Source of the DNA: Candidatus Syntropharchaeum caldarium
GTDB lineage: Archaea > Halobacteriota > Syntropharchaeia > Syntropharchaeales > Syntropharchaeaceae
DNA: 32,000 nucleotides
Reading direction: 5' to 3'
Assembly: GCA_001766815.1 (NCBI GenBank)
Contig: LYOS01000001.1
Location: 390,001-422,000, forward strand
Of the stretch, positions 1 through 32,000 are shown one piece after another. Both the position numbers and the translations under genes were made by a program. Numbering within the stretch: position 1 is the first letter of the stretch; each line of letters begins with the position of its first letter. A model generated the notes under the pieces. That model had not been told where the DNA came from. It saw nothing but the letters and a program-made list of their open reading frames with translations, and did no database searches.

Positions 1-1
1 T

Positions 2-478
2 ATTATCCCTGGAAACCATGATGGAAAGATAGGAGATCTACTACCAGCTCACAAAAATATAACGCTTCACGGTGTGGAGGGTGCAGTTATAGATGGGGTT
101 GGATACTTCCATGGGCATGCCTGGCCATCCGAAGAGGTTCTGGGTGCAGAACACCTCATGATGGGGCATAATCACCCTGTAATCCAGTTTGCGGATAAGT
201 TCGGGTACACACTCCATAGACGTGTCTGGATTCGAGCAAAATGCAACTTTGACCTGCTAAAAGCTCACTATCCAACGCTAAAGGATTGGCATGATCCTTA
301 CTGTACAATTATGCCTGCATTCAACGAACTCTGTGGTGGTATCACGTTTAACACAAAACAGGGAGAAGATCTGCTCGGTCCTATGAGTTCACATATCCTC
401 CTGATAGACGAGGCGGAGGTATACCTCCTGGATGGAACGTCGATCGGTAAAATTGGTGATATCAAGAGGGAACAATAA
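2..478 (+). CDS. Metallophosphoesterase (calcineurin-like), 5'-truncated by the window edge
   Basis: The frame of ORF 74..478 stays open back to position 2. The upstream residues read IIPGNHDGKIG, which contains the GNHD metallophosphoesterase motif, followed by His-rich GHAW and GHNHP. The TAA stop overlaps the next ATG (TAATG at 476-480). Confidence 0.7.
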   Translation: MIPGNHDGKIGDLLPAHKNITLHGVEGAVIDGVGYFHGHAWPSEEVLGAEHLMMGHNHPVIQFADKFGYTLHRRVWIRAKCNFDLLKAHYPTLKDWHDPYCTIMPAFNELCGGITFNTKQGEDLLGPMSSHILLIDEAEVYLLDGTSIGKIGDIKREQ

Positions 479-981
479 TGTGGGGGGAGGTCCTGGAGAA
501 GTTTAATCGATTTCCAGCACAGCAACGGGTGATTTCTCTCATGCTTGAGAATGGCTTTGGCATCAGTCCAGGCGGGCGCATCAGGGCAGGAAAGATCGAG
601 ATCTCCCACACAGATGTTGCAAGGGCTGTAGGAGTTGATCGAAGAGTGATTGATGCCACAATCAAAAATATAATGGCTGATGAAAGTTTAAGAACAATAT
701 TTGAGAATATGCGTGCGATTCCACTTCTCAGAGATCTTGCGCCACTCCTAAATCTGGGCGTGATCGTGATCGAGCCGCATGATGCAACGGATGTGGGCAT
801 ACTCGGTGCGGTTGCTGGCACGATCGCATCACATGGGCTTTCAATTCGCCAGGCAGTCTCTGATGACCCTGTTTTTACGGATGAACCAAGACTCACGATT
901 GTAACAGATCCCGAGATACCACCAGAGCTGATACGGGATCTCAAAAAGATTCCTGCGGTCAAGGGAGTTACGATCTACTAA
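478..981 (+). CDS. ACT-domain putative regulator of amino acid metabolism (COG2150-like)
   Basis: 167-aa ORF with an HTH-like segment (ISHTDVARAVGVDRRVI) and a C-terminal ACT-like segment (GVIVIEPHD..GILGAVAGTIASHGLSIRQ). It is translationally coupled to the upstream gene. Confidence 0.6.
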   Translation: MWGEVLEKFNRFPAQQRVISLMLENGFGISPGGRIRAGKIEISHTDVARAVGVDRRVIDATIKNIMADESLRTIFENMRAIPLLRDLAPLLNLGVIVIEPHDATDVGILGAVAGTIASHGLSIRQAVSDDPVFTDEPRLTIVTDPEIPPELIRDLKKIPAVKGVTIY

Positions 982-1397
982 TTGAACCCGATCAATTCGA
1001 AGATGGGTTAGTTAATCTCTCTAAAAGGAGGAGGTTTGAGGTGAAAAGCTGGATGCCATACCCTTTTGGAAGAGATTTGCGGGTTTTCTCATAAGGAGTT
1101 GTTGTGATGTACAGGTAACACCCACACCAGTTTCACCTCTACCTGGCAGAAGTCCTGTCTGCAAGAAGTGTACACGCTTATTGGTAATAAACTTTTTGGT
1201 TATAGTAGCATTAAATTAGAATATATTTGTATAAAAGTCTACCATTAATCTGCTGCCTGATCTTATATTTTTTGATTTTGATACAATAGATCCATGTTCA
1301 GGTCATACCTCGCCTTCATAGCACTAAGTGGCGGATTACTTGCGGGTGAGGCGGGTTATAACTTCTAAATCTATGGCTTAATGCTCCTCTCAAAATC

Positions 1398-2555
1398 TCA
1401 AATAAGCATACCTTCAGAGATTCGCTCAACTGCCACCTTAATCCTCTCCACATCTTCCGTCAACGCAAACCGCACAAAACCCTCTCCATGCGCGCCAAAT
1501 CCAACCCCGGGTGTTACAACAATCCCGCATTTTGAGAGGAGCATCTCAGTATATGACATCGAGTCATAGCCCTCAGGCACAGGTGCCCAGACGTAGAATG
1601 TAGCAAGTGGCGGCTCAAGACCCAGTCCTCTGCAGAGCACATCTCTTCTTTCTCTATAAATCGCGCTGTTCTCACCTGCAACTGCATCCGCGATCTCAAG
1701 CGCCTTTATCCCTGCCAGCTGCACCGCCTCAAAGATACCAGAGTCAATGTTTGTCTTGACCTTCAAAAGCCCTGCAAGAATATCCGGGTTTCCAAGTGCG
1801 TACCCGATTCGCCATCCTGTCATGTTACACGTCTTTGAGAGCGAGTTGAACTCAATCCCAACGTCCCGTGCACCATCGACCTCAAGAAAGCTTAAAGCGC
1901 GGGTACCATCATATACGATCTCGCTGTAAGGATTATCGTGGCACACGATGATATTGTGTTCCTTTGCAAAATCTACAACCTCTTTGAAGAACGCCTCGTC
2001 TGCGAGGGCGGCTGTTGGATTGTTGGGGTAGTTTAAAAATAGGAGCTTTGTCCTTCTCAAAACCTCAGGATCAATCTCTGTGAGATCAGGTTTGAAACCG
2101 TTCTCTGGAAGAAGTGGTAAGATGTACGGCTTTCCACCGGCAAGTATCGTTGAGTTGAGATAGACCGGGTATGCGGGATCTGGTACAAGCACATAATCAC
2201 CAGGATTTATGAATGCAAACGGTATGTGTGCAATCCCCTCTTTTGATCCGATGAGCGCAACCACTTCCTTTTCTGGATCAAGTTTCACTCCCTTGTTACG
2301 CTTGTACCACGATGCAACAGCCTCCCTGAAGACCCGCATCCCATCATACGTCGGATATCTATGCGTATTTGGATCACTGGCAGACTTGCAGAGCGTCTCA
2401 ATAACAGGTTTGGGTGTTGGAAGGTCCGGATCACCGATAGAAAGATCTATTATATCTATTCCAGCTGCTCTTGCCTCTGCCTTCATCGCATCGATCTGCG
2501 CAAATAGATACGGTGGCAACTGATTAATCCTCTCAGCATATGTTATACTTTTCAC
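1398..2555 (-). CDS. dapL: LL-diaminopimelate aminotransferase (DapL-type class I aminotransferase)
   Basis: 385 aa. The N-terminus INQLPPYLFAQID..DLSIGDPDLPTP and the PLP-lysine motif SLSKTCNMTGWRIGY are typical of DapL in methanogens. Confidence 0.75.
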   Translation of the reverse strand: MKSITYAERINQLPPYLFAQIDAMKAEARAAGIDIIDLSIGDPDLPTPKPVIETLCKSASDPNTHRYPTYDGMRVFREAVASWYKRNKGVKLDPEKEVVALIGSKEGIAHIPFAFINPGDYVLVPDPAYPVYLNSTILAGGKPYILPLLPENGFKPDLTEIDPEVLRRTKLLFLNYPNNPTAALADEAFFKEVVDFAKEHNIIVCHDNPYSEIVYDGTRALSFLEVDGARDVGIEFNSLSKTCNMTGWRIGYALGNPDILAGLLKVKTNIDSGIFEAVQLAGIKALEIADAVAGENSAIYRERRDVLCRGLGLEPPLATFYVWAPVPEGYDSMSYTEMLLSKCGIVVTPGVGFGAHGEGFVRFALTEDVERIKVAVERISEGMLI

Positions 2556-2559
2556 ATTA

Positions 2560-3696
2560 TCACTTCTTCATTTTTTTTGCATGAACCTCTACAATCGCAT
2601 ACTCGCGATTGCCAAGCCCAAGTCGTTCTCCAGCATCGATCTGAACACCTGAATCGGTTTCCGGGAAAATGCCTCTGAACTTATCGCCCTCTATGCCGTT
2701 TGCCATCGATTCTGGCAGTGCCGTGGCAGCGGTTACAAGATCGAGTGATGCCTTATCGATCGCGACGATATCCCTGGATGCAAGGATCCCGAGGTCGGGC
2801 ACGATCGGGTTGTCTGAGTATGGATGGCAATCACAGTGCGGGGTGATATCAAGTAGAAAATTGAAAAATGTGAACTTATCACGTCCCACAAGATCCATCA
2901 CAGCCTTTGCACAGTCAACAAGCCTTGTATCAAGCTCAGCAGGTTTTGTCCACTCAACGATTACAGCATCTTCCCTGCATATACCGATACAACCCCCACA
3001 CCTGATACACCTCCTCGTATCGATGGCGTAATCTTCAATCGCATCAGATGGGCAGATCTTCACACACTCATCGCAATGGTTACAGCGACTGCTATCGATC
3101 TGTGGGTAATCTTTCAGGTGAATGTCGTATTTTGATGGCTTTGCCGTGCAACCAACACCTATATTCTTCAGCGATCCTCCAAATGAACCTGTGAGATGGC
3201 CTTTGAAGTGTGTGAGGCATATGAGACGATCACAATCCGCGATTGCTCTTGCAACATATACTTCCTTCAGCTGGATTCCATCAACCTCAACCTTCACAAA
3301 GTCAAGGCCCTTGATGCCATCGGCGATGATTATCGGGGCCCCGAGCGTCTGATGGGTATATCCATTTTCCTCGGCCACTCTGATCCTCCCTGTTGCGAAA
3401 TTTGTCGCACGACTCATCCCCAGACCGCACGTCTCTGTGAAAAACGGATCTCCGCCACGCGCTTTGACCAGTTCTGCAACCTTTCGCATGAATACAGATC
3501 TCAGCTGTTTTGTAACACCGCGCTCACCAAAATGAACTTTGAGTGCAACACTCTCCCCGCGTTCTACATCATCGAGGATACCACTCTTTGCAATAAGCTC
3601 ATCAAGCCTGCTGACGGCACTGAGGTGCGGTTGATACCATTCACTGACCTCTGCAACTGGCGCTCGTGTATCAGTGAAGTAAACAGTTGCGACCAT
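2560..3696 (-). CDS. DUF362 domain protein with an inserted 2x[4Fe-4S] ferredoxin domain
   Basis: 378 aa. Two CxxCxxCxxxCP-type motifs are present (CNHCDECVKICP and CIRCGGCIGICRED). The flanking sequence resembles the DUF362 family. The gene starts 8 nt downstream of the oxidoreductase delta gene on the same strand. Confidence 0.65.
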   Translation of the reverse strand: MVATVYFTDTRAPVAEVSEWYQPHLSAVSRLDELIAKSGILDDVERGESVALKVHFGERGVTKQLRSVFMRKVAELVKARGGDPFFTETCGLGMSRATNFATGRIRVAEENGYTHQTLGAPIIIADGIKGLDFVKVEVDGIQLKEVYVARAIADCDRLICLTHFKGHLTGSFGGSLKNIGVGCTAKPSKYDIHLKDYPQIDSSRCNHCDECVKICPSDAIEDYAIDTRRCIRCGGCIGICREDAVIVEWTKPAELDTRLVDCAKAVMDLVGRDKFTFFNFLLDITPHCDCHPYSDNPIVPDLGILASRDIVAIDKASLDLVTAATALPESMANGIEGDKFRGIFPETDSGVQIDAGERLGLGNREYAIVEVHAKKMKK

Positions 3697-3703
3697 CGCT
3701 GAT

Positions 3704-3946
3704 TTACTCCTCTTTAACCATCCGAATCGCTTTTACAGGGCACTCGTTTGCGCATATCCCGCAACCCTTGCAGTAGTCATAGTCGATCTCAAGCTCAGCA
3801 CTGATCGTGGCTTCAGGACAGAGTAGATAGCATTCAAAGCAGCGTGTGCAGAGATCATAATCAATAACTGGCATAAAGACACGCCAGTCTCCTGTTCTGC
3901 CCGATGCACCAACGGTGGGATATGAGATTGACATCATTACCTTCAT
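3704..3946 (-). CDS. 2-oxoacid:ferredoxin oxidoreductase, delta (ferredoxin-like) subunit
   Basis: 80 aa with two 4Fe-4S motifs (CTRCFECYLLCP and CKGCGICANECP). It overlaps the gamma gene by 4 nt. Confidence 0.85.
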   Translation of the reverse strand: MKVMMSISYPTVGASGRTGDWRVFMPVIDYDLCTRCFECYLLCPEATISAELEIDYDYCKGCGICANECPVKAIRMVKEE

Positions 3947-4563
3947 ACAGCTTCCTCTATCGTCTCATAGACCTCTTCTGCAAACTCTTCAGACTCTTCA
4001 AGGATGAAACGCCTATTTTGAACCCTGACCACACGCTCATGAGCAAGATCCGCAGCTTTGATATTCTTAGGTTCTGAGTAGGTCTGCCTTATCGCCTTCT
4101 TGAGTGAGTTCTGTTTGACAAGCCCGAGTTTTGCAAGTGCCCCGAGCATCGGCGTATTCAGAACGGGTGTCCCTGCAACTTTTAGCCCAAGATCGAGCGA
4201 GATCGTCGTTGCATCGACTGAATAAAGGATAAAATCTTCGAGTGCAGCGGGACGCTCTCCCCTATTGTTGATCAAAAATATTGTTTTCGCATCTGCGCCC
4301 TCAGTTACATCTGCGATCTCAACAAGTACTGGATCGAGGATAACAACATAATCAGGTGATTTTAAGTTGCTGTAGCGCCTGACTTCACTATCTGATATTC
4401 GGGTTCCAGCCACAACCGCAGCACCACGCCGTTCCGCACCATAAACCGCAAGTGATGCGCTGTACTTTCCATCTAAGAACGCAGCCATCCCCAAAATTTT
4501 AGCAGCGGTGGCACCACCCTGTCCTCCTCTCGAGTGAAACCTCACCTCTATCATATCCCCCAC
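3943..4563 (-). CDS. 2-oxoacid:ferredoxin oxidoreductase, gamma subunit
   Basis: The N-terminal IEVRFHSRGGQGGATAAKILG is the gamma-subunit signature. The gene overlaps the end of the alpha gene. Confidence 0.85.
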   Translation of the reverse strand: MGDMIEVRFHSRGGQGGATAAKILGMAAFLDGKYSASLAVYGAERRGAAVVAGTRISDSEVRRYSNLKSPDYVVILDPVLVEIADVTEGADAKTIFLINNRGERPAALEDFILYSVDATTISLDLGLKVAGTPVLNTPMLGALAKLGLVKQNSLKKAIRQTYSEPKNIKAADLAHERVVRVQNRRFILEESEEFAEEVYETIEEAV

Positions 4564-5729
4564 CAGTACTCACCTCCTCTGATCTTAACAATCTCGACAA
4601 GATCTTCGGCGCTTATGTCCTGACCGCCAAGCCCTGCGATCACACTGACGATCTCTCTTTTCACGTCTGCACTGTATAGACGAGCCTTAATCTCCTGTGC
4701 GAGGATTCCGCCACAGCCTCCAGAGTAGTTACGATCAACCACAACGATCGTATCGGCAGGCGATCTTTCAAGAATATCGATGATCTCATCAGGGAATGGT
4801 CTGAACTGTCTGACTTGAAGTAAACCCGCCTTAATACCTCTGAATCGCATGATATCAACCGCTTCTTCCGCTTCCTTTGCAAGTGTGCCCATCGCAACAA
4901 GGAGAACCTCTGCATCATCGGTTCTGTACTCTGGTACAGGGCTGTATGCTCGCCCGAAAAGTCTCAGAAACTCTTCTTCAGCCTCCCTTATAACAGTTTT
5001 TGCACGTTCCATCCCGACCTTCCGATCGTGCTGCACACGGTAATTGTCGGTGGGTGCGATGAGTGTACCGAGTGTATGTGGCGAGTCAAAGTTCAGGGCG
5101 TGTTCCATCTTGAGATCATCGAGAAACTCACTGATGTAGAGATCATCATCTACAAGATTGAGTGGTTGATTTATATGTGTCAGGAGAAAACCATCGAGGT
5201 TCACCATCGCAGGCAGCATCACACCTTCATTCTCTGCAACCCTGAAAGCGATCAGGATTGTGTCATAGACCTCCTGGACGCTTGATGCAAAGAACTGAAT
5301 CCAGCCCGCATCTCGCAGCGATAGCGCATCAAGATGATCTGCCCAGATATTCCATCCTGACCCAAGTGCACGATTTGCGTTTGCCATAACGATCGGAAGC
5401 CTTGCTATTGCAGCCCAGTGAACCATTTCTGCCATGTATAGTAACCCATGACTCGACGTCGCAGTGAACGTCCGTACACCACAGGATGAAGCTCCAATGC
5501 ATGCAGAAAGTGCGGAATGCTCACTCTCAACTGCTATGAACTGACACTCACTCCCACTTTCGCCGATAAATAGCGATAATTTCTCGACAATCTCTGTCTG
5601 TGGTGTTATTGGATACGATGCGATCACAGAGGGTTTTGCCGTCATAACCGCCCTCGCAACAGCCTCGCATCCCGTGACAAAGACCCGGTGATCCTGACCT
5701 GTCTCTCCTTCTTGCGTTGCTATACTCAA
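4551..5729 (-). CDS. 2-oxoacid:ferredoxin oxidoreductase, alpha subunit
   Basis: 392 aa. GCEAVARAVMTAKPSVIASYPITPQTEI matches the alpha-subunit N-terminal motif. The gene overlaps the beta gene by 4 nt. Confidence 0.85.
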   Translation of the reverse strand: MSIATQEGETGQDHRVFVTGCEAVARAVMTAKPSVIASYPITPQTEIVEKLSLFIGESGSECQFIAVESEHSALSACIGASSCGVRTFTATSSHGLLYMAEMVHWAAIARLPIVMANANRALGSGWNIWADHLDALSLRDAGWIQFFASSVQEVYDTILIAFRVAENEGVMLPAMVNLDGFLLTHINQPLNLVDDDLYISEFLDDLKMEHALNFDSPHTLGTLIAPTDNYRVQHDRKVGMERAKTVIREAEEEFLRLFGRAYSPVPEYRTDDAEVLLVAMGTLAKEAEEAVDIMRFRGIKAGLLQVRQFRPFPDEIIDILERSPADTIVVVDRNYSGGCGGILAQEIKARLYSADVKREIVSVIAGLGGQDISAEDLVEIVKIRGGEYWWGI

Positions 5730-6652
5730 AGATCACACACCTCCCTGAAGTAGGCTATATTTGCATCGATCTTCTGCTGTGAGATCTCGATCTCTTCATC
5801 GCTCATCCTCGCAAATCTACCCTGGACACGGTAATATTCTCTAACCGGTATCGGTTTCTTTATCGCATTAATACTGGGCTTACTCATCCTGATCTTCCGT
5901 TCTTCCATCTCATAGAGAAAGAACGAACAACTCTTGACGGCGAGTTTGCCAACCTCTATCGCCTTATCAGTGGAGATCCTCCATCCAGGTGGACAGGGAG
6001 CCAGGACGTGGATAAATTTGGTTCCTTCAATCGAGAGCGCTCGTTCAACCTTTCTTTGAAGATCAATTGGATAAGAAGCACAGGCAGTTGCCATGTAAGG
6101 TGGGTTATGAGCACCTATTATAGCTGCAATGTCTTTTTTATCCTCACGTTTTCCGAAAGGCGTTGTGGTAGTTACCGCTCCGAACGGCGTTGAGCCTGAT
6201 CGTTGCATACCTGTATTACCGTACGCCTCGTTGTCATAGCAGACATAGAGAAAGTCATCGTTGCGCTCAATGGCCCCGGATAATGCCTGAACTCCAATAT
6301 CAACCGTTCCGCCATCACCGGCAATCGCTATCACGTTTATTCCACGATCTCGCACCGCAGCCCGAACTCCACTCGCCATTGCTGCTGTACAGGCAAATGC
6401 AGTATCAAGCGTAGGGATTGCCATACACGTATTCGGGTAGACCCCCTCGCAAACAACGGCACAGCAGGCGCCAACAAGTGCAAATGTATCAGGCCCTGCG
6501 GCCTTCAATATATGACGAATGGCAAGCATTGCTGTGCAACCGGGACATGACGAGTTTCCTTTCAGCAGATATTCCGCTTTATTTATTCTGTTTTTACTCA
6601 GTCTATCCTGCTTTTTTGTTTCTGCAACAACCACGATAATCACCAAACCCAT
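5726..6652 (-). CDS. 2-oxoacid:ferredoxin oxidoreductase, beta (TPP-binding) subunit
   Basis: 308 aa with a CPGC cluster-ligand motif and the TPP motif GDGGTVDIG..YDNEAYGNTG. Confidence 0.85.
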   Translation of the reverse strand: MGLVIIVVVAETKKQDRLSKNRINKAEYLLKGNSSCPGCTAMLAIRHILKAAGPDTFALVGACCAVVCEGVYPNTCMAIPTLDTAFACTAAMASGVRAAVRDRGINVIAIAGDGGTVDIGVQALSGAIERNDDFLYVCYDNEAYGNTGMQRSGSTPFGAVTTTTPFGKREDKKDIAAIIGAHNPPYMATACASYPIDLQRKVERALSIEGTKFIHVLAPCPPGWRISTDKAIEVGKLAVKSCSFFLYEMEERKIRMSKPSINAIKKPIPVREYYRVQGRFARMSDEEIEISQQKIDANIAYFREVCDL

Positions 6653-6894
6653 AATATTTTTTTTAAAAAAGATTCGGGATCAAACGTTACAACGCCAAGC
6701 GTAATAGCAGCAAACGTAAAAAAACTCCTCGTATTGCCTTCCCTACACCTGACACCTTCATTTTGACCATGCCAACTTTCCACCTGCACAATATATAAAA
6801 GTTGTGGTAGTCTCATCAGGGTTATTATCACATTGGATACAATTTCGTAAGATTAGAAAAAGCTTAAATATACCAGCTGTAGTTAGGTATAATC

Positions 6895-7212
6895 ATGATT
6901 GAAATAAATCGAGTGATCACAAAGAAGATCCTCGAGGGTGGGAAGATCACAATACCAAAAGATATCATCGTCAGGTTTAATATAAAACCCAATGACAAGT
7001 TGAAATGTGAAACCAAGGGCCACACATTCATAAAACCTGTTATCGCAAATAATCGAATAACGATTCCAATCGAGATTCGCGAGATCCTTAAGTTGAAGAA
7101 AGGAGATCGAACAGACATCACTATTATATCAAAGATCGAAGATTTTGACGTAAATCTTGCTGGACTTATGCGCTCAGAAAAGAAGGGGCGGAAAAAAAAT
7201 AAGCAGTTATAA
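6895..7212 (+). CDS. Tandem SpoVT/AbrB-domain DNA-binding protein
   Basis: 105 aa with two copies of the swapped-hairpin motif (GGKITIPKDIIVRFNIKPNDKLKCE and NNRITIPIEIREILKLKKGDRTDITI). It has a basic C-terminal tail and lies in an AT-rich locus. Confidence 0.6.
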   Translation: MIEINRVITKKILEGGKITIPKDIIVRFNIKPNDKLKCETKGHTFIKPVIANNRITIPIEIREILKLKKGDRTDITIISKIEDFDVNLAGLMRSEKKGRKKNKQL

Positions 7213-7247
7213 TGCAATTTAGATAAAAATATGATGGATATGAGATC

Positions 7248-7697
7248 ATGAAAGACGATATTGATGAATTAGATATGCGAATTCTCACCACGATGCTCAG
7301 GGGAAAAGGGGTTGGAGCAAGACTTACGCAGCTCGCAAATGAGCTAAAAATTCCGCGAAGTACCGCTAATTTGAGGGTTAACAGGCTGGAGGAAAAAGGT
7401 GTCATATCGACGTATGCACCAGTAATCAACTGGGAAAAGCTTGGATATGAGTTTTCAGGTTTCATCGGCATAATTTGCCCGTCTGATACTGTAGATAACC
7501 TGATTGAACGCCTGAAAGATGAGGAGTCAATCTCTGAGATCTGGGATGTAACAACGGGAACATTTCGCATCTTTATGCAATGTCGATTCAAGAGTTACGA
7601 AGATCTAAGGGGAATCTATGACCTCATAATGGAGGTACCGGGGGTTAAAGATGTGAACGTCTGGCTTCTGGGAAACGCTTACAAAAAAGAGGTTTGA
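7248..7697 (+). CDS. Lrp/AsnC family transcriptional regulator
   Basis: 149 aa. It has an N-terminal wHTH (LDMRILTTML..LTQLANELKIPRSTANLRVNRLEEKGVI) and a C-terminal RAM-like domain. Confidence 0.85.
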   Translation: MKDDIDELDMRILTTMLRGKGVGARLTQLANELKIPRSTANLRVNRLEEKGVISTYAPVINWEKLGYEFSGFIGIICPSDTVDNLIERLKDEESISEIWDVTTGTFRIFMQCRFKSYEDLRGIYDLIMEVPGVKDVNVWLLGNAYKKEV

Positions 7698-8291
7698 TTG
7701 GTAGTGAGAACTAAGATAAAAGTTATAGCCTTTAACAGCAGCCCACATAAAGATGGAAACACGGTCATACTCATCAATCGTGTGCTGGATGAATTGAAAA
7801 AAGAAGAGATTGAAACTGAACTCTTTCATATCGGTGGGAAAACATTACATGGTTGCACAGCCTGTATGAACTGCTTTAAAAATAAAGATCAACGATGTGT
7901 GATAGATGATGATATCCTGAATGAATGCATCGAAAAGATGCTTGAGGCGGATGGAATCATTCTGGGGTCACCCACCTATTTTTCAAATGTTAACACTGAG
8001 TTGAAGGCTTTGATCGACCGGGCAGGACTTGTGGCTATGGCAAATGGTTATCTATTAAAGCGAAGAGTTGGTGCAGCGGTCGTTGCAGTTCGAAGGGCCG
8101 GTGCAATTCCTGTTTTTAATGCGATAAACCAGTTCTTCTTGATCAATCAGATGGTGGTAGCTGGTTCGAGTTACTGGAATTTAGGCATTGGATTCCATCC
8201 CGGTGATGTGGAAAAAGATGAAGAAGGAATTCGAACCATGAAGAATTTGGGTGAAAACATGGCATGGATCTTGAAGAAGTTGCATCCCTGA
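7698..8291 (+). CDS. Iron-sulfur flavoprotein (Isf-like, NADPH-dependent FMN reductase fold)
   Basis: 197 aa. The flavodoxin-like N-terminus ([15 protein letters not shown]) is followed by the compact Cys motif [15 protein letters not shown] (CX2CX2CX7C), typical of methanoarchaeal Isf. The start codon is uncertain (TTG or GTG). Confidence 0.7.
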
Positions 8292-8354
8292 TCTGCTATG
8301 TAGCATTCAAGCGTATTTATTTAAGATGCAATGAGCTATAAATAACTTCGATGA

Positions 8355-9500
8355 ATGAGGTTTATGGATGGGAAACGGTCTGACACTCTGTATCCTCGTC
8401 TTGGCACAGTCCTTGTAATTCTCATCGCACTTGTTGCAGGGATGATTGGAGGATTTGTGGGATGGTATGGGGCGTTTCATGAAGCAAATCACTGTGGAGT
8501 ACATACCACAAATCTCACATCAAACCAGGAAGCAATTGTTGTTGGAATATTCGAGGATGTAAAACGTTCAATGGTTTACATAAAATCCTCGAAGACAAAT
8601 GTCAGCGGAATTAAGCATCCATTTCCGATAAATGGTTCTGGATCGGGTTTTGTCATAAGCTGTAACGGTTCAGCGTACATCATAACAAATGAGCATGTAA
8701 TCGCTGGGGCGGATGAACTGACGATAACATTCTTTGATGGCACGCAACGAAGTGGAACACTCATCGGATCTGACCCGATGACGGATGTCGCTGTGATTGA
8801 AGCTTCACTTCCTGCACACATTCAGCCGCTTACACTTGGTGATTCGGACAATATACGTCCAGGTCAGCTTGCAATAGCTATTGGAAACCCTTACGCACTT
8901 GATAATACAATCACACTTGGTATCATAAGTGGGCTTGATAGAACAATTACAACAGAGGGTGGATATACGATCGAAGGCGTTATACAGACTGATGCTGCAA
9001 TAAATCCTGGAAACAGCGGTGGACCTCTATTGAACGCCAGAGGTGAAGTCATTGGGATAAACAGTGCAATACTTCCATTTGCGGATGGAATCGGATTTGC
9101 AATACCGATAAACACCGCAAAAAAAGTTTCATCTGAGATCATAGCACACGGAAAGGTCTTGAGACCATGGCTTGGGATCACAGGCATGGATTTAACCCCG
9201 GAGCTGGCTGAGATGCTGGGGCTTGATCTTGATGGTGGAGTCATCATCGTTGATGTCTTTGAGGGCGATCCAGCGGATGAGGCAGGACTTCGGGGTTCAA
9301 GCTCACATATCGGGGCAGAGGATTTTGAACCAGGTGATATCATCATCGAATTTGATGGTAAAAAGATTTTTACGATGAACGAACTCATAAAGGCGATTTT
9401 AGAGCATGAAATAGGTGATGAGGTTGAGATCGGCTACGTGCGGGACGGAGTCGAAGAGCGGGTTAATGTAACACTTAAAGAGCGACCACCGGGAAAGTGA
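8355..9500 (+). CDS. HtrA/DegP-family serine protease with PDZ domain and N-terminal membrane anchor
   Basis: 381 aa. Features are a TM helix (LGTVLVILIALVAGMIGGFVGWYG), catalytic motifs TNEHV and GNSGGPLL, and a C-terminal PDZ-like region. Confidence 0.85.
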   Translation: MRFMDGKRSDTLYPRLGTVLVILIALVAGMIGGFVGWYGAFHEANHCGVHTTNLTSNQEAIVVGIFEDVKRSMVYIKSSKTNVSGIKHPFPINGSGSGFVISCNGSAYIITNEHVIAGADELTITFFDGTQRSGTLIGSDPMTDVAVIEASLPAHIQPLTLGDSDNIRPGQLAIAIGNPYALDNTITLGIISGLDRTITTEGGYTIEGVIQTDAAINPGNSGGPLLNARGEVIGINSAILPFADGIGFAIPINTAKKVSSEIIAHGKVLRPWLGITGMDLTPELAEMLGLDLDGGVIIVDVFEGDPADEAGLRGSSSHIGAEDFEPGDIIIEFDGKKIFTMNELIKAILEHEIGDEVEIGYVRDGVEERVNVTLKERPPGK

Positions 9501-9528
9501 GGAGAGCGCGGGTGGTGGTTATATAACC

Positions 9529-10179
9529 TCACCCCACAGATCCCAGCCTGAAGTAACTCCCGCCTGGTTCTGATACAGGAAGAATATCAAACTGGTCGAT
9601 CCTGCATGCAAACTCAATATCATCCGCTTTTCCAAGCGAGATCAGATTTTTTGCAGATGCACCCCCCTCCACCAGTTCAAAAAGCACATCTACAGCAGGT
9701 ACCTCGCCTGATACGATGATGAGTGCAGCAAAGAGATCTTCGAGTGCGATCCTTCCTCTTCGCCTGCATGGGTAAATCTCAAGTGAATCAGTGGAGGATA
9801 CAAGCTTGATGCAGGCGCTGAGGTTGAGAAACGATCCCGCATAGACCCTTGTCCTCTTTGCCTTCACATACGCCTTTGAGAAGTTTGTTGTTTTAAGCAA
9901 AACCTCTTTTCCCGAGAGATCGATGCTGCTGATCGTGCTGGGTGAATTATCATAATCGAAACCTTCAAGCTTTATCCCCTCCTTCTCACCTATCCTGATC
10001 ATCCCCTCGCCTGTATCCAGATCCTCATCCACGACAGATACAGCCGTTGCACCCATTGCAAAGGCTGTTACGATTGTGGTTGTCGCACGAAGTATATCGA
10101 TCATCAGTATTGGGCGTTCTTCTGCTACCGCTGCTTCGAGTCCAGCCTCATCCCAGAGGATCCTGCTATTTTCTTTCAT
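9529..10179 (-). CDS. comB: 2-phosphosulfolactate phosphatase (coenzyme M biosynthesis)
   Basis: 216 aa. IDILRATTTIVTA, GEKEGIKLEGFDYDNSP and LKTTNFSKA follow the ComB family pattern. Confidence 0.75.
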   Translation of the reverse strand: MKENSRILWDEAGLEAAVAEERPILMIDILRATTTIVTAFAMGATAVSVVDEDLDTGEGMIRIGEKEGIKLEGFDYDNSPSTISSIDLSGKEVLLKTTNFSKAYVKAKRTRVYAGSFLNLSACIKLVSSTDSLEIYPCRRRGRIALEDLFAALIIVSGEVPAVDVLFELVEGGASAKNLISLGKADDIEFACRIDQFDILPVSEPGGSYFRLGSVG

Positions 10180-10876
10180 AAACGGTCACATCTTCAACTT
10201 CAGCCTCTCTAAAGCCTCGCTTTCGATGCTGGCACGCCTCACACCTTCCACAGTGAAGATCCCCACTCAAATAACACGACCATGTTAAACCAAGTGGCGC
10301 ACCTACCTCAACCCCTTTCCTCACGATCTCACGCTTGAAGTATCCAATAAGCGGCGCCCTCACCGTAATCGGATCTGTAAAACTTGCAACAGCATGTTCA
10401 AGCACATCATTGAACCGCTCAAGGAATGTCGGGGTGTTGTCAGGGTATGATTGAGCCTCTTCAGCATTGAAACCGACAAATACAGTGGATGCCCCGATTG
10501 ACTCGGCATAGGCGGATGCAACAGCAAGAAGAACCAGATTCCTGCATGGAACCCATGTATCAGGTGTGGATGTACCATCAAGCTCAACCCGCTCATCAAT
10601 CGGTATCTCGATCGATCTATCTGTGAGGGCAGACCCCCCAAAAGCCCCAAGAAATCCAAGATCAACGAAGACCAACTCCTTTGCCCCAAGCTCCTCACTG
10701 ATTCGCTTTACCGCCTCGATCTCCCTCTCTTCTGCGATCTGTCCATAGCTTGCATGGAGGATATGGAGTTCATACCCCTCTCGCGCTGCAATTGTAGCAG
10801 CAACGGTTGAATCAAGCCCTCCTGAGCAGACACAGACTGCTTTTTCACCTCTGACAGTACAAGTCATGCTTCTCAT
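10166..10876 (-). CDS. queC: 7-cyano-7-deazaguanine synthase
   Basis: 236 aa with the PP-loop SGGLDS and the C-terminal zinc motif CYLSGDLHCGRCEAC. Confidence 0.85.
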   Translation of the reverse strand: MRSMTCTVRGEKAVCVCSGGLDSTVAATIAAREGYELHILHASYGQIAEEREIEAVKRISEELGAKELVFVDLGFLGAFGGSALTDRSIEIPIDERVELDGTSTPDTWVPCRNLVLLAVASAYAESIGASTVFVGFNAEEAQSYPDNTPTFLERFNDVLEHAVASFTDPITVRAPLIGYFKREIVRKGVEVGAPLGLTWSCYLSGDLHCGRCEACQHRKRGFREAEVEDVTVYERK

Positions 10877-11613
10877 GAAATCCGACCTGTATAAATTCTC
10901 ATCCCATGCTGGCTCACAAACCCGATGATCGTCATCCCTGTTATCTTTCCTATCTCAACTGCGAGGGATGTTACAGCGCCTTTTGAGAGGATGATTGGAA
11001 TCTCAACTGCTACACACTTCAGAACCATATCTGAGGAGATTCTACCAGTTACTCCCACAAATGTCTCTTTGAAGTCGATATTCTCACCGATGGCATACCC
11101 TATCACCTTATCGAGTGCATTGTGTCGCCCTATATCATCAGCTATTACGATCTCACCCTCTTTATTGAAAAGTCCGACTGAGTGAACCCCTCTTGTTCTT
11201 CTGTGAATCTCTGAACCCAGCACCCTGCTCATGCTTTCTGATGCCATTCTCCAATCGATCGTAAATTCGGTATTTATTCTTGGAAGTTTGGATTCGTCCA
11301 GAAATGATGAACCACCGCCACACCCGCTTAAAACAACTTTTTTAAGGTTAACAATTCCAAGTGGATCTTTTAAAAGCACTTTCGCAATATTCTCCTCAAT
11401 CTGGATCGATTCTATCTCATCACATGCTTTTACAACCTTTTCTGCAAAGAGATGCCCGATCACAAACTCTTTTATCATGGAAGGGCTTATCATAGCGGTC
11501 TGAACCCACCGTCCATTGACGTACAGTGCAAGTGGCATCTCCTCGACAACCTCTTCCACTGCTTCGCTGGATTCACCATCAGTCATCCTGATGACTGTGA
11601 TCTCCTCTATCAC
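10873..11613 (-). CDS. fdhD: FdhD-family sulfurtransferase (formate or formylmethanofuran dehydrogenase accessory protein)
   Basis: 246 aa with the family motif DDIGRHNALDK and a Cys loop SGCGGGS. It overlaps queC by 4 nt and directly abuts the cysteine desulfurase stop codon. Confidence 0.8.
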   Translation of the reverse strand: MIEEITVIRMTDGESSEAVEEVVEEMPLALYVNGRWVQTAMISPSMIKEFVIGHLFAEKVVKACDEIESIQIEENIAKVLLKDPLGIVNLKKVVLSGCGGGSSFLDESKLPRINTEFTIDWRMASESMSRVLGSEIHRRTRGVHSVGLFNKEGEIVIADDIGRHNALDKVIGYAIGENIDFKETFVGVTGRISSDMVLKCVAVEIPIILSKGAVTSLAVEIGKITGMTIIGFVSQHGMRIYTGRIS

Positions 11614-12801
11614 CTACATCACCTTTGTTATCCTTTCAACTGTGGCAAGCAGAGTCTCCACTTCATCCTCGGTGTTGTAGAGATACAGCGATGCCCTCAC
11701 AGATCCATCGATATGCATGTATGCCATCAACGGTGATGCGCAGTGGTGTCCTGATCGTACCATGATATTCGAGGACTCATCGAGGATATGGGCAACATCA
11801 TGTGGATTCAAACCATCTATATTGAAAGATACTGTTCCAACACGCTTTTCTGGATCTGGATCGCCATATACCTCCACCCTCTCGATCTCGCGAAGCCCTT
11901 CAATGAGCTGCCCCGTGAGCTGTTCTTCATGAGACCTCAATTCGTCCATCCCCACCTCTTCGAGATACTCACATGCCCGAGAAAGTCCAATCGCACCTCC
12001 AATATTGGGTGTTCCACCCTCAAATCGCTCATATCCCCCGGCAAACTCGTAATGATCGAGTGTCACCTCCTCTATCATTCCTCCGCCAAGAAAGAGCGGC
12101 TCAATCACAGGTTCTCTCATCCACAAGACACCTGTTCCTGTGGGGCCAAGCATCTTATGACCTGAAAAGCAGAGAAAATCCAGACCAGACGCTTCAACAT
12201 CTACCTTCAAATGTGGAACCGACTGGGCACCATCCACAAGCACCAGTACACCCCGATCCTTGCAGATCCTGACAATCTTTTCTATGGGCTGGATCGTTCC
12301 AATAGCATTGGACGCATGTGTGAGTGCAACAAGTCTCGTTCTATCTGTTATTGCAGCCTCAAAATCAGCTGGATCGAGTATGCCATTGCTTTCTGGATTT
12401 ATAATCTCAACTTCTACCCCGATCTCTCTCAATCTGAGCCATGGAAGAAGATTTGAGTGGTGTTCGAGTATAGAAGTGATGATCTTATCTCCTTTCTGCC
12501 ATTTTATCCCGGATGCAACGGTATTTATCCCTTCTGTCGTATTTTTCGTGAAAACAATCACTCCTGATCCTGCATTAATGAAATTTGCAACCGTGCTGTG
12601 CGCATTCTCATACTTCGCCGATGCGATCTGGGATAGATGATGCACCCCCCGGCCTACATTTGCGTTGTAGCTCCTGTAATATTCAAGGGTTGCATCAAGA
12701 ACCGGTTCTGGCGTTAAACTCGTTGAAGCACTGTCCATGTAGATTAGACCCCTGTGTTCGGAAAAAATTGAAAAATCCGCTCGTATCTTTTCAGGATTCA
12801 T
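11614..12801 (-). CDS. Cysteine desulfurase, group II (SufS/CsdA-type)
   Basis: 395 aa with the PLP-lysine motif SGHKMLGPTGTGVL and the active-site loop RSGHHCASP typical of group II desulfurases. Confidence 0.85.
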   Translation of the reverse strand: MNPEKIRADFSIFSEHRGLIYMDSASTSLTPEPVLDATLEYYRSYNANVGRGVHHLSQIASAKYENAHSTVANFINAGSGVIVFTKNTTEGINTVASGIKWQKGDKIITSILEHHSNLLPWLRLREIGVEVEIINPESNGILDPADFEAAITDRTRLVALTHASNAIGTIQPIEKIVRICKDRGVLVLVDGAQSVPHLKVDVEASGLDFLCFSGHKMLGPTGTGVLWMREPVIEPLFLGGGMIEEVTLDHYEFAGGYERFEGGTPNIGGAIGLSRACEYLEEVGMDELRSHEEQLTGQLIEGLREIERVEVYGDPDPEKRVGTVSFNIDGLNPHDVAHILDESSNIMVRSGHHCASPLMAYMHIDGSVRASLYLYNTEDEVETLLATVERITKVM

Positions 12802-13682
12802 ACACCACCTTCATTCACCAGCATAGCAACAAGATTGCCCTGATTTACGCCGATGCTATCTGCAACAGGGGCGCACTTTGCCCGCAGAATATAGATGAGC
12901 CTGCCTGAAAGCTCGGTCTCAAACTCTGAGATTACCTCATAGTTCCCCATCCCCTTGGCAATTACCAGATAATCCTCGTTCCATAGATGTTCAAGAAAGT
13001 CTGGATCTGCCTCATCCGGCGAAAATCCTACAAACGATCCAGTTGGTATAATTTGAATATCAAAGTCTGCAAACTCATTCACATCATCAACGGTTGCATC
13101 ATTCAGTATTGGAGATGATTTTGGAGATATAATAACCTCTTTACCCATCTCGATAAGTTCTTCTATGAAGAATAGGTCGAACACAATCTCACCTGCATTA
13201 TCTGTCAGATAGAGTATCTTTGAGGCGTTTTTGATACGATTCAGAACATCTTCCACATTACCAGTGATAGGTTCTCGCAAAAGATTCTCAAACTCAGATC
13301 GAAATGCAGTGTGGTCAAAATTATGCCCTTTCACACCATATTCCATTGAGTTTCCCGCTGCAGCGATGGTCAACAACATTTTTAGCCTGTCCTGTGATTG
13401 TTCGTATGCTTTTTTAGCAATATCAAGTAGTTTAACAGCAATCTCATTACTGCTCCTTTTTAGCTCAAGATACGGATCCTCGTTACCACTTATACGAACA
13501 AGTATCCTTTCTCGCTCGGTTCCAATTTTAGCAGGCGTCGCATCGATGTCAAAGTTTTCTGAGGCATATTTCATGAGTTCTTTCAAAAACCTGATCTTCT
13601 CTTCGTCATTGGCTAATACAAGGTCTGCTTCATAGTTCGCTCGTTCAAAGAGACACGAGGCGCATACGGGTCGAACTTTCAT
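12798..13682 (-). CDS. DUF89 (ARMT1-like) damage-control phosphatase family protein
   Basis: 294 aa. The N-terminal CASCLFERA and the central DNAGEIVFD motif fit the DUF89 family. There is a 4-nt overlap with both neighbours. Confidence 0.7.
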   Translation of the reverse strand: MKVRPVCASCLFERANYEADLVLANDEEKIRFLKELMKYASENFDIDATPAKIGTERERILVRISGNEDPYLELKRSSNEIAVKLLDIAKKAYEQSQDRLKMLLTIAAAGNSMEYGVKGHNFDHTAFRSEFENLLREPITGNVEDVLNRIKNASKILYLTDNAGEIVFDLFFIEELIEMGKEVIISPKSSPILNDATVDDVNEFADFDIQIIPTGSFVGFSPDEADPDFLEHLWNEDYLVIAKGMGNYEVISEFETELSGRLIYILRAKCAPVADSIGVNQGNLVAMLVNEGGV

Positions 13683-14380
13683 GGGATATCAAGCCCCTCC
13701 TTTCTGAAATATGCAATTACTTCCTCAATCTTTGCAGCATCGCTCGCACTCAACCTGATCTTAACTTTTTCTCCCCATTGTGGGTAAGAGCCAATCTTGA
13801 CATCAGGAAAGCGTTCTGATGCCTCTCTCAAGAGATCGGCGAGTTCAACCTCATATCTGGGAAGTGTTATCCATTTAACAACCGGTGCGTCATCCAGAAA
13901 ACGATCCGCGATTGAGTTAAACATCGCCTCCATCTCTTCGGGGACACCTGGTAGTACGATAAGTCGATCCACAATAAAGCCAGGGGCTGCTCCTACGGGG
14001 TTATCGATCACTTCACAACCTTCTGGAAGCTCACATAGCTTGAGTGTATGTTTTCCAGCCCCAAAACGCGGAATCAGAAGTGATCGAGCTTCTTCATTCT
14101 GAACGAGTTTTTTACCTGTTGCATAGGCGATCGCTTCACGTGTGATATCATCATGGGTTGGCCCAAGCCCGCCTGTTATGAATATCCAATCAGCCATCTC
14201 TTCACAGAAGTGGATCAGCTTTGAAATATCCTCGATCTCATCCCCTATAGCTGCACACATGCGCACAACAACCCCGTTATCGTGCAACCGCTTCGCGATC
14301 CACGTTGCATTGGTGTTTGTAATATCACCAGAAAGTATCTCATCACCGATCGTTATTATCGAAGCAGTGAGTGACATCAA
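13679..14380 (-). CDS. CinA-N-terminal-like, MoCF-biosynthesis (molybdopterin-binding) domain protein (COG1058-like)
   Basis: 233 aa. ASIITIGDEILSGDITNTNATWIAKRL and GGLGPTHDDITREA are hallmark motifs of this domain. Confidence 0.7.
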   Translation of the reverse strand: MMSLTASIITIGDEILSGDITNTNATWIAKRLHDNGVVVRMCAAIGDEIEDISKLIHFCEEMADWIFITGGLGPTHDDITREAIAYATGKKLVQNEEARSLLIPRFGAGKHTLKLCELPEGCEVIDNPVGAAPGFIVDRLIVLPGVPEEMEAMFNSIADRFLDDAPVVKWITLPRYEVELADLLREASERFPDVKIGSYPQWGEKVKIRLSASDAAKIEEVIAYFRKEGLDIP

Positions 14381-15675
14381 TCCTTCCTCCTTACAAGAAG
14401 TGTTAGTCCTTCAAGATCCACAATCTCGACCTCCTCATCTTCTGCAATCAAACCGCCCACGCTCTTTGCCCGCCAGATCTCACCATGAACCTTCACGCTA
14501 CCACCTCGTTCATCGATATCAGAGAGTGCTCGCGTCACAAGCCCAATCATTTCCTCTGCTCCTGTTGCAACCTTCCGTTTACGGGTTTTAATCACCGCAC
14601 CAATCCCAAATACAAAGAATAGAAGCGAGACAACCGTCATAACCACCACAACAGCGCCGAAAGATTTGAGCCAGTCCGAACCAAGCAATGGCTCCTGGGG
14701 TATCATCAACGCACCAAGAATCATGCATACGCCACCTCCAACCGTTAAAATGCCGTATGTGGGCGTCAGCGCTTCTGCGATAAAGAGCACAATGCCGAGA
14801 AGGAGCAGCAGAACTCCAAAGAGGTTTATATTGAAAAGACCCATGCCATAGAGTCCAAGAAGCAGCGATATAGCACCAATCATCTCTGGCACATACGTAC
14901 CAGGAGAGGAAAATCCAAATATGAGTCCATAGATGCCTATCAAAAAGAGAATGAAGGCGATCTCTGGTCTTCCAATCAGGTCCACAATCTCCACCCTGAA
15001 TGGACGCTCATGTACCATTATATCTGCTCCAGCAGTTTGAAGTGTTATTTCTCGCCCGTTGACGATGACTTTTCTGCCGTCCACAGCTTCAAGCAGCTCG
15101 TCTGTACCATCTGCGATCAGGTCGATGATGCCTGCATCCAGTGCCTCATTTGCGGTGAGACTGAGCGCTTCAGTCACAAATTGCTCGGCTATCGTGGCAT
15201 TTCTACCCCGTTCCTCGGCGATACTTCGCATATCTGCCGCAAAATAGTTCTTTGTCTTGTTTGCTATATCTGCCCCACCGCCGATCGGACCAATCGAGAC
15301 CGGGGTTGCAGCTCCTGTTGCAGTTCCAGGACTCATCGCAGCAACATGCCCTGTTATGAGGATGAAAGAACCAGCAGATGCTGCCATCGCGCCCTTTGGA
15401 GATACAAAGGTGATAACAGGTACATCTGCATTATCGATCGATTTTATGATCTCTTTTGTTGCAAATAGAAGTCCACCTGGTGTATCTATACGAATAATCA
15501 CTGCTTCTGCCCCGATTTCTTTAGCATGCGCTATGGCATCCTCGATATCAAGTGCACTCCCGCCTGTAACCGTGCCCTTCAAATCAACAACATAAACAAA
15601 TCGCTCTGTGCCACCCGCAACCCCACACATCTGTACCATTATAAGTGTGAGGATAAGGACTATCTGCCACCTCAT
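14377..15675 (-). CDS. NfeD-family membrane-bound ClpP-class serine protease
   Basis: 432 aa. It has a signal or TM segment, a ClpP-like domain (IRIDTPGGL, SAGSFI), several TM helices, and a C-terminal OB-like NfeD domain (VKVHGEIWRAKS). Confidence 0.8.
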   Translation of the reverse strand: MRWQIVLILTLIMVQMCGVAGGTERFVYVVDLKGTVTGGSALDIEDAIAHAKEIGAEAVIIRIDTPGGLLFATKEIIKSIDNADVPVITFVSPKGAMAASAGSFILITGHVAAMSPGTATGAATPVSIGPIGGGADIANKTKNYFAADMRSIAEERGRNATIAEQFVTEALSLTANEALDAGIIDLIADGTDELLEAVDGRKVIVNGREITLQTAGADIMVHERPFRVEIVDLIGRPEIAFILFLIGIYGLIFGFSSPGTYVPEMIGAISLLLGLYGMGLFNINLFGVLLLLLGIVLFIAEALTPTYGILTVGGGVCMILGALMIPQEPLLGSDWLKSFGAVVVVMTVVSLLFFVFGIGAVIKTRKRKVATGAEEMIGLVTRALSDIDERGGSVKVHGEIWRAKSVGGLIAEDEEVEIVDLEGLTLLVRRKD

Positions 15676-16316
15676 CGCCCAAACCTCCTTTCGCGTTTTT
15701 TAAAATCTCTAACCGCCCTTAAAAAGTCTATTTTTCTAAAATTAACCCAGCTAACATCTGTAAAATAAAGTTCTGAATATACAGCCTGCCATATCAAAAA
15801 ATCAGTAAGTTTGGTCGTCCCCGAGCGGATTATAAGATCTGGTGTGAAATTAAATATGAGCTTTGACTCGATTAACTTCTCGTCTATCTCTTCTGGAGTG
15901 ATATGCCCGGCTTTTACCTCTTCCATTATTTTACGGGTTGCATACACAAGTTCATCTCTCCCACCAAGACCAATTGATACATTTACACTATACCTCTCAT
16001 CGCCATTCTTTTTAACCCGTGAGGTCTGATGTGTGTAAACAGCGAGCTTTGCATCGATCGATTCAAGCTCATTATAGATGGTGGTTGTAAGCGTAGCTGG
16101 CATACCCCCTCCATTCTCCCGTGTGCTGATATATATGCATACATCAGGGATCGAGAGATCGAATGACCACTCAATGAACTGCCTGAGTTTCGATATTCCT
16201 GCTCGATCCCTGATATCGCTGGCTGAGATCACCAGAAGTATGTGATTGATCTCGACATCTTCAAGATCGCGTCTTAACATCGGCTCATAGAGTGGATACA
16301 GAAGCCTTTTTAGCAT
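15672..16316 (-). CDS. cis-prenyltransferase (UppS)-like protein with a divergent N-terminal active-site region
   Basis: The C-terminal half matches UppS (LIIRSGTTKLTDFLIWQAVYSELYFTDVSWVNF..RERRFG). The canonical HxAxIMDGNRRWA motif is replaced by HILLVISASDIRD. I chose the internal ATG at 16316 as the start because TTATAT lies about 27 nt upstream, giving leaderless-type spacing. The ORF track extends the frame to 16367. Confidence 0.6.
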   Translation of the reverse strand: MLKRLLYPLYEPMLRRDLEDVEINHILLVISASDIRDRAGISKLRQFIEWSFDLSIPDVCIYISTRENGGGMPATLTTTIYNELESIDAKLAVYTHQTSRVKKNGDERYSVNVSIGLGGRDELVYATRKIMEEVKAGHITPEEIDEKLIESKLIFNFTPDLIIRSGTTKLTDFLIWQAVYSELYFTDVSWVNFRKIDFLRAVRDFKKRERRFGR

Positions 16317-16423
16317 CAGATATAAATATGGAGATACTGAATATAATGTTTTGCCTGGGTGCAGCATCTGGCATATGCAGTGATAAGGATGGAAATTAGT
16401 TTATCTGGGAGGACGACATAAAT

Positions 16424-18397
16424 TTGTCTGATAGGGTGATACTTGGGGTTGATATTGCCAAACGCTCTAAGCACGGAAGGTATTACGCAGTCGTTCTTCG
16501 CAACGAGGCTGAGGGGACAGTTGAACGTTTTCAATCGATCAGCAGGTTCAAACTCATTCGGATGATCAGGCGCCTCCAGCCAGATCTCATCGCAACAGAC
16601 AACATCTATGAGTTTAGCAGTGAAAAAAGGAAAGATGACGGTTCGCTTGCTGAATTTCTGCGAGAATTGCCCTCCAATACAAAGGTGATCCAGGTAACAG
16701 GTGGAATCAAACAACAACCTCTGTCACGCCTTGTAAAGCGACTGAATCTCAAATTCAACCGTTTTAATCCACTCGATGAGGCAAACGCCTGCGCCCTACT
16801 TGCAGGAGCGGGCGTGGGTGATGAAGTACTCTTTCGTAAGGATAAGACACAGATCAAGGTGAGCAGGGCAAGAAGCATCGGTAAGGGAGGATGGAGTCAG
16901 AAACGGTACGGACGAAAGATTCATGCCGCTGTAAAGGAGAGGACAGATGAAATATGCGAATTCTTGAGAAACAACGGAATCGACTTCAATCTGAGTGTGA
17001 AAAAAGGTTTTGGTGGCTATGTAAACGCCATATTCTTAGTTGATGCCACCAGAGATAAAATTCGCCTTAGTTCTGGGAGAAGTGGTGATGTCCAGGTGAA
17101 GATCTCACCTGTTGAGCGGGAGCACATAGAGTTCAGAGAACAGTCAGAGTTGCAACCTGCACGAAAGCACACGATCGTTGGTATCGATCCTGGTACAACG
17201 ACTGCGGTTGCCATACTGGATTTGAACGGCAATTTGATCGAACTTTCAAGCTCAAGAACCCGCACCCCTGCCAAACTGATCGAGCTGATCGCAAGGACCG
17301 GGAAAACACTCATCGTAGCATCAGACGTTAACCCTGCACCTGGTAGCGTGGAGAAGATCAAACGGTCCTTCAATGCAATACTGCACGAACCACCAGAGTC
17401 GCTTGCAGTGGAGACCAAGATCGCACTGACAAAGTCCTTTGAGTACAGAAACGATCATGAACGGGATGCACTGGCTGCAGCGCTCGATGCATACAGAAGC
17501 CGTGAGCCGAAGTTTGAGCAGATTATGAAGAAGATTCCGCCTGGTGTGGACCCGGATGAGGTCAAGGCGCTTGTTATCAAAGGATCTACGATCGATGCGG
17601 CGATATCAAGTGTTGCAAGAGCGAATAGTGCGGATGGCACAGAGCAAAAAATAATCGGGGAAGAGACAGTAGATGAAGAGGTTTTAAAGCTTAAATCTGA
17701 TCTCAAAGAGGCTTATGGGCGGGCGAAACTCCTCAAAAATTATGTCAAGGAGCTTGAGGAGAAATTGAATGAGAAAGAGCGTGAGATTGAGTTGCTCAGG
17801 CTCAAGATCGAAACAGCACGCTCGCACGAGCGGAAAGAGGTTTTGCGGGAAAAAGAGCTTAAAAAGAGGGATAGCGAGATCAAACGTCTTAAAGGTATCA
17901 TCTGGGAATACAAAAAGGAGAATAAGGAGCTCCGATCTAAAATTGAAGAATTGAGACAGGTGAGAAAGCGGGAGATGCGAGGAGAGGGGATACCACTCAA
18001 GATAATCGAGGCTTTCAATAAAAATGCAATCATGAGAGTTGAGGAAGAATATGGCATCAGAGCGGGGGATATTCTTCTCTTCATGGATGCAAGCGGTGGT
18101 GGTGAGAGTACTGTCAGGATGCTCGCCGAGATCGGGATCAGGGCCGCAATTTACTTTGGAAAGATGTCACACACCGCATCCGATGCTTTCATCGAGCTGG
18201 GAATTCCCGCATTTAAGGCTGAAGAGCTTGATGTTCGGGTCACTGATGAGGTTGCTCTTGTTGATACAAATTTATTTGAGTCGGCAATCTCGAAGTGGAA
18301 CGAAGAACACGGATTAAAGATTAAAGAAAAGCAAAAAAAGTGGTTTGATGAGCTTGTGGATGAGTATCGCATAGCGAGAGAGAAGGAAAACCGATAA
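16424..18397 (+). CDS. DUF460 (COG2433-like) protein: RNase H-fold putative nuclease with a central coiled coil
   Basis: 657 aa. It has RuvC/YqgF-like motifs (VILGVDIA and IVGIDPGTTTAVAILDLNG) and a long Glu/Lys/Arg-rich heptad region at about aa 430-520. The start codon is TTG. Confidence 0.65.
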   Translation: MSDRVILGVDIAKRSKHGRYYAVVLRNEAEGTVERFQSISRFKLIRMIRRLQPDLIATDNIYEFSSEKRKDDGSLAEFLRELPSNTKVIQVTGGIKQQPLSRLVKRLNLKFNRFNPLDEANACALLAGAGVGDEVLFRKDKTQIKVSRARSIGKGGWSQKRYGRKIHAAVKERTDEICEFLRNNGIDFNLSVKKGFGGYVNAIFLVDATRDKIRLSSGRSGDVQVKISPVEREHIEFREQSELQPARKHTIVGIDPGTTTAVAILDLNGNLIELSSSRTRTPAKLIELIARTGKTLIVASDVNPAPGSVEKIKRSFNAILHEPPESLAVETKIALTKSFEYRNDHERDALAAALDAYRSREPKFEQIMKKIPPGVDPDEVKALVIKGSTIDAAISSVARANSADGTEQKIIGEETVDEEVLKLKSDLKEAYGRAKLLKNYVKELEEKLNEKEREIELLRLKIETARSHERKEVLREKELKKRDSEIKRLKGIIWEYKKENKELRSKIEELRQVRKREMRGEGIPLKIIEAFNKNAIMRVEEEYGIRAGDILLFMDASGGGESTVRMLAEIGIRAAIYFGKMSHTASDAFIELGIPAFKAEELDVRVTDEVALVDTNLFESAISKWNEEHGLKIKEKQKKWFDELVDEYRIAREKENR

Positions 18398-18422
18398 AAA
18401 GGATGGAGGAGTAAATTTACTG

Positions 18423-19748
18423 ATGAAAAAGCAGAGAAGGCCCAGAAAATTAACACTTTTCGATTTTGAGAAGGTTGAATCCTGCGATTGTGTGGTTGAG
18501 GCTTCTGCGGAGGATGCGGTAATCGAGAAGGAGGAGAAGTTTGGGATACCGATATTCACGGTTGAGGAGGTCACATCCCGCATAAAAGAGATCATTGAGG
18601 CAGATAGAACGCTTCAGAAACTTTGGGTCAGGGGAGAAGTATCCAATCTGAGATACCATTCTTCTGGACACATCTATTTTACATTGAAAGATGAAAAGAG
18701 CAGCATAAGGTGTATCTGCTTCAGAGGAAACGCTTCACGCATCAAGTTTCGCATGGAAGAGGGTATGGGCGTTCTTGCGCTTGGAAACGTCGGCGTTTAT
18801 GAACTCGGTGGATCGTATCAGCTCTATGTGGATGATGTGGAGCCAGATGGTCTTGGGGCATTATATCTTGCGTTTGAACAGTTGAAAGAGAAGTTGAAGA
18901 AAGAAGGGTTGTTTGATGATAGATTCAAAAAGCCCCTGCCACGTTTTCCAACAAAGATCGGGATTGTAACATCCCCTGGTGGTGCAGCGATACGTGATGT
19001 TGTGAAGATCCTGAGACGTCGCTGGAGAGGGCTTGAGATACTTGTTGCACCTGTGAGAGTGCAGGGCGAAGGGGCAGCAGCAGAGATCGCCGATGCAATT
19101 CGCATGATGAACGAACATGATGATCTCGATCTACTAATCGTTGGTAGGGGAGGGGGATCTGTTGAAGATCTGTGGGCATTCAATGAGGAGATTGTTGCAA
19201 GGGCGATCTTTGAATCAGAAATTCCGGTGATCTCAGCGGTTGGACATGAGACCGACTTCACGATAGCAGATTTTGTCGCAGATATTCGGGCAGCAACACC
19301 ATCGGCCGCTGCAGAGATTGCTGTGCCTGATCAGATCGAGGTTCTCCAGACCATCAATTCACTGGAGTCGAGGATCAGGACAGGAATTCTCCAGATCATG
19401 AAAGAGCAGCGCAGGCGAGTTGATCATGCAAGAGAGATGATCGTATCGAGGAAACCACAGGATCAGATAAACCAGAAGCGACAGCGAGTCGATGAACTCA
19501 CCAATATCATCACGCGCTCACTTCAGCATCGGATTGACATAAACAGAAAGATTTTACACGGTCTTATGGAAAAGATAGATGCTTTAAGTCCTTTATCGGT
19601 TCTTAAGCGTGGTTATACGATAACATACAGCTTACCTGATCACAGGGTGCTTAAACGATCGTCTGAAACATCGGTTGGTGACGAGATCGAAGTGCAGTTT
19701 GCAGACGGGAGGATTGTCTGCGGGGTCAAGCAGATGCGAGGGGATTAG
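18423..19748 (+). CDS. xseA: Exodeoxyribonuclease VII large subunit
   Basis: 441 aa. It has an OB-fold N-terminus (LWVRGEVSNLRYHSSGHIYFTLKD), a catalytic core (GIVTSPGGAAIRD, RGGGSVEDLWAFNEE, GHETDFTIADFVAD) and a C-terminal helical region. The first 40 aa or so may be an overextended start. Confidence 0.85.
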   Translation: MKKQRRPRKLTLFDFEKVESCDCVVEASAEDAVIEKEEKFGIPIFTVEEVTSRIKEIIEADRTLQKLWVRGEVSNLRYHSSGHIYFTLKDEKSSIRCICFRGNASRIKFRMEEGMGVLALGNVGVYELGGSYQLYVDDVEPDGLGALYLAFEQLKEKLKKEGLFDDRFKKPLPRFPTKIGIVTSPGGAAIRDVVKILRRRWRGLEILVAPVRVQGEGAAAEIADAIRMMNEHDDLDLLIVGRGGGSVEDLWAFNEEIVARAIFESEIPVISAVGHETDFTIADFVADIRAATPSAAAEIAVPDQIEVLQTINSLESRIRTGILQIMKEQRRRVDHAREMIVSRKPQDQINQKRQRVDELTNIITRSLQHRIDINRKILHGLMEKIDALSPLSVLKRGYTITYSLPDHRVLKRSSETSVGDEIEVQFADGRIVCGVKQMRGD

Positions 19749-19805
19749 ATGCTTCAGGCGATGGCCACCACAACCCCTTTATAATCGAAACACAGACCTT
19801 CTCCT

Positions 19806-21800
19806 ATGCAAGGTCATCGCCCACACGTTGTAACCTGTGGACTTCCGTATGCAAACGGACCCGCTCACATCGGACACTTACGGACGTACGTGCCAGCAGA
19901 TGTCTATGTACGGATGCTCAGAAAACTCGGCGAGGAGTTAATATTCATCTGTGGCTCTGATACGCACGGAACGCCGATCGTTGTCAATGCAGAGAGCCTG
20001 AAGATAACGCCAAAAGAGCTTGTTGAAAAGTATCACCACTACTTTGATGCAACATTCAAGAAGCTTGGGGTCATATTCGATAACTATGGGAGCACAGACT
20101 CTGATTACAATCACAGAAGAACGCAAATAATCACAAAGGAGCTCATCAATCGTGGTTATGTCTATCCAAAGTCGATCGAGCTTGCATACTGCCCCACATG
20201 CCAGATTTTTCTTCCAGATCGTTATGTTGAGGGCAGATGCCCGTACTGCGGCTCGGTAGCCAGGGGAGATGAGTGTGACCAGGGATGTGGGCGTCATCTT
20301 GAGCCAGGTGAGATCCTTGATCCACTCTGTAAGGTCTGTGGAATGAAGGCTGAGTTCAGAGTGCAGGAGCATTACTTCTTCAAACTCTCTGAGTTCAGAT
20401 CGTTTCTGCTTAAATTTCTCGAAGAACTTCGTGGAACATCAAACGCACGGAACTATGCCCTTGGATGGGTCAAAGGTGAACTTAAGGACTGGTGTATCAC
20501 ACGAAACCTCGACTGGGGTGTGAAGTTTCCTGGAAGAGATGATCTTGTCGTCTATGTCTGGGTTGATGCACCGATTGGATACATTTCATCGACCGAAGAA
20601 TGGGCAGATAGAGTTGGTGCGAACTGGGAGGATTACTGGAAAGGTGACGCCAGGATCACGCACTTTATCGGTAGTGATATCATCTACCACCACTGCATAT
20701 TCTGGCCTGCAATGCTTAAAGGCGCGGGGTATGCGCTTCCATCGGCGGTAATCGCATCTGGAATGGTCAAGATCGATGATAAGACCTTCTCAAAGTCACG
20801 GGGCTACGTCGTATGGGTCGATGAGTACCTTGAAAACGGTTTTCATCCAGATCTCCTGCGTTACTATCTTGTAAGCTATACATCCCATACTAAGGAGCTC
20901 AACTTCTCGTGGCAGGTCTTTCAGGAGAAGTGCAACAATGAGCTTTTGGCAGTACTTGGTAATCTCGCATACCGTACGCTCCTCTTCACGTTCAAGAACT
21001 TCGGTGAGGTGCCCGAGGGTGAGATCGAAGAGGAGGTTATAGAAGAGATCAAAGGAACGATCGAGCTTGTAAAGGCTTCAATAGAGGAGTATGAGCCGAA
21101 ACGCATGGTTGATTCTGTGATGGCACTTGCAAATTTTGGAAATGCTTATTTCCAGTCACACAAACCATGGGAGCTTGTAAAGAGTGATAAGGTGGCGTGT
21201 GGCAGGGTACTGAAAAACGCTCTTCAGATTGTCAAGGCACTTGCCATCCTCTTTGAGCCTGTGATGCCATCAAAGATGGAACTACTCTGGGAGGATCTTG
21301 GGATGGAAGAGGATATCCATAAGGTGTCTGTCACAGCAGCGTTGACCCCGCTCAATGAGGGAATTAAGCTTGGCAAGCCGAGATTACTCTTTGATCGGGT
21401 CGAGGATGATATAATAGCACGTATGCAGGAGATACTGCACCAACGGATTGAAGGGGGTGGAGACGAGATGGTCGAAAAAACTGATATGATCACCTATGAT
21501 GAGTTTGAGAGGCTTGACATCAGGGTTGGTAGAGTGGTTGAAGCAATAGCGGTTGAAGGCTCAAAGAAGCTCATAAAACTGATGGTTGATCTTGGTGAAG
21601 ATAAACCACGTCAGATCGTTGCAGGCATCGCAGAGCTTTACAGTGCAGAGGAACTTGTGAACAAAGAGATCATTGTACTTGCAAACCTCGAACCTGCAAC
21701 GATCTTTGGGGTCGAGTCCAGGGGTATGCTACTTGCAGCAGGCGAAGGAGTGCTTCTTGTGCCTGATAGAGAGGTTAAACCAGGAGATCGGATCAGGTGA
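19806..21800 (+). CDS. metG: Methionine--tRNA ligase with C-terminal tRNA-binding (Trbp111-like) domain
   Basis: 664 aa with the HIGH-type motif ([12 protein letters not shown]), a zinc knuckle (CPTC..CPYC), the KMSKS-type motif (FSKSRG), and a C-terminal [20 protein letters not shown] segment. Confidence 0.9.
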
Positions 21801-21805
21801 TTTAA

Positions 21806-22957
21806 ATGGGGGAACGAGCTGCACTATTTTACTCAGATGATTTTCTGAAGTACGATTTTGGGAGATCTCATCCCCTGAACCCAGTGAGGCTTCTTTTAAC
21901 ATACACGCTTATGATGGAGATTGGATTATTCAAGGCAAAAGGTGCATCGATTGAAAAGCCTGAATATGCCACAGAATTGGATATAATGCGGGTTCACACA
22001 CCCAGGTTCATCGATGCCGTAAAGGCAGCAGGTGAAGGTAACCTTCCAAGATCACCTATCACCTTAAGCGAGTTTGGACTTGGATACGGAGATAACCCGA
22101 TATTCGATGGTATGTATGAGGCATCCTCTCTGTATGTGGGCGCAAGCCTCAAGGCAGCACGGCTCATCGCTGAAGATAAGTTTGATCATGCGTTCAACAT
22201 CTCAGGTGGCCTCCATCATGCAACCGAGAATCGTGCATCGGGTTTCTGCATCTTCAATGATCCTGCGATTGCCATCAAATTTCTAAGAGAACACTTTGAG
22301 CGGGTGATGTATATCGATATCGATGCCCACCATGGTGATGGCGTTCAGTGGATTTTCTACGGCGACCCATCAGTTCTGACCGTCTCACTCCATGAGAGCG
22401 GGGATTATTTATTCCCTGGAACCGGCAGGGTTAATGAGATTGGAGAAGGCAAAGGAAAGGGTTATGCCGTAAACGTCCCATTACCAAGATATACAACCGA
22501 TGATCCATATCTCTATGCCTTCAGGGGGGTTGTACCACCGCTTGCAGCAGCATTTGAGCCCCAGGTAATCGTGACGCAGCTTGGAGTGGATACACACTTC
22601 AGTGACCCACTGACGGACCTTTCACTCACAACCCGTGCATACAACGAGATCGGCGAGATCCTGCACGAGATTGCACACAGCATCTGTGATGGCAGGTGGC
22701 TTGGACTCGGTGGAGGTGGATATGATATGACGGTTGTACCCCGTGCCTGGAGTATCTTCTTTGGCAAGATGGCGGGGTCGGATCCTCCTGACGAGATACC
22801 TCTTACATGGGTCAGGTTCTGTGAGGATACGATCCATAGACGCCCCCCATCGAGGATTTTAGATCAGGAACAGGTAAAAAAGGACCCTGCGATATTTGAG
22901 GCGGTTAAGGAGGTTGTTGAAGAGGTTAAAGCGATGCATCGGGATTTCTTTGGTTGA
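21806..22957 (+). CDS. Histone deacetylase-family protein (AcuC/AphA-like deacetylase)
   Basis: 383 aa with GGLHHA, DIDAHHGDG and a HESGDYLFPGTG motif typical of class I HDAC-like enzymes. Confidence 0.85.
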   Translation: MGERAALFYSDDFLKYDFGRSHPLNPVRLLLTYTLMMEIGLFKAKGASIEKPEYATELDIMRVHTPRFIDAVKAAGEGNLPRSPITLSEFGLGYGDNPIFDGMYEASSLYVGASLKAARLIAEDKFDHAFNISGGLHHATENRASGFCIFNDPAIAIKFLREHFERVMYIDIDAHHGDGVQWIFYGDPSVLTVSLHESGDYLFPGTGRVNEIGEGKGKGYAVNVPLPRYTTDDPYLYAFRGVVPPLAAAFEPQVIVTQLGVDTHFSDPLTDLSLTTRAYNEIGEILHEIAHSICDGRWLGLGGGGYDMTVVPRAWSIFFGKMAGSDPPDEIPLTWVRFCEDTIHRRPPSRILDQEQVKKDPAIFEAVKEVVEEVKAMHRDFFG

Positions 22958-23003
22958 TTGAGCAGATCCAAACCGTTTTATACGATACAGAATTAATCCC
23001 TTT

Positions 23004-23513
23004 ATGTCGAATACAATTGTTGTACTTGAGACGAATAAGGGAAAGATTGAGATCGAACTCAATCGTAAAAGATCCCCGATTACTGTTGAGAACTTCCTTC
23101 GTTACGTAAAAGAGGGGCATTATGATGGGACGATATTCCACCGCGTCATCGATGGATTCATGATTCAGGGTGGAGGTTACACGCCGGATGGAAGCGAGAA
23201 GCCTGCCCATAAACCTATCAAGCTGGAATCAAAGAACGGCTTGAAGAATGAGGTTGGAACCATAGCGATGGCAAGAACAGCCGATCCAGATAGTGCCACC
23301 TGCCAGTTTTTCATCAACGTCGCAGATAACAGGTTTCTGGATTACCGACCTGATAGCGATGGGTATGCAGTATTTGGCAGCGTAGTCTCTGGCATGGATG
23401 TCGTTAATCAGATAAAGGCTGTGAAGACCGGTAACAGGGGACCATTTGCTGACTGGCCTCTTGAAGATATTATCATAGAACGGGCCTACGTCAGTGGGGA
23501 TTTGAGCCTTTGA
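23004..23513 (+). CDS. Cyclophilin-type peptidyl-prolyl cis-trans isomerase
   Basis: 169 aa. The motifs [31 protein letters not shown] and ATCQFFIN are present. Confidence 0.9.
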
Positions 23514-23517
23514 GCGC

Positions 23518-24294
23518 TCAACTCAACCCAATAAATGAACTATCGATACCTCCAGCTCTTCTCCAGATCTGGATTGCTTTTTTTGCCCTTGACGGGTTGT
23601 CAAATGTCGAAGTTATCGCACTATCGCCTGGTTCTCCAATCAACGGATCAATCGATCCTTTTTTGATGTTTGCAACCCATATCATCGCACTGTCTGGTAT
23701 GTAATACTCATCCATCGAGCGGATGAAGTTTACAAATGCCCATGGTGTCTTCTCAGTAGGAACGATAAAGACATTTACTTCACCCCCAAACTCTTCAAGC
23801 ATATCTGGCACCACATTTATTGTGGGAAGAAGACGGAGGTAAAGGGGTTCAAAACCATCTTTCTCTGCCAGAATCTTATTTTCTCCTTCGATAACCTCTG
23901 TTTTGTAGCCTGCCTCCTGCATGAAATTCAATACAACAGTTTTGAACCTATCAAAATCAATCCGACTCTCGACAAGACGTAAGAACGCTTTTGAGATCTC
24001 TGCCTCCATAAATCGGTGGCTTGGAGGGCAGTAAAAGGTCTCGCCAAGGTAGTTTATCTTAACGTGCAGGTCAGGGGAGTTTATTGAGAGTTTTTCATGG
24101 GTTGTGATACTGTTAAATATTAGATCCTCCATCGATTCCCCAAAATCCTTCTCTATTTCGGTTTTTCGTTTCTCTTCTATCTTTGAAACTTCTTCAGCAA
24201 TCTTTGAACGCAGTTCCTCCTCAGAGAGCACTAAATAGATGTTTATATAATGTGTGAGATTCTTCAGCACCTCACCAATCTCATTCGTTTCCAT
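23518..24294 (-). CDS. Hypothetical protein (unrecognised family)
   Basis: The frame is long and intact, with host-like codon usage and composition. I chose the start at the METNEIG Met (24294), because the longer start at 24372 would overlap the divergent GTPase start. I recognised no motif. Confidence 0.5.
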   Translation of the reverse strand: METNEIGEVLKNLTHYINIYLVLSEEELRSKIAEEVSKIEEKRKTEIEKDFGESMEDLIFNSITTHEKLSINSPDLHVKINYLGETFYCPPSHRFMEAEISKAFLRLVESRIDFDRFKTVVLNFMQEAGYKTEVIEGENKILAEKDGFEPLYLRLLPTINVVPDMLEEFGGEVNVFIVPTEKTPWAFVNFIRSMDEYYIPDSAMIWVANIKKGSIDPLIGEPGDSAITSTFDNPSRAKKAIQIWRRAGGIDSSFIGLS

Positions 24295-24362
24295 CAAATC
24301 ACCAGATGAGTTCTTCATGGCAGACATTAAAAAACTTTTTGAGCATCCACGCCTATCTTGGT

Positions 24363-25448
24363 ATGATGGCAATAGAAGATGAGATCAGGGAGATTGAGGA
24401 AGAGATAAAGAAGACGCCGTACAACAAAGCTACCCAGCACCATATCGGCAAGCTTAAAGCCAAACTCTCCAGACTCAGGGACGAAGCGGTCAAAAGAGCG
24501 TCAAAGAAGAGCCATCATGGTGGTTACTCAGTCAAAAAAACAGGAGATGCAACGGTTGTACTTGTGGGACCCCCCTCTGTTGGAAAGTCCACACTGCTTA
24601 ATCAATTCACAAACGCAGTATCAGAGGTTGCACCATACGACTTTACAACGCTCGATGTAATTCCCGGCGCTATGGAGATCTATGGGGCAAAGATCCAGCT
24701 TCTTGATGTTCCAGGGCTGATCGAGGGCGCATCGATGGGTAAAGGACGTGGGAAAGAGGTGATCTCTGTTGTAAGATCTGCAGATATGATTTTACTTCTT
24801 ACAACCGTATTTGAGGTTGAGCGACTCTATGCAATCGAAGAAGAGCTTTACAATGCTGGCATCAGATTAAACCTCCAGCCACCTGATGTCAGGATCGTGA
24901 AGCGAGATCGTGGCGGCATCAGGATTAACAGGACTCCCAATGTCACGCTCGATGATGATGTTATTAAAGCGGTTCTTGAAGAATACAAGATCCATAACGC
25001 AGATATTATACTCAGAGAGGATGTTACAATAGACCGATTGATTGATGCAATCCTTTCAAACCGCCGTTATATACCTTCACTCAGAATTATAAATAAGATG
25101 GACCTCATAAGTTCTGATGAACTTCTGAAGTTGAAAAAGATACCAAACAGTGTTCTGATCTCGGCTAAAACAGGAGCTGGACTTAAGGAGCTTGAGGAAA
25201 GGATATTCACTGGACTTGGATTTATGCGCATCTACATGAAGCCTCCTGGAAAGAAGGCAGACATGCAGAATCCGCTCATCGTAAAAGCCGGTGCCACGGT
25301 CGCTGATGTGGCAGAAAAAATCCATCGCGATTTTAAAAAGAATTTCAGATATGCACAGGTCTGGGGACGCTCTGCAAAGCACGAGGGACAGCGTATCGGA
25401 CTCTCACACAGGCTTTCGGATGAAGATATTCTGCGAATTGTGAGCTGA
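24363..25448 (+). CDS. DRG/Rbg-family (Obg-like) GTPase with C-terminal TGS domain
   Basis: The N-terminus (M)MAIEDEIREIEEEIKKTPYNKATQHHIGKLKAKL is followed by G1 GPPSVGKST, G3 DVPG and G4 NKMD, with a TGS-like C-terminus. The start is taken at ATG 24363 or 24366 rather than the track start at 24306. Confidence 0.85.
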   Translation: MMAIEDEIREIEEEIKKTPYNKATQHHIGKLKAKLSRLRDEAVKRASKKSHHGGYSVKKTGDATVVLVGPPSVGKSTLLNQFTNAVSEVAPYDFTTLDVIPGAMEIYGAKIQLLDVPGLIEGASMGKGRGKEVISVVRSADMILLLTTVFEVERLYAIEEELYNAGIRLNLQPPDVRIVKRDRGGIRINRTPNVTLDDDVIKAVLEEYKIHNADIILREDVTIDRLIDAILSNRRYIPSLRIINKMDLISSDELLKLKKIPNSVLISAKTGAGLKELEERIFTGLGFMRIYMKPPGKKADMQNPLIVKAGATVADVAEKIHRDFKKNFRYAQVWGRSAKHEGQRIGLSHRLSDEDILRIVS

Positions 25449-25512
25449 TCAGGATTCATGGGCGGTCAAATATAAATACACCCCTCTCTTAGCTATAGGT
25501 GAGGTATAATCA

Positions 25513-25839
25513 ATGACAGTGATTGAGATAACTGATGATACATATGCAGATACGATAAATAATAATCCAGCAGTCCTTGTGGATTTCTGGGCAGCGTGGT
25601 GTGGACCCTGCAGGATGATCGGGCCAATGCTGGATGAGCTTTCAGAGAAATACAACGGCAAGGTGCTCTTCTGTAAGGTCAATGTAGATGAGAATCAGAA
25701 AGTAGCGATGGATAATGGTATAATGGCAATTCCAACCCTGAAGCTTTATAAGAACGGCGAGGTTTTTGATACCATCGTGGGTGTTGTGCCAAGAGATAGC
25801 CTCGCGGCTGTGATAGACAAACTCATTGCCCAGGAATAG
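25513..25839 (+). CDS. trxA: Thioredoxin
   Basis: 108 aa with the WAAWCGPC active site. A GGTGAGGT Shine-Dalgarno-like sequence lies upstream. Confidence 0.9.
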   Translation: MTVIEITDDTYADTINNNPAVLVDFWAAWCGPCRMIGPMLDELSEKYNGKVLFCKVNVDENQKVAMDNGIMAIPTLKLYKNGEVFDTIVGVVPRDSLAAVIDKLIAQE

Positions 25840-25841
25840 AA

Positions 25842-26417
25842 TTAAGCTTTAGCCCCATATTCTTCACAGATCCTGATGAAGTTCAGAAGGATCTCGTTTC
25901 CTCTTTTTGTGTGAGAGACCTCCGGGTGGAACTGTAGACCATAGAGCGGGCGTGTTTTGTGTTTCATCGCCTCGATCTCTGAGATAGCTGACCTTGCGAG
26001 GCGGATGAACTCATCTGGAAGCGTAGCCACCTCATCGGCATGTGAGGCCCAGACGATCTCTTTTGCTCCAAGTCCCCTGAATATATCATCCTCATCCAGT
26101 ATCTCGATCTCCACCTCTGCATATCCGCCATGTTCACCGCTTATCACCGGTGCACCAAATGTCTTTGCAATTAGCTGGTGACCAAGACATATCCCCAGGA
26201 TTGGGAGATCGATCTCTCTGACATACGTTTCACAGAGTCCGATCCTCTCCATTGAGGGACCTCCACTCAATACAAGCCCATCGGGTTCTTTTGCAAGAAT
26301 CTCATCGACAGGAGTTGTATTTTGAACGAGCTGGCTTTCAACGTCAAGATCCCTCAACGCACGGTGTATCAGATGGCAGAACTGCCCGTAGTTATTTATG
26401 ACAAAGATCTTCATCAT
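25842..26417 (-). CDS. guaA: GMP synthase (glutamine-hydrolysing) subunit A, stand-alone glutamine amidotransferase
   Basis: [21 protein letters not shown].., the catalytic GICLGHQ and the FHPE motif are present. I chose the internal start at 26417 or 26414 because TTTATAT lies about 27 nt upstream. The track extends the frame to 26489. Confidence 0.85.
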
Positions 26418-26524
26418 ATCTGCGAACTTATAATTCCAGACAGAATATAAAGGTTCGGATGGCGATAGAAGCGCAATAGAGGGTATCAATTATTAAAGTG
26501 TTAACATTCATATCTTCTTAAATC

Positions 26525-27190
26525 ATGCATCTCAATACCCTCTACCTCACCCTGCGATCCACAACTCCAATAGAGGGGGATGCATCGCATTTAAGGGGCT
26601 TCTTTGCAAGCAGGTTCAACGAATACGCCCTTCTCCACCAGCACGTTGATGTTGATAAACTTCTGTACCGTTATCCGCGAATCCAGTACAAGATAATCGA
26701 TGGCGATCCGCTTGTTCTTGGTATAGAAGAGGGGGCAGAGGTATTGAAGGAGATTTATGATAAGTACGAGGAGATACGGATAAAAGATACGGTATATACG
26801 ATCGTTGAACGTGGAATAACGCTGAGAGCGGAGGAATTTGGAGTTTCGAATAAGATTCTTGGTTATACCTTTAAGACCCCGTGGATTGCGCTTAATCAGG
26901 AGAACTATGAGAGGTATCTGAGATCGAAGAGGCGAGAACGGCGTGAGATCCTGCGGCGAATTCTCGTTGGAAATATCCTATCTGCATCAAAGGGGCTTGA
27001 TTATGTTGTACTTGATGAGATAAAGCTTGAGATTGGTGAGATGAAGCCTGTTAAGTGTAAGATCAAGAAAACGCCATTTATGGGGTTTGTGGGTGAATTT
27101 CTCGTGAACTTTGCGATTCCTGAGTACATGGGGCTTGGTAAGTCGGTATCGAGGGGGTTTGGGGCGGTGGTTGGTGCATGCAACTCGTAA
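26525..27190 (+). CDS. cas6: Cas6-like RAMP endoribonuclease (orphan; no CRISPR array in window)
   Basis: 221 aa. The C-terminal glycine-rich loop [13 protein letters not shown] has the GxGxxxxxGxG RAMP/Cas6 signature. The N-terminal [26 protein letters not shown] resembles Cas6-family (PF10040-type) proteins. The 3' end overlaps the ATG of a cas1 remnant. Confidence 0.55.
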
Positions 27191-27407
27191 TCAACACTCG
27201 CGGATCATACCTCAAGAAAGGTCGTTTGCGGTTGAGAATAACATCGAGATCGTCTTCATAGACCAGAATGGCAACCCTTACGGGAGAATCTGGCACTCAA
27301 AGCCTGGAAGCACGACATTGATCAGAAGAAAGCAGCTTGAGATCTATGATAAAGATGATGGGTTGAAGCTTGCAAAGGCATGGTCTTTAAAGAAGATCGA
27401 GAATCAA
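27178..27407 (+). pseudogene. cas1: cas1 remnant: N-terminal about 17 codons, then an out-of-frame internal deletion, then about 59 codons, then truncation
   Basis: The frame from ATG 27178 reads [15 protein letters not shown], a typical Cas1 N-terminus, and stops at 27259-27261. A second frame from about 27231 reads [53 protein letters not shown]. This matches the Cas1 N-terminal beta domain and the start of the helical domain. The catalytic C-terminal two thirds are absent. Confidence 0.75.
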
Positions 27408-27410
27408 AAG

Positions 27411-27527
27411 GAGGATATTGACACCGCGATGAAACTCGGATACAACCACCCGATGGGTCCACTTGAGCTGACAGATCTCATAGGGCTTGATACAATCCTC
27501 AAGATAGAGCAGGGCTTTATGGACGAA
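27411..27527 (+). pseudogene. Fragment of a 3-hydroxyacyl-CoA dehydrogenase C-terminal domain, fused in frame to the cas1 remnant
   Basis: [30 protein letters not shown] closely follows the conserved Hbd/3HCDH_C motif (DID.AMKLG.NHPMGPL.L.D.IGLD). No NAD-binding N-terminal domain is present anywhere nearby. Confidence 0.7.
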
Positions 27528-27565
27528 AGACCGGAAGAGAATCTATTTCCTCTCCTTCTTATTTT

Positions 27566-27898
27566 TCACAATAGAGAATCTTCCTCCTCGATTATCCTGA
27601 TCCCTGCACGCGTAGCATAGAAGTACGCACCTCCAAGAACCTTCTCATAGGGGTATCGCCCTGCAAATGTCTGGATGACGAGAAGATCTCCCCCATTCTC
27701 GGATCGCTGAATTATTACACAGATCACATAGGGCTTCAGGAAGGCCGAGGTTACAAGAATATCCTTTCTCGGTTTTGTGATGTAGTAATAACCTTCAAAC
27801 CTCTCCTCGATCTCTGAGAGCGATCTTGCCTCGTCAAAGACCCACCTGAATGCAAGCGCATTCTTTATCGGAAGCCGTTTTTTGATCTCATCTATCAT
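27566..27898 (-). CDS. Hypothetical small protein (downstream gene of an overlapping two-gene pair)
   Basis: 110 aa counted from the internal Met ([21 protein letters not shown]..). Its ATG overlaps the stop of the upstream 98-aa gene by 11 nt. GATC content is host-like. I recognised no motif. Confidence 0.45.
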
Positions 27899-28184
27899 AA
27901 TTCTCTTTCTCCACAAGAACCTCCTTATGCACAAACCCCGCATCATCAATAGCGAGGAGAAGGTATGCCTGCCTGCCGCTTACCTGCTCATCCTCGATCC
28001 TGGCTCTATACATCGCAATCTCTGGATCCTCAAGAAAGCTTCTGAGAAGTTCTATCTCCTCCTCAAGATCCGTATCCTTTCCACCGTTTTTAAGATACTC
28101 ATCAACCGCCTTCCAGTACCTACCTTTAGCGACCGTCTCGATACACTTTCCTGGTTCAGGTTTTATCGCGATAGTTCTTCTCAT
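27888..28184 (-). CDS. Hypothetical small acidic protein (upstream gene of the pair)
   Basis: 98 aa (MRRTIAIKPEPGKCIETVAKGRYWKAVDEYL..). It is translationally coupled to the downstream gene. A TATATTTTAT element lies about 55 nt upstream on the minus strand. Confidence 0.45.
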   Translation of the reverse strand: MRRTIAIKPEPGKCIETVAKGRYWKAVDEYLKNGGKDTDLEEEIELLRSFLEDPEIAMYRARIEDEQVSGRQAYLLLAIDDAGFVHKEVLVEKENYDR

Positions 28185-28250
28185 ACAGGATCAATTATCT
28201 ATCTTTCTCAAATTCCACAACGGATTCATCCTTCATAAAATATACCTATG

Positions 28251-28262
28251 CGAACTTTAAAA
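28251..28262 (+). promoter_or_regulatory. Possible archaeal BRE/TATA element (cgaacTTTAAAA) for a plus-strand transcript
   Basis: TTTAAAA at 28256-28262 is preceded by a purine-rich cgaa. The hairpin-rich region begins about 25-30 nt downstream. Confidence 0.3.
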
Positions 28263-28284
28263 GAATGAAGAGTACACAAATGTC

Positions 28285-28524
28285 AAACCTCTCGGTGATA
28301 AGCTTTCAGTATGAGGCGTAAAGCACGCCTCATACACCCATGTCCAACCTTCGGTTGGACTTGAGCACCTCTTTGAGGTGCTCCTTTCGCAATGCCTTTA
28401 TCAAAGGCATCTGCGGTTGGACTATCGCTCTTTGAGCGAGTTTTCCTGCCTTCGGCAGGACTGGTCCGGCTGAAAAGCCTACTATTTTGCCGTATGGGCA
28501 TATGGTGTGCTTGCATGGACACAG
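28285..28524 (+). ncRNA. Candidate structured non-coding RNA (unclassified): eight or more back-to-back hairpins
   Basis: Consecutive hairpins are at 28309-28335 (10-bp stem), 28342-28360, 28363-28383 (9 bp), 28389-28414, 28425-28439, 28446-28459, 28468-28479 (GGCU-GAAA-AGCC) and 28490-28505. The GNRA and CUUCG loops read correctly only on the plus strand. The ends are uncertain. Confidence 0.4.
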
Positions 28525-28924
28525 AAGATGGATTAATCAGGGATATTCACCACATTTTCCTTCAATCAGATAGGAAAAAACAGGTGTGATGGATGGGGAT
28601 TGAGGGAAAATCCTGTATCAGCGGCATTTATTATTCATGAGGGGGTCTGGTTTAGGTTTTGACCGGTGTGGGGAGGGGGTAAATCAAAATTCTCTTGAGT
28701 ATATCAGGAGATGTTAAGGCATAAAAGTTCAAAAACAACAGAAAATATATACGCACGTGAGTAGAGATATAGGCAAGGTTAAAAGTCCACTGGATAGTTT
28801 ACAGATAAACGGAGGAGAAGATGATTGAAGATTGAAAAGTTCAACCAGAGGGATGTATGTGCGAACTTGAGTTCGGATATATCGACAAATTGTAGGGATA
28901 TGCGAAGTGGGTTTGGGTATAAGT

Positions 28925-28938
28925 TGTTATACGACATT
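28925..28938 (+). repeat. attC-like 3' half-site (TGTTATacGACATT) immediately upstream of the first cassette
   Basis: It matches the 3' end of element A (TGTTATgtGACATT, 29807-29820) at 12 of 14 positions. Confidence 0.4.
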
Positions 28939-28986
28939 TTACTTGGCTATATTTGGTATATAAACCTGTGAATATGGAGGAATATA

Positions 28987-29667
28987 ATGAATTTGATAGA
29001 ATATCTCAAAAAGATTAACAAAGAGGAGTGCCCAGAAGAATGCATTTTTAAACAAAAAAGTCCTAAAGTTGCTATAATTCCTCCGCCTAATGAAATATTA
29101 GGAATTATTGTCTCAAGGGATCCAACATTTGATTGGATAAAGAATTATGAAGAAGCGTGGAAAGAGTACAATGAAACAGTAAACGTTGAGAATCTACGTA
29201 AGAAACTTTTTGAGGCAATTCCTAAATCCCTAATTGAGAGGATTACTACGTATAAAGATAAATTAAATAGCACAGAAGAAGATATTGTTTGTCTTCATAA
29301 AATGATATATAAAAATGTATATTGGACACATCTACACAAATGCTTTACGAACAAACGTGATAAAGAGTATGAATTTGATAATAAGAATGCCATAATATGT
29401 GGAGAGAGATGGTTAGCAAAAGAGCTTGAAATCGCAACAAATACGAAGACAAAATTTATAATCGCTCTTGGTAGGGACGTTCAGAGATTTGTTTGTGAAT
29501 GGCGAGAGGATTATTGTGAAAACAGAGATATAAAGATTATTTACCTTCCTCATCCTTCACCAGCAAATGTTGGAAAGTATTGGTCATGGTGTCCTAAAGA
29601 AGAAAGAAATAAGGTGAGGCTAACGAAACGGATAAATAATTTATTACAACTATGTAAGGGAGGTTAG
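28987..29667 (+). CDS. Divergent uracil-DNA glycosylase-superfamily protein
   Basis: 226 aa with GGAGG 7 nt upstream of the ATG. The motif-A-like GIIVSRDPTF (29101-29130) compares to family-1 GQDPYH. The motif-B-like LPHPSPANVG (HPSPAN at 29551-29568) compares to HPSPLS. The gene is very AT-rich. Confidence 0.5.
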   Translation: MNLIEYLKKINKEECPEECIFKQKSPKVAIIPPPNEILGIIVSRDPTFDWIKNYEEAWKEYNETVNVENLRKKLFEAIPKSLIERITTYKDKLNSTEEDIVCLHKMIYKNVYWTHLHKCFTNKRDKEYEFDNKNAIICGERWLAKELEIATNTKTKFIIALGRDVQRFVCEWREDYCENRDIKIIYLPHPSPANVGKYWSWCPKEERNKVRLTKRINNLLQLCKGG

Positions 29668-29730
29668 AAATTAACGCCAAGCAAAACGCTTCACCACTAT
29701 CGCGGTTCGCTCTCACTTCGTTCGAGTCGT

Positions 29731-29812
29731 ATAACACAGTATACACGGCTCACTCCGTTCGCCCAAATTTCGGCTTCGCCGAAACTTCGTATATGCTGGA
29801 AACGTATGTTAT
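29731..29812 (+). repeat. attC-like imperfect inverted-repeat element A
   Basis: It starts with ATAACA and ends with the complementary TGTTAT. The inner boxes CAGTATAC and GTATA(TG)CTG pair with each other. There is a central hairpin TTTCGGC-TTC-GCCGAAA. The element is homologous to element B over nearly its full length. Confidence 0.55.
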
Positions 29813-29844
29813 GTGACATTGCGTCTATGTCATGAGAGATTAAT

Positions 29845-30474
29845 ATGAGAAAGCTAACTAAGGCAGTTCGTGGAACTCTTCAGCTCGCTCGGCGAAAGAT
29901 AATAACCAATGCATGGCAATTGCTTCGAACTGCTGTTAAATTGTCTGAGCAGCAACAATACGCCATAGCCTGTTTTTTAGCTATGACAGCTATTGAAGAA
30001 ATAGGAAAATTATTTATTTTACAGCTTGTTCAGGGAGATGTGTTTAAGGAACTTGGCGTTAAATTAGAACCACCACCTGACCTAAACACAAAAGAACTTA
30101 ATAAGTTCCTTCGGAACCATCTTGATAAAGCTTTAGAGGCAGCAGCGTCCTCTCTTTACATCAACGCTGGTGCTGACCGGCGACATGGCGTACATCCTAT
30201 AAGTGGGATACATTGTACATCGGGGGTGGTTTTGCTAACTCGTTCCGGTCGCTGGATGAGTATTCGAAATAGCTGTCTGTATACCGAAGTTGACTTTGCC
30301 ACAAACTCAACCTCTTCTCCAAATGATTTTATAACTCGTGAACATGCATACTATTTCATTTGCATGGGATTTGAGGTGTTAGCTGAACAGGCAGAGGCAG
30401 GTTTTGGTTCCGGTCTCGAGGGGCGTGATGTAAGTAAAAGCATTCAGTTCTGGCAAGATCGCCTTAAAGATTGA
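29845..30474 (+). CDS. AbiV-like HEPN-domain protein (putative abortive-infection or defence protein)
   Basis: 209 aa. The pattern YAIACFLAMTAIEEIGK, then RNHLDKA, then IRNSCLYTEVDF follows the AbiV-family arrangement (A..lA..alEE.gK, H..K, lYvd), matched from memory of the family. Confidence 0.45.
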   Translation: MRKLTKAVRGTLQLARRKIITNAWQLLRTAVKLSEQQQYAIACFLAMTAIEEIGKLFILQLVQGDVFKELGVKLEPPPDLNTKELNKFLRNHLDKALEAAASSLYINAGADRRHGVHPISGIHCTSGVVLLTRSGRWMSIRNSCLYTEVDFATNSTSSPNDFITREHAYYFICMGFEVLAEQAEAGFGSGLEGRDVSKSIQFWQDRLKD

Positions 30475-30482
30475 AAAGATTT

Positions 30483-30626
30483 ATGGAACAATGGTCAAGT
30501 ACTGTCGATCTTGATCAACTGGACTTCCTTGCCAATCCTGAGCCGTTGCGAGAGGAAGCGGAGAAGCGTGAGAGTAAGAATGTTGAGAAAAAGGAGAAAA
30601 TGTTTGTACGGCGCAACCTCACATAA
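30483..30626 (+). CDS. Possible 47-aa small ORF between the AbiV-like gene and element B
   Basis: It runs from ATG to TAA and encodes MEQWSSTVDLDQLDFLANPEPLREEAEKRESKNVEKKEKMFVRRNLT. The stop codon lies inside the ATAAC box of element B. There is no clear Shine-Dalgarno sequence. It may instead be a frameshifted C-terminal extension of the AbiV-like gene. Confidence 0.2.
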   Translation: MEQWSSTVDLDQLDFLANPEPLREEAEKRESKNVEKKEKMFVRRNLT

Positions 30627-30697
30627 CACAGGCTATACGGCTCGTTTCACTCGCCCAAATCGGCTATCGCCGACTTCGTATATCCTGAAGCCGTTAT
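30623..30697 (+). repeat. attC-like imperfect inverted-repeat element B
   Basis: The outer boxes are ATAAC and GTTAT. The inner boxes CAGGCTATAC and GTATATCCTG pair at 9 of 10 positions. The central hairpin is TCGGC-TATC-GCCGA. It shares the blocks ATAACACAG, TATAC, GGCTC, TCGCCCAAA, TCGGCT, TCGCCGA and CTTCGTATAT with element A. Confidence 0.55.
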
Positions 30698-30746
30698 CGG
30701 AAATTGCTTAAAGCTAAACATACAAAATAAATAGCGAGGTTAAAAT

Positions 30747-30941
30747 ATGGAAGTGAAGGAATTAATTTTAAAGGAAATCGAAAAGATTCCTGAACAGTAT
30801 CTCACAGAGATATTGGATTTTATACGCTTTTTAGAGACAAAAGCGCTGGAAGAAAGGATGGGGACTGCAATCATAAGCGAAACATCCCTTAAGAAAGATT
30901 GGCTAAAACCTGAGGAGGATGAAGCTTGGCAAGATTTGTAA
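30747..30941 (+). CDS. Type II antitoxin, DUF2281-like (partner of MazF)
   Basis: 64 aa. LKEIEKIPEQYLTEILDFIRFLETKA matches the DUF2281 antitoxin pattern. GAGGT lies upstream. The gene overlaps the toxin gene. Confidence 0.65.
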   Translation: MEVKELILKEIEKIPEQYLTEILDFIRFLETKALEERMGTAIISETSLKKDWLKPEEDEAWQDL

Positions 30942-31258
30942 AGGGGGATGTGGTGGTTGTACCCTTTCCATTTTCGGATTTAACCCATGCCAAGAGACGA
31001 CCTGCTTTAGTTGTGGCTGAATTAGAAGGAGACGACCTGATTCTATGCCAGATAACCAGTCAGCGGATTAAAGATAAATACGCAGTTCCAATTGAGGACA
31101 ATGACTTTGAAACAGGGGCACTCAAGCAGAGAAGTAATGTGCGACCAAATCGTATATTTACAGCGGACCGTCACATAATCTTATACCGTATTGGTCATCT
31201 CAAACCTGATAAGGCTAACGAGGTGATCGAGAGAATAGTAGATATTTTACGACAATGA
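30926..31258 (+). CDS. mazF: MazF/PemK-family endoribonuclease toxin
   Basis: 110 aa. KGDVVVVPFPFSDLTHAKRRPALVV..LILCQITS..VRPNRIFTAD is the classic MazF/PemK pattern. The TTG start overlaps the antitoxin gene by 16 nt. Confidence 0.8.
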   Translation: MARFVKGDVVVVPFPFSDLTHAKRRPALVVAELEGDDLILCQITSQRIKDKYAVPIEDNDFETGALKQRSNVRPNRIFTADRHIILYRIGHLKPDKANEVIERIVDILRQ

Positions 31259-31273
31259 ATTACGCAACTTTCG

Positions 31274-31380
31274 ATAACAGAGCGTATCTGGCTACAGTGC
31301 TTCGCACTTGCCTTTCGGGTCATATAAACAAGCGGGTACGCGGTTCGCTTCGCAACCCCTTCGCATACCCCGTCAGCCGA
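31274..31380 (+). repeat. attC-like element C (conserved ends, divergent centre)
   Basis: The 5' end GATAACAGAGCGTATCTGGCT resembles CATAACACAGGCTATACGGCT of element B. The 3' end CTTCGCATACCCCGTCAGCCGAAATT resembles CTTCGTATATCCTGAAGCCGTTATCGGAAATT. The centre differs and contains its own small hairpins. GTCAG replaces GTTAT. Confidence 0.4.
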
Positions 31381-31426
31381 AATTTTTTATAGTCTTATTT
31401 AAATACTCTCATGGAGGTGTTCGCCT

Positions 31427-31624
31427 GTGGAAACAAAAATAAAGGATCTAACTATCGAAGAATTACGATCATTGATATCAGACACTGTCCGAGAAGCTAT
31501 GAATGATTCAATCGAAGATATGCTGGCACTTTCAAGTGACGAATACCTAAAATCCATTGAAGAAGCGAGAAACGATTACAAAACAGGTAGAGTGAGATCT
31601 ATCGAGGAAATCTTCGATGTATAA
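31427..31624 (+). CDS. Putative type II antitoxin (partner of the RelE/ParE-like toxin)
   Basis: 65 aa with a GTG start and GGAGGTG 7 nt upstream. It is acidic and helical, with a C-terminal ..EEARNDYKTGRVRSIEEIF typical of small archaeal antitoxins. It overlaps the toxin start by 8 nt. Confidence 0.55.
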   Translation: METKIKDLTIEELRSLISDTVREAMNDSIEDMLALSSDEYLKSIEEARNDYKTGRVRSIEEIFDV

Positions 31625-31863
31625 GGTGGTATTCACCCAGCGAGCATTGAAAGATCTTGAAAACATTGATAAAGAGGTTCGTAATAGAATTGCTACAAAA
31701 CTTAAAGAATGCACGAAAGAGCCTCTAATATACGCTCGAAAGTTATCAAACCCAAAGATAGGTACATATCGATTTAGAGTGGGTGATTACCGTGTAATAT
31801 TTGATATTGACAAAAAACATAGTGATTTTGCGAATTGGACACAGAAAGAGCATTTACAAATGA
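31617..31863 (+). pseudogene. relE: RelE/ParE-family toxin interrupted by a 1-nt frameshift
   Basis: Frame 1 reads MYKVVFTQRALKDLENIDKEVRNRIATKLKE..YRFRVGDYRVIFDIDKK. The expected C-terminus IVILRIGHRKSIYK followed by a stop is in the +1 frame (31819-31863), immediately after the run GACAAAAAAC (31809-31818). Confidence 0.75.
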
Positions 31864-31865
31864 TA

Positions 31866-31991
31866 AAACTCCGCTTCACAGGAAACTACTACACCCGTGA
31901 CCGTGTCGAGCGCCTGAAACGCGATCTTGAGAAGGTGGGGCTGGGCGGCAGGGTGGATATGTTCATGATGTCAGCGAGCTATGGGGCGTGA
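31866..31991 (+). pseudogene. Fragment resembling the C-terminal part of an MvhD/FlpD-type domain
   Basis: TGNYYTRDRVERLKRDLEKVGLGGRVDMFMMSASYGA follows the MvhD pattern (CHY..GN..A..R...L...L...G....R.....SASEG). It lacks the upstream Cys-rich part and stops early. This segment returns to GC-rich, host-like composition and lies at the window edge. Confidence 0.4.
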
Positions 31992-32000
31992 ATTTGCAGA

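Follow-up and report, generated by a model that had tools for sequence, protein, structure and literature searches.

Genomic context of the hairpin region

The window (the whole 32,000-nt stretch of DNA analysed here, from contig LYOS01000001.1 of Candidatus Syntropharchaeum caldarium) carries a run of short hairpins at positions 28285-28524, between a cas remnant and an array of toxin-antitoxin and defence cassettes. The surrounding genes are arranged as follows.

Up to about 26.5 kb: housekeeping genes (Pfam scan)
26525-27190: cas6b (Pfam scan)
27111-27620: chimeric ORF, a Cas1 N-terminal fragment joined to a 3-hydroxyacyl-CoA dehydrogenase C-terminal fragment
Next, a 110-aa ORF and an AF_2379-family gene, the latter at 27888-28184 on the minus strand (family from precomputed annotation; a Pfam scan of it returned nothing)
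Downstream of the hairpin run, in order: a UDG-like gene, AbiV, a VapB-like antitoxin with MazF, and an antitoxin with ParE

Neither the AF_2379-family protein nor its 110-aa partner has a solved-structure match by sequence or an NCBIfam name. No tRNA and no CRISPR array were found in the window, and the large window ORFs scanned include no integrase, Y1 transposase or RAYT gene.

The syntenic set used for comparison consists of the contigs encoding an identical AF_2379-family protein (L001-L010) together with the genome contig L011; the closest genome contig belongs to a Candidatus Syntrophoarchaeum metagenome-assembled genome. In L001-L006 the 3-hydroxyacyl-CoA dehydrogenase gene beside the same AF_2379 operon is intact and cas genes are missing. 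The window cas genes are therefore what a deletion left behind, as the chimeric ORF also indicates. Hairpin bases are the sites where Cas6 enzymes cut, and the first-pass annotation had put forward, as a speculation based on proximity, that the neighbouring Cas6-like protein might act on these hairpins as non-CRISPR substrates. This suggestion fails, as the same array is visible next to the AF_2379 operon in L001-L004, all without cas genes; the window cas genes are themselves a remnant in a window with no CRISPR array, and a Cas6b substrate is highly improbable. No cas6 was seen in the short, partly annotated stretches available for the non-syntenic loci described below.

On the downstream side, the homology of the window, L001 and L007 stops exactly at 28936, about 430 nt downstream of the window array and 470-630 nt from its individual hairpins. 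The junction reads AAGTTG↓TTATAC in the window, AAGTTG↓TTAGGC in L001 and AAGTTG↓TTGTGC in L007 (the arrow marks the junction), corresponding to the integron core G↓TTRRRY, and the first cassette differs in each strain. The hairpin array sits at the head of this integron-like cassette array, for which the large window ORFs scanned offer no integrase gene. Behind the UDG-like and AbiV cassettes lie imperfect palindromes of the type ATAAC...GTTAT; these are attC-like, unlike the hairpin array.

Hairpin content of the window array

The eight hairpins listed in the first-pass annotation were all recovered at their positions, six of them perfect and two weak. An inverted-repeat search and a separate scan placed the six perfect hairpins within 152 nt (28309-28460).

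28309-28335, plus strand: H1, 11-bp stem with a 5-nt loop, GTATGAGGCGT-AAAGC-ACGCCTCATAC; conserved as the 5'-terminal hairpin throughout the repeat family
28342-28360, plus strand: H2, 8-bp stem, GTCCAACC-TTC-GGTTGGAC
28363-28383, plus strand: H3, 9-bp stem, GAGCACCTC-TTT-GAGGTGCTC
28389-28414, plus strand: H4, GCA-ATGCCTTT-ATC-AAAGGCAT-C-TGC, an 8-bp core (28392-28410) with a GCA/TGC extension
28425-28439, plus strand: H5, 6-bp stem, TCGCTC-TTT-GAGCGA, followed by G and then TTTT (to 28444)
28444-28460, plus strand: H6, 7-bp stem, TCCTGCC-TTC-GGCAGGA
28468-28479, plus strand: H7, weak, 4 bp, GGCT-GAAA-AGCC
28490-28505, plus strand: H8, weak, 6 bp including one G-U pair, CCGTAT-GGGC-ATATGG

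A TTTT run separates H7 from H8. H7 is degenerate in the window, and its counterpart in L017 is a perfect 8-bp hairpin, GTCCGACT-GAA-AGTCGGAC. Non-overlapping perfect hairpins with a stem of at least 6 number 44 in the entire 32 kb, and six of them fall within these 152 nt; the Poisson expectation is 0.19 hairpins per 160 nt against 6 observed (P about 6e-8). Similarly, 2000 dinucleotide shuffles of the region gave a mean of 0.15 perfect hairpins and a maximum of 2. The RNA fold z-score is -7.45 for the plus strand and -7.75 for the minus strand, so near equality that fold energy does not choose a strand. The symmetry of the palindromes is centred on 3-nt loops, and the loops earlier read as CUUCG are UUC triloops closed by a C-G pair. 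The argument for the plus strand from these loops is weak, since they are not C(UUCG)G in register with the palindromes.

No Rfam family accounts for the region, in agreement with the earlier failure to recognise one: the Rfam 15 covariance models gave zero matches over the whole window at the gathering threshold, and the top match in E-value mode was SorY with 20.3 bits versus a threshold of 111. Tandem Repeats Finder and a direct-repeat search revealed no periodic repeats in 28200-28620. Relatives do not conserve the outer stem that closes the minimum-free-energy fold. Two ORFs overlap the array (28283-28522 on the minus strand and 28392-28589 on the plus strand), and both are artefacts, as had been suspected: neither has a Pfam match or a reading frame kept in relatives, indels of 62 nt and 10 nt in relatives disrupt the minus-strand ORF, and the plus-strand ORF has its start codon in a module that is missing from most relatives.

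Variation among syntenic relatives

Across the syntenic set, the corresponding intergenic region is 86-97% identical to the window, and the individual hairpins vary to different degrees. H1 is invariant. H2 carries a compensated A-T to T-A change in L007, together with a loop change from TTC to TGC, and a U-G wobble in L011. H6 and H7 gain mismatches: H6 is only partly conserved, with A-A or other mismatches in L001 and L008 (and a perfect TCCAGCC/GGCTGGA form in the non-syntenic L015), and H7 is not maintained. In addition, L008 has 10 extra nt near 28508.

The set also differs by an indel of a single module:

28362-28423, plus strand: 62-nt indel module comprising H3, H4 and the second copy of GGTTGGACT; the first copy lies at 28353-28361

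This module is present in the window and L008 and absent from L001-L004, L007 and L011. The 9-mer GGTTGGACT does occur twice in the window array (28353-28361 and 28415-28423), as previously noted, and had been taken to allow alternative folds. Six of the seven syntenic relatives covering this stretch (L001-L004, L007 and L011) have one copy, and L008 alone keeps both. The duplicated 9-mer therefore marks an indel polymorphism rather than a conserved alternative fold, and the alternative-fold proposal fails.

Dispersed copies of the array

A scan of 241 million metagenome records with the exact 19-mer of H1 matched 11 metagenome contigs. Eight of these are true, non-syntenic matches and bear 10 homologous arrays in unrelated gene contexts; the remaining three (L013, L014 and L020) were rejected as chance 19-mer matches with no additional similarity. 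All-against-all BLAST limited the homology among the non-syntenic loci to the array itself, about 30-140 nt. The left edge of homology is abrupt at ATGAGG, the first bases of H1, and was seen in nine different contexts, while the right boundary varies. A covariance model built on H1 and H2 matched the window at 28309-28362 with 78.9 bits and recovered every copy. It found nothing further in 124 kb, which included the remaining window and the other 20 sources, leaving one copy in the 32-kb window. The region is thereby excluded as a single-copy gene for a structured RNA. It belongs to a palindromic repeat with copies at several loci, an outcome that the first-pass annotation had named as refuting its candidate RNA.

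Blastn searches of phage and plasmid collections returned nothing real, and viral contigs scanned with hairpins 1, 2, 3 and 4 gave chance matches only. The three viral matches to the hairpin 2 pattern have neither further hairpins beside them nor homology to the array; two lie in one shared, homologous and apparently coding stretch. VapC homologues of about 65-80% identity from other organisms (contigs L023-L033) have no array beside them, which indicates that the element is lineage-restricted.

Modular composition and stem covariation

All arrays share a conserved first hairpin of 23-27 nt, (T)ATGAGGCGT-AAAGC-ACGCCTCAT(A). After H1 and a CACCCA linker, each array contains a differing choice of perfect hairpins, drawn from the modules below, and array loops overall measure 3-7 nt.

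H2-type units: GTCCAACC, GTCCTACC and GATCGACC
GAGCACCTC with a TTT or AAA loop
ATGCCTTT(T) with an ATC or GTT loop
TCGCTC
TCCTGCC or TCCAGCC
GTCCGACT
AGGCTTT
ATGAACTTT
GGTCTGC

An exchange of modules is evident between L016 and L022, which are orthologous with 96.9% identity over 2.5 kb and have wholly different modules between hairpins 1 and 4. Changes within modules were also observed. For instance, the H3 stem occurs in L016b and L018a with the flipped loop AAA (TTT in the window), and L016b and L022b contain the H4 variant ATGCCTTTT-GTT-AAAAGGCAT. A flip of this kind is typical of what happens to perfect inverted repeats at the DNA level.

Compensatory base changes, which had been proposed as a check on the structure, were found among the homologues: H2 occurs in other copies as GTCCTACC/GGTAGGAC and GATCGACC/GGTCGATC. 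Eight H2-type hairpins show double-sided changes at 4 of 8 pairs with 98% of cells paired, values that no shuffle reached, although these sequences were chosen because they form hairpins, about 10 independent copies make for thin statistics, and template switching at palindromes can yield 'compensated' changes without RNA selection. Perfect palindromes with flipped loops fit a DNA-level role equally with an RNA role.

Position at gene ends

Eight arrays lie directly 3' of a gene and in the same orientation, i.e., eight of the eight arrays with an adjacent upstream gene. The upstream genes encode VapC (L012, two arrays in L016, L018 and two arrays in L022), ParE (L015) and a nucleotidyltransferase (L021). 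At all eight, H1 adjoins or overlaps the stop codon of the upstream gene. VapC proteins with an array end in WKPL, and their stop codon is a TGA inside hairpin 1; VapC homologues without an array end in WKP. Judging from these termini, the element has replaced the native VapC stop codon. The L017 and L019 arrays resemble the window copy in having no adjacent upstream gene. On contig L015, the ParE cassette lies between two arrays and 20 nt are repeated at both ends, making this contig either circular or tandem.

The main rival to the interpretation developed below is that the array is mainly a DNA-level site: a recombinase or transposase would recognise H1, or cross over there, and so move the array or the flanked toxin-antitoxin cassettes, RNA effects being secondary. 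Such a site would be a functional analogue of integron attC, REP/RAYT elements or miniature transposons. It would account for the sharp left boundary at the first base of H1 in nine contexts, the replaced VapC stop codon, and the perfect palindromes with one inverted loop and modules exchanged between 97%-identical strains. The integron-type junction G↓TTRRRY with a strain-specific first cassette adjoining the window copy, as well as the L015 cassette between two arrays with its 20-nt end repeat (circular or tandem), point the same way. However, the large window ORFs scanned offer no integrase, Y1 transposase or RAYT, and no terminal inverted repeats, conserved target sequence or GTAG/CGTC tag stand beside H1. 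The variable right boundary, the lack of attC architecture and the apparently low copy number also argue against it, and we consider a DNA-level site possible but clearly less than probable. A more specific proposal is that H1 serves as a crossover site for the capture or exchange of toxin-antitoxin and defence cassettes, parallel to and distinct from integron attC, with later hairpins added or swapped by an active DNA-level process and not just passive gene conversion; this we regard as doubtful.

Strand bias and putative promoter and terminator signals

Over 14 arrays, T5-or-longer runs occur 10 times on the sense strand, about six of these being independent, versus zero A5-or-longer runs. 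A consensus terminator scan identified a single terminator-like site, formed by H5 and its T run (28425-28444, plus strand). This run extends to T5-T6 in L007, L011 and L019 and is TTTT in the window, where the copy has T4 runs only and no upstream ORF; L015b and L021 have no T run of at least 4. The plus strand, already favoured in the first-pass annotation, is supported as the likely functional strand. Counts of G-U and A-C mismatches (10 vs 6) show no strand bias.

Two further signals flank the window array.

28256-28263, plus strand: TATA-like box TTTAAAAG, preceded by GCGAAC and about 46 nt upstream of hairpin 1
28561-28597, plus strand: vestige of a cassette 5' region, TTTTCCTTCAATCA...ACAGGTGT, from alignment to segments of L016 and L018

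The TATA-like box reported earlier is indeed present. It is invariant in the syntenic loci, its promoter function is predicted from sequence, and it lies in a divergent promoter region shared with the AF_2379-family gene. A similar motif, GAAYTTTRAAAA, is located 50-75 nt upstream of the L017 and L019 arrays. On the other side, a conserved segment carrying the next cassette's promoter and ribosome-binding site, TTTTTAACCTTCAATCACAAATTTATCCACAGGTGT...ATG, comes after the arrays. The window vestige resembles the promoter/ribosome-binding segment preceding AF2212-like antitoxin genes in L016 and L018, and a tblastn search found no VapBC coding remnant after the window array.

The TATA-like box bears on the original idea of an independent small RNA gene, structured and with a promoter of its own, which is possible for the window, L017 and L019 copies. 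An invariant TTTAAAAG lies 46 nt upstream in the syntenic strains, a similar motif precedes the L017 and L019 arrays, both of them without an adjacent upstream gene, and the fold is strong with no Rfam match. Against this, the sequence family is mostly the 3' flank of protein genes; H3 and H4 are dispensable, H6 and H7 decay in close relatives, and no closing or tertiary-type long-range pairing is conserved. The divergent AF_2379-family gene uses this promoter region too. For the window copy, a dedicated small RNA gene appears unlikely. A role as operator sites for dimeric DNA-binding regulators, such as the neighbouring antitoxins or the AF_2379-family pair, would suit perfect palindromes with 3-nt centres upstream of cassette promoters. 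Nevertheless, H1 overlaps stop codons and not promoters, the palindromes differ within an array and are swapped while the flanking toxin-antitoxin genes stay unchanged, and the non-syntenic copies lack the AF_2379 gene. Operators are accordingly given very little weight here.

Proposed role of the array

We favour, with slightly better than even confidence and from sequence comparison, the interpretation that the segment is a copy of a lineage-restricted, apparently low-copy, dispersed modular hairpin array of Candidatus Syntrophoarchaeum, which probably acts as a cassette 3'-end terminator or insulator and is reshuffled at the DNA level. It builds on the observed dispersal, position, orientation, modularity and T-run asymmetry of the arrays, and the double-sided changes in hairpin 2 may reflect selection on the stems. 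The assignment as a cassette 3'-end module follows from the sense-strand T runs, the terminator-like H5 and the promoter segment of the next cassette.

Under the favoured interpretation, the array would be transcribed as the 3' end of the upstream cassette, and its hairpins and U-tracts would end the transcript and shield it from 3' exonucleases, with stabilisation as a result. The array may also insulate the next cassette, whose promoter comes directly after it. At the DNA level, arrays would be recombinogenic, their modules being swapped, gained, lost or loop-inverted through recombination or template switching between copies, and such events would keep the stems perfect. Several points stand against this interpretation. 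The conservation of H1, loop included, exceeds what a generic terminator needs, although this is partly due to how the copies were found, and to our knowledge archaeal termination does not require hairpins. The T4-only runs and missing upstream ORF of the window copy, the lack of T runs of at least 4 in L015b and L021, the unbiased mismatch counts and the equal fit of the palindromes to a DNA-level role weigh against it as well.

The window copy departs from the common arrangement, as its upstream cassette gene is gone, the array lies about 46 nt behind a TATA-like box and the cassette junction is ahead. For these reasons it may be either a relic or the leader of a transcript entering the cassette array.

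Comparison with known repeat families

The closest parallels are found among bacterial extragenic repeats. REP units carry a GTAG or CGTC tetranucleotide tag at one end (PMC3733652), and REP/BIME elements have proposed roles in termination and mRNA stabilisation (PMC3733652, PMC12306157). The present arrays likewise consist of short extragenic palindromic units in variable mosaic clusters, placed at gene 3' ends and variable among strains. In contrast to REP units, the units in the array start with GTAT, GTCC, GAGC, ATGC, TCGC or TCCT and have no GTAG/CGTC tag, GTAG occurring only inside one hairpin 2 variant. Copy number appears low, with one copy in 32 kb and eight contigs by exact 19-mer among 241 million records, compared with tens to hundreds per genome for REP/BIME, and no RAYT was present among the large window ORFs scanned. 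The perfect stems, the distinctness of every unit in the array, the fixed conserved first hairpin, the fixed polarity and the archaeal host are further differences.

The BOX elements of Streptococcus pneumoniae are modular repeats with the structure boxA-boxB(n)-boxC. Like these, the arrays are intergenic, combine a conserved terminal module with a variable number of internal modules and form stable RNA structures. Unlike in BOX, the internal modules are unrelated palindromes, no conserved 3' terminal module was found, and there is no sequence similarity.

Integron attC sites are enriched next to toxin-antitoxin and defence cassettes (PMC9668308). The arrays share with attC a structured palindromic element that follows or overlaps the stop codons of small cassettes in a fixed orientation (8/8), and the window copy adjoins a real G↓TTRRRY cassette junction. 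However, attC is a single imperfect hairpin of 57-141 nt with R''/R' (RYYYAAC/GTTRRRY) and L''/L' boxes and extrahelical bases, whereas the array comprises independent perfect hairpins with no conserved outer stem and no RYYYAAC/GTTRRRY pair on the outside. The arms of H2 in the window fit RYYYAAC/GTTRRRY; the GTAGGAC variant does not.

Intrinsic-terminator-like signals and 3' UTR stabilisers offer another parallel, since the arrays, placed after a stop codon and before the next promoter, have sense-strand hairpins with T4-T6 runs behind them. A hairpin plus oligo-U signal has one hairpin as opposed to up to eight here, where the conserved sequence is also dispersed between unrelated genes. 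In TIGR arrays, stems enclose two 14-nt box C/box D spacer intervals up to 15 nt apart, which together fill the inter-stem space (bioRxiv 10.64898/2026.09.09.750476). Tandem hairpin units whose stems differ in sequence within an array are common to both, but loops here are 3-7 nt and no Nop-domain Tas gene was found in the window ORFs. An assignment as a TIGR array was rejected on the lack of spacer-bearing loops and of a Nop-domain match, and a CRISPR array on the lack of regularly spaced direct repeats. Type III antitoxin repeats were rejected as an identity. A miniature inverted-repeat transposable element was also rejected, with no terminal inverted repeats, a variable right end and no duplication flanking whole arrays; the 9-nt direct repeat flanks the internal 62-nt indel only. 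By analogy, the array may work most like REP/BIME or BOX repeats combined with hairpin-plus-U 3' ends, and it holds an attC-like position while lacking the defining features of each.

Implications for annotation and cassette biology

We found no description of a comparable element for this lineage in the literature. If the favoured interpretation is true, the array would give an archaeon a well-defined extragenic palindromic repeat of modular build. Such a repeat would be linked to toxin-antitoxin and defence cassettes, to which it donates stop codons, and would turn over by whole hairpins between 97%-identical strains. It would further provide a compact natural system for archaeal transcript ending and insulation in dense cassette arrays, and for the study of how perfect palindromes are maintained and shuffled. 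For annotation, the array accounts for spurious ORFs, and it cautions that a strong fold and 'compensatory' changes do not necessarily point to a dedicated RNA gene in regions of this kind.

The main text of the paper describing archaeal integrons yielded no mention of Syntrophoarchaeum or Methanosarcinales. As a separate observation, an integron-type cassette junction is present in this alkane-oxidising archaeon.

An integron-type junction downstream of the hairpin array

The hairpin array of the window is followed by a run of cassettes (a UDG-like gene, AbiV, a VapB-like antitoxin with MazF, and an antitoxin with ParE), and sequence comparison with two syntenic relatives, L001 and L007, placed the end of inter-strain homology as follows.

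Window 28917-28942: end of inter-strain homology
L001 ~1188-1196, reverse strand: same
L007 ~152, reverse strand: same

The exact point at which homology between the three strains stops is AAGTTG|TT; beyond AAGTTG| the window reads TTATAC, L001 reads TTAGGC and L007 reads TTGTGC. The first cassette past this junction is different in each of the three. The junction is the integron core site G|TTRRRY, and the locus thus behaves as an attI/attC junction of an integron does. Among the large ORFs scanned, the window has no integrase gene.

Imperfect palindromes resembling attC were found 3' of three downstream cassettes.

Window 29726-29830: after the UDG-like gene
Window 30620-30700: after AbiV
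Window ~31270-31380: after MazF

They follow the pattern ATAACACAG-TATAC..CGG...CTTCGTATAT...GTTAT, and the first two are ~79% alike over 38 nt. A 17-nt match to the third lies behind L001's own first cassette. Folding the window elements as single strands gives z-scores that do not stand out (-0.3 to -1.8).

Related features were encountered in L016, a non-syntenic metagenome contig carrying a homologous array.

L016 1705-1890, reverse strand: intergenic spacer 3' of a DUF3368 (PIN-like) gene

This spacer opens with ATAATAACACAATC, which resembles the ATAACACAG start of the window elements, and further on contains a decayed hairpin 5 (TCGATC-TTT-GAGCGA) as well as the promoter segment seen after hairpin arrays. 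Such a composition suggests that attC-like and hairpin-array features may co-occur within a single spacer.

A possible circular cassette and an insertion sequence

The 1180-nt contig L015 carries a ParE-type toxin-antitoxin cassette between two hairpin arrays, and its first 20 nt recur as its last 20 (1-20 and 1161-1180); the contig may represent a circular cassette, stem from a tandem duplication or be an artefact of assembly. The VapBC cassette region of L012 is interrupted by a transposase, which we take to be IS5-like; the corresponding region is intact in the orthologous L016 and L022 loci.

L012 610-1602, minus strand: insertion-sequence transposase (DUF772 + DDE_Tnp_1)

Genes neighbouring the arrays

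Window 27566-28184, minus strand: 98-aa AF_2379-family gene overlapping a 110-aa gene
Window 27111-27620: chimeric ORF, Cas1 N-terminal and 3-hydroxyacyl-CoA dehydrogenase C-terminal fragments
L018 2928-3689: RAMP-superfamily gene

The overlapping pair is strictly conserved beside the array across syntenic strains. Its 98-aa member is assigned to AF_2379 (PF27306) by precomputed annotation, a separate Pfam scan having found no match, and the 110-aa gene belongs to no known family; neither protein has an NCBIfam name or a sequence match to a solved structure.

In the relatives L001-L006, the dehydrogenase is intact (285 aa) and there are no cas genes, so a deletion fused a cas locus to the dehydrogenase gene in the window lineage. 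Proximity of arrays to CRISPR-Cas genes probably reflects only a defence-island neighbourhood. After the window, L018 is the second such case; its RAMP-superfamily gene, presumably Csm3/Cmr4-like, lies ~1.4 kb downstream of two arrays.

Small ORFs ending in hairpin 1

L018 340-472 and 1423-1472: small hydrophobic ORF and duplicated segment
Window 28280-28321: 13-codon ORF, MSNLSVISFQYEA*

The hydrophobic ORF (...ITLVLGYLLMQSMGLIGYEA*) stops at a TAA within the loop of hairpin 1, the conserved 5' terminal hairpin, and a duplicate of its last 45 nt precedes the second L018 array. The window ORF stops at the hairpin 1 loop TAA in the same way, and nearly all of its differences between strains are non-synonymous.

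What the first reader, a model, noticed from the sequence alone, without database searches (positions are those of the whole stretch)
28921..31863. Integron-like gene-cassette array with attC-like boundary elements in an archaeal chromosome (no integrase in window)
Four compact, co-oriented gene units are each followed by a 75-110 nt non-coding element. The units are a UDG-like gene, an AbiV-like gene, a MazEF-like pair and a RelBE-like pair. Elements A (29731-29812) and B (30623-30697) align over almost their whole length. Each starts with ATAAC and ends with the complementary GTTAT. Each has a second pair of complementary inner boxes (CAG-TATAC with GTATA-CTG). Each also carries a central hairpin that is preserved although its stem length differs (TTTCGGC/GCCGAAA versus TCGGC/GCCGA). 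Element C keeps the two ends but has a different centre. A matching 3' half-site (TGTTATacGACATT) sits just upstream of the first cassette. This is the R''-L''-variable-L'-R' layout of integron attC sites, with the AAC and GTT cores oriented correctly relative to the ORFs (ORF, then AAC...GTT). Arrays rich in toxin-antitoxin and defence genes are typical of sedentary chromosomal integrons. No tyrosine recombinase is visible, so this would be a CALIN-type array, or the integrase lies outside the window. To my knowledge, integrons in Archaea have been reported only recently, from metagenome-assembled genomes. An array next to housekeeping genes of a methanogen or ANME would therefore be notable.
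Basis: partly seen in the sequence, partly recalled or inferred. Interest (0 to 1): 0.8.

Follow-up and report, generated by a model that had tools for sequence, protein, structure and literature searches.

The report
Decayed integron-like cassette array, unusual recombinase
The window holds a real but decaying integron-style array of mobile defence and toxin-antitoxin gene cassettes in the butane-oxidising archaeon Candidatus Syntrophoarchaeum caldarius, and it belongs to a large family, shared by Bacteria and Archaea, whose recombinase lacks the domain that defines classical integron integrases.

Summary
Elements A (29731-29812) and B (30623-30697) are homologous structured repeats. They occur nowhere else in the 32 kb.

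They belong to a family I found in about 70 bacterial and archaeal genomes. There it forms co-oriented arrays downstream of one conserved tyrosine recombinase and a conserved attI-like site.

Cassette logic is shown directly. In 34 of 38 adjacent element pairs, the bases after one element's GTT complement the bases before the next element's AAC. This places the crossover at the core, as in integrons.

A dead 3' stub of the recombinase gene lies at 28682-28828. The attI-like site lies at 28829-28928, directly upstream of cassette 1.

Element C is a fusion of two sites. Cassette 4 has a frameshifted RelE, no end site, and abuts an mvhD fragment.

The recombinase is closest to VchIntIA and XerA but lacks the IntI-specific insertion. 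It carries a HARP-like N-terminal domain. The sites lack extrahelical bases and have a conserved 17-21 nt loop.

Archaeal integrons are already known (2022). This recombinase and site type appears undescribed. I file it as a new variant of a known kind.

The parts
28682..28828 (+). 3' stub (last ~48 codons) of the array's tyrosine recombinase gene. It is dead: one in-frame stop, a frameshift and a 3-nt deletion. Stop codon TGA at 28826-28828.
   Evidence: tblastn: 59% identity to Methanophagales recombinases P0049/P0062 in one frame and 75-85% in a second frame. 79% nucleotide identity to an equivalent stub in Ca. Argoarchaeum (L023). DNA alignment with intact genes.
28829..28928 (+). attI-like site: imperfect palindrome IR1 (~28855-28883), CAAATTG spacer motif (28886-28892), imperfect palindrome IR2 (~28896-28922), then the crossover core GTT (28926-28928).
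   Evidence: The same architecture follows the stop codon of intact recombinase genes in dozens of loci. The first cassette's R'' flank complements GTT plus 9 nt here (10 of 12 positions) and in 11 of 16 loci at 10 or more of 12.
28927..29808 (+). Cassette 1: UDG-superfamily gene (28987-29667) plus its end site A (R'' AAC 29733-29735, R' G 29808; conserved 5' extension 29705-29729).
   Evidence: Pfam UDG E=4e-8. Covariance model 86.4 bits. The start GTTATACGAC is the reverse complement of GTCGTATAAC at the cassette end (I5).
29809..30693 (+). Cassette 2: HEPN/AbiV gene (29845-30474) and a 47-aa ORF (30483-30626) whose stop lies in R'', plus end site B (AAC 30625-30627, R' G 30693).
   Evidence: Pfam HEPN_AbiV E=4e-21. 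Covariance model 89.2 bits. Start and end are complementary at 15 of 17 positions (I8).
30694..31293 (+). Cassette 3: DUF2281 antitoxin (30747-30941) and MazF toxin (30926-31258), plus C1, the 5' half of its end site only (R'' AAC 31276-31278; homology to intact sites stops at ~31293).
   Evidence: Pfam. 77% nucleotide identity over 696 nt to L013:3561-4254 and 76% to L075. 76-80% amino-acid identity in L121. Alignment with the intact L013 and L075 sites. Start and end are complementary at 16 of 19 positions (I6).
31294..31392 (+). C2: remnant of another cassette's end site (5' extension, ATAAAC, L''/L' stem, no central hairpin, degenerate R'). It is fused to C1, probably by a deletion.
   Evidence: Weak covariance-model and nhmmer hits (11 bits, E=1.9). 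The L''/L' pairing appears in the DNA fold. MAFFT aligns it with A and B.
31393..31863 (+). Cassette 4, truncated: RelB-like antitoxin (31427-31624) and a ParE/RelE toxin (31617-31863) frameshifted at the A-run 31812-31817. There is no end site, only GATAAAAC (31862-31869).
   Evidence: Pfam ParE_toxin E=3e-10. Shifting the frame restores ...IVILRIGHRKSIYK* (read; translation). A RelE homologue is a first cassette in L092.
31864..31991 (+). Right boundary: C-terminal fragment of an MvhD/FlpD-type gene. It is not part of the array and marks where the array was cut.
   Evidence: Pfam FlpD, E=0.0019, profile positions 69-105 of 123 (weak).

Best explanation
Window 28682-31863 is a decayed, sedentary integron-type gene-capture platform in the chromosome of Ca. 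Syntrophoarchaeum caldarius.

Layout: recombinase gene (now a 3' stub), then an attI-like site, then four co-oriented cassettes. The cassettes are UDG-family, AbiV/HEPN, DUF2281-MazF and RelB-RelE.

Each complete cassette ends in an ~80-nt structured site with these parts:
- R'' ...ATAAC.
- An 11-bp L''/L' stem.
- A conserved 17-21-nt one-sided loop, GGCTCACTYCGTTCGCCC.
- AAAT plus a variable hairpin.
- A 5-nt one-sided bulge.
- R' GTTAT.

Shown:
- The sites are conserved, covarying structures.
- They occur only in co-oriented arrays on the strand of, and downstream of, one recombinase family.
- Cassette ends are swapped at the invariant AAC/GTT core, so a cassette is a unit that can circularise.
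- One of these cassettes occurs in other arrays.

Inferred mechanism: the recombinase inserts circular cassettes at the GTT of attI and excises them by site-by-site recombination. The folded bottom strand of the site is the likely substrate. Its R and L stems would mimic a two-arm Xer-type core site, with 10-11-bp arms around a ~6-nt central region. The single strand exchange would be resolved by replication, as for integron attC and for CTX-phage with XerCD.

The recombinase lacks the integron I2 insertion and the sites lack extrahelical bases. Strand and structure recognition must therefore rest on something else. Candidates are the conserved loop, the bulge and the HARP-like N-terminal domain.

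In this genome the platform is inactive in cis. The recombinase is dead, one site is fused, one site is lost and RelE is frameshifted.
For: Family and structure:
About 70 loci hold full-length copies, and 27 loci hold 2-5 co-oriented copies.
- 88.9% of cells pair. Seven of 11 L-stem pairs and 6 of 9 hairpin pairs show compensatory changes. No shuffle out of 500 reached the observed values.

Cassette logic:
- 34 of 38 adjacent pairs favour the flank of the same cassette over the flank of the same element; 1 is worse and 3 tie (5.5 versus 3.5 of 8 positions).
- The attI GTT plus 9 nt complements the first site in 11 of 16 loci.
- The longest ORF lies on the array strand in 46 cassettes against 1.

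Link to the recombinase:
- Of 28 covariance-model hits in 80 recombinase-centred metagenome loci, all 28 are on its strand and 26 are downstream.
- A stub plus attI is present in the window.

Cassette mobility: MazEF cassette homologues occur in L013, L075 and L121 with different neighbours.

Bottom strand:
- It folds more stably in 119 of 133 sites, p=3.5e-19.
- The invariant top-strand A.C mismatches become G.T wobbles in the bottom strand.

Recombinase:
- NF040815 238-254 bits, above its cutoff of 220. TIGR02249 220-231 bits, below its cutoff of 265.
- Best PDB hit 2a3v, with 25 aa in place of 67 aa of IntI4.
- A constant 40-46-aa deletion in about 85 genes.
- Foldseek: 2a3v and XerA 5hxy are practically tied.
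- HARP hints.
Against: - No recombination was observed. Everything is comparative.
- I could not run the IntegronFinder attC model.
- The crossover can only be placed within or next to the invariant AAC/GTT core, not at G|TT exactly.
- Only 13 of 40 recombinase loci with at least 1.2 kb of downstream sequence show sites with my family-specific model. The link is therefore not universal, or other site types exist.
- The bottom-strand preference is a modest energy difference (-14.7 versus -13.1 kcal/mol).
- The HARP similarity is below Pfam's threshold.
The PDB alignment gives the same gap independently.
- I could not read beyond base 32000, nor search the rest of the genome for an intact recombinase.
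Confidence: 0.8

Rival explanations
1. This is an ordinary integron CALIN. The elements are canonical attC sites served by a classical IntI encoded elsewhere, and the neighbouring Xer/IntI-like recombinase is incidental.
For: AAC/GTT cores, the R''-L''...L'-R' layout and crossover at the core all match integrons. CALINs are common in Archaea, including ANME-1. NCBI names the recombinase family 'site-specific tyrosine recombinase/integron integrase'.
Against: - No I2-bearing IntI was found in about 165 loci.
- The sites sit on the strand of, and downstream of, this recombinase in 28 of 28 and 26 of 28 cases.
- The attI after its stop codon supplies the 5' end of the first cassette.
- The sites lack extrahelical bases and a two-sided spacer, and show no similarity to nine IntI1-validated archaeal attCs.
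- Ghaly's IntegronFinder screen flagged MAG JAFNKG01 on contig 33 but not contig 77. Contig 77 is L070, which holds two of these sites.
Confidence: 0.1
2. These are MITE- or REP-like palindromic repeats, or intrinsic terminators, that merely sit between genes. There is no cassette mobility.
For: Short, structured, intergenic repeats placed after stop codons. A weak extra match lies at 28323-28362.
Against: - Only 2-3 copies occur in the 32 kb, all within the array.
- They are always co-oriented in arrays.
- The flank after each repeat pairs with the next repeat, not with its own (34 versus 1). A transposed inverted-repeat element would show the opposite.
- The same cassette occurs in four arrays.
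- The bottom strand, which is antisense to the mRNA, folds better.
Confidence: 0.03
3. This is an IMEX-like system. The units are tiny integrative elements that hijack the host's housekeeping XerA at a dif-like site, and there is no dedicated platform.
For: The recombinase passes the XerA equivalog model. The attI palindromes and the 10-11-bp stems look like Xer binding arms (the comparison with dif rests on my own knowledge).
Against: - The recombinase occurs in Bacteria as well as Archaea at 65-82% identity, often as stubs or tandem copies (L097).
- It has an extra N-terminal domain absent from the XerA structures.
- It is always physically linked to the arrays. This is not the behaviour of a single-copy chromosome-dimer resolvase.
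Confidence: 0.05

Closest known systems
Integrons (IntI / attI / attC), including the archaeal integrons and CALINs of Ghaly et al. 2022 (PMC9668308)
   Same: - A recombinase next to an attI site, followed by a co-oriented array of short cassettes.
- Each cassette ends in an imperfect-palindrome site with AAC and GTT cores.
- The crossover is at the core, so R'' matches the cassette's own 5' end.
- Cargo is rich in toxin-antitoxin and defence genes.
- The bottom strand is apparently the structured one.
- The recombinase is co-oriented with attI just downstream, as reported for archaeal and Treponema-type integrons.
   Different: - The recombinase lacks the IntI-specific insertion (I2 helix) and fails TIGR02249. 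It has a ~70-aa HARP-like N-terminal domain.
- The sites have an uninterrupted 11-bp L stem without extrahelical bases, a one-sided 5-nt bulge in place of a two-sided spacer, and a 17-21-nt loop conserved across phyla and domains.
- The attI is two palindromes around CCAAAWTGG, not the L/R simple site plus DR1/DR2.
XerA/XerCD-dif recombination and CTX-phage-type IMEX integration
   Same: The catalytic core is Xer-like (NF040815 passed; XerA structures are top fold hits). The folded single strand would rebuild a two-arm core site, as CTX-phage attP(+) does for XerCD. The binding-arm-sized stems are 10-11 bp.
   Different: The recombinase is dedicated, multi-copy, horizontally spread and linked to the arrays. 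The units are arrays of gene cassettes rather than phage or plasmid genomes. It has an extra N-terminal domain.
pdif modules of Acinetobacter plasmids
   Same: Small gene modules bounded by Xer-type sites and shuffled among replicons.
   Different: pdif modules are flanked by inversely oriented double-stranded dif-like sites and use host XerCD. Here the sites are directly oriented hairpin sites with an adjacent attI and their own recombinase.
Cre/loxP
   Same: A tyrosine recombinase. The L' region AACTTCGTATA nearly equals the loxP arm ATAACTTCGTATA (loxP sequence from my memory).
   Different: Only a sequence resemblance. There is no 34-bp double-stranded site, no phage P1 context, and Cre is a distant fold hit.

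Membership tests
Integron (sensu Mazel 2006; IntegronFinder criteria) | The integrase is a tyrosine recombinase carrying the IntI-specific additional domain (I2 helix) near patch III. | tested here: not met
   TIGR02249 scores 220-231 bits, below its cutoff of 265, in two stretches. In the VchIntIA (2a3v) alignment, 25 aa replace 67 aa. About 85 genes show a 40-46-aa deletion. The AlphaFold model has no extra helix. The window holds only a 3' stub.
Integron (sensu Mazel 2006; IntegronFinder criteria) | attC sites: R''(..AAC)-L''...L'-R'(GTT..) imperfect inverted repeats, 57-141 nt, placed 3' of each ORF. | tested here: met
   A is 82 nt and B is 75 nt, ATAAC...GTTAT. Family covariation. AAC in 88 and GTT in 87 of 112 sites.
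Integron (sensu Mazel 2006; IntegronFinder criteria) | The folded attC has a two-sided unpaired central spacer and extrahelical bases in the L box. | tested here: not met
   The family consensus has an 11-bp L stem, 94.6% paired, with a one-sided 5-nt bulge. Nine IntI1-validated archaeal attCs fold with two-sided spacers and single bulged bases. Copy A alone has a 2-nt bulge.
Integron (sensu Mazel 2006; IntegronFinder criteria) | Recombination at the core (G|TT), so that each cassette's 5' end derives from its own attC. | tested here: met
   34 of 38 adjacent pairs, including 3 of 3 in the window. The attI junction shows it in 11 of 16 loci. The exact phosphodiester bond is not resolvable.
Integron (sensu Mazel 2006; IntegronFinder criteria) | An attI insertion site adjacent to the integrase gene. 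| tested here: met
   A conserved region lies 80-125 nt after the stop codon and ends in GTTA. Its architecture differs from attI1.
Integron (sensu Mazel 2006; IntegronFinder criteria) | A significant hit with the IntegronFinder attC covariance model. | not testable with these tools
   The model is not available. Rfam has no hit. Indirect evidence: the IntegronFinder screen in PMC9668308 did not list L070's contig or any Syntrophoarchaeum genome.
Integron (sensu Mazel 2006; IntegronFinder criteria) | Integrase-dependent excision and insertion of cassettes. | not testable with these tools
   Only comparative evidence of mobility: the MazEF cassette occurs in four arrays.
CALIN (cluster of attC sites lacking an integrase) | At least two attC sites less than 4 kb apart with no functional intI nearby. 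| tested here: met
   The cores of A and B are 817 nt apart and the recombinase is reduced to a dead stub. This holds only if these sites are accepted as attC.
XerA (archaeal chromosome-dimer resolvase, NF040815) | Scores above the curated equivalog cutoff. | tested here: met
   238-254 bits against a cutoff of 220.
XerA (archaeal chromosome-dimer resolvase, NF040815) | A single-copy housekeeping gene acting at one dif site, about 280-300 aa, with no extra domain. | tested here: not met
   It is found in Bacteria and Archaea at 65-82% identity. Stubs and tandem copies occur. It is ~345 aa with an N-terminal domain. It is linked to cassette arrays.
MITE / REP-type dispersed repeat | Copies scattered independently of gene-unit boundaries, with terminal inverted repeats belonging to the same copy. 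| tested here: not met

The most novel reading that the evidence does not exclude
The window is a decayed member of an undescribed, very widespread class of gene-capture platforms shared by Bacteria and Archaea. These are integron analogues, or a sister or ancestral lineage. Their IntI/XerA-like recombinase never acquired the I2 helix. Instead it would use a HARP-like N-terminal domain and a conserved loop and bulge in the hairpin site to recognise folded single-stranded cassette sites. Sites that are 92-94% identical occur in an archaeon, a Spirochaetales MAG and an Aminicenantes MAG, which suggests ongoing cross-domain cassette traffic.
Probability: 0.45. Interest if true: 0.85.

Novelty: new variant of a known kind. 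Interest (0 to 1): 0.72.

Why it matters
Current thinking (Escudero et al. 2016 and 2020, listed) holds that integron integrases became able to recombine folded single-stranded attC sites by acquiring the I2 helix. A large natural family that shows integron cassette logic with hairpin sites but has an I2-less recombinase would be one of two things: an independent solution, or a living relative of the pre-integron state. Either way, that evolutionary question becomes directly testable.

IntegronFinder-style surveys require the IntI-specific domain for the integrase, and indirect evidence suggests their attC model misses this site family, so they may undercount gene-capture platforms in anoxic-sediment Bacteria and Archaea (ANME-1, alkane oxidisers, Bathyarchaeia, DPANN, candidate phyla).

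The near-identical sites in both domains point to a route for cross-domain transfer of defence and toxin-antitoxin genes.

For this genome the finding is modest: a dead platform with four cassettes.

Tried and rejected
- Rfam gathering scan of the window: no hits.
- Looking up window proteins to extend the contig past 32000: only short Logan contigs that break at the elements were reachable, or nothing was on record. I therefore could not see what follows the mvhD fragment or search the genome for an intact recombinase.
- Searching papers for the element's sequence motifs returned only unrelated primers.
- Five further literature searches found no description of this recombinase and site type.
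- Locating R'' and R' in divergent copies with mafft --add was unreliable. I replaced it with covariance-model alignments.
- I aligned the nine IntI1-validated archaeal attCs to build a surrogate canonical attC model. I dropped the idea because MAFFT misaligned the 3' halves and no independent positive control was available. I compared folds and nhmmer results instead.
- Foldseek on the whole recombinase model could not test the HARP-like domain, because the recombinase core dominates the hit list.
- A search with the repaired stub peptide found only other stubs and no Syntrophoarchaeum full-length copy.
- Rejected ideas: a CRISPR-related repeat (no array in the window); a tandem repeat artefact; a viral origin (only one IMG/VR contig holds a copy).

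Full report
**What is in the window**

The 32-kb window is archaeal chromosome. Its MetRS (19806-21800) is 100% identical to that of Candidatus Syntrophoarchaeum caldarius. The flanking genes are housekeeping: POR, cysteine desulfurase, exonuclease VII, DUF460 and an orphan cas6b. G+C falls from about 46% to 36-42% over the last 3 kb.

- UDG superfamily, 28987-29667.
- HEPN_AbiV, 29845-30474.
- DUF2281 antitoxin with PemK/MazF, 30747-31258.
- A RelB-like gene with ParE/RelE, from 31427.

RelE is frameshifted at the A-run 31812-31817. Shifting the frame restores ...IVILRIGHRKSIYK and the stop at 31861-31863. From 31864 the sequence is a C-terminal mvhD/FlpD fragment (weak).

**The repeats**

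A (29731-29812) and B (30623-30697) are homologous, at 79% and 82% identity in two blocks. nhmmer, and later a covariance model run with filters off, find only these two in the 32 kb, plus a weak third at 31319-31384. The elements are therefore not scattered.

The start of each cassette (GTTAT plus 10-14 nt) is the reverse complement of the sequence that ends in ATAAC at the end of the same cassette (I5, I8 and I6). The variable dinucleotide after GTTAT is AC, GT and CG in turn. It agrees with the cassette's own R'' in 3 of 3 cases and not with the neighbour's.

**A widespread family**

I scanned one genome per GTDB species with an exact pattern from the centre shared by A and B. I expected about 5 chance matches.
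- About 57 loci are bacterial MAGs or genomes: WOR-3, Aminicenantes, Chloroflexota, Desulfobacterota, Nitrospirota, Spirochaetales and others.
- 23 loci are archaeal: six Methanophagales/ANME-1, Argoarchaeum, Ethanoperedens, Methanoxibalbensis, Bathyarchaeia, Altiarchaeales, Nanoarchaeota, Thermoplasmata and others.
- About 70 loci hold full-length homologues, and 27 hold 2-5 co-oriented copies spaced 0.3-3.6 kb apart.
- A is 92-94% identical to copies in a Methanophagales MAG, a Spirochaetales MAG and an Aminicenantes MAG.

**Structure**

A 39-sequence alignment (A2) gives the following consensus:
- R'' (..TAAC), then 1 nt.
- An 11-bp L'' stem.
- An almost invariant GGCTCACTYCGTTCGCCC.
- AAAT plus a variable hairpin.
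- ACTT, then L'.
- A 5-nt bulge, then R' (GTTA..).

Pair counts: 88.9% of cells pair, against 77% in shuffles and 21-41% for slid partners. Seven of 11 L-stem pairs and 6 of 9 hairpin pairs show changes on both sides. No shuffle out of 500 reached the observed covariation.

Two invariant top-strand A.C oppositions become G.T wobbles in the bottom strand. They are alignment columns 42/67, and position 8 of the R extension. With DNA parameters the bottom strand folds more stably in 119 of 133 distinct sites (p=3.5e-19).

**Cassette logic, tested across genomes**

Covariance model R1 gave 112 sites in 84 sources. I took 38 adjacent pairs and compared the 8 nt after the GTT of site i with two candidates. 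They match the reverse complement of the 8 nt before the AAC of site i+1 (the same cassette) better than that of site i in 34 pairs. They match worse in 1 pair and tie in 3 (5.5 versus 3.5 of 8 positions).

This is the integron signature of a crossover at the core. It is the opposite of what a self-contained inverted-repeat element would show.

Across 49 cassettes, the longest ORF lies on the array strand in 46 against 1. The median cassette length is 1259 nt.

The window's MazEF cassette recurs at 76-80% identity in L013, L075 and L121, with different neighbours. Comparison with the intact L013 site shows that element C is the 5' half of cassette 3's site fused to a second, degenerate site.

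**The recombinase, and a stub of it in the window**

tblastn with IntI1 (sequence typed from my memory), and then with the hits themselves, found a tyrosine recombinase upstream of arrays and on the same strand as them in L012, L057, L024, L035, L059, L073, L023 and L014. It also found one in the window itself at 28682-28828. The window copy reads LEYIRRC*GIKVQKQQKIYTHVSRDIGKVKSPLDSL..*, and a second frame reads QEMLRHKSSKTTE. It is a frameshifted stub of the last ~48 codons.

Intact genes are about 345 aa. The family has more than 7,400 members at E<1e-20, with 65-82% identity between bacterial and archaeal copies. One copy is in the cultured Thermodesulforhabdus norvegica (L086).

Classification of the recombinase:
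- It passes NCBIfam NF040815 ('site-specific tyrosine recombinase/integron integrase') and fails TIGR02249, the integron integrase model.
- The best solved relative is VchIntIA (2a3v, E=2e-46). The alignment is in two pieces, with 25 residues where IntI4 has 67.
- About 85 genes in my loci show the same 40-46-residue gap, and none matches IntI1 residues 175-265.
- An AlphaFold model (pLDDT 77) shows no extra helix there and has a beta-beta-alpha-beta-beta-alpha N-terminal domain.
- Foldseek practically ties VchIntIA and XerA.
- The N-terminal domain weakly matches HARP: Pfam E=7.6e-5, below threshold, and SMARCAL1 HARP 4o66 at E=0.0023.

**attI**

After the recombinase stop codon, loci share a fixed layout. 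It consists of palindrome 1, CCAAAWTGG, palindrome 2, then (A/G)AGTTA..GAAAT. The window keeps this at 28829-28928 and aligns with intact loci such as L104 and L088. In 11 of 16 loci, the R'' flank of the first detected site complements the attI GTT plus 9 nt at 10 or more of 12 positions.

**Association test**

A metagenome scan with the recombinase gave 80 loci. All 28 R1 hits in them are on the recombinase strand and 26 are downstream. Thirteen of the 40 loci with at least 1.2 kb of downstream sequence have such sites. Many contigs stop right after the gene.

**Comparison with the known**

Ghaly et al. 2022 (PMC9668308) reported integrons in 75 archaeal MAGs, mostly CALINs. These include ANME-1 and Methanoperedens, and attI lies just downstream of intI. 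An archaeal integron is therefore not new.

Several points separate this family from theirs:
- Their IntIs carry the IntI-specific domain.
- Their nine tested attCs have no nhmmer similarity to this family. They fold with two-sided spacers and bulged bases, whereas this family has a one-sided bulge, no extrahelical bases and a conserved loop.
- Their IntegronFinder output lists MAG JAFNKG01 on contig 33 but not contig 77. Contig 77 is L070, which holds two R1 sites. No Syntrophoarchaeum or Argoarchaeum genome appears. This suggests, but does not prove, that the standard model misses these sites.
- I found no paper describing this recombinase and site type.
- Smyshlyaev et al. 2021 note that the insertion is 'not fully conserved' in their integron-like recombinase subgroup.

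**Verdict**

The finding is real, and it is a decayed integron-type platform. It works like an integron. It fails two defining membership tests: the IntI-specific domain, and the canonical attC fine structure. I therefore file it as a new variant of a known kind.

Shown: the structure, the arrays, the cassette-boundary logic, the linkage to the recombinase and attI, and the decay in this genome.

Inferred: bottom-strand single-stranded recombination, the Xer-like two-arm mimicry, and the roles of the HARP-like domain and the loop.

Noticed in passing
window 27111-27620 (+): A chimeric ORF joins a Cas1 fragment (Pfam positions 51-116 of 283) to a C-terminal fragment of 3-hydroxyacyl-CoA dehydrogenase. 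Together with the unassigned ORFs up to 28600, the 1.5 kb between cas6b and the recombinase stub looks like a junkyard of gene fragments.
   Followed up: partly
window 26525-27190 (+): An intact Cas6b gene with no other cas genes except the cas1 fragment, and no CRISPR array anywhere in the window.
   Followed up: partly
window 31864-31991 (+): A C-terminal fragment of an MvhD/FlpD-type protein (weak Pfam hit) abuts the frameshifted RelE. The array's right end was cut by a rearrangement.
   Followed up: partly
window 28323-28362 (+): A marginal covariance-model match (13.6 bits, E=0.32) to the conserved loop plus hairpin of the site family, upstream of the recombinase stub. It may be a relic of an older site.
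   Followed up: no
window 29705-29729; about 40% of family members: A conserved 5' extension, CTYGCCCTCACTTCGTTCGGGTC, lies upstream of R''. It repeats the CTCACTTCGTTCG box of the site's centre. Its function is unknown.
   Followed up: no
window 29783-29793 and 30672-30682; family L' region: AACTTCGTATA in the L' arm is nearly the loxP arm ATAACTTCGTATA (loxP sequence from memory). The attI palindromes carry the same TATACG-type motif, which is probably the recombinase's binding motif.
   Followed up: no
L173 (Ca. Ethanoperedens), L073, L023, L024, L014; proteins P0241-P0260: Many platforms survive only as a 38-81-codon 3' stub of the recombinase plus attI plus cassettes, often directly after a housekeeping gene. 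The truncation points vary. A cassette promoter inside the 3' end of the gene is one possible reason.
   Followed up: partly
L097:6365-7177 and 10346-11158: Two full recombinase genes lie in tandem on one contig, each with sites of the family around it. These are two platforms in series.
   Followed up: no
L001-L005 (Logan contigs of SRR3679449 and SRR3669912): Independent assemblies of the same organism break inside element A (29768-29792), about 70 nt after B (30769) and about 70 nt after cas6b. This would fit repeats or variant junctions at these points in the enrichment-culture metagenomes.
   Followed up: no
window 30483-30626 (+): A 47-aa ORF after AbiV, called as a gene in the Logan contigs. 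Its stop codon TAA is the TAA of the R'' ATAAC of element B.
   Followed up: no
L172 (IMGVR_UViG_3300033141_001955) 13-94: One copy of the site family lies on a contig that IMG/VR classes as viral. No recombinase is present in the stored piece.
   Followed up: partly
plasmids NZ_CP041688 (Chryseobacterium), NZ_CP0776xx (Clostridium estertheticum): More distant relatives of the recombinase (42-48% identity), some with the N-terminal domain, sit on plasmids of cultured bacteria. They are annotated 'site-specific tyrosine recombinase/integron integrase'. I did not examine their surroundings.
   Followed up: no

Follow-up and report, generated by a model that had tools for sequence, protein, structure and literature searches.

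A uracil-DNA glycosylase superfamily gene with altered motifs on an integron-type cassette of a Candidatus Syntrophoarchaeum-like archaeon

The window, that is the whole stretch of DNA analysed here (32,000 nucleotides), ends in a co-oriented array in which all genes lie on the + strand and which runs on to the window end. It contains a gene for a protein of the uracil-DNA glycosylase (UDG) superfamily, a HEPN-AbiV gene, toxin-antitoxin genes and attC sites:

28927–29808, + strand: cassette of the UDG-like gene, 882 bp, 34.8% GC; 5' start complementary to its own R'', next G|TT crossover at 29808/29809
28987–29667, + strand: UDG-superfamily gene of a putative Fe-S clade, 226 aa; ATG-started open reading frame (PF03167, AF2, Foldseek), 32.6% GC
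29726–29814, + strand: attC of the UDG cassette, R'' GTATAAC ... R' GTTATGT (repeat families D1/D10, inverted repeats I2/I3; covariance model 85.5 bits)
29809–30693, + strand: HEPN-AbiV cassette, with the AbiV gene at 29845–30474; 5' start complementary to its own R''
30621–30699, + strand: attC of the AbiV cassette, R'' ACATAAC ... R' GTTATCG (repeats, alignment, structure; covariance model 88.1 bits)
30747–31258, + strand: cassette of a DUF2281 antitoxin and a PemK/MazF toxin (Pfam)
31316–31391, + strand: degenerate third attC-like element (nhmmer E 5e-10 with a six-copy model that includes this copy)
31427–31991, + strand: small antitoxin-like ORF and ParE/RelE-type toxin (PF05016 ParE_toxin, E 3e-10)

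In both the UDG and the AbiV cassette, the 5' start and the R'' box are exact reverse complements of each other: G|TTATACGAC (28926–28935) and GTCGTATAAC (29726–29735) in the UDG cassette, TGTTATGTGA (29807–29816) and TCACATAACA in the AbiV cassette. By chance, exact 10-mer complementarity at a boundary is expected at about 0.5%. Among the loci of UDG-like homologs it recurs as an exact 10-mer in L026, and with one mismatch in L027, L022-160 and L026-TA. The inverse core sites of attC follow the consensus RYYYAAC (R'') and GTTRRRY (R'), which fits both window attCs as well as the cores at L022 (GCCTAAC...GTTAGCC), L026 (GCCTAAC...GTTATAT) and L027 (GTCTAAC...GTTAGAC); nhmmer also recovered related copies in L022. 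The aligned attCs share the secondary structure of R and L boxes with a terminal hairpin: 85% of cells were paired, compared with 26–46% in slid controls, with 10 covarying pairs, and 0/500 shuffles reached the observed pairing, a figure to be read with caution because the five sequences tested also served to derive the structure. Since folding of the attC candidates one by one as ssDNA gave z-scores of -0.1 to -2.4, insignificant alone, the claim of an attC structure rests on covariation. The covariance model R1 missed the third attC-like copy of the window and the attCs at most homolog loci, and Rfam gave no match on the window. In a model-free boundary test the cassette signature was found at ∼4–5 of 21 loci of UDG-like homologs; given this figure and the loci missed by the covariance model, the notion that the gene is always cassette-borne was rejected.

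CALINs have been delimited by at least two co-oriented attC sites with a spacing below 4 kb (PMC9668308), and the window array, with sites at 29726–29814 and 30621–30699 plus the degenerate one at 31316–31391, falls within that definition. No tyrosine recombinase that could represent an integron integrase was found among the window ORFs. At L027, two Xer-like recombinases are divergent from the array and score below the IntI cutoffs (TIGR02249, 62.7 bits against a cutoff of 265). The AbiV gene is recognized by PF18728 HEPN_AbiV (E 4e-21) and by the AbiV model of PADLOC (E 2e-12), and the MazF and DUF2281 proteins are 74% and 63% identical, respectively, to those of a cassette adjoining a UDG homolog in the bacterial contig L025. 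No CRISPR array was found in the window beside an orphan Cas6. The UDG-like gene thus lies on an integron-type cassette with its attC. The array belongs to the chromosome of an archaeon resembling Ca. Syntrophoarchaeum, with the junction to the archaeal backbone at about 27.2–28.9 kb; the host was assigned through homologs, the MetRS of the window having no exact match on record. Some bacterial homologs occupy equivalent cassettes with related attC sites. An earlier note on this DNA had described the gene as AT-rich, situated in a mobile-looking cassette and next to Abi-like and toxin-antitoxin genes. Our results bear this out: GC content is 32.6% (GC3 26.9%) against 46.3% in the backbone, the cassette at 28927–29808 is of the integron type with an attC, and the neighbours are HEPN-AbiV, DUF2281/MazF and ParE.

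The product of 28987–29667 is, as modelled, a true UDG-superfamily protein with the UDG alpha/beta fold on a scaffold of the family-4/UdgX type, and it is a member of a small, previously uncharacterised clade of the superfamily. Its PF03167 match in Pfam (residues 106–197; E 4e-8) reaches 33.9 bits and thereby exceeds the gathering cutoff of 24.3, and a precomputed PF03167 match is present in most of its homologs. With the AlphaFold2 model (pLDDT 91.2, pTM 0.90) as query, the top Foldseek matches in the PDB were 1ui1, 4zbx and UdgX, followed by TDG, all at probability 1.0; the top 50 all belonged to the UDG superfamily (family 4, UdgX, TDG, SMUG1, UNG), most with probability at least 0.96. The family profile had a family-4 UDG (1ui0) as its sole match among PDB sequences, and this alignment spans YWTHLHKC/YITNIVKC, the second Cys pair and the motif-B His. 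The single sequence retrieved nothing meaningful from the PDB with phmmer; NCBIfam yielded 0 families at E<=10, and PHROGs no match. Superfamily membership, as the earlier note had proposed, is thus upheld by the Pfam, AF2 and Foldseek results, whereas its choice of family-1 UNG as the reference is not, the 1ui0 alignment and Foldseek both indicating a scaffold of the Fe-S-containing family-4/UdgX type.

The motifs are encoded as follows, with conservation counted over 95 family members of the clade, and over the 92 members covering the region in the case of the N-terminal Cys pair:

29029–29043, + strand: codons for C15-x3-C19, putative N-terminal [4Fe-4S] ligand pair, kept in 92/92 covering members and parallel to the family-4 ligands
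29113–29127, + strand: motif A, S43-R44-D45-P46-T47, in register with GEGPG (family 4) and GQDPY (family 1)
29320–29343, + strand: beta-2 strand motif Y112-W-T-H115-L-H117-K-C119, aligned to YITNIVKC of 1ui0; C119 is the third putative Cys ligand
29398–29400, + strand: C138, fourth putative Fe-S ligand (NAxxCAxxWL), aligned to the Cys of AKICTDKWL in 1ui0, kept in 93/95
29551–29568, + strand: motif B, H189-P-S-P-A-N194, aligned to the motif-B HPA of 1ui0

Both motifs picked out in the earlier note, GIIVSRDPTF (residues 39–48) and HPSPAN (189–194), are present, and the register it had set by eye was confirmed with hhalign through an intermediate. The family profile aligned to the distant relative P0133 (probability 97.3%) with S-R-D-P-T over G-K-N-P-G and T-H-L-H-K-C over T-N-L-V-K-C, and P0133 aligned to the T. 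thermophilus UDGa with G-K-N-P-G over G-E-G-P-G and T-N-L-V-K-C over T-N-I-V-K-C. These bridging alignments place R44-D45 at the doublet formed by E41-G42 in family 4 and Q63-D64 in E. coli UNG (PMC5387724), and in the AF2 secondary structure SRDPT directly follows a predicted strand (39–43). The catalytic Asp and His positions are kept, as had been suggested, with D45 and H189 in register. In motif A, S is found in 94/95 members, R in 74/95 (ten members have Gln before the Asp, as in family 1), D in 89/95, P in 93/95 and T in 82/95. The strand motif keeps W113 and K118 in 95/95 and H115 and C119 in 93/95; motif B keeps H189 in 86/95, S191 in 85/95 and N194 in 74/95; E146 is conserved in 95/95. 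Such near-invariance points to purifying selection across the 95 members. The motif-A changes of the earlier note hold insofar as the altered motifs, T47 included, are conserved across the family, but the first residue is Ser and not Gly, and F48, unlike T47, is not conserved.

The best structural matches are the family-4 UDGa enzymes of T. thermophilus (1ui0/1ui1), S. tokodaii (4zbx/4zby) and T. maritima (1l9g/1vk2), with E 1.5e-4 to 9e-4 and TM 0.48–0.63, at a sequence identity of 13–16%. Shared with family 4 are the motif-B His and a four-Cys pattern, in which two N-terminal Cys are followed by one in the xxKC strand motif and by a last one ∼16–19 residues further on, and we infer that C15, C19, C119 and C138 hold a [4Fe-4S] cluster in the same manner. 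The clade differs in motif A, where family 4 has GE(A/G)PG with an E-G doublet as opposed to SRDPT with R-D, in the lack of a conserved Asn at the motif-3 Asn89 position, and in that the protein has ∼30 additional helical residues separating motif A from beta-2. Moreover, Asn80 of family 4, which reads N3/O4 of uracil (PMC5387724), is replaced by an invariant His: in the alignment to 1ui0, His115 stands at this position in 93/95 members. Family 1 (GQDPY / HPSPLS) shares the Asp-Pro at the motif-A positions of the catalytic Asp64/145, and the HPS of motif B. However, it is without an Fe-S cluster whereas the clade has four conserved Cys, the equivalents of its Tyr66/147 and Asn123/204 are absent (Thr for Tyr, His for Asn), and in the fold search it (4wpk) came far below family 4. 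The earlier proposal that the Tyr-to-Thr change would open the pocket therefore carries little weight, since family 4 already has Gly at the Tyr147 position and is still uracil-specific (PMC5387724). The exchange of Asn for H115 is the stronger signal of altered specificity; this exchange and the four invariant Cys had escaped the earlier note.

The kinship with family 4 raises the possibility of accessory base-excision repair, in which an Fe-S UDG variant would remove deaminated or damaged bases (uracil, hypoxanthine, xanthine, oxidised pyrimidines) from host DNA, and in which spread by cassettes would reflect the use of extra repair capacity in certain niches, e.g. thermophilic, anoxic sediments. 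The nearest relatives by structure and sequence are indeed family-4 repair UDGs, with the catalytic Asp and His positions kept, and integron cassettes carry many adaptive genes outside defence (PMC10661359). As UDG families 5 and 6 illustrate, the effect of altered motifs can be no more than a wider repair specificity (PMC5387724). The genomic context of the homologs also lends itself to this explanation: ordinary housekeeping neighbours are found at many loci, and in Zixibacteria the gene adjoins purN in an order that is syntenic across several MAGs and resembles vertical inheritance. On the other hand, accessory repair sits poorly with an invariant His in place of the uracil-reading Asn, with a strongly foreign composition and with pseudogenised homologs (L014, L016, L017), which fit a dispensable gene. 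The distribution is likewise very sparse and spans both domains. At E<=1e-10, the clade accounts for 86 clusters in a set of 1.84e9 representatives, and a pattern scan found the gene in 15 of 185,579 species-representative genomes, from methanogens, Bathyarchaeota and Zixibacteria. No Syntropharchaeales genome was among these 15 carriers, which agrees with the earlier expectation that the gene is not of a housekeeping family of the host lineage. We consider such accessory repair of host DNA somewhat unlikely.

Another reading is a UDG fold without glycosylase turnover. The protein could then act as a DNA-binding sensor of damage or modification, or as a suicide enzyme that, like UdgX, crosslinks an abasic site, here via H115 or H117. 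UdgX structures rank among the best Foldseek matches, an invariant His-x-His-Lys adjoins a putative Fe-S Cys, and UdgX is also sporadic in distribution (PMC10776899). UdgX is nevertheless defined by a motif A of GEQPG and an R-loop (KRRIH) with the crosslinking His (PMC10359453); this motif A is absent from the clade, which has SRDPT, TM-scores to UdgX (0.43–0.49) do not exceed those to ordinary family 4 (0.48–0.55), and the conserved Asp at the water-activating position favours hydrolysis. We regard this explanation as improbable.

The adjacent HEPN-AbiV gene could suggest a two-gene system, with the glycosylase sensing or marking DNA and the HEPN RNase serving as abortive-infection effector. 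A HEPN-family gene follows the UDG gene both in the window (AbiV) and in L023 (HEPN_Cthe2314), and in L026 a MNT/HEPN pair lies four genes downstream. Yet in the window each of the two genes has a cassette to itself, complete with attC and boundary complementarity, and for this reason their lying side by side does not speak for a shared system; the HEPN families vary by locus and a HEPN neighbour is missing at most loci. An all-versus-all comparison of neighbours across the homolog loci revealed no conserved partner, with the exception of the synteny between Zixibacteria MAGs. The two-gene system, which we find highly improbable, was rejected because of the separate cassettes, and the lack of conserved neighbours suggests that the UDG-like gene works alone.

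Our tentative preference, over accessory repair, is for a stand-alone and probably monofunctional glycosylase whose target is a base other than uracil or a modified one, and whose role is probably defensive; we hold this reading to be plausible though somewhat short of probable. Because His115 has taken over from the N3/O4-reading Asn, plain uracil is probably not the preferred substrate, which would instead be a different non-canonical or modified base. Motif A (S-R-D-P-T) and motif B, together with the W-T-H115 strand and the aromatic W50/Y54, would form the pocket that receives the flipped target base. The attacking water would be positioned by D45, which stands where family 1 has its catalytic Asp, and H189 would stabilise the leaving base. 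In the most speculative step, the enzyme would create abasic sites in the DNA of invading viruses or plasmids where this DNA bears such a base. To our knowledge, there is no known modified-base virus of a Ca. Syntrophoarchaeum-like host.

Several observations weigh on the defensive part of this reading. AbiV, MazEF and ParE neighbours in the window speak for it, and some homolog loci have neighbours of the defence type (AAA_15/AbiEii-like ATPase, PLD nuclease, HNH, SF1 helicase, HEPN). However, the usual explanation of toxin-antitoxin cassettes in integron arrays is that they stabilise the array, which makes these cassettes weak evidence of defence. Against it stand the ordinary housekeeping neighbours at many loci, the undetectable homology to Brig1 and the PADLOC check proposed in the earlier note, which came back empty (PADLOC-DB 2.0, 0 matches to the UDG-like protein; the database is older than Brig1-3). 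A scan of viral contigs gave no relatives, and BFVD matches of the model were at the fold level only, to phage family-4-like UDG domains; in the available data the gene is thus not virus-borne.

A more far-reaching proposition is that the protein is the founding member of a new Fe-S UDG family (SRDPT / WTHxHKC / HPS) whose substrate is a modified base peculiar to viruses and whose gene passes between Bacteria and Archaea on an integron cassette. We consider this rather unlikely when taken as a whole. If true, it would be the first glycosylase-based antiviral effector in an archaeon, as far as we know, and a defence gene shared across domains via attC recombination. If modified viral bases are targeted, immunity by glycosylases (Brig1-3, Dag) would reach Archaea and poorly studied bacterial phyla, and the enzyme could become a reagent to map the modified base. 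A clade with altered motifs bears in any event on the evolution of specificity and catalysis in the UDG fold (cf. PMC5387724), and whatever the function, the window holds a clean, precisely bounded integron-type array in a Ca. Syntrophoarchaeum-like archaeon.

Antiviral effectors include enzymes of the UDG superfamily and other glycosylases, enriched on integron cassettes (PMC11078745; 10.1101/2025.10.29.685425; 10.64898/2026.02.25.707755), and integron cassettes are known to store defence genes (10.1101/2024.07.02.601719; 10.1101/2024.07.02.601686). By analogy, the favoured glycosylase would be a single-gene defence with the logic of Brig1/2/3 and the integron-borne Dag enzymes. When Getz et al. 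tested seven UDG-like candidates from integrons, six failed to protect against the phages used. Brig1, an alpha-glucosyl-5hmC glycosylase (PMC11078745), resembles the UDG-like gene in being a single, AT-rich and accessory gene, in having the same family-4 enzyme, 4ZBY, as its nearest solved structure, and in a replaced base-reading Asn (Glu147 in Brig1, His115 in the clade). By sequence the two are far apart: hhalign between Brig1 and the family gave a probability of 0.2% (E 0.26), that is no detectable homology, and Brig1, as given in the supplement of PMC11078745, has GLNPG as motif A and is without the four-Cys set. The likeness to Brig1 that the earlier note had drawn therefore stands at the superfamily level and goes no further. 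Brig2 has been found on integron cassettes (10.1101/2025.10.29.685425); its homologs are mainly from Pseudomonadota, Bacillota and Bacteroidota, whereas the UDG-like clade occurs in methanogens, Zixibacteria and Elusimicrobiota. With respect to the array itself, the closest parallel is provided by the CALINs, archaeal ones included, for which the main text of PMC9668308 makes no mention of Syntropharchaeales. As in these, the cassettes of the window are co-oriented, carry a single gene or a toxin-antitoxin pair without an adjacent integrase, and end in an imperfect-palindrome attC with R''/R' cores and a G|TT crossover. Related attCs occur in Archaea and Bacteria in both cases, and the recurrence of the attC sites and cassette contents (UDG, MazEF) in bacterial arrays supports the cross-domain cassette pool of Ghaly et al. 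(PMC9668308).

Our results show that an integron-type cassette carries the UDG gene in an archaeal chromosome, and that homologs of it are found on bacterial cassettes. A repeat of ∼90 nt occurs in the same register 3' of the UDG gene and 3' of the AbiV gene, with inverted-repeat partners 5' of each, and a third, degenerate copy lies 3' of MazF. The core sites are those of attC, the cassette-end site of integrons (GTATAAC...GTTATGT and ACATAAC...GTTATCG). An nhmmer model made from the two good copies found three matches in the unrelated contig L022, with the core site GCCTAAC...GTTAGCC. There, an islet between bacterial rpsB and tsf consists of three cassettes (a UDG homolog; a 160-aa gene; DUF2281 with a truncated MazF), and one copy follows each single gene or pair. 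A hand-written structure of R-box, L-box and terminal hairpin was 85% paired, against 26-46% in slid controls, when fitted to its own five source sequences; these same five sequences gave 10 pairs with compensatory changes, a value attained by 0/500 shuffles. Single-sequence folding energies of the attC copies were not significant. The covariance model matched directly 3' of the UDG homolog in contig L026 (E 8e-5), 3' of the toxin-antitoxin pair that follows it (E 0.016) and, weakly, 3' of the homolog in contig L027 (GTCGTCTAAC...GTTAGACGC).

Since the integrase crosses over at G|TT, the start of a cassette is expected to be the reverse complement of its own R''. For the UDG cassette this boundary is exact, GTTATACGAC (28926-28935) being the reverse complement of GTCGTATAAC (29726-29735). 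The AbiV and L026 cassettes match exactly too, and there is one mismatch in L027 and in two other cassettes; by chance an exact match would occur in ∼0.5% of cassettes. The R''-complementary starts and the crossover point thus set the cassette limits:

28927-29808, UDG cassette, 882 bp (boundary test)
28987..29667, + strand, UDG gene, ATG start, 226 aa
29809-30693, AbiV cassette (boundary test)
downstream of the UDG gene, HEPN-AbiV (PF18728, E 4e-21; AbiV in PADLOC)
downstream of the UDG gene, DUF2281 and PemK-MazF pair
downstream of the UDG gene, small ORF and ParE-type toxin

The earlier note had described an AT-rich gene in a mobile-looking cassette beside an Abi-like gene and toxin-antitoxin modules. 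The neighbours are confirmed by Pfam and PADLOC, the gene has 32.6% GC (GC3 26.9%) against 46.3% in the first 26.5 kb of the window, and attC cores, structure and exact boundary complementarity place the cassette on firmer ground than that note could know. The ParE/RelE-type ORF (31617-31991, 124 aa) matches its toxin model over residues 4-66 only, and its C-terminal half may stem from read-through into the sequence of a cassette boundary, or from a fusion.

There is no integrase among the genes of the window, and the array is therefore CALIN-like (an attC cluster without integron integrase), as are most archaeal integrons (PMC9668308). The co-oriented array of L027 (Elusimicrobiota) opens with the UDG cassette; two Xer-like tyrosine recombinases, with scores under integron-integrase cutoffs, are encoded divergently from it. 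The UDG cassette has an A/T-rich leader of its own (28957-28980) with TATA-like TATATAAA at 28957-28964 and a Shine-Dalgarno-like GGAGG at 28976-28980, 5' of the ATG, and expression independent of the integron Pc promoter might thus be possible. A MazEF cassette is common to the window and contig L025 (MazF, 74% aa identity). In the related bacterial contigs L022 (6309-8260) and L025 (7001-8219), UDG and MazEF-type cassettes interrupt a conserved translation operon between rpsB and tsf, which is an unusual place for them; L022 retains three attC sites that fall in one sequence family with those of the window, and L025, with the same genes, has no detectable attC. The attC 3' ends are near-identical across ∼22 nt between the window (30685-30706, CCGTTATCGGAAATTGCTTAAA) and L022 (7789-7810, CCATTATCGGAAATTGCTTAAA), which suggests that the two domains share an integrase specificity or a pool of cassettes.

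The backbone genes (DRG-type GTPase, DUF460, ComB of coenzyme M synthesis, MetRS, ExoVII) include a MetRS with 82% identity to Ca. Syntrophoarchaeum / Syntropharchaeales MAG proteins. The junction of backbone and array could be an assembly chimera, but the source contig is reported at ∼492 kb, and two sequencing runs contain identical UDG+AbiV contigs. Just upstream of the array lies an orphan Cas6 gene (26525-27190; PADLOC Cas6, E 1e-82). The ORF after it (27111-27620) is a chimera of two fragments, one from Cas1 (PF01867, residues 38-103) and one from the C-terminal part of 3-hydroxyacyl-CoA dehydrogenase (PF00725, residues 98-144). The window holds no CRISPR array, and 26525-27620 looks like a decayed CRISPR-Cas locus. 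Between it and the array (27566-28522) lie three ORFs unmatched in Pfam and PHROGs: two of 127 and 98 aa, which overlap on the minus strand, and one of 79 aa. Folding of 28850-28960 is better than that of shuffled sequence (z -3.2); this stretch has at its end the GTTATAC core at which the UDG cassette starts, and it could be a degenerate attC or attI-like site.

The protein itself has the UDG fold and belongs to a small, distinct clade in which predicted active-site and Cys positions are strongly constrained. Both motif strings of the earlier note are present (GIIVSRDPTF, residues 39-48; HPSPAN, residues 189-194), and its assignment to the UDG superfamily holds: PF03167 scores 33.9 bits against a curated cutoff of 24.3, covering residues 106-197 only, and an AlphaFold2 model built on A1, the alignment with relatives (pLDDT 91.2, pTM 0.90), retrieved only UDG-superfamily enzymes from the PDB with Foldseek. 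NCBIfam, PADLOC and PHROGs scans of the protein gave no match. The best structural matches are family 4 (1ui1, 4zbx/4zby, 1l9g/1vk2) and UdgX (E 1.5e-4 to 1e-3, TM 0.45-0.63, 8-16% identity), followed by TDG, SMUG1 and UNG. A word-indexed search gave 46 relatives, nearly all metagenomic (top identity 58%). When 1.84 billion representative proteins were searched exhaustively with the family profile, just 86 clusters scored at E<=1e-10, and 200 at the looser E<=1e-3. Invariant in A1, the alignment of the 46, are C15, C19, S43, D45, P46, Y54, Y112-W-T-H115, H117-K-C119, T121, C138, W142, E146, G162, H189 and W201. Counts in a 95-member alignment, in which F48, stressed by the earlier note, is not conserved, were:

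Residues kept in the 95-member alignment
C15, C19, C119, C138 (four Cys): 92-93/95
S43: 94/95
R44: 74/95 (Gln in 10)
D45: 89/95
T47: 82/95
W113: 95/95
H115: 93/95
K118: 95/95
E146: 95/95
H189: 86/95

The sole meaningful PDB sequence match of the family profile is T. thermophilus UDGa (1ui0), pairing YWTHLHKC with YITNIVKC, NAkkCAdkWL with EAKICTDKWL and LpHPs with MFHPA. We checked the motif-A register through a distant relative, P0133: SRDPT of A1 lies over its GKNPG (hhalign probability 97.3%), which in turn aligns to GEGPG of 1ui0. The Tth UDGa pocket consists of E41, G42, E47, F54, N80 and H155; N80 contacts N3/O4 of uracil, and E41-G42 is the counterpart of Q63-D64 in E. coli UNG (PMC5387724). 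From this register and these pocket residues, R44-D45 are assigned to the doublet, which puts D45 where family 1 has its catalytic Asp; H115 replaces the uracil-reading Asn, and H189, at the motif-B position, is the predicted leaving-group His. The retained Asp and His are borne out by these alignments, but the family-1 framing needs correction: the predicted architecture is a family-4-type scaffold with the Fe-S four-Cys pattern, on which the Asp resembles that of family 1 and the base-reading residue is, as a novelty, His. By analogy with established family-4 structures the four Cys probably bind iron; 4ZBY has an Fe-S cluster (PMC11078745). Little weight attaches to the argument that the pocket opens when the Tyr147 equivalent is lost: family 4 already has Gly there and is nevertheless strictly uracil-specific (PMC5387724). 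A wider uncharacterised radiation of UDG-like relatives (P0131-P0189) has in common the N-terminal Cys pair, YWTHxxKC and HPS, with motif-A variants ISRDPS/ITRDPS, VTEGPN, ISESP and VSRDPA; the Asn-to-His switch, read from these sequences, would thus mark a clade larger than the protein's own family. D45 and H189 would carry out hydrolytic glycosylase chemistry, H115 may confer altered base specificity, and excision of a modified base could, more speculatively, constitute antiviral defence.

We consider a defence glycosylase plausible, though short of probable, an accessory repair enzyme somewhat unlikely, and a non-turnover or UdgX-like role improbable. Cassette carriage, foreign composition and patchy cross-domain spread argue circumstantially for defence over repair, as do the precedents of the antiviral glycosylases Brig1-3 and Dag (PMC11078745; 10.1101/2025.10.29.685425; 10.64898/2026.02.25.707755) and of integron defence cassettes (10.1101/2024.07.02.601719; 10.1101/2024.07.02.601686). 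However, of the 7 UDG-like candidates from integrons that Getz et al. tested, 6 gave no defence against the phages tried there, homologs occur in housekeeping contexts (purN in Zixibacteria, a hybrid-cluster protein gene, GluRS), and the Zixibacteria copies look vertical. In three Zixibacteria-like contigs the homolog adjoins purN (formyltransferase) in three arrangements (L003 5850-7232, L004 9268-10624, L023 1801-4104), which suggests a long-term, possibly vertically inherited residence. The cassette signature was found at only ∼4-5/21 homolog loci (control rate 1.1%, model-free boundary test), so some members of the family are mobile cassettes and others are genes that look fixed. A scan of 185,579 species-representative genomes found 15 carriers, an undercount since only the exact peptide YWTHLHKC was taken: Methanocella(ceae), Methanosarcinales, Methanomicrobiales including Methanoregulaceae, Bathyarchaeota, Zixibacteria and one unclassified archaeon, with no Syntropharchaeales among the 15. 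Three apparently truncated, frameshifted or split homologs (L014 206-840, L016 609-1202, L017 9953-10640) are probable pseudogenes, consistent with a dispensable accessory gene.

No neighbour gene is conserved across the homolog loci. Defence-like neighbours are an AAA_15/AbiEii-like ATPase (L013), PLD nuclease (L006), HNH (L009), SF1 helicase (L005), HEPN (L023) and toxin-antitoxin arrays (L026). A HEPN gene lies just 3' of the UDG gene or homolog at two loci (AbiV, window 28987-30474; Cthe_2314-like, L023 1801-3337), and L026 has an MNT/HEPN pair farther along its array (2819-3536). Although such neighbours recur, chance in what cassettes or defence islands contain probably accounts for them. 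A two-gene UDG+HEPN system seems to us very unlikely.

The earlier 'Brig1-type' framing needs correction: the protein does not belong to the Brig1 family, as A1 and Brig1 (sequence from Supplement 1 of PMC11078745) align with an hhalign probability of only 0.2%. Brig1 has GLNPG as motif A, an NFELYPWHS segment and no four-Cys set, whereas our protein has SRDPT and the four Cys. The two have in common 4ZBY as nearest solved structure and loss of the base-reading Asn, replaced by Glu147 in Brig1 (PMC11078745) and H115 here. Brig2, which is UDG-like, is carried on integron cassettes and acts against thymidine-modified phages (10.1101/2025.10.29.685425); its homologs are mostly from Pseudomonadota, Bacillota and Bacteroidota, unlike the family described here.
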